In this document: positions 1-64,000 of the stretch, piece after piece
How the letters are laid out: every line of letters starts with the position of its first letter
Position numbering within the stretch: position 1 is the stretch's first letter
NCBI GenBank assembly: GCA_038496445.1
Contig: JALMLS010000309.1
Location: forward strand, 310,001-374,000
Origin: Trichosphaerium sp. ATCC 40318
Lineage: Eukaryota > Protista > Tubulinea
Reading direction: 5' to 3'
DNA: 64,000 bases
Program-made: the position numbers and the translations under genes
The notes under the pieces: generated by a model
What the model was told of the DNA's origin: nothing
Databases searched by the model: none
Seen by the model: the letters and a program-made list of their open reading frames with translations, nothing else

Positions 1-72
1 CATTTAAATTTACAATTTACTGGCCGCCAATAAGGCCAATCAGGTACACAACCGCAATTTGAAGACAATATT

Positions 73-1002
73 TTACAATCCGTCTAGCAAGCTATAGCTG
101 CCTTGACGCTCTTTTCTGACCTTCCATATCAAGTAACCGATGCAAGCCCATGATCCAAGCAGGCAAACTACGAGAGCGCCCAAAACGCACCATACCACAG
201 GTGTCACAATTTGAACCTAATGCAATTGCTTGTCAATACAAAGAAGGGCATGGGCTGAGATAGTAAGTACCCTAACGATTCGTATTGGTGGTGGCGTAGG
301 TTCTAGTAATAGCAGTCAAAACACACATCCTTTACAAATTTAGCATACGTACCTTCTGGTATTGGAGGTTCCAGAGTTGGCGCTAGTATGTGAGTAAGCA
401 TAATGTATATCAATTTCGAGTCCGTACGGGCTGTAGGTCCTACAGTGGTGGGCGGCAAAGTAGGTGCAACAGGGGGTATTGGTGCCGTGCTTGGTGTAAC
501 CGTAGTAGGTGTTGATGTTGGTGGTTGGGTAATCGGCGTTTTAGTTGTTGGTGCGATGGTAGGTGGCTTCACGTGGGTTAGAAAAATTGGTAATTTCTGA
601 ACAAAAAAGCGCTCGTCTAACGTGTCAAACAGCAATTCCCAACGTACTTCTGTAGTGCAGTTCGGCGCCAGCTTGCACGATTGTTCTGGCTCGGTACTAT
701 TAGCGTGTTTACAAACATGGTCTGTTCCGGATTCGCACTTTGGTTTCAAGTAAATAGCTGCGTGTTATTTCACTGTAGAAACGCGTACCCAACTGCACAT
801 TGAACCGCACTTGAGGCAAGACGCCGCGTCCTGGTTTGTAGAGCACGATAAACTGCTTTGAGCACCAATTGACGCAATACATAAAATAACGCATATTACA
901 CCTATTAGCTGTAGCTTCCTACTATATATTAATTCAAATAGTAACGTTTGGTTTAGTTTTGAATTATAAATACCTAAATAGTCCGACCGGTCCGTCTGAC
1001 AT
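73..1002 (-). CDS. Type I membrane protein: signal peptide, PSI-like Cys domain, Pro/Thr mucin stalk, TM helix, short tail (CD164/endolyn-like architecture)
   Basis: Spliced model MSDGPVGLFRKLQLIGVICVILCIASIGA..CLKCGSMCSWCES.., a PT-rich exon, then last exon VVWCVLGALVVCLLGSWACIGYLIW-KVRKERQGSYSLLDGL*. Confidence 0.65.
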
Positions 1003-1131
1003 GCTGCACAGTTATGTTGAGTTGTCTTTGGTGAACCTCTTGAATGTTTGAGACCAGCCTAAGCCGCACACGGCCGTTTAAGTTGCCGAACACATTTTTC
1101 GCCGTTACGACAGTGGAACGCTTCTAGAACC

Positions 1132-1791
1132 ATGTACTATGTAGCTATTCCAGTTGTACTTGCTGTAATTGCATACGTTGTGAGCGTATTTACAAGGTGC
1201 GTGTGGATTCACAGTTGCAACAGTACACATTAAACAGTTGAATAACCGAAAAAAGATCAATAGATAAACCAAACAGTTCACAGCAACCAACACGCAGTAC
1301 AAAGGAACCAACACCTAGCTCTGAAGTTGGTGAGGCGAAAGAAGTAGTTCAACAGGCAGATACAGCAACTACACCAGTTGTAAGAACAACACCTCCACCC
1401 AACAAACCTACGGCAGCACAGACACCTGCGCCAGAATCGGATAGCCTGTCACAAGTAAGAGGCCTTGTCAATACCACAAATAGCTAATTGTTACAGTTCT
1501 TGGATTCAACAGAAGCACCTAAGCAACTGTCATCGCCCAGAAGACCCAAGAAACCAAGCAGGAAGGCAACTGTAAAGGTACGTCAGAACATGGCCACGGT
1601 GGTTTTTGACAGCCATGTGACAGTTCCCATACAAACAAATTGAGGCCGAGCCTATGCCGGACCGTAACACCCGAACAATACAGCACGAAGATGAGGAGGA
1701 GTATACTGCTCTTACTAGAAGAGTACAAGCAGCAAAACAAAGTGGGTCAGCACAGGCATGTCAATCCCATAACGCTTCTTGTACATTACTA
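1132..1791 (+). CDS. Hypothetical protein with N-terminal hydrophobic anchor and low-complexity P/T/S region
   Basis: MYYVAIPVVLAVIAYVVSVFTR spliced through GT-AG introns to P/T-rich exons; 3' end uncertain. Confidence 0.4.
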
Positions 1792-1989
1792 ACATGTACC
1801 CCACAAGGCAATGATGGCCAATGCGATGCTCGCTGGGTTGAGATCACGTGGTGGTCGCAAAGGAAAACAAGACCAGTAATGTACCATGACATTAGCATAA
1901 AAAAGAAGGTGGTCATTACTGAAATGTTTAATTTAATTTTTCTTCTTTTTTTATTCGCCGTTAGACACTTTCACAACCTGCGTACACCT

Positions 1990-3681
1990 TTAACGCTGTC
2001 TTGTGTTACGCGTGGAATTTCGCCTAGGACGTGTGGATCGTGGTTTATCCTTTGCGGAAGCACCACGTGTCTGTGTTGCTTTTTGGCGTGCAGCACGCGC
2101 AGGTCGTGATTTTCCGTCACCTTTTGACTTTTGTTTGTTAGACGCAGCACTCTGGGCTTGCTTTTTTTGTTCTCTCTTCCCATCACTGCTAGTTTTACTG
2201 TCGGCTATAGGTGGTTTATTGTCGTCTATGATTGGTTGTAGCACCCTTCTTCGGCCCCTTGAGAACCTTGTATTGGTTTAAACTGTCCAACTACTGCTTT
2301 TAAATATGCGACTTACCTTGTTGTCTCGTTGTTATAATTGGCTGCTGGTGGATTGCGTACATTATACGGCTGTGACTTCATCCAATTTTGTAGCTTGCCA
2401 GAGGAAGGGGGTGCAGCTTTTGTGTCTCCTCTCCTGCCGCTACCAATGCCGTTAAAACCCCTTGAGTGGATGATTACAATTACTAACCTGTTCTTATTGA
2501 CCCTGCCTGAATGTACAGGCATATCGTGTGGTACTGGTTTGGCACCCCTAGTACATGTGTCATTCTTACATAACTCATTTATAAAGTGGTTTTCTGTACC
2601 AAGACGGAGGTGGCTTGCCTGCTGCCATCCAGGCGCGTTCCTGTGCTGCCCGTTCGTACATTACCCTGTCGGTCTAGCAAACTGTTAGTAAATTTGGTAT
2701 TCGTACATAACACGTGACATGCCTGCATCTGTTGTGGTGTCTTGTGTACTTGAGACAGCTTGTTGACGTAATTTTCACAAAACTGCTCGATCATATTATT
2801 CAGCTTTAGCTGCTCATGAGCACCAAACATCATCAAATCGCACATGTGATCAATAAAATGAGCGACTGTTCTGGAGCAAATGCATTTTAGCTTTTTTGAA
2901 AAAAAAGGTGATATTGGATTGCAAAGAAAACAACGAATATAAGGTTTTTCTGATATGAACACTCACTCATCCTGGTCATCCATTGGTAGCTCATTTGCTA
3001 CTAGTGTTTGAAGCACCTTATGAGATTCGCCATTTAGAAATGCGTCAGGATTTTGTCTGTCAACAAGTACGTCCCCAGGCAACCCTAAAAAATAACTTAG
3101 TTTACCTGGTTACAGAAAAAAAAACACTACAAGTTACAAAGTCTTCGAAGCAGTTTTTTCTTGGCAGTTTTCATCTAAATACCTTCTAGTTCGCACTTTG
3201 AGAAGCAATCGAGCAAGTTTGGTATATTGCCTAGATGACGCGGTTGTTTTTCGATCCCAGCATACATATTTGGTGGTGCTCCAGCGTAGGCATGAGGCGC
3301 ATGTGCTTTATTTGCATGATCCCACGCAGCGTGACCTGTATGAAGGAATTACTAAAAAAAATAGCCGATACTTAGTTTTGAGAATAGAATACGCAAGCGC
3401 ACGTGGGATTGCTGTTTTGGGCGTAAAAAAACCGGTTGGGCGTTTTCGCTTACTGCAGTTGGCTTTAAAAGGTAGTCAAGCGTACCATGATCCCAACCTT
3501 GGTGATGCCCATCGTTAATATCCATCATGTCTTGGGTGGCGGCTAACTGATTTCTATCGTTTGGTTTTACGAGCGGTTCGTTGGCATCCAGTTGGAAATA
3601 ATCGTCAACATTGTGTGTAGGTACATCGCTACCAGGTTGCTCGTGGTGTCCCTTCCAGTTCATGTGAGGAGAAGCTGACAT
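1990..3681 (-). CDS. Hypothetical multi-exon protein with basic C-terminus
   Basis: Chain of minus-strand ORF fragments (3352-3681, 2579-2962, 1990-2244) separated by GT-AG intron-like segments; no domain recognised. Confidence 0.4.
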
Positions 3682-4013
3682 GTATTGAAGGCTCTACTGC
3701 GCGTTCTCTGGGTGTTGTATGTGCAGGTTGGCCTCTTAAACCCAAAACGAAGAGTTGATAAATTCTATTAACAAATTACACACGACAAACTTGGCGAATT
3801 CAACCGAAGAATAGTAGATGCGTAAGTACGTGATAGCGGTTATATGGAAACACGAAAGAAAATGAAAAGAACGTCATTGACGTCCAAAAAAATTACACCC
3901 AAAACACAACTGCGAAACAACGTTAGAATAAATTTCAATGCGTAAACCAACGAAACTGTAGCTAAAGAAGGCGCAAAAGTTTATTGCTGGAGGTCAATAT
4001 TTGTAATTCTACC

Positions 4014-5374
4014 TCACTCCTCCTTCTTTGTACTCTGTAAGTCCTTAATACCAGTGGACTTGCCGTGGTCGTAAATTGGATCAACAATTTCCTTTGTTCT
4101 GATTGCATCCAACCTATTTAATAAAGATGAGTAACTTTTTTGCCAAAGAACGATTTAATACATACCCAACTTGAATGAGGCGATAAGACCAGTATATTTG
4201 CATTAAGAGAAGTAGCGACATGAGTATCCTTTTTTGTTGTCAAGTTAGGAAATGATTTCACATTCAAAATAAAATGTATACCTGAGCAAACCAAACAAAG
4301 CGAAGCCTTCGAACATGTGCTCACCCATCACTCCAGGTGCGATTGCGTATGATGTCCATACTATTGCACCTACAGATATGCTTTAGAAGGGTACAACCAC
4401 CGTTTAATATCACGTGCCGAGTACCCCAACACGTGTAGAAATAAAAACTAAAGCCATTGTAGCAAAAATAATAGTGTGAGCCAATTTATGGTATGTAGTG
4501 TAATGGATCATCTTTGAAAAGTACAAGAAGATGTCGCCAATATCTTGTTCAAGCAGTATAGCAACACCTACATGCATCACGTGAACATTGAAAACAACCA
4601 ACAAGAATAAAAAAAAAAAAAACCTCACCTGCACGATGTACGCTATATTGAAACGAACCAAGTAATAGACCCAATGCAATGAAATGGTGAGCCAATAGTG
4701 TAAAATAATCAGAGCTAGAGTGTAGATTTTAGAAGTTGTTGTTAACAAAACATTATTTCGTTGCTTGCCGTCTACCATCCATGAAAAGCGTTGTGAAGAA
4801 AGTATGCACGTAGAAAGCTATCTGTATGTGGTAGAATAAAGAGAAGATGCCTCTGTAAACAGGAAATCAATTTGGAATGTCAAGCACAAATTCATTAAAT
4901 CGCCCAAATCACACTTACCGCTCTTCTACAGTGTGTGGCCAGTCCGTAAACATACCCATGAGTTGAAAGCCCCAGTACTAGCAAAGTTAGAGCCGGTTTA
5001 TGCGTTACTGCCAAACCTGGCCAAACACCAGCGACATGCCGTAACCCCACATCCCACAATATAACACTGCATGATAAAAGGCTTTGGAGAACCTACGCAC
5101 TGTTGCTACAACTGAAATTGGCTAGATGCTTACTTTTCAGCGGTAGAGTTATCTGAGACCTTAGAAGGTACCAAAAAGCGGAAAAGTGGCTGTTTTTACG
5201 AGTTAGCATTTCAAGGATACACGCTTGAGTGCTCATGTCACTCTCGGTACACTAAAAACGTACCTTTCCAATGAATCTAAAGAATACAACGCGTCCTATC
5301 AGGAAAGAAACAGCCCAACGCGCTATTAGCGCATAATCGAAATCTAAGGTTGACAAGTAATCTATAGCCTCCAT
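4014..5374 (-). CDS. LAG1: TLC-domain ceramide synthase (LAG1/LAC1/CerS family)
   Basis: Spliced Lag1p motif RRSDYFTLLAHHFIALGLLLGSF..RAGVAILLEQDIGDIFLYFSK; multiple TM segments; C-terminal KKEE* ER-retrieval signal. Confidence 0.85.
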
Positions 5375-5586
5375 GACTGTACGATAGCGCGTGTTCGATG
5401 AAAATCAAGTTTATTGGGTGCGCTTATTCACCAAATATTTAAGAACCTTTTGATTGTTGGCCTACTAGTGCTTGCGCCGTATTTGACGCCACCAACACAC
5501 TTTTTTTTTGTGCCTATCTGGCCGTTAAGTGGGTGACAGCCAAAATGATTCAATCGCTTTTTTTTTTTATTCAAATCTACACAAAA

Positions 5587-8500
5587 CTACAATTCGTTAC
5601 CATCACCCGTAGAAGCTTTCCCAATATGATCTGTTGTCACCGCTTTCTTGAGCTTAGGTTGATCTTGAGAACCAAAATCGTCGCTTGAGATTTTTTTGTT
5701 GAAGCTTCTCAAAGAAAAGTATTGCCTATCCGGCTTCGAGTGACTTGTTAGCTTTTTTCTTTCTTTACGGCTCTTCCTGTTATTTAGCAACGTCTGACGC
5801 GCCGATTTTTCGCCGGATTTCTTTAGTTTCTTCGTCTTCTCAACACTTTCTTTTTGTTTCTTAGCCTTGGACTTTCTGAGTGTAGCAGATTTTTTCTTCC
5901 CTTCATGGCTCTTTTTACTTGTTGGCGCTGCAGGAATACTTACAACTTTAGGAGGTTGCTTCGGTTGTTTAGCCCTGGAAGGAGGTGGCGTGCTTGGCGG
6001 ATGCGGTGATTTTTTGAGGTCGTCTACTCGAGGGAACGATGAGATTAAAGGCTCAGGTTTTGTAGGTTTTGTAGGTGGCGCTGATGCTGGTGTTGCTGGC
6101 GGTGGTGCCTGTACGGGTCCCGAAAGAGCTGATAGAGGATGTGGCACCATGGCCGGAGCTGCTACTGGTTTTGGTGGAGCAGGTGATTCTTTCGTATCAT
6201 TGGTTGTTTCTTTCGTGTCATCAGGTTGTTTAGGTTTGATGTCATGAGTGTCTGATGGAGGTCCATCTTCTGACTCACTTTCGGATTCTTCTGAGCTTGA
6301 ACTGGAGTCATCGAGTGGCGCAGAATTTGGTGTTTGGCGAGATGCAGTGAGCGAAGACGATATCATGTTAATAAGGTCGACATCTTTGGTTGGCATTGGC
6401 GGTGCTGGCTCTTTTTTTGGAGTATCTTCTTTCTTGACATCTTCTGTTTCAGTTGTGTCTTTGCTTTCACCTTCATCACCGTCAGACGCGGATGTTTCGG
6501 CCTCTGGGTTTGTTACAGGAGGTGCTTCTACACTGTCGGGTTCTTGAGTGTTGTTGGCTTCTCCCTCTTTGATGTCTTGAGCATCCACATCACTTGTTTC
6601 GTCCTTGGTGTCTTGATTTGTTTTGTCTTCAGTCGCATCAACCGCAGGGGTTTCTTCAGCTTTTTCTGCGTCACTGTCCTTTGCAGATTCATCCTCATTC
6701 TCCGTTTCTGTGGTAGTTTCTGTGTCAAGGGTTTCTGTTTCTGTGTCGACCTCATCAACTTTTTCAGTTGGCGTAGGTTGTGGCTTTGCCTGTGTGCTAG
6801 GTTCTGCCTCTTGCTCTTTTCGTATGCGTAGTCTGTCATATTTTTCGATAACAGCAAGGACTACAGTGTGACTCTGGTCGTTTAGGCACGTTAACATGTC
6901 CAAATCTCCAGGAGGCCGCATTAAAGTAGGACCTAGCGAAGAAATGTTAAGAGGTTGTACTGGAAGTGAGCAAGAGGCGTACCAAATATTGTAGCGAGGT
7001 TGTTCTTGTGCATGAGATTGACATCTGAATTTTTAGCAACTTCGACAATGAGCCCAAATACAGCCTCTACAATTTAGTGAGATAAAGACGCACGTGTACC
7101 ACGTACCAATTACATTAAAATTCAGCGGAGGTAGTTCAGCTAATTTTGCGTCCAAGAGCTTATCTAGAATAACTGGGTCTGATCCTTCTGCGTCATTGAA
7201 GCTTGCTTGAAGAGAGATGGTAAGCTTGGTTGCCTGTAATTAACCTTAACGTACAAACCATGTCAATGAGGGGTTGATACAGCGTATACGTGAAAAGAGG
7301 TTCAGGCATTTCTCGCAACAACTAGTAACTATGTTAGTGAGAAGAACGCCTTGAGAGATGTACCTTTTTAAAAAATTCAGCGACAGCATGTGTTTCGCAT
7401 GATGGTGCAATACCTAATGATAATGTATCAACCCCCTTTTATTTGAAAAAAAGAGGCATACCACCGAGGAAGGTTAGTTCCGAGCTGTATAGTTTTCTAG
7501 CCATGTCTTCAACGACAAGTTGATTTCCAGCAACTCGAAATATACCCTCTATTTTTGTTGCTACACGTTTTTGTCAGTTGCATTGCTTCGCAGTGTGTTC
7601 CTTGCCTTGTAGATGCAGGAAATCTATAGCAAGCGCGATAACACGAGGAATTATTTCTGGACTCGCGTCTAGTGAGGCCATTTGCTCTAGCGATAAACCA
7701 AACACAGAATCTCTGTCTAAGAAAGGTTTAAGCTGGGTCACGTGCGAAATTTGGAATTTAATTTTGTGGGAAAAATAGAAAAAAGATCTGGGAGCAGATA
7801 GTTACCTGGATCATTCGCTATTGCTTGTTTTTGTTCCTTTCGTGTTTGTATAAACTTGTTTAATACCTTTTCTTTGCGTTTCTTTGTTAACGATGCCTTT
7901 TTGGATTCCAGAGCGAGTTTTTGTTCTTCAACTTGGTATTGAACTGAAAGTAAAAAAAAAAAAAACCATCAGTACTAAAACAACCAGATATGTAATGGAA
8001 TTCCATGCCACGTACTATGAAGTCCAGTCATTTCATCGTTTGACAGCGTTGGCCTACGGACGAAAAACGGTTCGCTCCTTGGTTGCTAACAAGCCATGAG
8101 TTAGAAATGAAAAGGAGGTTATAGCCCTTATTTGTACCGATCCCATTTTCATTCTTGCTGCTTTACCTTTAAATAATAGTCAGATTCATATGCTTACTAC
8201 GCATCATACCATTTGCATGTCCTTTATCCTTTGCATGTCTTCCAACGTCGGGCCTTACTACATGACCCAGAAATTGCGCCATTTTTTCTCTCTGTGCGTC
8301 TCGCTGGCCCATAGCTGGTATAACTGGAAATTGTTCATCAACAAGCTGTTCTCCAGTTACTTTGCTACAATACTGTTACCACGTGATTTATCACATGACT
8401 AATGTATTATCGAGTGACGTACTGCGTTATTCTAACGAAACTCTTTGGAAACCAGCCTTAGTAGTAATGTCAATATTATTTAAAATAACCAGAACCAAGA

Positions 8501-8988
8501 AGAGCACAATAACAATTCTATATGTAAAGAGCCACCATACCTTTTTTCCCCTGTTCATTTATGCCTTCTAACCAATCTACCCGCTTGCGCAAAAACACAA
8601 TTGTCTCGCCTTTTTTGATGTCTAGGTCCTATCGATCCCATAACGGGGTGTTAGCTATATCGCTAGGCGATTTTGGCTCAATTAATTAAATTCAACTGTT
8701 TTTTGCAACCTTATTCTCTTTTGCCTTCCTATCGTATAGAACCAACACGTGAATATCCTAAAACACGTGATGCCTTTAGTATTTACAAAATAAATAAACT
8801 ACAATAATACCTCATTTTTTACAGATTTTATGGTTTGTAGCGCTCCCCGCTTTTTACTCTTGCTGCTAGAGGAACTGTGGCTTTTATGGCGTTTTTGAGA
8901 TTTACTAGTACCCTTCTCCTTCTAGCGTCTTGTTAAATACGAAGCCAGAGTAAAGCAAGGCGCAAAAATTACTCACCTGTGAAGCCAT
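5587..8988 (-). CDS. SH3 + RhoGAP protein with long acidic/Pro-rich and Lys-rich C-terminus
   Basis: SH3: VLYDRKAKENKDLDIKKGE..DWLEG..GWFPKSFV. RhoGAP: EGIFRVAG arginine finger, LREMPEPL, NLATIFGPTLMRP. Confidence 0.85.
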
Positions 8989-9211
8989 CCGATCAAATTA
9001 GCCGATAAATCACACAATAAAGGTATTAGTCAATTCAGATAAAATCCTTCACCTGTGGAAGATGGAGACTAACGCCTTTCGAAACAACACCAATGCAACT
9101 AAGCGCGATTTTGTTTAAAGTGATTTTTTACTATTGTACAATAACTACACCCGAGGTTTAACAGTCTCCGTTTGCGTGTTTCCCGATTCCATATTTGTAA
9201 CATTTCTCTTT

Positions 9212-11314
9212 TTACAAGACATTGGCTGTACTGTTCAAATTGAGCGTCTTAAGCGGTGCTCCACGTTGTGCTCGACTTGTTGGGCCCCTTTTGATTATTT
9301 TACCAGTGGTAGTAGGTCGTCGGCGTGCCATAGGAGCTGGCGTAGTAGTGACACGTTCTAGGAGGGATTAGAAAATTGATTGTGAGAGTGCAGAAAGGAT
9401 AACGTACTTTTACCGGAACGATTAGGCGTCATACTGCCAGCGACAACACGTGTCCTCACATGTGAAGGTGCACCCATAGTACGTTTACTAGGTGTGGCAC
9501 GAGAACCGGATCTTACATTGCTTAAAGGCTTGGAAGGCGTTCGTGTTTTCCGGCTGATACCGAGGTTTGCGCGACGTGCTTGTTCGCGATGTGCTTTTTT
9601 AGCTTCCTCGGCCTTGTGTTGCTCACGCATAACGCCAATGTATGCGCTGCCACGGTAAGCAAAATCATCAGCATGTTTGCTCTTCCACTGCTTTAGAGCA
9701 TTGAATAGCTTGCGCTCAAGTGCTGGTAGTTCTTTTTCGAATGACCGACGCATCTTCTCCTCCCTAGACCAGAAAATAAGATTGATGTTGACATGTTGAT
9801 GCCTTACCTAATCAGAAATCCAGGATCACGCTTGCTTCTGTCAGTAAGGCGATTTGGGTCCTTGACACGTGATTGGAACTCATCACGCTGTTTTCTAATC
9901 TCTGTACGCCGTTGAATCATGGACAAGATTGGTAACGCCTATTGATAAATATCAAGTTAGATTTCAAAAAGTAATAGGTGAAGACGCACCTCTTGGTACT
10001 TGGTTTCTAGCCTATCCAGCTCAGATGTATGTCTCTCTAACAAGTTGTCTGACCAATCACACGAGGTGTACGCGGTGAAAAGAGAACGGTCAACTTGAGT
10101 GTACTGTAGCTTGTCCCACAACGCCTTTATCTCAGTCCGTTTGACGGAAATGAGTTCTTCAAATTTGGCAGCCTTTAGACTCTGTAATCGCGTCAATTCG
10201 CGTTTACAATGTTCTACAACGTTCATGCCAAGTCCCTAACAACGAATATAATTAAAAACGAGCAAGAGACAGGTTGGTGGATTCGTACTTGGACGCTGGT
10301 GAAGGCCTCGATTTGCGCCAGGTCAGTTTCTAGCAAATCCCACAATGGTTTGATTTCTTGTGAATAATGTTGAATCAAGTCTTCGCGTTCAGATTTGAGT
10401 GCGAGAAGACGCTTAAAAAAAAGTAAGTTAGCCACCAAGAGTAAAATCAGAAAATTATGATAAAAACAACTGAATTATTAGTACGTACCTGTTTTTGCTT
10501 GACTTGTGCGTTCATCAAGTCTTGTGTAAGCCCAGGTGCCACAGGCGCGATAGACTCACCGAGAACAGTGCCTAGCGCTGAAATTTCATCTCTCAATAGC
10601 GCAAATGTTGTTATGCGTCGGTTCTATGCAACAAAATTATTAAGAAAAACAAAATTATTTCGAAAAACAAACTCAAGAAAAAACAAAGATTTTGTGCAAA
10701 CCTTCTCAGCCTCAAGTTGTGTAATGCATGTCTTTAGTCTCTCCAATCTCGCCAGAGAAAAGTCATTGCCCATTGTAGCCAAGTCTTGAGGAATAACTTC
10801 AGGTCCTAGCTCGGCTCCCAACTCCATTAATACTGAGTAGTGCGCTGAAAACTCGCGAAGACACTCGTCTACCATCTAGTGACATGTCATTAGTACAAAA
10901 AACGCGATTCCGAAAAAAAACGGTTATCAAGCAACTCAAACGCCAAACGTACCGCTTGTACGCGTATCAGGTCTGTAGAGAGGGCGGCAATCGTGTCCAT
11001 AAGAGAAGCGGCTTGTGGTAGTGGGTCTTCTTGCGCGCCGATACTTTGTAATAGCTGGGAGCGTTTCCCTTGCAGAGTTTGTACGTCGTCAACGAATTGA
11101 TTACGAATTGCTACGCTCTGCTTTACTTTTGCTTCTACCAATTCGTTTATCTTTGTAAGTAGTTCGTCAAGTTCCTACGGCGCGTTAACAATGAACTCAA
11201 GTACTTTTTACACACTTTCTCCCTTCTGACATTATCTACACCAATTTCGTCCCATACACTGGCTATTTTCTCTACTGCGGTGTCTAGGTTGCACCTCAAT
11301 GCTAAGTTGCTCAT
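9212..11314 (-). CDS. MAP65: Microtubule-bundling protein, MAP65/Ase1/PRC1 family
   Basis: N-terminal ..SVWDEIG, repeated LWD.L helices, conserved KDPNRL..LIREEKMRR..ELPALERKL..W..F.Y.G, basic tail. Confidence 0.88.
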
Positions 11315-11455
11315 TTGTAACGGCTTTTTTTTAAATGGTATTTCACAAACGGTAACAAAAAATTTTGTAAGCGGGAAAAATCAACAAATTCAAAATTGGT
11401 CTTTCGCTTTTTATTTACACTCCTTTTACGCGCTAGCCTCAAAAGGTGTCGGTTG

Positions 11456-13154
11456 CTATACGGCGTACAGAGCAGATACAGACTCTTCGTTATGAATACG
11501 GCTAGACAAAAAGGTGTCAGTGTGCTAACAAACGGTAAAATGCTTGGCTTGAAGCAGGGGTTCCATTTTTACAGAGTTTACTGACTTGTAAACCAAAATG
11601 GTGTTATTTGATCATAAATTGTAAATTCGAGTATTTATCGCAGTTATCACATGTATTGTATTGTGGGGCGTACCGTATTGCTTCGGCAAGTAGAGGAGCA
11701 ACTGAAAGAACAACAGCTTTTTTCAAATCAGTTTGTTGTAGCCTCTGTATAGGGAAAGTATCTGTAAGTACAACTTGATCTAACGCGCTCTCTCGAAGAC
11801 GCTTGATAGCACCCGCAGATAGAATACCATGCGTAGCACATGCAATGACAACCTTTGCGCCTGCTCCAGGTTAAAAAAAGACGAAACTGGTTTCTTCTTT
11901 CTCTTTATTGCTTAGGTACCTTTGTCTTTTAGTGCCTTTGCTGCGAGTGTCACGGTAGAAGCGGTGTCGATAATGTCTGAATTGACGGAAGTAAGCTGCA
12001 CAAGCCACGTCATAAATTTTTTTTTGTACCATCAACAATAACAGCATGCGCATCAATCTCGCCAATAATCTCTGTTCTCAAAGTACCACTTTTATCATCA
12101 TTACGTGCGTCTATCATTGCCATCTTGGTACCAAGTCTAGCAGCTATACGCCGCGCTCTACGTACAGCGCCAGCATCTGGAGCTACAATAACCATGTCCT
12201 CGCCCAGCTTGAGTTCTCTAATACCGTATTATTATTTTTTATCAAAAAATCAAAGAGAAGCTACAAGAAAAAAACGTACCGCAGATAATTAACAATTACA
12301 GGGTCTGATTTTAAGCTATCTACAGGTATATTGAAGTATCCTTGTATTTGGCCTAAAAACAACGACTACGATCAACAATGACCCAAGGGTTTTTTGTAAA
12401 AGAAGAAGAATGGTTACACACCTGCATGCAAGTCCTACAACGATTAGTAAGCCATTAATCAGGGTAAAAAAGTTCTCAAAAGAAATGATGCTACTAATGC
12501 CATACCAACGTTAAAATTCTATCTGGACCAACAGCCGTTATCAAATCCGCGACCTTGTACATGTCAACAGTTTTCGTTAATGTAAACGTGGAATTCGTTT
12601 GTACCATTTTAGCTGTGATGGGCGCTCTCGAAGCATGTTTGCGGTCTTGTCGCGCATACGCGTAGTATGGAATCACAGCGGTGATACGCGCAGCTGAACT
12701 ATGTTACACTCCTGGACGGTAAAGATTTATTTACGCACGAGAAGCGCGTTTGAGCGCGTCAAGCATTATTAATAGCTCCATCATGTGTTCATTCACTTTT
12801 GGAGGGCAGATTGGCTGTATCACCTTTAAAGACGATGAGTGCTCCAGTAGACTGTGCTGAACGTACGAAAACATCGCAACCGCGCACGTTTGTTTGAATT
12901 TGTACCTTTATTTCACCTACATTCGCAAAATGACAAATACGTTATTACACGGATACTGTACCATCTGGAAAACGGGAAACTTCGGCATCTGCGAGCTCTG
13001 ATCCGAGATAAGCTGCAATACCTTCAAAACAAAGTTAATACGCGGTCTGAAATAGAAATAAGTGCCAACGGCGTTGTATTATTTAACACAACAACGTACC
13101 TTTTGCCAGAGGAATATTAGATGTGCCTGTGAATATACGGAGGTCATACACCAT
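11456..13154 (-). CDS. PRPS: Ribose-phosphate pyrophosphokinase (class I)
   Basis: [78 protein letters not shown]. Confidence 0.95.
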
Positions 13155-13284
13155 TGCGAAGCAAGTTGATCCAACAATCCTAAGTGAGAACTCCCACTTA
13201 ACCGAAGCCCTTTTATTACTCGCTTTCTAAACTCTTCCGCGTTGTAATTGTAACTCTCAGCGACTACGACCCTTATTGGCGCCA

Positions 13285-14257
13285 ATGGATTTAATGCAAG
13301 TAGATAACGCACCCAGGTACGCGTAAACTATTATAGTAATATACTGGCGCGACGGAGATGCCCTACGGACGTTTTGACGTCCCCGCATTTATTTAGTAAT
13401 TTACAAACCAACGGCTAATTTACTAGCAACGACGACGTATTGCTCATTCAAAGCGCCCATAGTAGCGTACCAGCTGAAGAACACGACCAAAGTGAAGAAA
13501 AATCGAGTTCTGCTACTGACCAAGATCAAAAAGATGATCAAACCAAAGATAGTGATGAGGAAGAAGTGTGGGAAGTGGAAAAAATAATAAATATGAAGCA
13601 CATAAAGGTACATGGCCTATTTTGTATTTTTTTTAATTTTTTTGTAGGGCAAGGTACACTATGAAGTAAAATGGAAGGGATGGCCACATTCATCAAACAC
13701 ATGGGAGCCAAGGTACAAACTCTTTGTTTTTGTGTTAATTATAAGCTAATTGTTAAAAGAGAACATGTTAAAGGATGTAAAGAAGCTTTAGAGAAATTCC
13801 ATAAACAAAACTTAAAAAAATATTCTGGAGGGTAATGTTTGTTGTTTATGTTTATAACATACTAATGTTGGGCTTAGTAAAAGAAAATACCACAAAAAAT
13901 GCACTATACAAGTAAACACAATCCAAACAACATTTTGATATTAATTTGGTTTTTTCTAGAATAAAAGATTAAAAAAATCTAGTATGAGGAAAATCCTACA
14001 AACCCAAGAAAAAATACATGTTGGATTTAAACATGGAGATAAAGTTGAGGAAATTGTTGGTGTGGTAGTGGAAAATGGTAAATTGTATTTTTATGTAAAA
14101 TGGTATGGCTTTGTCTATTGTGTAAAAAAACAAATTTTCTCATATTTTTTTTAGGTGCAAAAAAACTTTGTTGTTATATGTACCAAAGGAAGATATGTAC
14201 AAACACGCTCCTGATAAAACTCTTGCATTTTATGAAAAGCGATTACAATTTGAATAA
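13285..14257 (+). CDS. HP1: HP1/Swi6-like chromodomain + chromoshadow protein
   Basis: Acidic N-terminus; chromodomain [25 protein letters not shown]; chromoshadow [29 protein letters not shown]. Confidence 0.88.
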
Positions 14258-14524
14258 CAAATAATAAATAGTTGTATAGTAATAATACATTTGAATTTAA
14301 CAAACGTTTTTCAAAATGAAACCAACACATTATCATTTAATGTGTTGAATTTACACCTTTTTGGAGGTTTGCAACATAACATATAACATCTTTTATTTTG
14401 TCTATATCTTAATTGCAAAATCATTTTTACAAAGCCAAAAAGATAAACATGTCAAAATTAAAACAATTGTAGCATTGCAATACGCTATCATTTATTTACA
14501 AAGTATTATACATTGAATTTTGGA

Positions 14525-14925
14525 CTAAACAGCTACAGGCTCAGATAAGTCGACTAATTTGTGAAGATTGCCTAAATTGCCATCAAGCCCTTCACAGAAC
14601 TCCTAGGCGACGTTAGCGTCAAAGTGTAGAATAGGCAGCGTACATGTAACGGCATTGAACGAATTTCAGCAGGAAGAAACGACAGCCACAGAGAAAGCTC
14701 GTCATCTACGTCTGCGCATAGATCGTCGCAAACCGCACCCAAACGTGCGCATTGACTCTCAACTTACCGACGTGTTATTCATTACGCTTCGTATTCGCAC
14801 TGTAAGGTACCTTGGTTATTGTAGATGCGTAATAGAAGCTCTAATTTCTCCTTTTTGTTCAATTTGGCTTGCTGCGCTAACTGAGCCGGTTTATTTTCCT
14901 TCTTCTTTACTCGTTTCCTTGGCAT
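14525..14925 (-). CDS. Short Borealin/Nbl1-like protein (N-terminal domain only, ~103 aa)
   Basis: Three exons with GTAC..AG introns give MPRKRVKKK..LLRIYNNQVESQCARL..LSLWLSFLPAEIRSMPLHEFC.., matching the Borealin-N LP..IR.M...EF pattern. Confidence 0.7.
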
Positions 14926-15134
14926 TGTATTACGTACGCGTTTAGCCGTCGCTACAAGAAATAAAACGAACTTTGAAAATAACTGGCGGGAAAATTACAA
15001 ATACGGTCAACCCGTTTCACAACAGCGTATTAACAACATGCGCTCTGAAGCTCTATTCTCCAAACGTGTTTTTTATGGCATTTGAATACTCTGTACAATT
15101 ATTTTTTTGACTTTTTTCTGGCGAGAGGCGACGA

Positions 15135-18100
15135 TTAACCCAAATACGTCTCAATATTTTCCCATCGCAAAATCTCTGCCTTTGGAATGTCATCTGGTTT
15201 AATATCCATTGCAAGCATGTACGGTGTCTAACAAAAGTTGAGATAAGACGTAAAGAACATTGATATATTACCTCTCCGGCGTTGGTCTCTCTTTCAGGGT
15301 CTGCACCGTGGTCTATTAAGAACTTTATCGTTTGTGAATTGGGATTAAAGATCGCGTAGTGCAACGCAGTCCATCCCTTTTTACGTGAGGCATCATTCAT
15401 ACTATCTTTTAATACAGGGAATGTTTCTAGCAACAGCTCAAGGATCTCAACAGACTTGGCGCATCCTAAAATCTTAGGAGGCGATGATAAATCAGCGCCA
15501 CCACGTCCTCTTAAACACAATTAGGAAAAACACAAAAACGTTGTTTTGCGTACCTGTTTTCGAACAAAAATGGGATTAAATCGCTATGTCCGAAAGTACT
15601 AGCAATTACCAATGCCTCATCAAAACTTGCGTCCTGTTCAGCGTATAATTTGACTAATTCCATATCACCAAACTTACAAGCTAACTTGAATGGTGTCCAA
15701 ACTTCCTTGTTGCTTTTAAAGAAATCTAAAGAGTAATAATGGGGTCAGACAACTTTTGGTTTTCGACTTATTTTGTCGGCAACGTACAATGCGGAAGTTT
15801 GGCTGAGGCGTTGACATCCAAGCCTTGCTTCACAAGGTCAGCTGCAAGCTTTAAAAGAAACTCTCTTGGTCGCGCCATATCAGACATTTTGTGCAGAGCC
15901 TCTGGTATGAAATGCAATAGTGTAGCACCTGAAGGCATTTCTCCTTGTACTGACACGCCTCTCTCAAGCACATATGAAAATACTTGAAACCTATACGTTA
16001 CTATTAGAGTCGAAAGTAAAAAGTCAATCCAAGTACCAATTAAATGTTGTGCGCTCTGTTTTTGTGGATAGTTCTCCCTTTAATTGACATTTAAAACAAA
16101 AACCGACGAGGGAAAATCAAATGGTGTTGTTTGTACCTCATTTACCATCTTGCTTGCAATCTTGAGTACGAGGGGTGTACCGTCCTTCAAGTTTATATCA
16201 AGAAAAGCGCCATAATTGAGGAGGAGATCAATATACTTTATTCCTTCTGTTAACGCTGCACGAACGATAATACGTTCTCCGTGAGCCTCGTCCTTATCTG
16301 TACCCTGATAGAAAGAACAAAGTTAGTGTATGAAGATATGATTATGACGACTCACCATAAAGTACATGTTCGGATTGGCGCCTCGATCGAGTATTGGTAT
16401 CAATGCGTCAATGTCACACCTTGATAAATTAATTTAGGCAACTTCCAAGCTTGAATCCATGAAGGGACGTACGACTCAGAGAATCCTTCTTTGCAAAGTT
16501 GAGTGTCTAGCTCAGTAGGACTGGAAGCTGGCTTAAACGGTGTTTCATCTATCGCCAACGCTGTCTCGAATGTATCTTTTAAAGCCTTCATCCATATTTC
16601 TTTTTCTTCATCCTATCCGGTTTAGTTCAATTTCAGGGAGGGCACTAGTACCGATTTGCCTATCAAATATAAAATTGTGTCACCCATAGACTTGGAATAA
16701 GCACGAAACGCGTGTTTTCTTTTGTGCCAACAGCTATTAGAAATAGACCGAGTTAGTACAGAGCACATCAACCACAAACAAAACAGAAAATACGAAAAAC
16801 AAGTTTGGCACCTTGTCACTGCGCCTTCCTTCATTTCGTATGTCTTTATTGGTGGTGATGTCATGGCCTCCTACACTACCTGTCAGAACGGAAACATTGA
16901 TTGGTATTCGTGCCTTCTCGCGCAACCAGTATGATAACTTCTTTTGCTCAATGGACAATATAACAAAATACTTGATCACCTCTCCAGCACCTTTATGAGA
17001 ACAAGTCTCGGCTGCAAAGGAAGTTAGTGACGCCAAAATGAAAGAAAAAAAGTCATGTTTTACGCTGTTTTCTAGGCATCCGCAAGAATCCGGCGAGTTG
17101 TCCATTTGATGGCCTAGCAGATGCAAGTTAGTTACTCATTGTGATCTCATATTCGAGTGCCTTGGTGGTGGTCTGTCTGATGACTTTCTGTTTTGTTTCA
17201 TGGTTCTTGTTGAAAGCGTTTTCATCAACCTAGATCCAGACATCGCAAATCCCTTGACACTTCCTGCTTTCTTAAAATGCTTCTTCCTTGCCTTTGCAGG
17301 AGCATTACCAAGGTCACTTGATGACTTTGATTTGGTATGCATAATCTTTGGAGGAGCAGATGACGTGATATCTTCAGACTGAATCCAGTCAGGCAACAAG
17401 CAAACAAAGCCAAAACAAAAACAAAAAAAAATACCTTAGTTTTCCTGTGGCTTCGTGTAGGCGGTATAAGCTGTGTTGTTGGTATAGGCATCGACGCCGA
17501 GTTTGTATCTGCATCACTATCTTCATCACGTGTTGGTGATGGAGAGATTGACCTTGTAGTTGATGAAGATGTCCCACTATAATTTTTCTTTGTTTTACGT
17601 GTGTTAATGTCATGAGATCGGCCACGGTCAACTGTAGGCTCCATCACGGATGGCGGACGATGTGGTGGTGGATGCTTGGGAGGTGCTTTTGGTGGCATTG
17701 CCCTGGATTTTGGTTGAAATGGAGGAAGCGGTATAGCCGGTTTGTTCTTTATAAACGACTAATTAAAAAATGTTGTTAGTCAAAAAGGAATAGTTTCCAG
17801 GCATACTTTTGTGTCTAAAGGCTCATGTGTTGTCGTCCTTGATTGAGGCTTTGCTGGCTTTTTTGGAGGCACCACTGGTAAAGTCTAGTCAAAAGTTAGT
17901 TAAGACCTCCATGGTGGCGTATTAACAGGTACCTGTCTGTTAGGAAAGCCTGGTAGCTTTGGTCGTTTTGGCGTAGGTGGTATTGGTTTCTTTTTAATTG
18001 GAGCTGAACTTGACATTCCTTCTCTTATACCTGCTCCTCCTCTATTAACTGGGGTTTTTCGTGGAGCCTGAGCAGATATCTTTTTTTTGTACAACCCTAC

Positions 18101-19875
18101 AACAAACTAGTAAGCAACATTATTGGAGTTTTTTACTTTATTTTAATCGCCACGACGCATACCTATCAATTCTACCCAGTCCTGTTTGATTTTTTGAAAG
18201 CGTTTCTTAGGGTCAAGTTTCCCTGCTTGTTGGACACGTGATGCTAAATCCTAACAAGAAATAAGTGTTCAAGGTAAGTCGCGGATAGTCACAGAAAACA
18301 ACCAACTTTGTTTTTTGCAACCAAAAAAAGCACGTACTTGTAGTTCAACAAGCGCTCCTTTACTTTGTTTGAAGCGCTCTTGAATATGCCTAGCGTCCCG
18401 CATAGGACCATGCAAGTCTTTGTGCATTCGAAAAATCCACTCTAGACATGTTGTAAGGCTGTAACCAATTTTTACAATGGCGTACCTTCCATTGTTCTTG
18501 CCTCCGCTTCAAACTGGTCTTCGATACCTGGTGTCTTTTCTATGTCACCAAACGAATAATCATCTTGCGCTTCAGACCATTCTGGAGGCTCTAGACCGGC
18601 ATTTCCAGGAGATCCAAGCGAATCTGAATAACTCGTCACGCTTGGCGATCTTTGGGACGATAGGCTTTCTTCAACGCCATCACTCACAGCAAGCGCTGTT
18701 GGGCGTCCAGGAGGAGGATGTGGATGATTGCTTGGAGGTGGTGCAGGATTTACTGTTCCGCGCTGTTCTGAGGATTGCACTGCTATGTATTTTGGTTTGT
18801 CTCTGGTCACCTGTGTTTGTCTCAAATGAGGTATGGATTGCTCAATGCCATTGGTCACTTGCGGTGGCGTTGGTGGCTCTGTAGGACGTGGAACAACACC
18901 AGGAGGTGATTTATTACCATTTTCGCTTTCCTGGGGTTCACTTGGTTCTCTTTGGCTCTCGCTTACTGATATGCTATCTCCGTCTCTGTCCTTGTCTCTA
19001 TCTCTGTGTTTTCTTCTACCACTTTTGTGTTTTCTTGATTTTTTGTCTGCTGTTAGCCCACTAGCGCCTCCCTTCTTTTTCCTCCCATGTCTTAATCGTG
19101 TACAATGAGAATTCAAGTAGGTTTAATATTTAATAGATTACCTGTCAGAAGAACGTCCGGAGTGGTGTTCTCTCCTCTCTCTTGCTGACTCTGTAAACTT
19201 ATATGAGCTGGGCAACCTCAAATAGAAAAATACCTGATCCGCTTGGTTCTTGAGGGGCCTGAGTCGCCTGTATAAAGGCCTTTGTAGCATTTAAAATAAC
19301 AATCCGGTCCTTTGCTCTGTTTTTGAAAAAACTCGTGAGAAAAACCTGTGTAACGCAAACGTAGTGCTAACTAACACGTGAACCGAAAAAAAAAAAAAGA
19401 AAGCGATTGTCACGTTTTTTTTTAATTTGTTTTCAAAAAACTACTATTTTTTTTTCGCTCTTAGGACGCCACAGCTTAGGTAAACGCACCAAAAGCGCCA
19501 TAAAACAATTAATTTCAGAAAAAATAATCTGAAGAAAAAAGGAGTTTCGTTGTACTTTGTTACATCCATCGACTTTAACAGCTCGTGATCGATAGCCTCG
19601 ATATCACCCACATTGAGACCATTTTCTTCAAAGTGATCGGCCAGAATTGCGCTTGATTCGTTATCAAAACCAGCACAGGAGAAAAACTTGAACCACGTGA
19701 AATTAAGAACAAGCTCTACAAATATAATTGGCTTTTCTCAAAATGTACAGTGGAAACTATTAAAAAAATACGCATAGACGCGCTTGCCCTCCAGCGAACT
19801 TCGCTTTTCTCGCTTGTGCGTGCGAGGAGCCTTATTCTTTTTACTACGTGATTTATGCAGTCCCTGGTCCGCCAT
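15135..19875 (-). CDS. SAM domain - Pro-rich - PH domain - ankyrin repeat scaffold protein
   Basis: SAM-like ADHFEENGLNVGDIEAIDHELLKSMDVTKAKDRIVIL; PxxP tracts; PH terminal helix EEKEIWMKAL; ankyrin repeats GWTALHYA..LIDHGADP. Confidence 0.7.
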
Positions 19876-20275
19876 ATCCGCCTCGTGTCAAGAAAACGGT
19901 TTAAGATATCGCAAGGGTCGTTAGGGCTAAAAGCAAATTATGAAGCGGCACAAGTCAAATGTGCGTCTTGTCCTTAATGCACGGATCTTACTTGAACATT
20001 GCATGTACGCGTTGGTAGAACGTACTACCCACCTATACGCTCGTATGCAGCGTCACGGCAAAACTAGTTGAAAAGCTCTCGATTTTTTAAATGACATAAT
20101 GAGATGTTTTGAGCGACATTTGTGTAGTGAAAACGCGCGTACAGCTCAATCAAGGGTGGTTTTGTAACTATTGGCTTTTTTGTTGTAATCGACGCTTGGT
20201 TGGTGACGTAGCTTTTTATTTACGCCTTGTCACGTAAGAGCAGACGTATATATGTGTTTTTAGAGCGTAAGAGGT

Positions 20276-20661
20276 CTAGCCGATAAAGCTAAGGACTACA
20301 AAGTGAAACAATAGCGAAGCGCCAATAAAATCTGCGAATGCTCTTTCTGGACTGATATTGAGGTTGCGTTCGAATTTGTTGCTTGGGTTGACTTGCATGC
20401 GTAAAGCCACTAAAAAACGTTTAATTACACTTGCGTAGTGTGCATGATCGTACCAGCCAGACAAAAAGAGCCAACGCAAGATATAAAGCCAGATAAAAAG
20501 GAGTTCTTAGGAAAGGTACCCACCATCATACAGTATACGAATTGTACAATACCAGTCAATACAATGTACGTTAAATAAACATCAATGAGTTTTAGCCTTC
20601 TAATCGTATTTTTGGAGTATTGCTCTACAAAGGTGGAAACGATCGAGAAGAGGGAAGCCAT
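20276..20661 (-). CDS. DAD1: Oligosaccharyltransferase subunit DAD1/OST2
   Basis: [50 protein letters not shown]; one intron. Confidence 0.95.
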
Positions 20662-20806
20662 TTTTTGTCGCCACGTCAATGATAAACCGAAAGAAATTGT
20701 GAAGGTCAACTACATTCCCAACGCCAAAAAACTTTGCTGTCTGTACAAAAACCCTTATTCCAGTTTTACACTTCGCGTTTAGCTGTTGTTTTCATAGTCA
20801 GTCCTA

Positions 20807-23800
20807 ATGGAAGTACCCTAAAATAAATTAATGAGCTTGTTGCTGTAATTTTCGTACACATTGTAGTTGAGACTTTTCGCTGTCATTTTTCGTGGCTTTT
20901 GGCGTAGTGGGAGCATACCATGAGAAGCAACGCCGGTCAGACGTTTAGCATCTCTGGCCACAGTGTTAAACTACATGAGGGCATGGCAGAATACGATATA
21001 ATAGTTGACATAGGTAAATTAAAGCTCTTTGCGCTGTTTGTTGCTTAAACAACACTTCCATTTACGTTTTTATGTCTAACTGTATCTTAGACAGTATAGT
21101 GAATGGTACGCTACTAACAGCAAACAATCTGACGTTTGGGAAGGAAACAAAGGATGGCCGTTGTACATTTCTCAAAACCTGCGTCAACGGCTCCAAGACG
21201 GGCTATACCAACAAGCTACGGACTCGCGCAGTACGTCACGTTCGGAATATAATAGTCACGTGTGTCACATTCTTCGCTGACTTTCGTAGCGTTCACCAGC
21301 ACAAATGACGCCTATAGTAGAAATCAAGATATGTCGGACTCCAGTAGCAGCACGGCCGAAGACCTAAACATTCCTGAAGTTCGCCTTTTGTGTTCTGGAT
21401 CTTTTTTTTTTAAGAGTCCATAATAGGAACCTGAACGAAAAGAGACAGTTGTAGAAACAACAGAAGAGAAAGAAGAAGAAGACGATGATGGATTGACAAA
21501 TGAGTTGCTCAAGCTCCTTGACTTGGATAGTACCAACACCATTGTGCGTCAATGACAGGTCATTTTCACTACTTATGTCTATGCTTAGGTATCCGTGTCA
21601 GGGTTGTTTAATAGAGGCAAAACCTTCATTCTGAATAAGCTGGCAAAAACAAAACTGCCGTCAGATTTCAAGGTAACACAAAATAAAATTCAAAACCCAT
21701 TCCATAAATCCATGGACTTTACTAGGTTACGACCAAAGGTTTATCATTCATACTACCACAAGATGATAATGTTAAAAATCTCATCTTCTTGGATACAGCT
21801 GGTACTCGTGACCTGCAGTCGAAATGTCAAATCCTTTTTTCTAAAGCAGCGTTCCAGGTAGAAACAGTCCTCTATCGTTGTCGACTTCATCCGTATTGGA
21901 CAAAGTCCTGGCGGAAAAGAAGACTACAGAGCTATTCATGCAAGACTTGATATTCGACATGAGTGATGTCATCATAGTAGTCGTCAATCAACTCACATTC
22001 CACGGTACTTTTTTAGTCTTCATTTTCCTTTGCTTACTTTGAATTTTCAGATCAGGAGTACTTGTCAGTACTAAGAGATAAGCTAAAGCAATCAGAGAAG
22101 GAGTTCAAAAAGATTTATGTTGTACACAATTTCCACGATGTAACAACTGAACCTGACTTGTACGTACACATACTTTCTGTTGGTTACACGATGGTGCTCA
22201 TGAGAAAATCTAAGGTTGACAATGTGGCGCAAATACGTGCTTTTTGCGTATGAGGGAACTCAAAAAAGCGTACAAGTGCAACTACCAGAGAGGTACAAGT
22301 CCACCTCGTATACCACTTTTTTAAACTGAATTTTTAGCGGTCCACCAATTGCACGTGGTGCCACTGATGCAAGATATTTCGTCACCAAAGATGGCTCCAT
22401 GTACTACACAAACATCATAATATACCGACTTATACTTACGTCAGGACACACGTATTCCTAGCCAACGATTTCTCGAAGGCCGGTCAGTATTGGAACCCAA
22501 GGTACCATTTTTTTTTGAAATTGTATACAACGGCTTCATATTCAGGTTTTTTTACCTAGAACTTTTGAACTGTTGAGAACGTGGCTTAAAGGAAAACACT
22601 CTTCTGATGATGTACCATTACATCACCTGCTCATAAAGTCGGCTGATAAGTACCTACGTCATTATTGTAAAGGTATACAAAGTGTTAGGATAAAGACTGG
22701 CATGCAACGAGATGAGTTGATGCAGTCACTTCGAACTCAACAAAATTTCCGACCGGAGTACAGGCAGCCTGTACAACCTCCAGTGCGTTGTCACATTCTC
22801 AGTTCGAACGTACTAATATGATAGGTTCAACCTCAACCAGTTGCAAGACCACCTCCACAAAGAAGAGGTAGACAAAAGCGAGGTGAAGTTGTTCAACCAC
22901 CGCCACCGCCACCTACCTACAAACCTCTTGATGCTGTACGTTATACTCGTATTCATCTCCCCCTTAATCATTTGAATACTGACTTATTTACTAGACCGAG
23001 TGGGACAAGGTACGTTTAATACATTGTCTGTGTTAATCTAAGTAATTGAACAATAAGCCTCCAACGCATGAAGACACTGAAATGGTTAAAATGCCAGAAG
23101 GTTCAGTTTTAATAATGTTATCAACCTAAATGTGCGATAGGTATTCTCAAGCTTACTGTGAGTGGCGATATGAGTTTGAAACGAGAGAAAGTGACGTTTA
23201 ATGGATATCACATAACGCTTGAACAGAGCAACATGTTCCAACCAAAGGTCGGTGTCTACATTTAATCTAACACTCACATGTTGCTCAACCACTTGTATTG
23301 TAGGTAGACACGATTGATGATCCAGCAGGTATGTTAATATTGGTCGACCTTCCTGGATTCCGACCTTTCGAAGAGGTTAGTATGTCGAGTTTTGGCATGA
23401 AAAAACTAACATTTATGGATCAACAGGAAGATGAGAATCCAGACGAAATTGATGATTTCGTAACTGGCGGAATGGTCGATGTCTGGATAGACAGACCAAC
23501 AAGGCAACTCATGATATCAGGTATGTTTAACCACAAGTGATAGTGCGTAGATTAAGAGTCTTATTCTTCTAGGTTCTAGGAAATTGAGCTACCCTGTAGT
23601 CGAGAAGGTTGAAGGTGAATATGACTTTGGGGAAATAACCAGCTACGTACAAAGCAGAGGTCATGAAAGACCTACCGGTAAGGCTTTTTAGTCTGGTTGC
23701 AACATAGTTAACACTGTTAATCCAAGGTAAGTTTGAAAGGCGTGTTCAGCTACCACATGACATAGAACTCGATTCTGATCCACTTTTTACGCTTGATGAA

Positions 23801-23960
23801 GGACAGGTAATTCCAAGTTTTTTTTAATTGTTTGACACGTGATTTCCAGGGTGTCATATTCTTGAAAAAGGCGAAAAAGAGAAGACGCATTATTCCAAAG
23901 AGAGCTCGACGCTCAAAGAGAAAACCCACCAAAGCGAAGACAGCTCCAGCAACAGATTAA
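20807..23960 (+). CDS. P-loop GTPase domain fused to C-terminal Hsp20/alpha-crystallin domain
   Basis: G1 GLFNRGKT, G2 TTKG, G3 DTAG, VVHN; C-terminal PKVDTIDD..ILVDLPG..LMISGSR..ERPTGKFERRVQLP..GQGVI; start at 20807 or 20920. Confidence 0.75.
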
Positions 23961-24293
23961 CCCAAATAAACTACTACTTGTTATTTCTACACAACTTGAC
24001 TGAACCCATTTATAAGCCACCCAATGTAGTGGTTTTTTTTTTGTCAATATTGGTGTACTTGATCTCTTTTTAAAAATGCGAATAGCACTTCACTATCAAT
24101 AATTGCATCTTGTACACATTGACAATAGATAATTTGAGTTGTTACAAATAACGCAGTTTATTGAAGCAACTCTTAAAATTATTTATACAAGTAAGCCGCT
24201 TGACTTGTTGACATGCGTTCTTCGTGACAGTCAGTCCCATCACAACAAAGATGTTTGAGCTCAATGTTACCTAGATCACCTTCTTTACGACCA

Positions 24294-25811
24294 TCAAAGT
24301 TCGAATTTAAGATCATCGCCAAGCCTGAACTCAATAGGCAAAAGGAAAGATGTGTAGTGAATATCCTATTTTAAAAGTAACAAATTAGAACAATTTGAGG
24401 TACTAATGCGTGCGGCTTACGGGCGTGTAGTATGAAGTTTGTATGTCCTTAGCTTCCCAAGAAGCTTTGTCAAGAGGTTTTAACGGAGGATCAACCGTAT
24501 TAGACGCAAAAGCGAACATGTAGTGTCCTGATAAGAACGAAGGAATCGCCACTTAAAAAAAACTCATTAAAGTACTCCGTTAATGTAAAAAAAACCACGT
24601 GTTATCCACATGCATTTTACCTTGGTATAAGTGCACGTGCTCGAAACCATTCTTCATATTCTTGTGTTGTGATTTTATAGCTTCAGTCTCAAGCACTGCG
24701 CTGTTCATGTTTGCAACAAGTGCGCCTCTTGTCTTTAACAATTTGCTACAGTCTTTATAGAATTGAGGTGAGGTGAGCTCTTTAGCAGAGTTGGTACTGT
24801 CAATAATGATGACATCGTATTGACTTGGTTTTTTCGCCTTTACTACCTCAGCACCATTATCATAAGTTATTGTTAGTCGATCGTTACTGACTGCTTTCTT
24901 AGCCCAAGTGAAATGTCGAGTGGACACTGCTACCACATCCTTATCAATATCAACTAGCTCAACTGAATTTACGTTCTTATGGCGTAGTACTTGGTGCGCA
25001 GCACCCAAATCACCTCCACCTATTATAGGCATTTTAGAGACAAATTTTTGGCAAAAAATCTGACGAATACAGCACGTGATTGCAAAAAAAGAGCAAAAAA
25101 AAAAACGTTACCTATTATCAAAACGTCAATGCCACTCTTGTCTAAACCCAAAGAATTCACTGGAACATGAGCTATCATCTTTATCGTAGGTGAGAGATGA
25201 ATTGTTTTGCGTTGGATGTAAAAAGAAACAACATGTTGAATGGCGTGTTAAGTACCTCATGATAAAAGTCTCCATCGAAAGATGTAATTTGCAAGCGATC
25301 ATCTATGATCAACATTTCGCCATAAAATGGGCTTTTCATCACCTAAAACATTCATTAAACGGCTATTTGCGTTTTCGGGTCGGAAATAGTATTTCGTTAG
25401 AAATCGTACCTTTATGTGTTGGTGTTCAGATTTGAAGTCTTCTAGTATCTAAACGGCGTTGTTAGATCTACTTTGGAATATTTTAAGTACTTTGCCCTCA
25501 AACAGGTTGCTATAGCCAGATATTGTACTGTCTTCGCGAAATACAGTAAAATCAGGGTGTATACCAAGACATGCTATATTACTACGTTTAATTTAGAAAA
25601 AGACGCTCTCAGTCGCAAGCATATCACCACTGCCATGTAACGCACCTTCCAACGCATGGGAATAAATAGCCAAGGAATAGATTAACTGTACGTTACGTAA
25701 GTAATGGCACAGTGAGTCAATTTGCATTGTACCAACGACCAAAAAACCCAATGAAATGTATAACCACTGCGGCACATCTGCAAATTTAAACTTGCCTTTG
25801 TAGAACCTCAT
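24294..25811 (-). CDS. Spermidine-synthase-family aminopropyltransferase with N-terminal TM anchor
   Basis: FYHE.MIAHVP, VLIIGGGDLGA, VDID, YDVIIIDST, IHYTSFLLP; N-terminal WLYISLGFLVVVNLFLGYLFP. Confidence 0.85.
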
Positions 25812-26346
25812 GTACGCTGTTATACGTTACAGACAAGGAACGAACAATGTCAAAGCTCGTTGTTGGCAGAAAGTCAAAGTTAGTCTAGCCTCTTAAAATT
25901 GCGAAATTTCTACAGAGTATTTTTGGTGCGCTAAGAATTGGTGCACAACGGCTGCACAAAAAGCTCTCTTGCGATACAGGTAGCTAATTGAAAGAAATTA
26001 CGTATGAACCCCGTTAGCTAGAGCCGAAAAAAGAACTAAGTGACTCTTGCAGTGATCCAACCCTTATTACGCAATTCCTACACTACAACCTAATACTGTA
26101 TAAAGTCACTCTCAACGAATCCAGCGTTAAGGCGAGTTTTTAGGTGAAAACTAAAACCGTTTAAACGCTATGAAGTTGAATATGTGTGTAAGCCTCACAC
26201 CCACTTGCACCAGCTTTAGTAAAATATTTCGCCTTGCAACACTCCAATGCTACCGTTGTGCGAACACTGAAAGTTTGTCGTTACACGTAAGTCGCTTAAA
26301 ACCAGATTTGGAAGTTGCAAGTTTGATGGGCTATCAGAGCTTCTAA
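25810..26346 (+). CDS. Possible small hypothetical multi-exon gene
   Basis: A five-exon open path can be built (one GC-AG donor); no homology recognised. Confidence 0.25.
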
Positions 26347-26551
26347 AGCCGCTGTTACATGAAGTGAATACTCTCTGTACCATTCTGAGCAATGAACGGC
26401 ATACTAAATGAAGTTAAATTGACAAATGTTTTTTTGGGAAATCTAAGAAAAACAGGGAGGGTGGAAATTAGCTGATTTTTCATATATTTGTAACCATACA
26501 ACGGCCACAACGTAACAATTATTTCCAATAAACACACTCACACCATTATTA

Positions 26552-28197
26552 ATGGCTCAAACACAATTTCACGACAACGACCCTTGGCATTTGGGCATAG
26601 ACGGTTGGACTGAGTACCCCTGTGGTTGGATAGGCAAAACAACGAAGAATGCTTGTAAATTACCAAGACCGAACGCACCTCTTGTTTTCACAACCCCCGT
26701 CAAGCCCCAAAATGCTCAACCAAAGCGCAAAACTAAACGTGCAGGGTCACACCACAACCGTACATCGAAAGGAGGTACGCTTATTGATAATACTACAATT
26801 CTAGAGTTAATTTTTTTTTTGTAGGCATACCACAGCCAAATCCTTTCATAGAACATTTACAAGCTGCGCCAGTATCAGTACGTTATTAATTAATGATTTT
26901 GTTATGAATAAAAAAATCTGATGAAATTTTTTAGCTCGCTCTACGCAAAGTTAAACGCAAGGTATTCAGAACAACTGATACGATCAAGGATGCGTTGAGA
27001 CTACTTAACGATGCAAAAGGGATTTACGCGCCTGTAATGAAGATTGAAGATGACAAGGTACAAACGAAACCTTCTAATATCATCGAATGTATCATCTGAC
27101 ATACTCCTAGGCTCAATTCTATGGCTTTGTTTGCGTTTTCGATCTTATGGGCTTACTTTTTGACCGTTTCGCTGCCGTGCCTTCATGGGACCGTAGAACA
27201 GTCAAATTATGCGGGGAGAAGTTTTTAAACTATCCCGTAACGCGTATTTTACGTACGTCTCCCTTTATCCTTCCGAGACGTCCGTAGTTCACACGTCCAA
27301 TGACATTTTATTTTTCGAACGCTAACACAAGTGTTATAGACTATTCTAAAGCAAATCAAGTGAATGCCGGCCCAAATGTCCTAAAATCATCACCATTGTT
27401 CCAGACAATAAGTATTTTCCAGAAACGCATCTTACGCGTTGCTGTACAGAACGATGAGGTAATTAGACAAGCAAAGAAAATAAAAAAAACCCCAACCGTC
27501 AAAAAAAAGTTTTTCAAGAATTTTTTTTCAATTTTCATATTCTCACACTAGTAGGGACGTGTGGTCAATATTTTGGATAGAATTGATATCATACGCTACC
27601 TTGTCGGTCTTATGGGCAAGGGTAAGTTCAAAGACTTTTTCAGTAAGACAGTACTGGTACGTTTTTTAACCAAGAATTTTTTATTTGGTCATTATATTTA
27701 AAAAATTTTATTTTCGAGTTTTTACGAACTTACGATTATCTTTACGACTTTGTTCTTACGCGTGTTTCTCTTAGGAACTTGAGTTAGGAAGAGAGAGAGT
27801 ATTTAAAATCAATTCAAAGGAACCTATGTGGCGTGCTTTTGCTATCATTCACAGGGAAGGCGTCGACACTGTCGCTGTAGTCGATGATGAGGGTAAACTC
27901 GAAGCAACTCTTGACGCTGGTCAGATTCGTGGTAATTTGATTCAACGTAACCCATTTGCTGCCCTTCAACTACCTATCAAGACGTACCTTCAATACAACG
28001 GCTTGAAAAAGCCACTGATGACCTGTGATATTCAAACGCCCGTCTCTTTGATTCTATTGAAGCTATTGAGCCAGAACCATGGCCTGATTGGCATGTACTT
28101 TGTCGACAAGGACAACAAACCAAAAAGCCTTCTAACGCTTACTTCACTGATGCGCGCTCTCATCTCCCACAAGCAACCTGAGCGCAAGAGCTTGTGA
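26552..28197 (+). CDS. CBS-domain protein (AMPK-gamma/SDS23-like tandem CBS repeats)
   Basis: Repeated CBS patterns: TIKDALRLL..APV..FYGFVCVFDL, RVAV..VNILDRIDIIRYL, MWRAFAII..VAVVDDEGKL, LLTLTSLMRAL. Confidence 0.7.
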
Positions 28198-29169
28198 TCC
28201 ACTCACACCTTACACAAACTCTTTGTTTTTTACAACTGTACATACAACACTACCCCACAAACTTGTAACATAGAAAAGACTGAGAAAGTATAATTAAACC
28301 TTTTATTTTGTATACATTCAAACTTTTGTTTTGTCCGTTATTTCTCTTTGTGTACTACTGTTTTGGTGCTGTAAATAGTATTGATATCTCTAAGAAAATG
28401 CCGTTAACGGCCCGTGTTTAGTGAAGCACGTGCGCGTACGTATTATTTTTTTATTCCTACCAACTTCTTACCTTTTTCGGTTCACCTTTTTTTTTTTTGC
28501 CATCAATTCTAACGTGATTGACATAGCTGTAGAATACATATGGGTTAGGCAGACGTTTTGGTACACACACGGCGCATTGATATGTGTACAATGACAAAAG
28601 ATCAGAAAGAAACTGCGAGGAGCAAAAGTGAAGAATGCCGGTACTTGCTCAAAAAGGTTTATTTTCGGCTTTTCTTAGTATTTTCGTTTGAGTATTTCCT
28701 GTTAACTTTTTTTCTTAGCTCTACTAAGAAACACATATCTTAAGCGTACTAAGACAGGCGAGTGAAGATCTTATGTAGCGAAGAGTACGACGGCTCTGAA
28801 AAAAAGTAAAAAATATGATAGACACGACCGCTCGATACCTCCTCCTTATACATCGACCTGCTCTGCCTAACAACCTCCTAAAGGTGAACAGAAAAGTTGG
28901 TATAACAATATAACCACGCAGGTGTTCTACGTACCGCTATCGCAGACGAACGAATCTGTGGCTAAAAAAATAATGTTTGTTCATCTGCCTAATGCATCAC
29001 ATTCCACGGTCTCAGGTGCACGAATTATTTAGTTAACCTTAGTATTGTTATTCTAACCCAGTATGGATCCGCGGTTAGAATACCGCGTTTTACAATGGAT
29101 ACCATAGCGCAACAGCTTTTACTTTTTCATCTTCGTCACAACATCTAAATTCATTTACTTTCCTTGTTC

Positions 29170-29560
29170 AGCCCGGAAGTACACCTGGAACATTGTGTCA
29201 TTAAACCCTCGCAGAATTGCCATATAGCTTCACGAGTACATGAGCGTTATTCGCTCAAGGTAATACAGGCAGTGCCACAATATCTCATTCACCGTTTCGG
29301 CAGGGGAGTATCGCTAGCTGAAAAACACTGCCTCGGAATTTGAACTATCAGCGCATGGCGTGTCTTAGTGGTGTACATTACTTGCGGTTTTCAAACTGAA
29401 GGTATCCTTGTGTTGGTTCAAGGAGGGAAATATACTGTTCTCAACATTTTGTTACCACGTGCGTGTGTAACAGATGTGTCATTGAAGGCTCTCAAAGATG
29501 TTCACTCAATACAACTTTATGGTTGCGAGAACATACTGCAAGGCGGTATAATCTATTAGG
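29170..29560 (+). pseudogene. Decayed leucine-rich-repeat gene fragment (L.GVH.I.L..C..ITD type)
   Basis: ACLSGVH.. and VTDVSLKALKDVHSIQLYGCENI with nearby stops and frameshifts. Confidence 0.5.
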
Positions 29561-31276
29561 TAAAATGAACACGCCTAAGTTCAACCTGTCTGTTAGCCTC
29601 AATGTAATGAATAATAAAAGCTACATGAGAAACGGATTTGCTATTGCGAGGGTGTTGGGTTGTTGGGAAAATACAGTAGGATTTATTGGTACATTTTTAA
29701 ACAGTTTTTTGCAGCCATCAATCATGTCATGGCAATATAAGGCGGCGACGAATTGTCATCTAGTTCTCCTGATGCTTCAAATAAATGAAGGCTTGCTTGT
29801 AAACCGCTCATTACTGAACTTGCTAAGGCGTATAAGGCATTGAAAGCGATCAACGTCTAGGGAAAAGGTGAGGATAGCGACAAAGTAAGTACTTAATGAA
29901 ATTCTGGTGCATACATAGTAAATTCGAACAAGAGTGCCTGATGGTAATGTACCTCCCTTTTCACGGACAGACCAAACCTTATATTGAATGGTACCTATAC
30001 CAGAGGTAACAAGGTAATTAGATACAACAACGCCAAAGATGAACTAATCAAGTTAGCCAGTTTGCAACTGAACAAAAAAAACCATTCAACAGCAAAGATT
30101 AAGCAATCTCGCTTTTTTCTGGTGTACCATAGGAAAAGTGAATTTAGTATGATGTCGGTTGAAAGGTAAGCATCCAAGTATAGATGATCCTATTCCCAGT
30201 ATACAACCAGACAGAGTCGTACTAGGTAAAGGTAAGCAAACACATTTTTTTCGATGATTTTGAAAAAAGATTTTGAATTATTTAGTACCCAAATGAGTAT
30301 TTGTCCATTCTGACCTTTGTGCACGCACTCACAACTGATTTATCATTAGTGGGACAAATACCAGCGAAATAGATGGATGATAGTATTAGAATCACAATTG
30401 CGAAAGCCTACAAGGCTTTAGCTTGGGTTTTAAAGCGTTTTATAGCATAATAAACGCTTTCAGGCGAAAAAACCCATACTGCAATTACTACGCTCATAAT
30501 TATTCCGAGTGAGGTGTCTAGATATATTTTAATGTGTTGAGACGATGTACAGCTGTTCAGACGTTTGTTTCATTGCCAATCAAAAGCAAAGAAAGCGACA
30601 ACTGGATTTGAATACTATTTCCATTTTAAGAAAATGTCTCTTTTCAACCTCGAGAAACCAATTATTAGATACATGTATGAAGGTAAGAGCCTTCAGAGTG
30701 CATATAGTACAAAAGATATATTGAGACACGGGACAACTCGAAGCACACTATACTCTCGAAACATTCAATGAACGCAGTTGAGAAATTACGGTGCAAACAC
30801 CGATTATAAAATAGTGAATATATCCACAGCGTAATTATAATCAAATTTGTTATTCATGTTGAGTAAAGGGTGTGGCAGTTAGAGCGTTGTTTGGGTCTCT
30901 GTAAGAAGTTCAAAAGAAAGGAAAATAAAGAAACCTAATTGAACTTGGACACTTTATTCAAGTTTACATTTGTAATAGTTGCTGCCAGGATATCAGCAGC
31001 TTCTGCAAGCAGCTTCGATCCAACAACACCAGTTATCACTTCTCATATGGAAGCATAATGGAGATCCAGGATAGCAAATGAACCTATCATATTTAAAGGT
31101 TAGACACTACAACTAGAATGTTTTCCTATCACTGAGTCTTTTTGCACGTGCATTGTCCATTTCTTTTCGAAGACTCTTTCGTTTCAATTTAAGTTTATAT
31201 TGCTTACTAGGTAACAAAAAGGTTGCAACAAACGCTCAGTGTTGTAAAGGATTTTCTAGCAAAATTTTTTTAATTG

Positions 31277-31331
31277 TTTTTTTTTTTTTGTTTTTTTTTT
31301 GTTTTTTTTTGTTTTTTTGTTTTTTTTTTTT
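31277..31331. repeat. Poly(T) tract with interspersed G (poly(A)-like on minus strand)
   Basis: Seen directly in the sequence. Confidence 0.9.
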
Positions 31332-31599
31332 ACATTCTTGGGCTTCCGCCTTCGAATGCCATTTTTGCTAGATCTATGTCATAGCTGGATATCATTATGA
31401 TATTTTCTACGCCTGTAGGTGGGTAGTAGAGGTCTTCTACCTGTGGGTCCCAAGTCAGAGCGTAGGTGTAGTTTGGTCTGGTGTGAACCAGGATGCTTTT
31501 AGGGACTGTGACCGTGACTTTAATCACTAATGGTCTGCCCAGGAGAGAATTGTATTTTTTACGAGCGTACTTTCGCACTGCTCGGAGTAGTCTTGACAT
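31330..31599 (-). CDS. Intronless 89-aa orphan ORF followed directly by an A-rich tract
   Basis: Clean ATG..TAA, higher GC than flanks, stop codon runs into a ~55-nt A(n)C tract. Confidence 0.4.
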   Translation of the reverse strand: MSRLLRAVRKYARKKYNSLLGRPLVIKVTVTVPKSILVHTRPNYTYALTWDPQVEDLYYPPTGVENIIMISSYDIDLAKMAFEGGSPRM

Positions 31600-31647
31600 G
31601 TCAAGCAGAAGTATAGATATTATAGTTGTAGTATTCTTATGCTTCCA

Positions 31648-32730
31648 CTAGATAAAAAAATACATTTTGCTTTTAACCAAGTAATTTCTTATTGCAAAAA
31701 AATTGTGGTTTGCTACGGTTTTTGAGAAAACCGGTCCAGTGTGTTGTACACGGTAATATAAGCATATCAAGTCCAATCGGTAGTAGATAAACGGATTTTG
31801 ATGCTGGGTTTTAAGATGTGGAGTTATGAAGTAAATCGGGAGTGTCTTGTTGAGAAACAAATGTGAAAAAAAGTGAAATTCGAAAAAATAGTTAAATGCA
31901 ACTTACAGTGGTTTCTGCGTTCCCGTGTGGTGTCTTCTACGCGTATTTTGATACTAGTCTATATTTATAATGGATAGAAAGTCAATGAAAAAAAATAAGA
32001 ACCGAGAATTTGCGTAATCAACCTTTATTTACTGGCGGTATGTTATTAATGTAAAGTAAGGTGTTTTTGTGTTGTTCTGATCCAAAAAAAGGTTGATCTC
32101 TCTGTTGTAGCTTCTCTCAAGCTCTTGTCGCTCAAAATATGCCTTGATTTTATAACGTAAATGAATCATAGCGTTGGTGACGGTTTGAACGTGTTACCTG
32201 CCTTTTCGGTTTCAAAAAAACGTGATCGTACCGTTACCGATTTTCTGTTGACTTTTGCTATCAAACAGGCTTGTATGTAATATAAGAGATATTCGTATAA
32301 CTGTAATGCCATTGTAACCTTTTTGGCGCGCTTTCAATTCAAAATAGCGTTTGCCTTTCTTTTGTGGACTCTAATGCAGTAGTAAGAGCCACAACGCGTA
32401 CCTCTTAGATTCACAGTACTTTGTAAGCTCTTTCGAGCTAGTTTTGCTCTACAACAGCGATCACAGTTGAAAACTCGTAAGCATGGCTCACAAGCTTGTT
32501 GTGACCCATAGAATATAAGCGCTTTCCGAGATCTGCATGCTGACTGGTTTACCTTTTTGCCAACCGTTCGCATACTGCATAGGATTAATGACCTCAATAG
32601 ACTTTGGTTCGCTAACAAAAGATACAATGCGAATGTTCAAAAGGCCTTAATCCTTGTTTCAGATAATGTCAGGCTTGCTGATCAAGTTCAGCTTGAGATT
32701 TCCGTGTAGTTGATAATCATAAATACGCTA
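31648..32730 (-). pseudogene. Possible divergent or decayed arrestin-fold (Vps26-like) gene
   Basis: Fragments IHLRYKIKAYFER..REINLF and LPIYFITP..FIYYRLDL weakly resemble arrestin/Vps26 strands; no complete model could be built. Confidence 0.2.
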
Positions 32731-32916
32731 GAGATCTACTATCCCGCGGGCGCGCTAAATTCGTTAAGAAACAAAAGTTTGCAACAACCACGTGCTTGGT
32801 ACAATACTTTTTTTTTTCGTTTTATTTTTTTGTTACAGTTGCACAACTTCTTTGTTCTTTTCAGTTTTGAAACTATTTTTTTAAATCCGGTTGTGCGTAA
32901 TATCATCTTCTTGTAA

Positions 32917-35365
32917 TCATCGCTTTTTCCTTCTCTTTTTCTTACCAACTACAACACCAAGACTGGCTTTTTCTTTCATTTCGCTAACAATCTTCTTTGT
33001 ACCTCCTTGCATCATCACAAATGCCTCTCCTGATCTCTTTTGCTTCTTCCTCATAGCCTTTACAGTACCTAGAGGTGTATCACCAACCATAGCTCTCTTC
33101 CTCTTCAACTCCTCGGCTTCCTTTTTGAGCTTTTTCTCAATCTTATTCTTTGAAGGCCTCTTCCCGTGGAACTTCCAACTCAGCTCCCTGAAAGCCTCCC
33201 TCTGTGTTTGACGTCTTCCCTTGGCATCGAGATGTTCGATTCTAGGACCTTTATACCTACTTTCAACAGCAGCATCGCTATCGCGATCAGTTCGTCTACC
33301 GACTTTAGTGTCAATGCCCATTGCATCGATACCTCCTTGGCTCCTTATGTAGTTTATATAATTACCCACACCGCCTGACATGAGGTTGAATTTATCATCT
33401 TCCTCAGGTTGAGATATAGGACCATCCATCATTTGATCTTGTTGATCGTCATCATCATCGGAAGCAACTTCATCTTTTTCTCGCTTAACACGTTTAAGTG
33501 GGGGACCGTCTACATCGTCCATGTCCTCGTCTTCGTCCCTCTCACGCTTTCTATTATCTGCCTCTTCCATTGTTGTAGGTATAGATTGTACAAATTCGTT
33601 CAATGCTGTGAGTTCTAGGCCACCTTCTTCCTTTAAGGCTTTGACGCGAATCTCACGTTCTTTTTGAGTTTGTTCAACTTTTTTCAAAATCTTTGCTGCA
33701 TCTTGTTTCTCTTTGACACGCTTCTTCTGACGAGCTAATGCTTCAAATAACATATCGTCTTCGTCTTCTTCAAGGTCATCCATATCCTCTATTTATAAAG
33801 TGAGCATGAAGACAGAATTTTATAACAAAAGAGCGCTATCAACAAAAAAAAACTAAAAAGATTGTAAAACGTACCGATGAGCATTTTGGATTTTTTTTCA
33901 GCTTTTTTGATGGCGTTGGCGTAACTCCCTTTGTTATCAGACCTCTCAACTTGTTTATCTAATTTAGCTTGAACATGTCTACGCTTACGATCTTTTCTAA
34001 AACATTAAAATTAAATACAAGCATAACACGACCCACAATCTTTCAAAAAAAAAAAAATGAATAAAATGTGATATCACAATATTGTGACACACTCGTTTTC
34101 ATGGTTTCTTATCGAATTGTTAAAATCACATACCTTGTAGCCAAATCACCGTCATCACCTTCATCAGCACCAGTACCAATAATATCAACAACTGATTGTG
34201 GTTTACGTATTTTCCTCTTTTTTCTCTTTTTTTTCGGTTTTTTGATTTTTTTAAATTGTGCCATCTCCTTAGGCGTATAAAACTCTGAAGCCTTCGTCTC
34301 TAAAACAAAAAAAATAAGCAAACCAAACCAACAAACATCCAATCAAACAAAAAACAAAAAAAAAACATGACACGTGACACGTACTCTTAACATCAAGAGT
34401 ATAAAGCTTCTGTTTTGCATGAGATAATTTCTCTTTAATTTTAGCTAACTTGACTTCAGGTGTATCTGTAGCCTGTCCTTTTGTATCAAGTATGAACCCT
34501 GACTTCTTTATAGTATCATAATCATCGTCATAATGTTTTAATATAGTCTTATCATCATAATCAATCTCATCATACTTGTTTGTCATTTTTCTTCTTTTTT
34601 TATATAACTCAGCACGATCAAGCTCTTCTTTTGATATATCAACAAGTTCATCACCTGCATCGTTTAATTCACCATCTACAATCATTTGTTCGTCCTTTAG
34701 TGTGAGTATAGCTGTTTCACCGCTAGCAAAATCTGATATGTCGTGTTTGATCTTAAGACCCTTTAGTTCCTCTGTAGACACATTATTAGAGCGCGTAAAC
34801 GATAAAAAAAAAAAGACAGACTCGTTTGTGTGGTGGTCAACTTTCTGGTGTCTATTTGCTTTAACGTACCTTGTTTATAGTCTTCTTCGTCTTCTTCATC
34901 AGCGTAGAGCAAAGCTCTTCGTGCTGCTTCTTTTTTTTCTTTTTGCAATTCTCTGCTCCTTGTTACCCACGCCATGGCGTCATCTTCCTGTATTTGATAC
35001 GTTAGAATGTTTTTGATCAAATAATAAAAAAAATTAAGTAACACGTACGTCTTCGTCGGAATCTCCTAGAGTGGCGTTGTTACGCGCTTCTCGTTTGGCT
35101 TGTTCACGTTCTAAACGCCTTTGTTTGATCCTGAAAAGAAATAAGCTAATTTAAACGTTTATAACGTTTGTACAGTTGAATGCGCTCGGCAGCAGATAAT
35201 TTCTGTGTTTCTCCAGCTTCTTCAGTTTTATTTTCTTCGTTAGCATCCTTCGCGCTATTTTCTGTGCTCCTACGCTGTATTAGCATAATTTAGTAATTGT
35301 AATGCTGTTTACCTGCTACCACTATGCTTTCGTAGCATTTCATCGTAGTCTTCTTCACCAGACAT
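32917..35365 (-). CDS. SART1: U4/U6.U5 tri-snRNP protein SART-1/Snu66
   Basis: LKGLKIKHD..GETAILTLKD, SEFYTPKEMAQFKK, REAFRELSWKFHGKRPSKNKIEK, DTPLGT. Confidence 0.93.
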
Positions 35366-35714
35366 GGTGTATGAACAATAATACCAATGGCAAAGAGAAG
35401 TTGACACATGAGACTGTCATTGACATTCTCGAAGCCCAATTTCGCAAATAAAACGAGGGCGAACATTAGGCCACTGTGGCTTCGTTAATTGAATGACGTA
35501 TCACGTGAATCGGCGTTATAGATGCGGGCATTTAATTATCACACGGGAATAACACATTCTCTGTATTTCGGTGAACTTTTACCTCTACGGCCCTCACAAG
35601 GATAAAAAAATGATGTTTCGGAGGGCAAATAGGCGGGCTGTTTTTGCCTGTGAAAGAAGGTACACTATCAAGCGCTCAACACGCACAATACTACACGCAT
35701 ACACGAGTCACAGC

Positions 35715-36456
35715 ATGGCAGAGAAAAAGAACGATACACAAGGTTTAAGCATAAAAGAGTTGAAAAACCTGCTGAGGAATAACGGAGTCGATTATTCTTT
35801 GTGTCTTGAGCGCTCAGAGCTAGTTTCAAAGATTAACGAAAGCAACGCTGTTACTAGACTTAAACAACCCCAAAACCCTTACACAGAGTGGCAAAAGCAT
35901 CCGAATTATGAAACTGGCGCTAAAATATTCATTGGTACGTCTGAAAACCAGAACAGCATTTACATACTCTAACCTCATCTAACGCTCTCTTAAGGATTCC
36001 ACAACTGGTTTCGAGAAGCAGCAAGGAATATAGTAGCTACTGTACCTAAACTAGCTACGTCGCCTGCGGATACTTCTGCAAACATTGCAAGACAATTCTC
36101 TCAACTAAACGGTTCGCTACATCATCACCATTCCATCGAAGATCATCACTTTTTTCCCAAATTGGAACAAAAATACGGCGTTTCGTTGAAAGGTACGTTC
36201 ATCATTGGCCTCTGTTGTACCGTCCTTTATTAACGGTTTACGAAAAGGGCTATCTGATGACCACACGCGCATGACTAATTTAGAAAGAGAAATCAAAACG
36301 TTGCTGGCAGAAGGTCAAAAAGGTGAAGCAGATATAACTCTTGGTCCGAAACTCATTGAGTTTTGTGACTTTATGACGGACCACTTGAGAAGAGAGGAAC
36401 TAATTGTAGTACCACATATCCTCAAATTCAAGTCTGAAGCAGAATTTTTTTCTTGA
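35715..36456 (+). CDS. Hemerythrin-like (HHE) protein with N-terminal SAP-like helix-loop-helix
   Basis: LSIKELKNLL..GVDYSLCLERSELV; H.WFR, LHHHHSIEDHHFFP, DDH, DHLRREE metal ligands. Confidence 0.8.
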
Positions 36457-37567
36457 TTGCCGTGCACGTGGAAATAAAAATGGCAGTTGCTGATTTTTTT
36501 CGTTGCGTAATGTTTATTTAGTATGTGGCTTCTTTGTCATTTATTTTAACCATTTTCATCTAGTGCCGGATTATGCGAAAGATGAAATTATGTTGGCAGA
36601 TACAAAACCTTCAAAAAATTGATGGTAGCCACTGTGCCAAAACAAGACTGTTGTAAGCGCTTGCCACATTATTTGAACCAGTCATCATTTTCTTTCGTTG
36701 GCGATCTTGATTGCAGGTTCAAATACAATGTGGTAAGATCGCAGCATTCTTATTATGGCACAGGTGACTGCCATCAGTACTATTCATTTCGAAACTTTGA
36801 GTTTTCCTAATCCGGTACTTGTAGTAATAAAACCGTTTTTTTTGCTATTAAATTCACCATCTCATTGTTTTAAAGTATTTTCGTCGGTGCAACAATAAAC
36901 AGTATAGCTATTTTCGCAAAGGCTCAACGCAAGTAATATCTCTAGTTACGGATAAACGCTTACCACGGCAGGCGCTACATTCTAACAGGTACACATCTTG
37001 CTCATTGAGTCCCAGTTTTGGTGCCTAAAAAGACATCCACGTGTATTTACGTAGTATTCTTTGGTTTGGCGTGATTACTCCGCGCTGAACTTAAAACCCT
37101 CTGGCAGGAGTATAACGTATGCAATAAAATGTTTAAAGTTTTCACAACTGGATTGAAGGCCAGCTTTTAAAGAAATTGTCCGTCACAAGCTTTCCCACGG
37201 ACGTATTATAGCGTTACCCTCGCACTCTATCCTGTATTCATACGTCACAGTCGTAACTAATGCTGTAATTTGTACGCCGTAATAAGTAGCGCCGTGAATT
37301 TAGCCAACAGATGCCAAGCTTCCGTAGGATGCACTGGCATTTTGCAACTTAGTTTTTTGGTGCAAGTTTCTGAATAATTTCGGAAGTTCTGCTATTTCTG
37401 GAATACCAGTAACAAAATATTTTGATCGTTTTTACTGCTCTCTAGCGCCACGGCACAGTATCAAAGCGAGTTTTTCCGAGGAAATTTAAGAAGTTCTATA
37501 CTATTTCCACAGTAAGAACGTAACAACTACAATCGCTGTAGGGTTGCTTGGGCTGAAAGAACAAATG

Positions 37568-37687
37568 AAAGAAGGAGTGCAATTGGAATAAAGTAGGCGC
37601 TAGCGAATAAAGTAGGCGCTAGCGAATAAAGTAGTCACTAGTGCGCTGCCTCTTATTCTAAAAAATAAAAAAGAAGGAGTGCAATTG
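37568..37687 (+). mobile_element. 84-bp insertion with 19-bp tandem repeat and A-rich tail, flanked by an 18-bp direct repeat
   Basis: AAAGAAGGAGTGCAATTG at 37568-37585 and 37670-37687; GAATAAAGTAGGCGCTAGC x2.6 at 37586-37634. Confidence 0.6.
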
Positions 37688-37792
37688 TGGCGATTTTGGT
37701 GATACTTCCTTTTGGCAGTTATTACCAAAATGGTCATCAAATTCGCTTCTTTTTGTAAATTTTCACAAACACCTCAATAGCAACCACACCTC

Positions 37793-39685
37793 ATGGTAAC
37801 AACCATTACATCTTTGACGCTCTATTCTGTTTATTGACCTCATCTAGCTTCGGTTTTGTCTACTCTTGACGTTTGCACTTGTAATAGTTGCAGATATGCG
37901 CTCTGCTGACCTCAGGGCTGAATTGAGGTACACACCCGGCTTTTTTTTTTTGTGTTCCGGTGTATTTATGCTTTGACTTTAGAGCTTGTGCCAAAGCCGA
38001 AACTACTGCTTACAATAAAGAAACTAAACAATGTCGCTTGATGATTTCTTTCACCATGGATACTAACGACTCAGTAATGTACGTTACAGCCTTCCGGCAC
38101 TTAGTTCAAATTTCGTACCAACACAAACTGTCTAGCACCCAAATAGAAAACCACTTAAAATCAGATGGCATTGTTGTAGAGGCTCACTGGGAACTGGCCA
38201 AAGGACTTTGTGTATTTGTCACAAAGGGTCAAGCTAGGACTATCTTAAGATATCTCAGGAAGGATCACAGGGAAGTATTCCAAGGCATGCAAGCTGATGT
38301 TGGCGCTTCCATCTCTGCTTTTGGTGATCCTGCTTGGCATTTAGATCGTATAGATCAGAAATTCGGTACAGACGAACAACCTTACGGGTATGTCTTTTAA
38401 CAATTGAGCGTTGACAAATCTAACACTACTGAAGACCTTCCAACAACGGTGCTGGTATGCGTATATACGTATTAGATACTGGTGCTAATCCGGCTCACAC
38501 CCATTTATCTGTAAGTGGTTGTTTAAGTGCTATTCGCCGTCGTTCCTTACATTTTGTGGTAGGGCCGAGTTCATGCAACACACAGTTTCCTTGCTGGAGT
38601 ACCAGGGATCGATCAGAACGGACATGGTTCAGCTGTTTCAGGTACGCCTTTAAAAGGATGATCTTTTTATAATCTTACAGTCTCAAGGTGCTATTGTATC
38701 ACCTCAATTTGGTTCTGCACCTGCAGCACACATTATCAGTTGCCGGTACGTTTATTGTAGTTTACTTTCATCACGTGGAGCTTAATTTCTTTACTAGTAC
38801 TTGTTTTACTAATGGCCAATGTTCTTACGCTGCCGCCACTTCTGCTGTCCAATTTGCTATCAACGATTACACAGCAAATATTGTCCATTTCCAAGGGGCC
38901 ATCATCAACTTGTCTTTTGGTGGTAACATCGCAATAAATGCAGCGCCAACACCATTAGAAAACGTTTTGGCAGCGTACGACACCAGATTCTTTAGCTTTA
39001 ATAAGTAACTCTTTGCTTAGAGCACGTGCAGCTGGTATGGAGGTTGTTATTGCTGCAGGTAACAGCAATCAAAACGTTGCAGGTGTTTCACCTGCTAGGT
39101 ATACTGGTGGTGTAACGTGCGCATCAATCAAACAAATACAACGTACATAGCTAACTCCAGTTTTCATAATAGTGTTGGTTCTAGTACAATGATCGGTACC
39201 CAAGATTCACGCTCTACGTTTAGTAACTGGGGAACGAATGTCGTATGTCATATGTCACAACAACCTTTTATGTTTGATGTTACTAACAATCCCATCTGTA
39301 CAGAAAATTTTTGCTCCTGGTGAGCTCGTGACAACTGTCGATTTCGCTGTCCCTGCCGGTGGCACAACGGTAGTTTCTGGTACAAGTTTCTCAGCACCAA
39401 TCGTAACTGGTGTTTTAGCAACTGTACGCAAAATCCATCAATGTTATTTTTGATAGTACTGACACTTAGCCCTTCTAGATGTGGTCAAAGTTCTTTTTCC
39501 ATTTCAACCATCATCAAATTCCACCAATCAGAGTCAACTCTAGAGATCATGCACTCGCTGAACTCATGGCTACATCAGTAAACAGGAATATTTTGAATCT
39601 CAGTGGAAGTCAGCAACGCATTGTGCGTTCAGTATGTCCTCATGTTACACTCAACTTTGTGGGTCTCTGCGATGCAACTCCATAA
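37793..39685 (+). CDS. Secreted S8 subtilase (proteinase K-like) with prodomain
   Basis: Signal peptide; WHLDRIDQ, IYVLDTG (Asp), NGHGS (His), AAGN, SGTSFSAPIVTG (Ser). Confidence 0.92.
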
Positions 39686-39732
39686 ACAACTGTAATCACA
39701 TTTACGAATAAAGTCTCAGCTGCAACAGTTGG

Positions 39733-42700
39733 TCAATACCCAGCCTCCTTATTCGTTTTTTGTAACAAGAGTTCCTCCAAGTCTAAGTGCTCACAACAGT
39801 TGAAGGTATAAATAGCTCTTGTCTTCAAATCTATCCTCTAACTACACGTATGATTGAATCAAATACATTTGTAGTCCTTGTACCATTGTAAGTGTAACTG
39901 CACCTAACAGTGATAGAAGGTAGTTTCACAAATGGTGTCAAAAAGATACAAATAATGTGCTGGTTCTATTGTTTATTTTACATTAGCTGTGCTAAGAACT
40001 CTTCATCAAAAACGCTTGAGAATGTATATTTCTGGCCAGATAACCCACGGAAAGATAAAAAGTCAAGTACAAGTCGATCTAAAAAGAGACATAAACAAAT
40101 GGTAAATTAAGAGGATATTTATCAATCCGTTTGAAAAAAAAGAGGAAAAAGAAAAAAGAAGACACTCACGTTCGTTAATGTTATTGTCACAAAAAACACC
40201 CTGTAGAGCAACTTTACGCTCTTTTAATGCTTTTATGTCTTCACTATCATCATCTGATGATGCATCATGATCAGAAGATTGAGATAATTTGAGTATATTG
40301 CGAATAAGCACAGTAGAGAACGGACCTTAGAAAAAAATGAGAAAAAGAAAAAGAATGAGTTGGAAAACGCAAAGTATAGATTTGCGTTTTCAACGTACTT
40401 GCTGAATTAACATCATGGAGACTATCATACAATGACTGAAGTTTATCAAGCAAAAGTTTATACACTTCCAAAGCAGCTACATTACAAGTATAAACACAAC
40501 AGCCCAAAACAAAACAAAAAATCTCAAAAAACATCAAAGAATTCTTCCACTCCAAACAAGAAACAAACACGTGCCTTCAGAATTATCTTGCCTCTCCAAA
40601 ATTAATCCAAGCAAATATACACAACCATACAAACTAGTAATAAAAAAATTAAGCCACATACAAGCGAGACAAAGCAAGATTAAACTTAAACAAAAAAAAA
40701 ACTTAAACGAAGAAAAAAAAAAAAAAGAAGAGCTGGATCGTACATTTCTCCGTGAACTTCATTACATATCTTTAGAATACCAAAACTCTGTATTGTTAAT
40801 CCTAAAGCTTTTTGGTGTTCTCCAGCAACCGAATAAGCATCTGCCAATTTAAAGACACAAGCAGCACATTCTTCACTATTCTCACCAATACACTCTTTTA
40901 CTAGCTCTAAATGGTTCTCTAACATACTGATACGCTTCTCATTAGATATGTTAAGCATATCAGAACGGTTAGATTCAGAGTAAACCATTTCCTGAGGAAG
41001 AGAAAAGTCAAAACATAAAATTCATCACTAAACTTGATTTTTTGAACAGTTTTTTTGAACGTACTTTATCCTTGTCTTCGCCACTAGCGACAACCTCCTC
41101 AATAAATGGTAACACTCGAGAACGAACGTCTATCCGTTTTACGAGGACATCAATAGATAAAAGATCTTTAACTGATAGAGGACCAGTAGTTGTATCATCT
41201 GTAGAACAAGGTACATTAACGCCATCGCCTTGCAATTTTGCAATCTTCTCAGCAGCGTCTTCATGAAATTTTAGACCCGTGTATTGTTGCATCATATCAA
41301 AAAGAGATACATGACCTAATTAAAACAAAACATAAACATACTAACATCCAAAGAAACGAAAGAATAAAAAAATTCTTCCAGAAAAAAAAAGTCTGTTGAA
41401 ACAAAAAAAAGGTTTTAAGCAATACTGCTTTGGACGTACCGAGAATAAATCGAAAGTTCATGTTATCACCAGGTTCAAAACGGAAACCAAAAGGACCATA
41501 CTTTAATAAGAGCTGTACAGGCATTGTAATGTTCCAAAAATTATCTGTATCTTTTCCTTTTCCAAGAACAAGATTGAAAAAATCAACAATAAGCTAAAAA
41601 CAATCACCATTAGCACCCACCACACAAAAAAAAAATATAACGATACTATTTATAACTATGACAACATACCTCTTTGCATTTTTCCTTAGATTCAACATTC
41701 TCTGTCCTGAGCTTGGCCTGCAATAAACCCTTGATGACACGTGCAAGCATTTGAAAGCCGATAATGTTGTACTTCAGCCTTGTACTCCTATCTGGGACAA
41801 GCATGTATAGTCTACCCAAGTATCGCATATTAATACCATGCCTGTGCATTAATGCAGGTAAATGAAATGCTGAAATGATAGAAGAAGGGTGTTTAACAAG
41901 CCAATCGGTAAAGTCAGGAATTACTGTATCCCTTAATTTCTGTGTCAAATCGGATACTTCCTTTTCATGTTTCTCTCTATCATGTGCTCCAAACCGCATA
42001 AATACATCGCTAGATACAGGTTTGGTCTTGTTATCCTTGACTAACTCACCACTAATACCACACCATTAGCACAAAAACATCTACTAAGACAAAAAAAATT
42101 GCTTACCGTAAATGACAGTACAAAGTCTGTCTCTTCTCTCCTGCAATAATAAGTGTCTTACCACGTGTTGTTTTTGATAATAGAGAAGTAGCTCGGGTAT
42201 TTACAGGTGTTTTTTCATCATTGCTACTGTAGCTAGACACTATAACTTCAGGAAATCGCATGGAGCTCCAATCAACATCTTCACCAAGCAAATCTGAAAC
42301 TTCCTGATTTTCGGGTAATCCATCCTCTCTGTTTTTTTTAATTTGTACAAGTTCGAGAGGCTTAGACACATCCATGGAGATAACTACACCCCATGCAATC
42401 TTAAATTGACCTTCAGCAGGAAAAAGACGCTGCAAATCAACCATGTAATATCTGCCATCGAGACCACGATGTCCCTCCACATCCAATGTGATGTTAGTCG
42501 CAATAAATACATTAAAGGGTAATACTTACCTCCAGGGAGATAAAGATACTTTGGTTCTTCAGAAATACCTTGGTAGATAGTAAGAAGGAAGTCAACCAAA
42601 AGTGAAATCGGTGGATTTTTCTTTCGGAAAAAAAAAAACTTTTGTGCATTACCTTTGCCAACCATGTGACGTTTAAGGTTTACAGCTTTTGCTACCTTAC

Positions 42701-44038
42701 GACATATCTCAGTTAATTCCGAATTAGAGTCATGTATTGTGCGGCAAGCATCTGCAGAGCCATAACAGATAGTCTTTCTATCATTTAGTGGTAATACTGC
42801 TTCTGCGATTATACGATAACCGTAGTAGTCCATCACAGCCATCATTGGTAAGAAAAGACCTTTAAAAACTCATTTAGAACAAGTACAAAAGATGATAAAC
42901 GCGTAGAAATAGCCACCAACTGAAACAAAATAAAAAAAAAAATGTACCATCAATTCCACATGCTAAAACAGCTGATAATCCTTTAATTTCATGTCCTAAA
43001 TGAAGTCGTTATTTAAGACGTTACTAGGATACTTTGCGGTTTTTAGGCGTTTTTCCTATTTCGAACGTACCCACGGCTTTCATTGCGAACGAATCACCTC
43101 CATACAAATCATGTGTGTCCTTGGCAAGCTTGAAGAATATACCATCGTATATAAACTTATCTACAAGGAGTGACATTAGCATAAAAAAGTCAAAACCAAA
43201 ACCAAAAAAAAAAAAAAGTGGAAAAAAGATTTGTTGTTTACCTCCGCCTGCCAAACCTTTAGGCACTTTTTGAATCGTTTTATTGAACTCAGACTTATGT
43301 ACTTCCTCAATAATAATAGTGCCAAGGCGTATAGCCTAGTTGTATTTTAGCAATTTAAAAAAAATGACACGAAACGTGTTTATCAAGGTGATGTGAATTT
43401 CTTGCGATGTTTTAGAGTAAAAAGAGAACATTTTTATGTCAAATACGTATTTTGACGTACCATGTTTACAAATTGATCATATAGCTCGTGCATCTCTCTT
43501 GCTCTATTTAGCCTCTCGGTGGGTGTGTTTGCGGGCTTTTCGCGTATTTTAACAAATTTGTCGTTCCAGCTTGTATTTAATGGTTCTGGCGAAGGTGCTG
43601 GTGGAGCCTTTGCTGGTATTGGCGTACCTACACGAACGTGAGTAAAAGGGAAAACGGTTAAAAAAAAATGGTCTGTTTCTATTTTCCCCCTGTAGGTATA
43701 ATAATGCAATCAATCGTTACAAATAACCGAGTTATTGGCTTGGAGTTGCCAAGCAACTTTTATTTTTAAAGCCATCGATTAGCAAATAGCGTACCTATGC
43801 CGTAAGCATAACCACTTTCATTAATAATTTCGCCTGCTGTTTCGTCCTCGTGTACTTCGTCATCATACAGGCCAACAGGTCGTGCCGGTTTTTGTCGTTT
43901 GTTGTGAGCATTAAAGTCTTTTCTGACCTCGAAACTGTCTACCAGTGATTGTGGGATAATTTGTTTGCATTTCTTTGCTAGCGGTTGCCGAAGCGGTGGC
44001 GTTACGAAATCTGCTTTGCGTTTCCCGTTAGTACTCAT
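39733..44038 (-). CDS. Clu-domain (CLUH/eIF3-p135-like) protein with C-terminal TPR-like region
   Basis: AMKAVGHEIKG, DYYGYRIIAEAVLP, YGSAD, DVEGHRGLDGRYYMVDLQRLFP, MHRHGINMRYLG; 3' end approximate. Confidence 0.85.
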
Positions 44039-44244
44039 TCGTGATGTTTTAGGCCAAAGAATGACAGCCAGCGGACAATTCTTTGTGGGTTTAGTGCGAT
44101 GTATCAATAAACCAATATTATTGCGTTTTGACAACTTTCGAAACGGTAAGGGCAGATAATGTCCGTTTTGTTAAGCCTTGCAGGAAAATGCATAAGTCGT
44201 TTAAACGAGTGACTAAACTATCGTGTATCAAGCTCTAACACACA

Positions 44245-45891
44245 ATGAACGCATCAAAAGAATGGATTGAATCACGTGTTGGCTCACAACAGAGCAATGA
44301 GCACTATGAAAAATTATATCAGCATTACTCCTCAAAGTGCGTAGAATAGCGTTAAAAATCGCATTATGTATTTAAACCGAGCCTATCTTTTAAACTGAAA
44401 CAATTTATTTGATTATCGCTCTAATAACGCCAATTAACACCAAAAAGGCTTTGGCATCAACTCACCGTATACGTGGAGGGTTTGTTATCCCAAGAAAATG
44501 CACTTAGCAACGAACAGCTACTGGAGCTACACAACTGCTTTCTAAAGGAGTTTGCAGGCCGTTTGAATCCTCGCGCCTACGCTCGTATTGCTGTGCGCGT
44601 TTGTGCGTTTATTGAGCCAGCAAAGCGACCTGAATTCCTAGAGGAGGCTGGATCTATTAGTTCTGTACAGAGAGAACCTTACGCCGATGCTTTAATTTCA
44701 GCTGCAAAAGCTTCAAGTTTGGTAACTGGCAGTACAGCTCCTACAAAGGAAGACAAAGCGCAAGCCAAAACACATATTGCGAACGCTGAAAAAACAATCG
44801 AGTTTGCTTCTGCTGACGCTATTGTTGACACCTTCACTACCGCTGCTATTTACAAGGCACAAGCAGAGCTAAGCAAAGTACGTCATTTTACAACCAACGG
44901 TTGAGAATCAAAGTCGTTATTTGGTGGTTTTTTATTTGCCAAATTTTTATTATATTTTACTGCTTCTACCTCTTGTTGTGCCCTAACAGATTTTATTTTA
45001 TTAGGTTAGTGGTGACCCTGTCGGATTCTTTAAAAATGGATTATCTTATCTCGCCTACACACCTCTTGAAACACTTCGTACTAATGATAGATTAAACTGG
45101 GCTGCAAATCTTGGTATTGCTGCTCTTATTGGAAAAGAGATTTACAACTTTGGAGAGCTGGTAACCACTCATTTATTTTGTCTCTACTCGCTTGTCTCTA
45201 CTCGCTTTGTTTTCTCTAACATTTTTTAATGCGTAGACTACACATCCAATCTTGAAGTCTCTTGAAGGCACTGGTCATCAATGGTTAGCAACAATGTTAA
45301 AAATCTTTAACGAAGGAGATATCGTCCAATATAAAAAGTTTTTGAATGAATACGCTGGTCAGCTCAAGGAACAAGTAAGTTTTTGCTATAAAACCTAAAT
45401 AGAACGTGTCAATTTTACGTGTGTGCTAACAAAGTTTTAATAGCTCGATTTGGTTAATAATCAAGCGACACTTGAAGCCAAAATCGCTGTTCTCTCCTTG
45501 ATCCAATTGGTTTTCTCTAAGCCATCAGATGATCGTACTATTACATTTGATACTATCGCTAAACACACACAACTCCCTGTAGATCATGTACGACACATTT
45601 CTGATTACGAACTATTTTAGAACCTGAAATTTTTTTGGGTTTTTTTTTAGACGTTATTTCTGACATGTGTTCTAGGTTGAGCGATTGGTTATGAAGGCAC
45701 AATCACTAAAATTGATTAGAGGAACCATTGACCAAGTAAAACAGCGCGTTATTGTAACTTGGGTGCAACCTCGTGTCTTGGAGCTCTCACAAGTCGTTGC
45801 CATGACAGAACGCCTCGGAGAATGGTGTAATGGCGTCAAGGAAGCCTTAAACTTGTTTCAAGCTCATGATACAACAGTAGCTACTGTTTAA
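44245..45891 (+). CDS. RPN9: 26S proteasome lid subunit Rpn9/PSMD13
   Basis: KLWHQLT, IYNFGELL.HPIL, VERLVMKA.SLKLIRGTIDQV..VTWVQPRVL (PCI domain). Confidence 0.95.
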
Positions 45892-46061
45892 ACACTCAAG
45901 GATTAAAATAAAAATCTTTTGTAACTTGTGAATTCGCTGCGTGTAGCGTGCATGTATGCTTCGTGCCAAAGAATATTTCAGTGTTTATTTTAGTGGCCGG
46001 AAAAGTGGTGAGTCAAACTAAGTACTACAGAGGCAGACAAGCGCCAAAACCTGTGGAAGAC

Positions 46062-46486
46062 ATGAATAGTAGGTTTATTAAAGGTGCTAGGTTACCGTCG
46101 CGTAAACTAGCTATGCAAAAGCGTATGGCTTGCGAATTATTCGGCAAGGCCTCTCCTAGGAGGTAAGGGCAGGTTGGTAGTTAATACTAATGATTTTGTA
46201 GAGTATGGCTTGATCCAAACAAAAAGGTCGAAATATCAAAAGCAAGAACACGTAATAGCGATTAAACGCAATTTTTTTGGTAACTATTGATTTAGGTCAA
46301 GCAATACGCGAATTGATCGCTAAGGACGTCATAATGATAAAAATAACGCGTAGGGGCATGACACAGGGGCTTTTACCAAGTATGAAAGACCATCTCAACC
46401 ATCCAGTCGTACAACGCATTAAAAAAGAAGTAAAAGCGGCTGAAATCGTACAGCACCAACAAGAGCTCACAGAAAACGAAGCGTAA
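46062..46486 (+). CDS. Truncated ribosomal protein eL19-like paralogue (~113 aa)
   Basis: LAMQKRMACELFG..RRVWLDPNKKVEISKARTRQAIRELIAKDVI matches the eL19 N-terminal domain; two GT-AG introns; unrelated C-terminus. Confidence 0.75.
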
Positions 46487-47450
46487 ACCAAACCAAGCTC
46501 AATACTGAACTCCAACAACAATTTTTGTAAACAGTGTATAATGCCCTCTAAATGTATGTCAATTCCAGAAACACAACGTTATAGTTTCTTTTTCGCGTTA
46601 CGTGCGGTTACACTGGCACGTGCAACAAAAATCGGCCAAGTTTGTAAATCAGCGCAGACCATCCTCCTTAATGGTACGCCATGTAAGGATGAGAACGCTG
46701 CGTCAGTTCAACATAAGTTTGGGTTGTTAAAGTACGGTTGCCTGTCCAACTTGTGATTTTACTATGAGAACAAATTACGAATAACTAACAACAAAAAGAA
46801 CTGTATTCCGAAGTTTATTTGAAGCTACGTTCAGTGAGTATGAGTTATGAACCTGGTGGAGGCTAGACCAATTAGTTTTATGAAAAACTATTGACGTTGG
46901 TTTCAAGCTTGCTGAGGGTACCTACGAGAGCGTGTACCGCCTAAACGTTGTCCACATACTTCAAGCTAATGATAGCCTATATTATGCTTCGTGGATGCAG
47001 ACAGTAGTATGCCCTGCAACAGGCAGAGTGCAGGATCACTTTCAAAAATTGGATAGCTGAAAATAAGGCACCTTCATATGGCACAGTTTATCTAGCTATC
47101 TTAGAATGTCGCCTTTTCCAAAATCTAATCCATTCGCTTGTAGAACAGACTCACGTATTTTTGAAAACGATATTTGAATATGGTTACACTACTTCCTACT
47201 GTTTTATGTCACCATTGATGCCGTTAAAAGTCATCAAAACATACTAGGTGGTTGTAAGAGATAAGGATAACTAGTTCAGTATTTGGCATATCCACGTGAT
47301 TAATGAATTAGCGGGAACAAAAATGGTCTTTTTATTAACTCACATTGTATTATTCCAATAATGTTCCTTTTTTTATTTAAGGTTTACTCAAAACAAGCAA
47401 CCAGATTAACATTGATAGAGTTCGAAGTGATAAACAAAAACGTAAGTGTC

Positions 47451-48518
47451 TTAGCGAGGAAAATATAGTGGCATTAGTTCATTGTACGCCAGCCAATCGA
47501 TTTTGTTAAATATAACAAATACTATCTTTGTCATGCTATAAGATCTCTTAGTAACGTTTTCTGGTGTTAACTCAAAAAGAAGCATACCTCTTGATATTTT
47601 GTGTATTTTCGAGCCAGTGTCGTAACATGCCAAGTGCGACATGTGCGCAAAACCTAGGATCGAATCTATATGCTCCAGTACTTGTACAACACAAAGCCAG
47701 CGTTTTAACATCATGTCTTATGGCTTGTTGCAAGACTGTGCGATAACTGGAGCGAAGTAAGGGCAATCCTTCCTTCTCTGTATGCAAGTCCCTAAAAGCA
47801 CTTGAGATACACTCCTCTGGAATTCTCTTTAGTGTACCTATTTGGACCTGTAATAGTGTTAAGGAGTTATTAACATAGCAGTAAAGGTGTACCGACTGTG
47901 TGGAGGACGTATTTGCATTTTAGTTTTCCAAAAGCTTTTGTTGTTTTTGTTTGACCATGACGACATCCATCAAGTGGTATACAAGCTTCTTTGAGCTCAG
48001 GACCTTATCTAATTAGTATAAAATAACATCGTATATATCAACTATACCAGCAGCAGCATGTATAGCTCTGTCTATACCACCTAAGTGATCAACAAATAAG
48101 TTATGACATTTCAACACTTCTACTTTTTCGACTAAAAAAAAAATGCACCTCCGCCAAGAAGAGATGGTCTCGCAGCGTTCACAATTGCATCTAGGTGGTG
48201 TCATGAGACTCTATTTGGCACTTACAGCGTACTTACCACAGTTTATAGAAGTGATATCTTTTGTGAAATAAAGTTAGCAACATGACACGTTGACATTTTT
48301 TTTCTGTTTTTTTTTTTGGGGTTTTGCGTACCACCATACCATATCGCTACTTTTGCGTTTATTGTCTCGTTTTTGACAACAGTTGAGTAGAACGCTTTGA
48401 ACTGAGTATCAACAGCGTCGTCGATTACTTTTAAATGCGTAGATCGCTCTATTGGTTCTATATCGCTTACGTATTCTCCCCAAGGGCATATATCAGCAAT
48501 ATGCAGCTCTGATGTCAT
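47451..48518 (-). CDS. Macrodomain protein (MacroD-type ADP-ribosylhydrolase-like)
   Basis: GDIT..CDAIVNAA..LLGGGGIDRAIHAAAGPEL, YVLHTVGP, ALCCTSTGAYRF. Confidence 0.9.
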
Positions 48519-48736
48519 AACTTAAGGTTCTAATTAAAAAAAAACATGTCAACTGTTTTCTACGTCGACAATCACGTTTTTCCAGTTTGGGAATGCTAGG
48601 CGCTAGCCAACAAAAGGAAATTGTTCGATTCAAACGCAAAGCAAGCTTGGGAGAATGACAGAGAAGAGTAAACAGTTTCACATCTGTAAAGTTCCAAAGT
48701 CACGTAAAAGTACATTTTTTTTACCAGCACATTGCT

Positions 48737-48995
48737 TAGAGGTGGTCGTTGTCCGGTCTCGGCTAAGCCGCTATAAAATCAGTAGCCGGTTAACCGAGGG
48801 ATAACCCTTAAAAAGTGAGATTTTGTTGGTGTGTACCACATGCTTTTTTTAAGTTCTACGTGCTCTCAATGGCTTTGACATACGTTTGTTCGACACATAG
48901 GTCCAAAGCCTAGTATCAAGCAAAAACATGCCAAAAAGGTTGGAGTTTTCTCTTGTTTTTCTTAGCCGGTTTATAGCCTTTAGCGACCACCTCTA
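48737..48995. mobile_element. hAT-type MITE, copy 1
   Basis: TIR TAGAGGTGGTCG..CGACCACCTCTA; 8-bp TSD ACATTGCT/ACATTGCC; subterminal TAGCCGG motifs; homologous to 56804-57097. Confidence 0.88.
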
Positions 48996-49128
48996 ACATT
49001 GCCGAAGTTTCCCATGTTTCTATTACTTTGATGTTAGTAGTTGTTTTATTATAATATAAAGAAGGTGCAGTTGTTGGAGTATGTAGAGATAAGGTTTATT
49101 CTTAGCAAGTACACAACAATATTTATTT

Positions 49129-49520
49129 TTATTCTTGATTTTGGACTATCACGAAATCAATGTAAGGTGAAGGGGCGGGTGAAACGTTAACACAAGAAGT
49201 TTTGATTGTTTCGTCTACCAGACTTATGACACAAACATTTTGAATCTGAGTAGATCCTGGTGCAAAATCGCTTGAAACGTTTGAAGTATAGAATATTTTT
49301 TCTTTGCTGTCGTATGCAACAGAATAAAACTTATCTTCCATTGATTCACCAATATATATTGGATTACATTGTACAGGATTATTACCGGTCCATCGATATG
49401 GCGCCCACTGTTGAAGTAAAAATGAAGGTAGTAGCAATAGAATAGAAAGAAATAAAATCAATCTTGTTCAATTCTTCATCATAGTCTAGTACTGTAGCAT
49501 AATACGTTGACACGAAACTT
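49129..49520 (-). CDS. Hypothetical coding fragment (5' end unresolved)
   Basis: Open exon(s) ending ..PYIDFVIVQNQE*; no clean start exon found. Confidence 0.25.
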
Positions 49521-49806
49521 TCCATTTTGCACTGCTAAAAACACAAAGGATAAATTGAGTACAAGGAATAGCAGATTTTGTGTGTTACACACGTGACGTG
49601 ACGTACTTTTACTATATCAATTGAAAACAACTCAATAACGCATTTTAAAATTATATGGCCATTTTTCCATTTCGTAAACACCGTAACATGAAGTTTTTGA
49701 CAGGTTTTGGTCTATGTTTGTTCAATTCTTGTTTTCATTGTAACATTGTTATTGAGTATATGTACTATTGATCTTGGGTGTTGTCATTAACAGCACTAAG
49801 CCATAG

Positions 49807-51719
49807 TCAAACGGTTATTTTTTGTACCAGTTCTACCACATGAGCCAGTGATGGTTGGGTTACATTAGACTGTGCCGTGGAAAGAAAAAAAAAAGTATTA
49901 AAGGTTCCTAAACAAGCTAAAACTCAAACTTTATTCATGAATAAGCAGCTAACAAACTTTTACTCCGTCAGTCGCCTGCTTATACTCTTGAAGCTGAATT
50001 ACGAGTCTAAAGTTGTGTACTGCCAAATTTTGAATTTCGAAGACAAGTGGGACTCTTTTAGTGAATAGCTGTCCATCTCTTATATTTGCAGCTAGCGAGT
50101 ATGCAACAACAGAACGTCCAGTTGTGATTTTGGAAGTATACATAGCTTTGTTATCTACCTTCTCTTTGTAAACTACCGCTGTGCTGTAGTCTTCTTGAGA
50201 AGTGAATTGTCGGATCAAAGAAGTCACATACTAAAGGATTTGGTTTAGCAAGCACGTGATATTGTGAAACAACATTAGAGAGACAGACGTACATCTCTAG
50301 AAATCAAACAGCCAAAAGAAGGCGTATTCATACACATGTTGTTCTCACCATTCGCTTTGATTGAGAAGTAGCCTCCTGAGAATTGATCATGTGTTGAGGA
50401 AAATTTAGGTCCACAAATACGAGATGTAAAAATGGTATTGTTATGTCCTGGCGTGTAGTACAATTGTTGCGAAAATTTATCTGCTAGCGAAGCACTAAAC
50501 TGCCACTCATCTTTTATACTTTCCTCATTGTATACTTTGACACCCACATTAAAGAAAACACCTTCCCCAACAACACCCTCGTCCTTCATCTCTGTACTGT
50601 TTAAGAGCGGTACCTAAAAAACATATTGAGCCAAAAAAGGAAACCACTTTTTTGTTGCCGAGTTAACAACGCACAGGTTGTTTAGAGTGGAGAGACAGTG
50701 GGTCATACATGCTATGTTCACACCACTTCTTTGCAACAAGGGTAGTGTTAAACAACTCTATGTTATTGGTTATGGCTGGTGTTAAGAAAAACCGAACAGC
50801 CATAGAAGCACATGATAGAAAAGCTGTAAACAAAAAGCGTTAAAACAGGAAAAAAAGTAGAAAAAGAAAACAAGTTGACGTACGTAATGGTATCCTAAAT
50901 GGTTCCTCGTAACATTTTTCTAGAAATTTTATAGCCATCATAGTATTGAGATCACCCTTTATTTCTCCGTTTTGCATATAAGCAAGATCTCTGGCTTGAG
51001 TTAACTTAAACTCTGTCATTATTTCACAACGTTCTCTAATACTTGTTTTAACAACACAATATTTGCCTTCATAGCCTTCTCTGCAGTCACACTCTCCAGT
51101 ACCAACATCACAGCTAGTAAAACATCCTCCAGAACAAGGATGTTGACAGTCGTTACCCCATTTAAGGTCATAACAATCATAACAAGCACCTGTCATTTGA
51201 CAACCATTATGGCAGTTTGATGAGCACTTGTGTTCACATTTATCTCCATAAAAATCTGCAACAACAATAAACGAGCGAGACACCAAAGTAAAAGTGCAAT
51301 TAATGCAACAACGGTGGGCATAATGAACAAAAAAACGGTTTTGAAAGAAAATACAACAAAAACAACGTTATTGATTGCTGATCGTACTGGGTTTGCATTT
51401 TTCGCATACTAAGCCATCATCGGCGCATTTTAAACACTTTTTTGAATTGCATGGGTATGTCTTTTTACATACTCCTGTATGCTGGTTGCACACCTGGCAG
51501 TCGTCATCGCATGTTTTGGAGCAATATTGGCCCCAAAAGCCATGGGTACAATTTGAGCACAAACCTGGCGTTATTCGTTAGTAGCGCATTAGTGAAGTCG
51601 GATATACCGTATCTACATGCTCCATCTTCACAGTTGTTGCAAGAATCAGCACCGTCGCAGTATGGTAGCGTAATAAGTATACACAACCCAACAGCGAGTA
51701 AATATTGAACTGATGCCAT
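49807..51719 (-). CDS. Secreted protein with N-terminal EGF-like Cys-rich repeats and an uncharacterised C-terminal domain
   Basis: Signal peptide MASVQYLLAVGLCILITLPYCDG; repeated C..C..GFWG..C / C.EGYEG.YC motifs. Confidence 0.7.
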
Positions 51720-52081
51720 GATCGTTTGAATTTTCAGCAAAAGTCTTCCTTTTTTTAAGGAGGATTCGCTTGATGAAGTTCAGAACGGATCCATGATAAT
51801 AGCGTATCTTCAGCAGTCCTACGTTGTTTTTTCATGAACACAGACAACTTGTTGGTACCAATGCGTTAGGTTGTTTTACAATGAAGCTGAGTTGATTTTT
51901 TTTCACGTGTTAAGTAGTATTTAAAGATGGAGCACACCAGTACATTAAGGTGTGATAGACTTCAATCTATTTATTCTAAGACATATTTTTTTATCGACAA
52001 CAGTGCTAACGCTCTATGTCATAAAACTAAAGGAACAATGCAATTTATGAGGGATGAATAGTGATTGTTTACTAAGTAATT

Positions 52082-54426
52082 TTATGCTAAGTTGATTATT
52101 TGGATAATCAAACACATGAACAACGTCATGTATGAGAGAATCACTGTAACTGCTGATGATGTACTTGAGCCTCTGCTTTGACCACGTTGGTAGATATCCA
52201 AAAAGTGCAAGTTAATCGAACTAGTCTTGAACTCAACACGGATTTGGTGGTCACCACCTGTAACGGTTCCTAGGTCAGCTGAAGCTGTTGTATACCTTTG
52301 CCAACCTATATGTGCATGTTTAATAAGTATCTATCAATAGTTCAATCGAAGATATACGTACCACCTGTTGCAGCAAAAGATATTGTAGCACGTGCTGTAG
52401 TTTCGTCATCAACGAAAATATCCATTTCCTTGTTACCATTTTTACCAGCAACACGTGCATCTATTGTGTAACTTGTAGTTCCACTGAAAGTAACATCGTA
52501 GGTTAATGATTCTCCACTTCTAACCCAACCGACATTACATCCACCAGGGTTAGCTGTATCCCTTGCGAGTTCCATATCGACGAGATTTCCATCTTGAGCG
52601 GATTGTGAGTTTCCACATGTTTGACCACCTAGTGGGACTGAATTAGTACATTCTCCGTGTATAATAACTTGGTCTAGGTTAACGAAAGATGTGTACCGTC
52701 ATTTCCTGGTGAAAGATCGACTCTACCAACAAAGGACTCTGCAGGGATAACGCCCGGTCCAGTGATAGGCGCGTCAGTTGGAGGTTCGGTTGTTACAGCG
52801 TCAGTTGGAGGTTCAGTTGTTACAGCGTCAGTTGGAGGTTCGGTTGTTACAGCATCAGTTGGAGGTTCAGTTGTTACAGCGTCAGTTGGAGGCTCAGGTG
52901 TTACTCCGGTAGTTGGATAATAATCTTTGTTCGCTGGTTCACTTCCATCACACGCAGTCAAGTCAAAGCTGACTTCTGGTAGTTGTTGACCAACACCAGA
53001 TCCATCAACACATTCGACAAGAGCATTCTGAGGTAAAGCATCGCGAGTCAATCCAGTACAAATGATGCTGTTACCAGTAACATCAGTAACGCGAAGTTCA
53101 AAGTCGTCATTAGTTGAACCACGTGTAATTCCACCATATCTGTACGAAAAAGTTAATTACCGGGAGAGAGGTATTTTCCTCGTACGATCTTTGCCATTCG
53201 ATGCAATTAGCACAGCCGTAATTTTCCCAATGCCAACGATTTGTCCAATCTCTTACGAGAGGTACCCACTCTTGATCACCACCTAGCAAAAAGATTAAGT
53301 GGTGATAGGCTTTCGAATAATTTTGTAGATGTCTTTACCTGCACCACCACGTGTTTCTACTGATCTGATCTCGGTACGATGGTTTATTATTGTAAAATAC
53401 ATTGCAACAGCACCATAATTTCCAGCGCTCTTAATGTATACTGAGCCTTCCTACCATACAATAAACATTACCACGTGCGAAAGAAAAAGTTGAAAAAAAA
53501 CTCTGACTTACAACTGGACAAGGGACACGTTTGTATTGAATATCTTTATGAACACCACCAGTTGTTCGTACGTCACTTCTGTGATCATTATCAAGATGAA
53601 AGTTCAAGCCTTCACCGTTCTTTTACAAAAATAGTGAGTCTAATGAGTATGTACAGTGCGTGAGTTTACCTGACCGACAGCGTTAACATCTGCGATTTCG
53701 TTTACAATCCAAACAGCAGAACCTTTACAACTTGGTCAAACTTTGTTCAAACAACAAAATTAACAGCCGAAAAAAAAAATACCTGATGGTCCGTTTACTA
53801 AAAAGCATACACCGCAAGCTGCTCCGCACATGTCACCTTCCAATGCACCGGTTCTTGAGACGTCAACGTGCTAGCGAAATAAGTTTTTTTTAAGGGGAAA
53901 AGTGGTAAAAAAAGTCAAGAATAAATAGACTTGTGCGTACGCTACAATCGTCACTAAACGCGTCTGAAACAAGTTTGCCCTAAAAGACAAAATTTAATCC
54001 CACGTGATTTATTTTTGCCAAATAAATTTTTTGCCAACTAGCGCTAGCGCGTGCTTTTTTTCGAAAAACATACATTGTAAAGATCTTGAGATGCAGCCAG
54101 AAGGTATTTATCTTTGTAAAGTTGAGGCATAACATCCACAGCGCTATTTAAATTACACGTTCTGCCTTCAGAATTCGACTGTACAGCCTCTGCTATGAGT
54201 GGATTCGCGTTATCACCTGTATAAGGCGGGCGAGCAGTTTCCATCCCTGGTATAGGCGCAACAGTACATACACCCAATGCTGTACATAATGTAAGGATTC
54301 GAAGATAGAGAAGAAAGGAAAGTTGTTGTCAAAATGTGTGCCTAAAGGTTTCCAGTTCGATGGAAGCGCAGTATTGGCTGTTACATACGCGCACAATAAT
54401 GCGAGGGATAGCAAGAAAAGACGCAT
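52082..54426 (-). CDS. Expansin-like protein + Pro/Thr linker + CBM6, putative GPI anchor
   Basis: Signal peptide; GAACGVCFLVNGPSGS, IQYKRVPCPV, NHRTEIRSVE, FELRVTDVTG; CBM6 GGCNVGW..GESLTYDV..ARVA..GWQ.Y; hydrophobic C-terminal tail. Confidence 0.8.
52771..52905. repeat. 27-bp coding tandem repeat, ~5 copies (TEPPTDAVT)
   Basis: GCGTCAGTTGGAGGTTC(G/A)GTTGTTACA units. Confidence 0.95.
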
Positions 54427-56229
54427 TTGTTGTGCTATTCGTGACAAAATGAGACGTTTTGAAAATCCACAAAAAAGTTTTTCGGACTTTTCTCAACAAT
54501 TATTTCACCGGCAAAAATATTCGTCCTAAACTACCTCGCTGTATTGATTCTTAGACGTTTGATTTAAACAATGTATATATAAATAAATGACCGGCGCGGT
54601 TTTCATTTCACGAAACAATAGCAGGATATGTGATTCAAGGCACTCACTGCTTGATGGAACTCAATCAGTAATACTCTTTCCGGCACTCTCCTTCTTGTGG
54701 TTTCCCTCAGTTTCCCACAATCACACAAATTGTTCAAACAATGACAGCTCTTTACAGGATCTGCCAATCCTAAAGATAGCAACACACGTTATGTCACCAA
54801 TAGCAACAACTTCCAGAACTGAATGTGTTGTTGTATCACAAACTGCAGTTTTTTTTCTTTTTAACTTTCAGTTTTGTACACCTCTACCTTTTGAAGCTGA
54901 TCCTACCAAGGTGTACGTCGTGTAACACTCTTTTTATAGCAAATTAGCTGAGCTTATAACAGTCCACAAGAGCCACAAAAACAACAAGTTTCGCTGGATT
55001 TGTGTTCCGCGGAAAAAAGGGATTGTGAAAAGGTGTCGCTTGAATAAAATAGATTTTGCTGAGCATCTCACGCCAGCCATAAATACGTCACTTCCACGCA
55101 TTATTTATTGTTGTTGTGAAACGATTTACACTTTCCTCCGTTAGTTGTACAAAAAGTTCATTTTTTTTCTGTTTACGCTAACACCTTTCAGTGTATTGTC
55201 TTGTTTCTTACTAAGACTGTTTTATTAGACTATTGCTTAGTGAATCCTAGTCAGACTCGTAACTGTTACGAAGCTCAGGCGTTAAACTGAACATGGAAAC
55301 ACGTGGCAGACTGTTAGTATCTAGCAGATGAGCTAGATATATATTCCAGATACCACAATATCAATACGAAACGTACGGTTATCACATGCTTGTAATAGCA
55401 ATCAGCATGAATAACTCCATCACAATATTGCGAGTATTGGTTCAAAGTAAAAAAGAGGTGAATAAAAGCAACACCAAACAGTCAGAAATTCTTTATATCT
55501 ATCGCTGTTGCGGCACACATTAACTGTTATGAGCGTTTCTAGCTTGTTTTGTTACAAATAAAATCCAGCCTTCAGTTGCTTTGCTAGGGACAAGAACAAC
55601 TGGTTGTTATAAGGTATTGTGGGTTTAATGACATGGCTTAGTTTTCGGGAATGGAACTGAACAAAACAAATTATCGTTGGCTGAGTGCAATACATTTGAG
55701 TGTTTAAAATGTTCATCGTAACGTGCTTGTTTTTGAATCTTGCATTTAACCACACGGAACCTGATTGAAAAATCTCGAAACTACTGATTGAAATGATACT
55801 TCTAGTGTATTCATTCCTGGTATCGTTACATTGCGTCTTGAAATAAAACGATACAGTATGGAACCACCATTGAAGAAGGTACAGAACCAAAAAGCAGTTG
55901 CAACAACCTTTTAAATTGAAATTACTAGAAAAACGAGTCCGCTAACTGTACAGCCATTCGCCTTGCCAATACCATTTCCCTTCTCGTTGGAGCTCTTATA
56001 ATGAGTTTAGACTACACCGTCGATAAAGTGTGGCCCAAAACGCGATCTAAACAAAAATGGGAAATGGAAAAGGTGTTCAAAGGAATGTACAACAAATGGT
56101 TTTACAATGGTCAGTTGAAAAAACAGTATTGTTGTAAAAATATAGTCACTTGAGTTTCTATGAGTAGCCTAGAAAAAACCCCATATAATCAAAATTTATA
56201 TCAGTGTCAAGACGTGTTAACAGTATTAA

Positions 56230-56430
56230 GACCTTTTAGTGAACCTATAACTTCATGTGTCATTGTTGTCATTAATACCTATAGTATGTACTCCAGCAAG
56301 TACTTTAATACCTTCATCTGTTACAACAGTGTGATCAAGGTTAATGGCATAAACACCTTTGAGAGCTTTGATACCTTTGTCTGTAACTGAAGTGTTTCTA
56401 AGGTGAATATGAACGCCTGCCAATGATCTG
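56230..56430 (-). pseudogene. Decayed LRR gene fragment
   Basis: SLAGVHIHLRNTSVTDKGIKALKGVYAINLDHTVVTDEGIKVLAGVHTI in a frame not listed in the ORF track; flanks disrupted. Confidence 0.65.
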
Positions 56431-56803
56431 TGAGCTCTTTAAGATCTAAATCGTTGATGACACTAAAGTGTCTTTCTAGGAAATGTGTAGTGTCAAGATT
56501 ACGACATCCTGATAACAAAGAAAACAATGTGTTGTTTTCTACTTTCACAACAACCATAGTATTGTTCATGATGCACTTGTACTGTCTTATCTTCAAAATG
56601 CTCGAAATATCATAGATATAAACCTTTTCATATCAGCCATCAAATGACATGAGCAACAATAAATCTTGTATTTGAGTCAGTGTGATGAAGAATATGAAAT
56701 AACCTGAGGAAATTGAGAATATTCACTACTTTGTGTGAGATCTCAGATCTTAAATTTACGTGGTTAGTAACCCTTCAAACAGATTACTATTGTAACGTAC
56801 ATT

Positions 56804-57097
56804 TAGAGTTGGTTGTGTTCCGATCCCGGCTAAGCCGGCTACAAAAATCTGTAGCCGGTTAACCGACAGCTAAGATAATTAGCAACAAAATTAGTATTAG
56901 TTAACCGTTTTAAAATGTGCGATTTTGTTGGTGTTGTACCCTAGCACCACATATTTTTTTTTAGTTCTACATGCTCTCCATGGCTTTGAAATTCGGTTGT
57001 GTTTGATACATAGATCCACAGCCTAGTATAAAGCAAAAACATGCAAAAAATGGTTGAGTTTTCCCTTATTTTTCTTAGCCGGGATAGCCCACCTCTA
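56804..57097. mobile_element. hAT-type MITE, copy 2
   Basis: Ends TAGAGTTGG..CCACCTCTA; perfect 8-bp TSD CGTACATT; internal homology to copy 1. Confidence 0.88.
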
Positions 57098-57799
57098 CGT
57101 ACATTTGTTTACCGGCGATGAAAATGCCCCGTTTTTATCGGGTGAAAAGAGAAGTTTATTGACTGACAAACTCTTCGATTTTCTACAAGTTGCACCTTGT
57201 ATCTCCTTCGCTTGTACCTATCAATAAACTCCGTCATTCCAAAGACCCACCACCGCCGCTTCGCTCCCCATCTCCTTTCTTGTGTGACGGGGGGGTTATC
57301 GGATTGGCTGGCAATTTGGTTTGTACCATATTTTAGGCCAAATCCTTGTCAACTGCTTCATGTCCTCTAACTACCTCTCACACGTCTGTCTAAGAAACGA
57401 TAGGATTTTCCCTTTTGTCACATATGTATCTTCTCACCGAGTTCGTTTTAGCATTTTGTGGTCTGTGGCGTGTATTTGGTCCTGTTTGCTTGGTCGAGTT
57501 TCAGTACAAGGCTTTTATTTGCATTGAGTAAGATACTATCAAGTTGGTTTGTGAATGTTTCACGTTGTTCTGCTATGATTTTACTGAAAGCTTCTTTGTG
57601 GTTCTTGCAATAGTACGAGATAACTTGTTCAACTGAAACATCAATGAAATTCATCTTGTGTACACTTGGTGCTGAATTGAAACCGGACTTATGCATACAG
57701 GAAGCTAGGTTAAGGATGGTCAGCGACGTACGTAGAATCTATTTATACAAATGTGCTTGTATTTGCCTTTACAGTTTCATCATTTGCTATTGCTTCTGG

Positions 57800-58060
57800 G
57801 AACAGACATAGTATGCACGCCTGAAATGGCCTTTAACCCAGCTTCTGTTATTTGTTCACAACGTCGTAACTGGTTTGTATGTACACCTGCCAATGCCTTT
57901 AAGCCTTATCTATTACATCTGTCTGATAGATCAAGCTTGTGCACCTGCCAATGCCTCAATACCCTAATCTGTTACTTTGATCTACGACCAGACAAGGTGA
58001 TGGCATGTGCGCCTGTCAATGACTTGATCCCTTATCTGTTATGTTTGTTGTTCCATTTGC
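57800..58060 (-). pseudogene. Decayed LRR gene fragment
   Basis: ITDKG/IKSLTGAHAITL../GLKALAGVHTNQLRRCEQITEAGLKAISGVHT with frameshifts and in-frame stops. Confidence 0.65.
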
Positions 58061-58945
58061 TATGATGACGCCTAAACAGGTTCAATATGTTAGTTTACTA
58101 TAGGAACATGTCAAATTAAACGTATACTTTGTACCTGATTTGATGCGAGCTTTGTTTATTACGAGTGAAAGAAATGGTTGGACTAGCGTAACACAACATA
58201 ATGTTTTCTCGTTTTAGTAACAATGCACATCTCCGCCAAACCAAAACTGATCCAGCAAACCCCATCTTACTGAATTGCCCTCCATTGCCACTATATCTCC
58301 ATCACCTGTAGTATACTATTGGAATTTAGATAGTCTGGTTTTGGCTCTTATGGGTATTTCCATTTTAGGCATTTCTGTCAGACTTCGGTTCTGTGCTACG
58401 CTAGTTTTGTTGGTATCTATCATCTTAGGGCTTCACGCAACATAAGTACTCTACTTGATTGCTTGTTTCATATGTGTGCTATGGTTTCATCACGTTACTC
58501 CATGTTAGATCCTAGCATCATCGTTGGTTCTACAGCAGCAACTTTTTGAACAAATACTGATTTTTCCTGATTTAGTAGCTATTTTCGAGAAATCAAAAAT
58601 TGGATCGGTAGCAACAATTAGATCAATAATTCACTGCACGTGTAAATGACAAACTGTTTCAACTAGCTTTATTACAGTTTGATGCAATGGATTAAAGTAG
58701 CTCCAATGTACCATTGCTGACTGCCAACGAAAAACAAGCTTCATACTGGGCATCAATAGAGTTAATTGCGTATCAGACGCTTGTAAGAAGTATGTTGTAG
58801 TATCGTAGTTGCGTCTAAGCCTGATAATCATTAAAACTAACCGGGCAAATATTACTCCCTTGATGAATATCGCGCTATTTTCTGCATTCCATTTAAGTTA
58901 CGCTACTTAATATTGTTTTATTCATTACATTTGAGGTCGTACAAG

Positions 58946-60215
58946 ATGGGCAACATGGCAACGGCAGTTTACGAATTAGCTACAAGGGATAATACACCAG
59001 AGAACTTTGTTCCTTCTGGTTTCACTTGGAAATCAACAGCGAAAGAGGTAGCAGATCATTATAAAGCTGATTTAGATGGCAAGGTTGCTGTAATAACAGG
59101 TACAGTACTTTTTAGGCCGTTAATCGCATATTGTTAAAAGAACACTTGCCAAATTTGTCTGATTCAGTAATAAGGCGCAAACGCCGGTATTGGCTATGAA
59201 ACAGCAAGGACGTTTGCAGAGCATGGCGCCAAGACATATCTCGCATGTAGAAGCGAGCAAAGATGTCAAAAAGCTATTGATGATCTCGTTGCTGATGGTA
59301 TCGATAAGGAGCTCCTCAAATACCTCAAGGCATTATAATCATACAACGCGTTGGAATACTAATCTGTATATTCTCTCAGTTAGATTTGGCGTCATTAGAG
59401 TCTGTCAGTGGTGCAGTAAAATCACTTAAAACACTTGAAGAAAAAATAGACTATTTGGTTCTCAATGCAGGTATGATATCTTACTGTGTGACTTGAGTAA
59501 CTTACCAATTCTGTGTTCTCTAGGTATAATGGCATGTCCAGAAGGTAGTACTAAAGACGGATTTGAGATGCAAATTGGTGTAAACCACATTGGTCATTAT
59601 GCTTTAGCAACAAGACTTCTTGACCTTGTCAAGGCTTCTTCTGGTCGCATTATTTCGCTATCTTCAGATGGACATACTACAACAACAGATGCTCTACAAT
59701 TAGATGACTTGCACTGGAAAACACGTGGTTATAATAAGTGGCAGGCATACAATGCATCAAAGATGGCAAATGTTCTATTTGCTAAAGAGTTTCAGCGTCA
59801 TTTAGATAACGAAGGCTCAGATGTTACAGTATACAGTGTTCATCCTGGAGTTGTTAAAACAGAGTTACTAAGGCACAACGGATGGGTAACATCAGTTATA
59901 GATATTGTCATGTCAAGGAAATCACCTCAACAAGTGCGTTATTGGTTTTTAATAACACGTGATTTCACCTTTTTGTTTGTTAACTTTTTTGCTAAAGGGC
60001 GCTGCTACTAGTATGTATTGTGCTTTGAGCCCAGACGCAAAACCAGGTCACTACTATAGCGACTCTAATGTACGCTAAAATATGTATGTGTTAATGAGTG
60101 GTATCTCATTTTTTGTTTAAAGGAATGCAAGAACCATAAAAGAGCTGACGAGCTTGACTTGGCAAAGGATTTATGGGATTTGACAGAAGATTCAGTAAAA
60201 GAAAAAATGAGCTAG
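58946..60215 (+). CDS. Short-chain dehydrogenase/reductase (RDH11-14/WWOX-like)
   Basis: VITGANAGIG, LNAGIM, DGFEMQIGVNHIGH, YNASK catalytic motif, VHPGVVKTEL. Confidence 0.93.
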
Positions 60216-61198
60216 GAACGACAATAACTACGTAGTGACATTGTAGCTGTAATCAAGAGTAGGACAATAAATTTATGAGACCGAAATCCAACATTACCTT
60301 CAATTCAACACTATGTTTCAGTATCGTATTGGGTGTTATTGCTGGAGGGTAATAGGGATAAGGACATCAAAATTTAGTGGAAACTAGCTATAAAATCGAA
60401 ATCCTTCTGTTGTGTCTTCTGTAACGTAAGATCTTCCGGAATTACCTTTATGGCTTTGGCCTGTAGGAAACACAATTCCACGTCTAACCAAAGAACTAAA
60501 TGTTTAGCTACAGCTGTTTCCTAAGATGAGTTTCGTACATGTCGCGGAGTGAGCTCTCGGTATTTGCTGGCACGGACAATCACTGCTGCTAAGCATCTTT
60601 GTCCTCACAAAAACATTTTTGAAAATACGCGTCCTGCAGCTTTTTTCGTCGCCGAACTACAAAATCACGTGACAAGAAAAAACAGCGGTTGTCGGCCAAC
60701 AATTTTATGTTTGTGTTCTGACGTGGCACAAATCCTGCGTTTGTAGCACTATACGTATAAACAACGATCTGGTAAGTTAAAACAGGAGAGCATTAAACTA
60801 ATCCGAAATACTGCGCGTCCTTTTTGTTTGTACTGAACGAACAGGCTTTTGTATTAATTTTACGAGCGAATGTGTAAGCGTTCAACTTTGTTGTTGTAAA
60901 AACATTCCCTTCGTTATCAAATACTGCACATCTGCGGGTGTAACAAGAAAGTATATGTGATCTATTATAAGTACAAGCTTGTAACATATTTTGTGGCTAA
61001 AGGCAAAAACGTGCAGAACTTTCTGTTACAACTTTAGCTCCCTTACTAAACTGAACTTTGTCTTTGCAGAATAGCACCTGATAGGCCACCTTTAATGTAA
61101 AATATCGCTGTATTTTAGAACACATGCATTTACTTAACTTCCCTTTCCAAATCATTTTTGAGTGTTCACAATATAATCAACAACATAAGAAAACCAAA

Positions 61199-64000
61199 AT
61201 GTCGAGCGTTAACGCCGTACTATTATTAGTACTGGCTTGTGTTTGTTTAGCTTTGGTTTCTGCTGATTCTCCGTACCCTTACTGGAAGGAACCTTTCGAC
61301 CTAACCGTAACGAAACTGGATACACCTAATGGCCATAAAATCCTTTACGACAGTAGTGTATACCGCTGGAAAACAGCAATTCAGTACGAAGTTTGTTTTG
61401 TTTTTCTTACTTTTTTTGTTGAGCATTTTTATTTAACTTCGAAATTGGACACTCAAAAACGCTTTCTACGCTACATTAGAGGTTTTCCAGCGTATACCCA
61501 AATCATGTGTTCTTGGTTTAACGTTAACTCTGGCTTACTCTTTCGTTTCTAGTATCGCAAACAATGGTGTTGTTCAACCAACGTTTTTCCGTGTTAAAAG
61601 TAACAACGAAGCTGTTTTGTTTTGGGGTAGTGGAGAGTTTCCTTGCTGTAAAGGTAGTAGAACGGATAACGAGCGCTTTTTACATGTTACATGGCTCAAA
61701 TATGATAACGGCGAATGGTCTATTACGGTACCCTTATAAACATCCCAAACTGTTATCTTTACAACCTTTTCGAAGCATTTTTTTTGGTAACAAGTTCTGA
61801 AAATAATTTCAAAAAAGATCACGTGACAATTTTACTTTGTTTGTTTTTTTTTGGTTAAATAAAACTTTATGATGTTAAGCTACTTTGTGTGTACTTAATT
61901 TCTTTTAGAAAGATGTCATTGTCGATGAGAAATATCCAAGGCGACCATGTGGGTTTTACTTACACGATGATGGATCAATGGCTTTGATGTACACAAAATT
62001 TGAAGACGAGTCCGCCGATCCGGATCAAAAGTTTAAACACATGATGTTCCAAAAGCTCGATCCTGAAGGCAACCAAATCATGAGAGCCATTATCGACGAC
62101 AGAATAGTTGGTTGGAACTGGTATGGCAAACCTCTTCATCTCAAACCGTTTACTGCTCATTTATATAAAGTGTTTTTTGTTCCGAATTTTTGATTGCTTG
62201 TGAAAGGTCAAGTCTAACATGTGTTTTGTAGGCTTGCTGGTGAAGCGCGCCTTTCTTACTCACCAAACTTTCACGGAAGAGGACCTACATACTTAGCGTT
62301 TACTCCTGTTGGTGGAAGAATTCCTGGTTGTACGTTTCTTTTATGTCTTATTGTGTTGTTTTGTTTGAATAGAAACTGACTCTCTTTCGCAAATAGGTGC
62401 CCTCAGTGGAACCATAGGTCATAGTGGGGGTAGTTGGCGTTACTTTTCTGCTATCGATGGACCTCCTGTACCGTATAATCCTAATAGGAAAATAAATTAC
62501 AATCATGGAGTACCAAATGATCCAGTGCCACCTGTGTATGGTAAATGTTGGGGTACGCCATTTGTGATATATCCTACTTTTTGTAGTAATACCTCCTAAT
62601 TTTAGGCGGAAACGGTCATGCTGTTGATATGAGAATAGCCACTGATCCAACCTCTGGCAACATGCTTCCAAGTACACTCAAAACATACTTCTGTTTCGAG
62701 GTTGTTGACTGTTTTTTTTCTAGTCCATCTTGGTGATGCGGGTACAATGGCTATCATAGATCCTGGTCGCACCGGATATCCAGCTAGTAATGAACCATTA
62801 TACCGTTTCAAAGGCTCCAACGTATTGATAGAAGCCAGACTTGGTATGTAACTTCATACTTTAGATACAGAAAAAAGTGCTTTTTTTAACATCTTGTTAA
62901 GGTGATGCTATCTTGAACCATGATGGAGATGCTTTCCTAGTTACTTTCTGTGCGCCAAGATACGACAATTATGGCAAAAATAAAACATGGTCAGATGGAA
63001 TGGATATTGGTATGATAAAGGTAAGTACCCTGCTCATCTTCGTTGGTTTTTTTTGTAACCTCACTTTTTTTAGCTGGATGTTGATGGCAATGTATTGGAC
63101 CGTGTTTGGATTACAGACTACCCTAAATTATGGCCTCGTGGTGGTCGTATTGTAAAATATAAGAGAGGAAACTATCTATTGTTCTGGTTCACAACACGTA
63201 CACAAGCAATAACATCCGGACCAAAGAAATATTACGTAGCAGAAATCAACGAAGGTAAGCTCTTACTCCGTTTTACAAATGATAACAAACTAACTGTAAC
63301 TGTTAAGCTGGTACATTCCAACGTGGTCCTCAAGATATTACACGTACAGCATATTTCTCTTTAAGCAATGGTATGCACGCAAAAAAATAGGTTTTTTTCT
63401 CATTAGACCCACGTGTTATGTCTCTAACGTTAACGAACCTATCTAGATGTATTCCAACAAATGCCAAATGGTGATTTAGCATGGGTACTTTCGTCCTTAT
63501 TTTTGAGATGGGGTGGATTTTAATGGGTTTTTTTAGGTACATGTATGGGATGACAGTAGGTGGTTAGGGGCTAGTAGTGAATATGCAAAGCCATATCACT
63601 ATCCTGCACCTATGCCATTTTTTCAAATTGTTCAACTCACCGACGCAGAAATACCTCTTCCTGGTGCAGTAAAACCAGCTGATCCTGTATGTCGTCTTTT
63701 TCTTCGTTATACCTTCAAAGTACCTTTTGCTTATTTTCTGGATTTAGGCTCCATGTAATTACTACACTCAAGAAGGTAAAACTATCGTTATTGAAACTGA
63801 AATCAAAGACGGAAATATAACTGGTATCAGTCCAGTCACTGGTAACCAAATTCAATGGAATGTCAAAATTAAGGCAGAACCAAGTACGTTTTGTTTTTTT
63901 CTCTTCTATCTTTGTTGAACTGTGCACCTGCATCTACCTTTAATAATAATAACTCTGACATGTTTAAAAGGTAACAGAAAAGAAGTCTATGTTTCCAATA
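61199..64000 (+). CDS. Large secreted protein of unknown function (3'-partial)
   Basis: Signal peptide MSSVNAVLLLVLACVCLALVSA; more than 10 GT-AG-linked exons rich in G/W/Y/P; runs off the window. Confidence 0.7.

Follow-up and report, generated by a model that had tools for sequence, protein, structure and literature searches.

A divergent aminopropyltransferase-like gene of Trichosphaerium sp. ATCC 40318 with a predicted N-terminal anchor and an altered acceptor site

The stretch of Trichosphaerium sp. ATCC 40318 DNA analysed here (64 kb in length, referred to below as the window) carries on its minus strand, at positions 24294–25811, an aminopropyltransferase (APT)-like gene that is, by its sequence, intact and intron-rich. 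We give about an even chance to the reading that its product is a fast-evolving APT paralogue of the secretory pathway, probably aminopropylating an amine other than putrescine. The three features of the sequence with which the original prediction began (the character of the N-terminus, the GGGD motif and the acceptor loop) are all present in the gene.

The coding region comprises nine exons encoding 334 amino acids, from an ATG at 25811 to a TGA stop codon at 24296–24294. Translation of the exon model shows a single terminal stop and no internal one; on the 5' side, an in-frame TAA precedes the ATG by 18 nt. All introns are bounded by GT-AG and are 42–92 nt in length. A candidate polyadenylation signal (AATAAA, minus strand, 24157–24162) is located 131 nt past the stop codon. 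Exon 1 (25733–25811) includes the start codon, a basic N-terminal segment (25767–25811) and WLYISLGFLVV, the first half of a hydrophobic segment; the second half (NLFLGYLFPCVG) is encoded by exon 2 (25646–25685), only 40 nt long and, of all parts of the model, the one included with the least certainty. Exon 3 (25491–25581; NIACLGIHPDFTVFREDSTISGYSNLFEGK) encodes a juxtamembrane Cys as well as the first part of the N-terminal beta domain, exon 4 (25410–25448; ILEDFKSEHQHIK) contains Q80 (human Q49, a ribose contact), and exon 5 (25256–25342; VMKSPFYGEMLIIDDRLQITSFDGDFYHE) contains Q101, D106, Y110, H111 and E112. Exon 6 (25112–25178) encodes MIAHVPVNSLGLDKSGIDVLII and the first G of GGGD. The Rossmann core is found in exon 7 (24621–25019), together with GGDLG (including D138, the decarboxylated S-adenosylmethionine [dcSAM]-binding Asp), LVDID, YDNG, the catalytic loop and ANMNS. 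Exon 8 (24421–24551) begins V-AIPSFLSGHYMFAFASN and contains F273 (human Y241) and a GHY motif of the clade type, and exon 9 (24294–24365) encodes DIHYTSFLLPIEFRLGDDLKFEL and the stop codon. In the simplest reading, the exon 8 acceptor would be at 24527; this was dropped when alignment with relatives showed that an 'IPTY..' block was missing. The acceptor adopted, at 24551, is 24 nt farther upstream and gains V-AIPSFLS, matching the 'IPTY..GHY' of relatives. Database, family and structure searches were done exon by exon, while the joined 334-residue model was used locally for hydropathy, alignment, trees and HMM scoring.

Exon 7 alone matches PF01564 (Spermine_synth) with 84.8 bits (cut-off 22.9; E = 7e-24), NCBIfam PRK00811 with 114.7 bits (E = 4e-33; exon 7 only, against an equivalog cut-off of 260) and TIGR00417 with 81.7 bits (exon 7 only, against a cut-off of 249.55). 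Its top structure matches in the PDB are all spermidine synthases, the best being 3bwb (2.7e-15). Exon 5 alone gives a weak match to PF17284, the N-terminal beta-hairpin family associated with tetramerisation (16 bits, cut-off 22.1), and HMMER aligns it without gaps to Plasmodium falciparum spermidine synthase (SpdS). Exons 3–5 align gap-free to relatives; a search of the PDB with exon 8 gave no match at E values up to 10. The gene resembles canonical spermidine synthases (SpeE/SRM, EC 2.5.1.16; 3bwb, 1iy9, 1inl, 3o4f and 2o05) in its probable two-domain fold family (PF01564 and, tentatively, PF17284), the GGGD Asp, the catalytic Asp-Ser-Thr, the YHE motif, and the ribose-binding Gln and acid. 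The dcSAM-binding GGGD is retained, as had been predicted: GGGDLG occupies residues 135–140, with D138 as its Asp, and is interrupted by intron 6. In the human enzyme, D104 anchors the aminopropyl amine of dcSAM (PMC10146546, PMC3725402), and roles in cofactor binding and catalysis are assigned to D104 and D173, respectively (PMC10146546, PMC12812037). D208 of the exon model corresponds to human D173, and Asp is found at this position in the model and in 100% of 227 relatives. The C-terminal motif Y-x-x-x-x-H-x-x-x-F-x-L-P is also retained.

No relative with an identity above 46% was found among 1.8 billion representatives. Named relatives come from Flabellula (F. baltica), Soliformovum (S. 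irregulare), Diplonema (D. papillatum, KAJ9460317), Cryptobia (C. borreli), Apiculatamorpha, Symbiodiniaceae (Durusdinium and Cladocopium) and Picozoa. Based on its sequence, the gene may be placed at the base of this protist clade, whose members usually have an N-terminal type II anchor, either inside the clade or as its sister. In FastTree and quick IQ-TREE analyses, the exon model is nested in the anchored clade; in a more careful tree of 51 rows, it falls either in a basal polytomy or as sister to the clade (sister branch support 52/75), on the stem and outside the canonical sequences. Grouping with canonical SpdS, named in the original prediction as an outcome contrary to it, was not seen: the 18 canonical rows (all from a reference set of bacterial-type and unnamed DSTDP/DSSDP sequences) are split from the model and 32 others with support of 100/97. 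In an AU test of 85 rows, placing the model on the same side of the central branch as the canonical sequences was not rejected (p 0.54); the 51-row tree resolves this as the stem position. Local HMM scores are 290.5 bits for the anchored-eukaryote profile, 271.8 bits for the profile of APTs fused to S-adenosylmethionine decarboxylase (AdoMetDC), and 271.3 bits for the canonical profile. The model has both N238 (at the position of human Q206) and Y278 (of GHY), two states that are 92–100% conserved in the clade but seldom seen in canonical sequences. Other features in common with the anchored clade are VDID and an anchor or signal with a positive-inside charge distribution. The highest identity (46%) belongs to a fragment, P0025, that was considered as a close relative with a short loop and rejected: it is anchored, but is an ACL5/TAAPT-like gene on contig L002, and represents a different lineage because it has GGGELG, EWHEG, a long loop ending in LYT, and, farther downstream, Q in place of N.

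The acceptor site differs from those of both canonical and anchored enzymes. The gatekeeping loop (24760–24801, minus strand; DSTNSAKELTSPQF, residues 208–221) starts with the catalytic D208 and has N211 in place of the Asp that anchors putrescine; extended by one residue (208–222), it reads DSTNSAKELTSPQFY and includes DSTNSAKELTS. The loss of the second Asp and the shortening of the loop, both noted in the original prediction, are borne out by HMMER, which aligns the loop to the Trypanosoma cruzi sequence DTTDPAGPASKLFGEAFY with a three-residue gap and an N opposite the second Asp. The loop is 12 residues long, a length observed in 0 of 227 relatives: it is 14 residues in all 116 clade relatives and 15 residues in 95 of 111 canonical relatives. 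The anchored protist clade has DSTD[F/Y]G-type loops instead of DSTN. Relative to the canonical DS(S/T)DP enzymes, the loop is three residues shorter, and Asn is also found at the positions of human E208 and Q206, while the canonical Trp (human Ile246) is replaced by Tyr. The E208 and Q206 positions lie in ANMNS (residues 237–241; 24700–24714, minus strand), the former occupied by N240 and the latter by N238. Most relatives have D or E at the E208 position. Further changes affect the equivalents of human D155 (N189, following D188) and human G105 (L139).

D176 of the human enzyme forms a hydrogen bond with N4 of putrescine (PMC13619349), and modelling has put a second acid in a salt bridge with the putrescine amine that does not react (PMC3725402); this second distal acid is human E208, AtSPDS1 E236 and N240 here. 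Because both distal carboxylates are replaced by Asn and the loop is shortened by three residues, the protein is unlikely, on these residues, to be an efficient putrescine aminopropyltransferase. The non-putrescine acceptor that had been proposed is consistent with N211, N240 and the unique loop length in combination with intact dcSAM-binding and catalytic residues. The Asn residues that replace D176 and E208 could still form hydrogen bonds with an amine, making weak use of putrescine or another diamine possible. Relocation of an otherwise conventional diamine aminopropyltransferase (producing spermidine or norspermidine) to the membrane or lumen, with hydrogen bonds from Asn replacing the salt bridges, is an unlikely explanation, although a number of observations favour it: the cofactor and catalytic residues are all kept, the change from Asp to Asn is conservative, the clade profile is closest to bacterial spermidine synthases (1iy9 at 2e-76, followed by 1inl and 3o4f), and a marine bacterial fusion of S-adenosylmethionine decarboxylase and APT is cited in PMC6356823 as having given norspermidine in E. 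coli. It is opposed by the joint loss of both distal acids, by a loop length unique to this gene, and by the constancy of the second-Asp position, which is D or E (as DST[D/E]) in 38/38 eukaryote clade members.

The terminal branch of the exon model is very long, at 1.36–1.41 changes per column where the median is 0.3–0.6, and is several times longer than those of the anchored protist clade. A branch of this length could mean relaxed constraint. It is one of several features in keeping with a catalytically inactive pseudoenzyme that keeps the fold, for example for binding, scaffolding or regulation, the others being alteration of three substrate-site acids (at the positions of human D176, E208 and D155), the Leu in place of human G105 within the glycine-rich loop, and the precedent of a fungal membrane-protein fusion whose APT-like domain yielded neither spermidine nor spermine (PMC12803844). 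We consider loss of catalysis to be unlikely, as a number of these changes have counterparts in related proteins: GGGDLG is shared with two family members (P0051 and P0116), and the D/E-N-G variant of the adenine site recurs in six members of the clade. In addition, the reading frame and splice sites are intact, and 28 of 31 near-invariant columns (at least 95% conserved in 116 relatives) are kept at approximately 35% overall identity, among them the Asp of GGGD, the catalytic Asp, and all three residues of YHE; one of the three columns that are lost is the second Asp of DSTD. Survival of these columns at such a low identity makes a dead gene unlikely.

If the protein is an active aminopropyltransferase, as we prefer to read it, the conserved residues suggest how it may work. 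Q80 and D158 would contact the ribose of dcSAM and D188/N189 its adenine, with the aminopropyl amine held by D138 and H111. D208 would deprotonate the attacking amine, aided by the backbone of S209 and by Y110, and transfer of the aminopropyl group would be followed by release of MTA. The acceptor would most likely be another amine, one whose distal part has greater length, lacks a charge or is linked to a macromolecule.

The N-terminus of the exon model has the short basic stretch and hydrophobic segment that were predicted to precede the catalytic domain: MRFYKGKFKFADVPQ, with four K/R and one D, is followed by WLYISLGFLVVVNLFLGYLFPCVG, and hydropathy reaches a maximum of 2.14 at residue 17 (Kyte-Doolittle, 19-residue window). 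The flank of the hydrophobic segment is net positive on its N-terminal side and net negative on its C-terminal side, and the N-terminal flank is likewise the more positive in 37 of 41 anchor-bearing relatives. These charges support the proposal of a type II membrane or lumenal enzyme, in the sense of secretory or membrane targeting that puts the catalytic domain in the lumen or outside the cell. The basic N-terminus would stay cytosolic, with the hydrophobic segment acting as a type II signal anchor and the catalytic domain directed toward the lumen or the cell exterior. No N-glycosylation sequon follows the helix in the exon model. In several of the relatives, the helix is preceded by a basic N-terminal tail of 70–137 residues; in others, the N-terminus is a classic cleavable signal peptide.

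As this region is interrupted by two short predicted introns (47 and 64 nt) and 54 splice combinations from the ATG to exon 3 are compatible with an open reading frame, the 24-residue helix depends on the predicted splicing. One alternative is a single intron of 123 nt, joining 25697 to 25573, with a gtaacg donor like that of intron 6. The hydrophobic core would then be 12 residues long and resemble a cleavable signal peptide; in this splice model, the hydrophobic segment would be cleaved off rather than serve as an anchor. A minority of the alternatives, in which splicing takes place early in exon 1, lose the succession of basic n-region and hydrophobic stretch. If the hydrophobic exons were absent from the mature mRNA, or if translation started elsewhere, the product would be an ordinary soluble cytosolic paralogue. 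The small size of exon 2, the GTG donor of intron 2 (GTA is found in the remaining seven introns) and the many frame-keeping splice paths would all allow this, yet we regard it as very unlikely: an in-frame stop precedes the ATG, starting at a downstream Met would remove the conserved N-terminal beta domain, and alternatives that preserve exon 1 wholly or for the most part still have the basic n-region followed by at least 12 hydrophobic residues. Moreover, an N-terminal hydrophobic segment is found at the equivalent place in transcript-derived full-length sequences from Flabellula, Soliformovum, Cryptobia and Apiculatamorpha, as well as in the Diplonema gene model.

The secretory-pathway aminopropyltransferase favoured here can be compared with several other derivatives of the same fold. 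It is not closest to ACL5-type or SMS-type structures, judging by the searches with exon 7 and with the clade profile: for thermospermine and spermine synthases, exon 7 matches 6bq2 at 3e-6 and lacks a match to 3c6k (compared with 2.7e-15 for SpdS), and the clade profile matches 6bq2 at 2e-43 and 3c6k at 6e-20 (compared with 2e-76 for SpdS). A membrane-tethered APT-like domain is also found in the fusions represented by bacterial PRK03612 and MFS_SpdSyn and by a protein of Pyricularia oryzae, but these have multi-pass N-terminal domains where the product described here has a single predicted helix, and they are far removed in sequence: exon 7 scores 115 bits with PRK00811, 60 bits with PRK03612 and 30 bits with MFS_SpdSyn. 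The function of such fusions is either unresolved or not polyamine synthesis (PMC12803844). Putrescine N-methyltransferase (PMT) is, like this gene, a spermidine synthase-derived paralogue and has acquired a new reaction; its cofactor site is changed (GGGD Asp to Ile) and its putrescine site kept, the reverse of the situation here (PMC3725402). Changing the GGGD Asp of SPDS to Ile turns the enzyme into a methyltransferase, and Q79T (Datura SPDS1 numbering) raised methyltransferase activity (PMC3725402). The PMT signature (GGGD Asp to Ile, YQE Gln to Thr) is absent from the exon model, which has D138 and H111 at these positions. A switch of cofactor to that of a SAM-dependent N-methyltransferase, parallel to the origin of PMT from spermidine synthase, is scarcely credible and was rejected on the GGGD Asp, which repels the SAM carboxylate (PMC3725402) and is kept as D138, with the position of Datura Q79 (human Q80) occupied by His as in ordinary bacterial-type SpdS, despite weak Pfam matches (MTS, 0.0028; Methyltransf_24, 0.028) and a fold common to class I methyltransferases.

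Eukaryotic polyamine synthesis is regarded as cytosolic. To our knowledge, aminopropyltransferases of the secretory pathway have so far been proposed only for silica formation in diatoms. The gene described here suggests that anchor-bearing APT paralogues with a predicted lumenal orientation exist in amoebae too, with relatives extending to euglenozoans, dinoflagellates and picozoans, and its sequence suggests that the acceptor pocket in particular was rebuilt in one lineage, with the cofactor-binding and catalytic machinery left in place. An active enzyme would point to a novel aminopropylated product made within the endomembrane system; if it makes ordinary spermidine, or is inactive, the gene would be a divergent paralogue and nothing more. 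The analogy originally drawn with long-chain polyamine synthesis in biomineralising algae is unsupported as an explanation, because the taxa that hold the named relatives (Flabellula, Soliformovum, Diplonema, Cryptobia, Apiculatamorpha, Symbiodiniaceae and Picozoa) are not known silicifiers, and none of the euglenozoans, dinoflagellates or picozoans in which these relatives occur is known to produce silica.

A further proposal is that the gene belongs to a two-gene system for aminopropylation in the secretory pathway of an amoeba that is not a known silicifier. AdoMetDC would be separately encoded, and the target would be a longer polyamine or an amine of a protein, glycan or lipid that is secreted or membrane-bound, rather than a free diamine. 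We put this forward as a doubtful possibility. In tblastn searches of the 64-kb window with all fetched proteins, neither an AdoMetDC nor a second APT was found, the only match being the locus itself. With the AdoMetDC region of P0233 as the query, other taxa were searched for stand-alone class 1b AdoMetDCs that have an anchor; none of the best 120 of 716 matches has an N-terminal hydrophobic segment, and most are bacterial. Should the two-gene reading be true, it would represent a secretory modification pathway not previously described, of which a fused version, with anchor, APT and AdoMetDC in one protein, is widespread in marine protists.

Both marine bacteria and diatoms have proteins in which AdoMetDC is fused to an aminopropyltransferase (Michael 2011 FEBS Lett, as cited in PMC6356823 and PMC12803844). 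The sister group of the anchored clade has the anchor-APT-AdoMetDC architecture, and fusions of this type (P0233, P0169 and P0185) share with the gene described here a bacterial-type APT domain of the DSTD[F/Y] lineage. They differ in that the Trichosphaerium gene is without an AdoMetDC domain, so that its decarboxylase would have to be a separate gene. Many of the fusions have an N-terminal hydrophobic anchor, suggesting, from their sequences, that aminopropylation takes place in a membrane-bound compartment. The fusions identified in this analysis carry AdoMetDC as their C-terminal domain, whereas it is N-terminal in those of the bacterial and animal spermine-synthase type (PMC12803844).

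The aminopropyltransferase (APT)-like gene lies on the reverse strand, from an ATG at 25811 to a TGA at 24296-24294, and its product is 334 amino acids in length. The gene model has nine exons: 25811-25733, 25685-25646, 25581-25491, 25448-25410, 25342-25256, 25178-25112, 25019-24621, 24551-24421 and 24365-24294 (exons 1 to 9, respectively). Each of the eight introns has GT-AG ends and a length of 42-92 nt, and the G+C content is 39.9% in the exons versus 34.9% in the introns. An in-frame TAA precedes the ATG by 18 nt, and an AATAAA is located 131 nt downstream of the stop codon. The exon 8 acceptor was fitted to the relatives: in the alignment, position 24551 restores V-AIPSFLS-GHY, in agreement with their IPTY..GHY. 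An acceptor at 24527 was rejected, as it drops eight residues present in every relative.

Single exons were used as queries in database searches and family scans, and the joined model only in local analyses. Exon 7 alone matches Pfam PF01564 (E 7e-24) and NCBIfam PRK00811 (E 4e-33), and its best solved-structure matches are all spermidine synthases, the top one being T. cruzi 3bwb (2.7e-15). HMMER, run exhaustively with this exon against 1.84 billion cluster representatives, returned 985 matches at E ≤1e-3, none of which reached 1e-30 or exceeded 46% identity; neither the protein itself nor a close relative was present in this set. Several of the best full-length matches have an N-terminal hydrophobic segment. 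Using a profile of these in a word search, together with cluster look-ups, we found a broad group of N-terminally hydrophobic APTs in Amoebozoa (Flabellula baltica and Soliformovum irregulare), Euglenozoa (Diplonema papillatum, Cryptobia borreli and Apiculatamorpha spiralis), dinoflagellates (Durusdinium and Cladocopium), Picozoa and many plankton contigs. Their source annotations read only 'polyamine aminopropyltransferase' or 'PABS domain-containing', and the searchable literature yielded no description of stand-alone N-terminally anchored APTs in amoebae, euglenozoans, dinoflagellates or picozoans. The clade is recognized by a DSTD[F/Y]G loop, which has one residue less than the canonical DSTDPVGPA, an Asn where the human enzyme has Q206, and a GHY motif. 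Its profile is nearest to bacterial-type spermidine synthases (1iy9, 2e-76); thermospermine synthase is far more distant (2e-43), and human spermine synthase more distant still (6e-20). A separate environmental eukaryote-like gene, P0025 (506-1318 of a 1.6-kb contig, L002, from JGI metagenome 3300045300), encodes a hydrophobic N-terminal helix, LLWFSFGAFLMYGFAYFLGY, followed by an ACL5/TAAPT-like APT (GGGELG, EWHEG and a long loop ending in LYT), which suggests that separate APT lineages have acquired a membrane anchor.

Residue roles were assigned from the literature (human numbering), and the corresponding states in the model from alignment. In human spermidine synthase, D104 holds the aminopropyl amine of dcSAM, D173 takes a proton from the attacking amine (aided by the S174 carbonyl, Y79 and Y241), and E124 and Q49 bind ribose (PMC12812037, PMC10146546); D176 forms a hydrogen bond to the N4 amine of putrescine, and residues 174-185 form the gatekeeping loop (PMC13619349). 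The model keeps Q49 (Q80), Q70 near the transfer site (Q101), D104 (D138, within GGGDLG), the catalytic D173/S174/S175 (D208/S209/T210) and, around the attacking amine and aminopropyl group, Y79/Q80/E81 (Y110/H111/E112, with His as in bacterial-type spermidine synthases). Several further positions vary in ways seen elsewhere: G105 of the glycine-rich loop is L139 (likewise in two relatives, P0051 and P0116), E124 is D158 (as in T. cruzi), the adenine-binding D155 is N189 following D188 (an E-N-G variant is found in six clade members), and Y241 is F273 (Phe also occurs in 24-42% of the clade). Both residues contacting the distal amine of putrescine are changed, D176 to N211 and E208 to N240. 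As originally described, the acceptor loop, DSTNSAKELTSPQFY, has lost the second Asp and is shortened: HMMER aligns it to DTTDPAGPASKLFGEAFY with a three-residue gap and Asn on that Asp. Between the catalytic Asp and a conserved Phe, the loop is 12 residues long in the model, 14 in the clade (116/116) and 15 in canonical sequences (95/111); a 12-residue loop occurs in none of the 227 relatives.

At approximately 35% overall identity, the model keeps 28 of the 31 columns that are near-invariant (≥95%) in 116 relatives, the second Asp being one of the three lost. Conservation of the cofactor-binding and catalytic core, with change concentrated at the distal acceptor pocket, is what would be expected of an active enzyme with a changed acceptor rather than of gene decay. 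We therefore favour, at even confidence, a putative active, lumen-facing, dcSAM-dependent APT that would no longer be efficient with putrescine. A diamine APT that has merely been relocated is a possible but distinctly weaker reading given N211 and N240. That the protein is a pseudoenzyme is somewhat less probable again, as retention of 28 near-invariant columns at this identity is not expected of a decaying gene.

In a FastTree phylogeny of 228 rows, the model falls within the DSTD[F/Y] clade (117 rows, SH-like 97), in a eukaryote subclade of 39 rows (SH-like 93). The same placement is obtained in an 85-row IQ-TREE phylogeny (LG+C20), in which the branch leading to the model is 1.41 versus a median of 0.3; the AU test does not reject placing the model to the canonical side of the central branch (p 0.54). 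In a more careful tree of 51 rows, with the longest canonical rows left out, 18 canonical sequences are split from the model and 32 others with support of 100/97, and the next branch, between the model and the 32, has support of only 52/75. Grouping with canonical spermidine synthases, which would have spoken against the original prediction, is thus not observed. These values place the model outside the canonical enzymes (here DSTDP/DSSDP sequences from the searches, a set without named eukaryotic SpdS, SpmS, ACL5 or PMT) and on, or close to, the stem of the anchored/fusion lineage, either inside this lineage or as its sister. Local HMM scores agree weakly with this placement (anchored eukaryote group 290.5 bits, fusions 271.8, canonical sequences 271.3). 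The gene thus stands apart within a known kind of enzyme: its acceptor loop is unique, and it belongs, or is sister, to an anchored lineage not remarked upon in the searchable literature.

The predicted N-terminus is basic, MRFYKGKFKFADVPQ (four K/R and one D), followed by the hydrophobic WLYISLGFLVVVNLFLGYLFPCVG (Kyte-Doolittle peak of 2.14, best 19-residue window), bearing out the earlier description. The N-flank has a net charge of +3 and the 15 residues past the helix -1; the N-flank is also the more positive side in 37 of 41 anchor-bearing relatives. In six clade members (P0166, P0168, P0180, P0199, P0200 and P0262), the helix is preceded by an N-terminal tail that is 70-137 residues long and carries a net charge of +9 to +15. 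These tails are similar to the cytoplasmic ones of Golgi type II enzymes; other relatives begin with typical cleavable signal peptides. Our reading of the family-wide arrangement is type II or secreted, with a catalytic domain that would be lumenal or extracellular. A Cys is conserved right past the helix in P0178, P0202, P0217, P0225 and P0228 (Euglenozoa and relatives). In the last four it lies within N-V-T-C-F-G, whose N-glycosylation sequon fits a lumenal orientation; the corresponding motif of P0178 is H-V-T-C-F-G, and in the amoeba model a Cys occupies a comparable position (IACLG), both without a sequon.

The 5' end is the weak point of the gene model, as 54 distinct one- or two-intron combinations maintain frame from the ATG to exon 3. 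In the preferred version, exon 2 is flanked by introns of 47 and 64 nt, of which the 64-nt one has a GTG donor. If instead a single 123-nt intron is removed, whose donor (gtaacg) is the same as that of intron 6, the N-terminus becomes MRFYKGKFKFADVPQWLYISLGFLVVGTMQ... and resembles a cleavable signal peptide, not an anchor. The 24-residue helix is thus a candidate that depends on the preferred splicing. An incorrect 5' end, with a soluble product, is unlikely, and this explanation overlaps the others: a minority of alternatives, splicing out early in exon 1, lose the basic n-region or hydrophobic stretch, but those with most or all of exon 1 keep the n-region, followed by 12 or more hydrophobic residues, so secretory targeting would hold under most splice models beginning at ATG 25811. 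Support for the original interpretation is partial: it extends to the predicted targeting to the secretory pathway or a membrane and to the altered acceptor site, but not to what the acceptor is or to a connection with long-chain polyamines. The analogy with biomineralising algae is unneeded because, to our knowledge, the named taxa with relatives are not silica makers.

A lumenal APT requires dcSAM on the same side of the membrane, and the favoured lumenal or extracellular enzyme would use dcSAM present there. The original GGGD claim holds, and since changing this Asp to Ile converts spermidine synthase into a methyltransferase (PMC3725402), its retention as D138 argues for dcSAM, not SAM, as donor and makes a methyltransferase very improbable. 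No AdoMetDC was found within the 64-kb window, and no anchored stand-alone AdoMetDC in other taxa among the best 120 matches. Proteins of the clade's sister group are single polypeptides built as [anchor]-APT-AdoMetDC, the C-terminal domain being PF02675 (class 1b); they include 10001-11284 of environmental contig L001 (ENA ERZ28548055, 59 kb), P0169, P0185 and P0233. This order, APT first, is opposite to that of the bacterial and animal AdoMetDC-APT type. In the fusions, the AdoMetDC attached to the same anchored chain would meet the dcSAM need. They lie on AT-rich contigs, the 59-kb contig having an eEF3-like neighbour and split genes, and these contigs look eukaryotic. Diatom APT-domain fusions have been called unstudied (PMC12803844), and diatom SAMDC-APT fusions are proposed, untested makers of long-chain polyamines (PMC6356823).

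Two other ORFs were observed in the window. One, at 20428-20709 on the reverse strand, matches the DAD family (PF02109, E 7e-24), as a putative DAD1/OST2-type oligosaccharyltransferase subunit, and probably represents a single exon of a gene with introns. The other, at 27826-28194 on the forward strand, has a CBS domain match (PF00571, E 2e-6).

Follow-up and report, generated by a model that had tools for sequence, protein, structure and literature searches.

A spliced and transcribed eL19 paralogue that keeps only the N-terminal domain

The window, i.e. the whole 64-kb stretch of DNA analysed here, contains at positions 46062-46486 of the plus strand a gene of three exons (101+50+191 nt), which together with its product is referred to as the stub in the following. 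The joined coding sequence of 342 nt comprises 113 codons and one terminal stop. Exon 1 (46062..46162) begins with the ATG and contains codons 1-33 and two bases of codon 34. The start codon has an A at position -3 and is the first in-frame ATG downstream of an upstream stop. Intron 1 (46163..46201, 39 nt) shows the ends GT..AG (GTAAGG...TAG) and lies in phase 2 in codon 34, an Arg codon, immediately upstream of the sequence coding for VWLDPN. Exon 2 (46202..46251) completes codon 34 with its last base, continues with codons 35-50 (VWLDPNKKVEISKART), and ends after the first base of codon 51. Intron 2 (46252..46295, 44 nt) is likewise of the GT..AG type (GTAATA...TAG) and interrupts the Arg codon (C|GT) of TR|Q in phase 1. 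Exon 3 (46296..46486) includes the TAA stop codon at 46484-46486. All these features are on the plus strand.

The first 14 codons (46062..46103) encode an N-terminal extension with four Arg/Lys, no Asp or Glu, and a pI of 12; the N-terminus, MNSRFIKGARLPSR, contains four basic and no acidic residues. The Gln of the QKR motif is residue 19 of the stub, compared with residue 7 in most eukaryote-type eL19 ORFs, and the stub exceeds the canonical eL19 N-terminus by 12 residues. Besides the extension, exon 1, which can be aligned with residues 1-20 of eL19, encodes helix 1 (QKRMA) of the L19e N-terminal domain. The first part of exon 3 (46296..46342), which consists of the rest of codon 51 and codons 52-66 (QAIRELIAKDVIMIK), corresponds to the last helix and strand of this domain. 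The eL19 homology ends here, in the middle of the exon. The remainder of exon 3 (46343..46486) is a novel tail of codons 67-113 followed by the TAA, and a 3' UTR extends over 46487..46569. The sequence-only reading had described an intact three-exon gene of about 113 amino acids with an Arg/Lys-rich, acid-free N-terminus. Both parts of this description are confirmed, the first by the joined exons and the second by the 12-residue basic extension.

Transcription was assessed with Logan contigs of four public runs from four studies (X1, X2, X6, and X9), which were aligned to positions 44500-50000. These data are short assembled contigs. We regard the four runs as transcript assemblies, the run type itself being a guess, because their contigs also lack the four introns of the upstream gene and cover nothing but exons. 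The junction of intron 1 (46162/46202) was found exactly in contigs of all four runs, and the junction of intron 2 (46251/46296) exactly in contigs of X1, X2, and X6. A single X1 contig spans 46127-46505 across both junctions. The RNA-seq check suggested together with the sequence-only reading thus agrees with the predicted removal of both introns. The contigs of two runs continue past the TAA and end 20-85 nt downstream of the stop, at 46505 (X1) and 46569 (X2). No splice joint linking the gene to anything upstream or downstream was present in the contigs of the four runs, and none of the runs has any coverage between 46708 and 47259. The further exons that, according to the sequence-only reading, might restore a full-length eL19 are therefore not joined to the stub. 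Contig depth, a poor measure for ranking, is of the same order as for the neighbouring proteasome-lid gene and not obviously at the level of a ribosomal protein gene. Just two polymorphisms were seen in the coding sequence: 46330 C>A (X6), which is synonymous in codon 62, and 46424 A>G (X1 and X2), which changes Lys94 to Glu (K94E).

The upstream neighbour at 44500-45895 (+) is a gene similar to the proteasome-lid subunit Rpn9/PSMD13, with a weak match to the Rpn9 C-terminal helix (19.2 bits, below the cut-off). Its four GT..AG introns are confirmed by transcript contigs, and its coding sequence ends at 45891, about 170 nt upstream of the ATG of the stub. The downstream neighbour at 47369-48531 is located on the minus strand and contains a Macro domain (PF01661, 30.4 bits on one exon). 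Several CT..AC junctions, corresponding to GT..AG on the minus strand, were found for this gene in the contigs. One further junction, 47794/47891 in X6, shows odd ends (AA..GT) and five extra letters, and several differences are found in X6 at 47411-47764. The longest ORF of the window (5587-6921, minus strand, 444 aa, ATG start) matched no Pfam family and had no relative at E <= 1e-10 in a word search.

The relationship of the product to eL19 was examined with two locally built profiles, and the joined product was scored against these local profiles only. The archaeal profile was made from about 110 archaeal L19e ORFs, which were obtained from 120 loci of prokaryotic genomes, nearly all of them archaeal, with a degenerate DNA pattern for the N-terminal signature. 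The ORFs of the archaeal reference loci are named 50S ribosomal protein L19e and carry both PF01280 and PF25476; PF01280, the L19e N-terminal domain of 53 positions, matches them at residues 2-54. The eukaryote-type profile was made from 26 full-length eL19 ORFs of 120 metagenome and metatranscriptome loci fetched with a eukaryote-type pattern. The joined product scored 44.0 bits against the archaeal profile (E 6.9e-12 in a set of 5001 sequences), compared with 15.2 bits for the highest-scoring of 5000 shuffles; against the eukaryote-type profile it scored 41.2 bits. With both profiles residues 15-66 were aligned to profile positions 3-53, the stretch which PF01280 occupies in the reference proteins. 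By these local profiles, rather than by the Pfam model, the stub contains an L19e N-terminal domain. The eL19 signature noticed in the sequence-only reading is thus genuine, given the distance between the score and the best shuffle.

When taken exon by exon, exon 1, exon 2, and the beginning of exon 3 can be placed in order onto eL19. Of 3690 six-frame fragments of the window, the one corresponding to exon 2 is the sole match to the L19e profile (18.6 bits, E 3e-4). With single exons, neither the Pfam searches (nothing relevant) nor the PDB sequence searches (no match) were informative, the pieces being too short. The eL19 profile itself matched 75 solved structures, all of which are ordinary ribosomal eL19 chains (60 of them listed). 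The core of the family is kept in the stub, namely QKR.A, VWLDPN, EI..A, and R.IR.LI. At profile columns 18 and 48 the stub has lost glycines that are near-universal, and its first loop contains one additional residue. Consequently the fixed-spacing signature Q-[KR]-R-x-A ... G-x3-[IV]-W-x-D-P is absent from the stub, which has Ser in the Gly column and the extra loop residue. As a DNA pattern, this fixed-spacing signature retrieves L19e genes that are nearly all archaeal.

The match ends at profile position 53, whereas the archaeal profile has 151 positions and the eukaryote-type profile 194; therefore the middle domain and the C-terminal helix are absent. No signal for PF25476 (L19e_C, the basic GxxKGxGxRKG region and the following helices) was detected in the protein, and no six-frame fragment of the 64-kb window matched the profile from position 54 onward (54-151) above noise. 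The sequence-only reading had stated that the GRH.G.G.RKG middle domain and the C-terminal bridge helix are missing, and the end of the profile match together with the scan of the window bears this out. The basic middle region and the C-terminal helices are truly absent and not hidden in unrecognised exons; downstream exons of this kind are ruled out by the 3' ends of the contigs and by the lack of a match to profile positions 54-151 in the window. The stub is an eL19 paralogue which keeps only the N-terminal domain.

The tail shows no detectable likeness to eL19, and a second domain scored -2.4 bits with the eukaryote-type profile. It has a net charge of +1 compared with +9 for the domain, and the whole stub has +14 compared with a median of +38 for whole eL19. 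For exon 3 alone, AlphaFold2 run on the single sequence predicted helices at positions 29-33 and 36-61 of the exon with a mean pLDDT of 82. At the local base composition, 47 consecutive codons would remain free of stops with a probability of 0.047. Codons 71-104 of the tail (46355-46456) resemble a repeat unit of about 45 residues, QQGL..S......HP..Q.......TQH, of P0001 (L241:5001-7717), an 845-residue repeat protein of the unrelated eukaryotic assembly GCA_014905825.1. The library-wide E value is 2.9e-5 summed over three units, and the tail is 30-38% identical to the unit over about 33 residues. This likeness may be due to chance, convergence, or a shared helical motif and is probably not due to homology.

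Intron 2 splits the Arg codon before the Gln after its first base (ACA C|GT...AG|GT CAA). We compared this position with eukaryote-type RPL19 loci. In 45 of the 117 evaluable loci the homologous Arg codon is interrupted in the same way (C|GT or A|GT) and downstream exons continuing the protein follow. Most of the remaining loci are intron-less at this codon, and many of these are probably cDNA-derived contigs. The pattern used for fetching the loci required an uninterrupted stretch at the site of intron 1, and the comparison therefore covers intron 2. Since intron 2 is found at the ancestral RPL19 position and phase, the stub is a DNA-level duplicate of an intron-containing gene and not a retrocopy. 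It inherited an ancestral RPL19 intron and arose by DNA duplication. The comparison of intron positions with canonical RPL19, which had been proposed with the sequence-only reading, hence yielded the same site and phase for intron 2 and strengthens the earlier argument that the retained introns speak against a processed pseudogene. A processed pseudogene or retrocopy of RPL19 is ruled out by the two spliceosomal introns, of which intron 2 is ancestral. Other exon boundaries that recur among the RPL19 loci lie near profile positions 29, 57, 79, 91, 119, and 142; together with the phase-1 ANSR|Q intron they provide convenient markers for tracing the evolution of RPL19 introns.

In a maximum-likelihood tree of 51 domain columns the stub is placed on the eukaryotic side of the archaea/eukaryote split with a support of 100/98. 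Its terminal branch has a length of 1.45 compared with a median of 0.11, i.e. 13 times the median. The stub is 43% identical to eukaryote-type domains (range 36-49%), whereas eukaryote-type eL19 domains are 73% identical to each other and 41% identical to the archaeal ones. Judged by sequence identity, the stub differs from eukaryotic eL19 as much as archaeal eL19 does (43% versus 41%). A viral or archaeal origin is ruled out by the ancestral spliceosomal intron and the position on the eukaryotic side of the tree. The L19e signature pattern found nothing in viral contigs. Canonical RPL19 is absent from the 64-kb window.

Relatives of the stub were searched for mainly with exon 3. A word search with the frame of exon 3 (69 residues) gave no match, and the stub itself was also missing. 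A 62-residue piece of exon 3 compared with 1.84 billion representative proteins found no orthologue, the only match being P0001, and no relative of exon 3 turned up in a scan of metagenome contigs. In a protein atlas exon 3 had low recognition and matched only unrelated helix-turn-helix clusters. A word search with a mixed alignment of archaeal and exon sequences returned archaeal L19e proteins as all of its best 120 matches, which confirms the reference set, with no eukaryotic or short relatives among them. The stub is missing from the protein libraries searched; therefore the gene is probably unannotated and its lineage poorly covered. A lack of orthologues had been named in the sequence-only reading as an outcome speaking against a functional gene. 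None was found indeed, but this blank is weak because only exon 3 was queried and the libraries lack the stub itself.

We considered how the state of the gene could be explained. First, the stub could be a functional protein; second, it could be a transcribed relic, and this is the main rival to the functional reading. The stub keeps 16 of the 24 columns in which eukaryote-type eL19 reaches a conservation of at least 95%, compared with 8 of 27 variable columns (hypergeometric P 0.009). The same test without the columns fixed by the fetching pattern gave a P of 0.10. When canonical coding sequences were allowed to decay neutrally in silico to 43% identity, the profile score of the stub was reached in 0/600 cases. 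The score was reached in 3% of the runs at 50% identity, in 27% at 55%, and in 57% at 60%; it would be unremarkable if the true identity to the parent gene were 0.55-0.60. With substitutions alone, leaving aside indels and splice sites, a 53-codon domain stayed free of stop codons in 22-34% of the neutral runs. We regard an intact start, four splice sites, and 113 codons at such divergence as moderate evidence for function, though not as proof.

Our best explanation, to which we commit ourselves only tentatively, is that the stub is a functional, lineage-restricted, soluble, and basic protein that uses the binding capacity of the N-domain as a competitor, a modulator, or a temporary stand-in of eL19. 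A duplication at the DNA level of the 5' part of an intron-containing RPL19 gave rise to the stub, one ancestral intron being kept. The encoded product consists of the 12-residue basic extension, a complete globular N-domain (residues 15-66), and a near-neutral tail of 47 residues that is predicted to be helical. The N-domain has evolved about 13 times faster than canonical eL19 while keeping the family core. In established ribosome structures, eL19 exposes its globular N-terminal domain at the surface, is anchored by a very basic middle region that runs into the rRNA, and reaches across to the 40S subunit with its long C-terminal helix. Lacking both the middle region and the bridge helix, the stub cannot take the place of eL19 as a stable structural component of the ribosome. 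The surface of its N-domain may still bind the usual partner, which would be either a patch of rRNA in the maturing large subunit or another protein. As a soluble basic module the stub would then transiently occupy the partners of the N-domain or compete for them and would not be a permanent component of the ribosome. We infer that the gene is translated and under selection and that its product has a binding target of this kind. The sequence-only reading had named a mitochondrion-targeted derivative, a placeholder in 60S assembly, and an extraribosomal RNA binder as candidate roles.

According to the second alternative, a partial RPL19 duplicate with its promoter and splice signals would still be expressed with a read-through tail, would have no function, and would drift neutrally towards loss. 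Still-transcribed partial duplicates are common. In the stub the homology breaks in the middle of exon 3 and not at a splice site, as expected of a duplication breakpoint or of read-through. The orthologue searches with exon 3 were blank, the terminal branch is extremely long, and the conserved glycines are lost. The retention of conserved columns (P 0.10 without those fixed by the pattern) and the profile score, which decay reaches in 27-57% of the runs at an identity of 0.55-0.60, are consistent with such a relic as well. Against it, the stub has retained its start codon, its four splice sites, and an unbroken frame of 113 codons despite an identity of 43%, and the domain shows just one indel, which is in frame. 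The open tail of 47 codons would arise by chance with a probability of only about 0.05, the differences avoid the family core, and spliced transcripts of the gene occur in four independent data sets. Taken together, we regard a relic without function as possible, though somewhat less likely than a functional protein.

A role in mitochondria, with the 14-residue basic extension as a presequence and the N-domain acting in the mitoribosome or in another mitochondrial RNA process, appears very unlikely. The extension with its 4 Arg/Lys, its lack of acidic residues, and its pI of 12 would suit a presequence, and Arg-x-Leu|Ala at residues 14-17 may resemble the R-3 cleavage motif of the matrix processing peptidase. 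Canonical eL19 N-termini are, however, equally basic and acid-free, and the feature thus does not discriminate. Moreover, Gly8 and Pro12 of the extension break an amphipathic helix. A literature search found nothing on a truncated eL19 and nothing linking eL19 to the mitoribosome. A mis-modelled gene, which with additional exons or another 3' end would encode the whole of eL19 and hence be an ordinary RPL19, would agree with transcript support from short contigs but can practically be dismissed, since contigs of two runs pass the TAA and end at 46505 and 46569, the depth is zero over 46708-47259 with the next transcribed gene on the other strand, nothing in the window matches profile positions 54-151 above noise, and the N-domain has diverged far too much to belong to a working eL19.

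The functional reading can be compared with known systems. With canonical eL19 (RPL19; PF01280 and PF25476) the stub shares the homology of the whole N-terminal domain, the phase-1 intron before the Q, and the grouping in the tree. In contrast to the canonical protein of about 200 residues it has only 113, lacks a PF25476-type region and the bridge helix, carries the additional 12 residues at its N-terminus, and shows 43% instead of 73% identity. Several assembly factors similar to ribosomal proteins hold the place of the respective ribosomal protein, as Rlp24 does for eL24, Mrt4 for uL10, and Rlp7 for uL30. By analogy with these factors the stub could be seen as a paralogue of a large-subunit protein which keeps the globular binding domain and differs in the rest. 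To our knowledge, Rlp24, Mrt4, and Rlp7 are all ancient and conserved across eukaryotes, whereas for the stub no orthologue was detectable with the 62-residue query of exon 3. No eL19-type placeholder was found described in the literature search. With partial or chimeric young genes the stub has in common that the 5' exons and an ancestral intron are kept, that the homology breaks within an exon (exon 3, at codon 66), that the tail is unrelated, and that the gene is lineage-restricted. A parent RPL19 is not present in the window. Unlike such genes, the stub shows a very large divergence for a young duplicate with the frame and the splice sites intact.

A more specific form of the functional reading, in which the N-domain protein is a lineage-specific ribosome-associated factor that serves as a stand-in or competitor of eL19 on maturing large subunits or has been recruited to the unusual mitochondrial translation system of this amoeba, we consider unlikely. 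If true, it would be a new addition to the short list of ribosomal protein mimics, and a recent one rather than one dating from the first eukaryotes. If the stub is a mere drifting remnant, it represents a clean, datable partial duplicate which keeps an ancestral intron, promoter activity, and an open frame. New factors of ribosome assembly or regulation may evolve from single-domain paralogues of ribosomal proteins, and an expressed paralogue of recent origin would illustrate how the path to ribosomal protein mimics begins.
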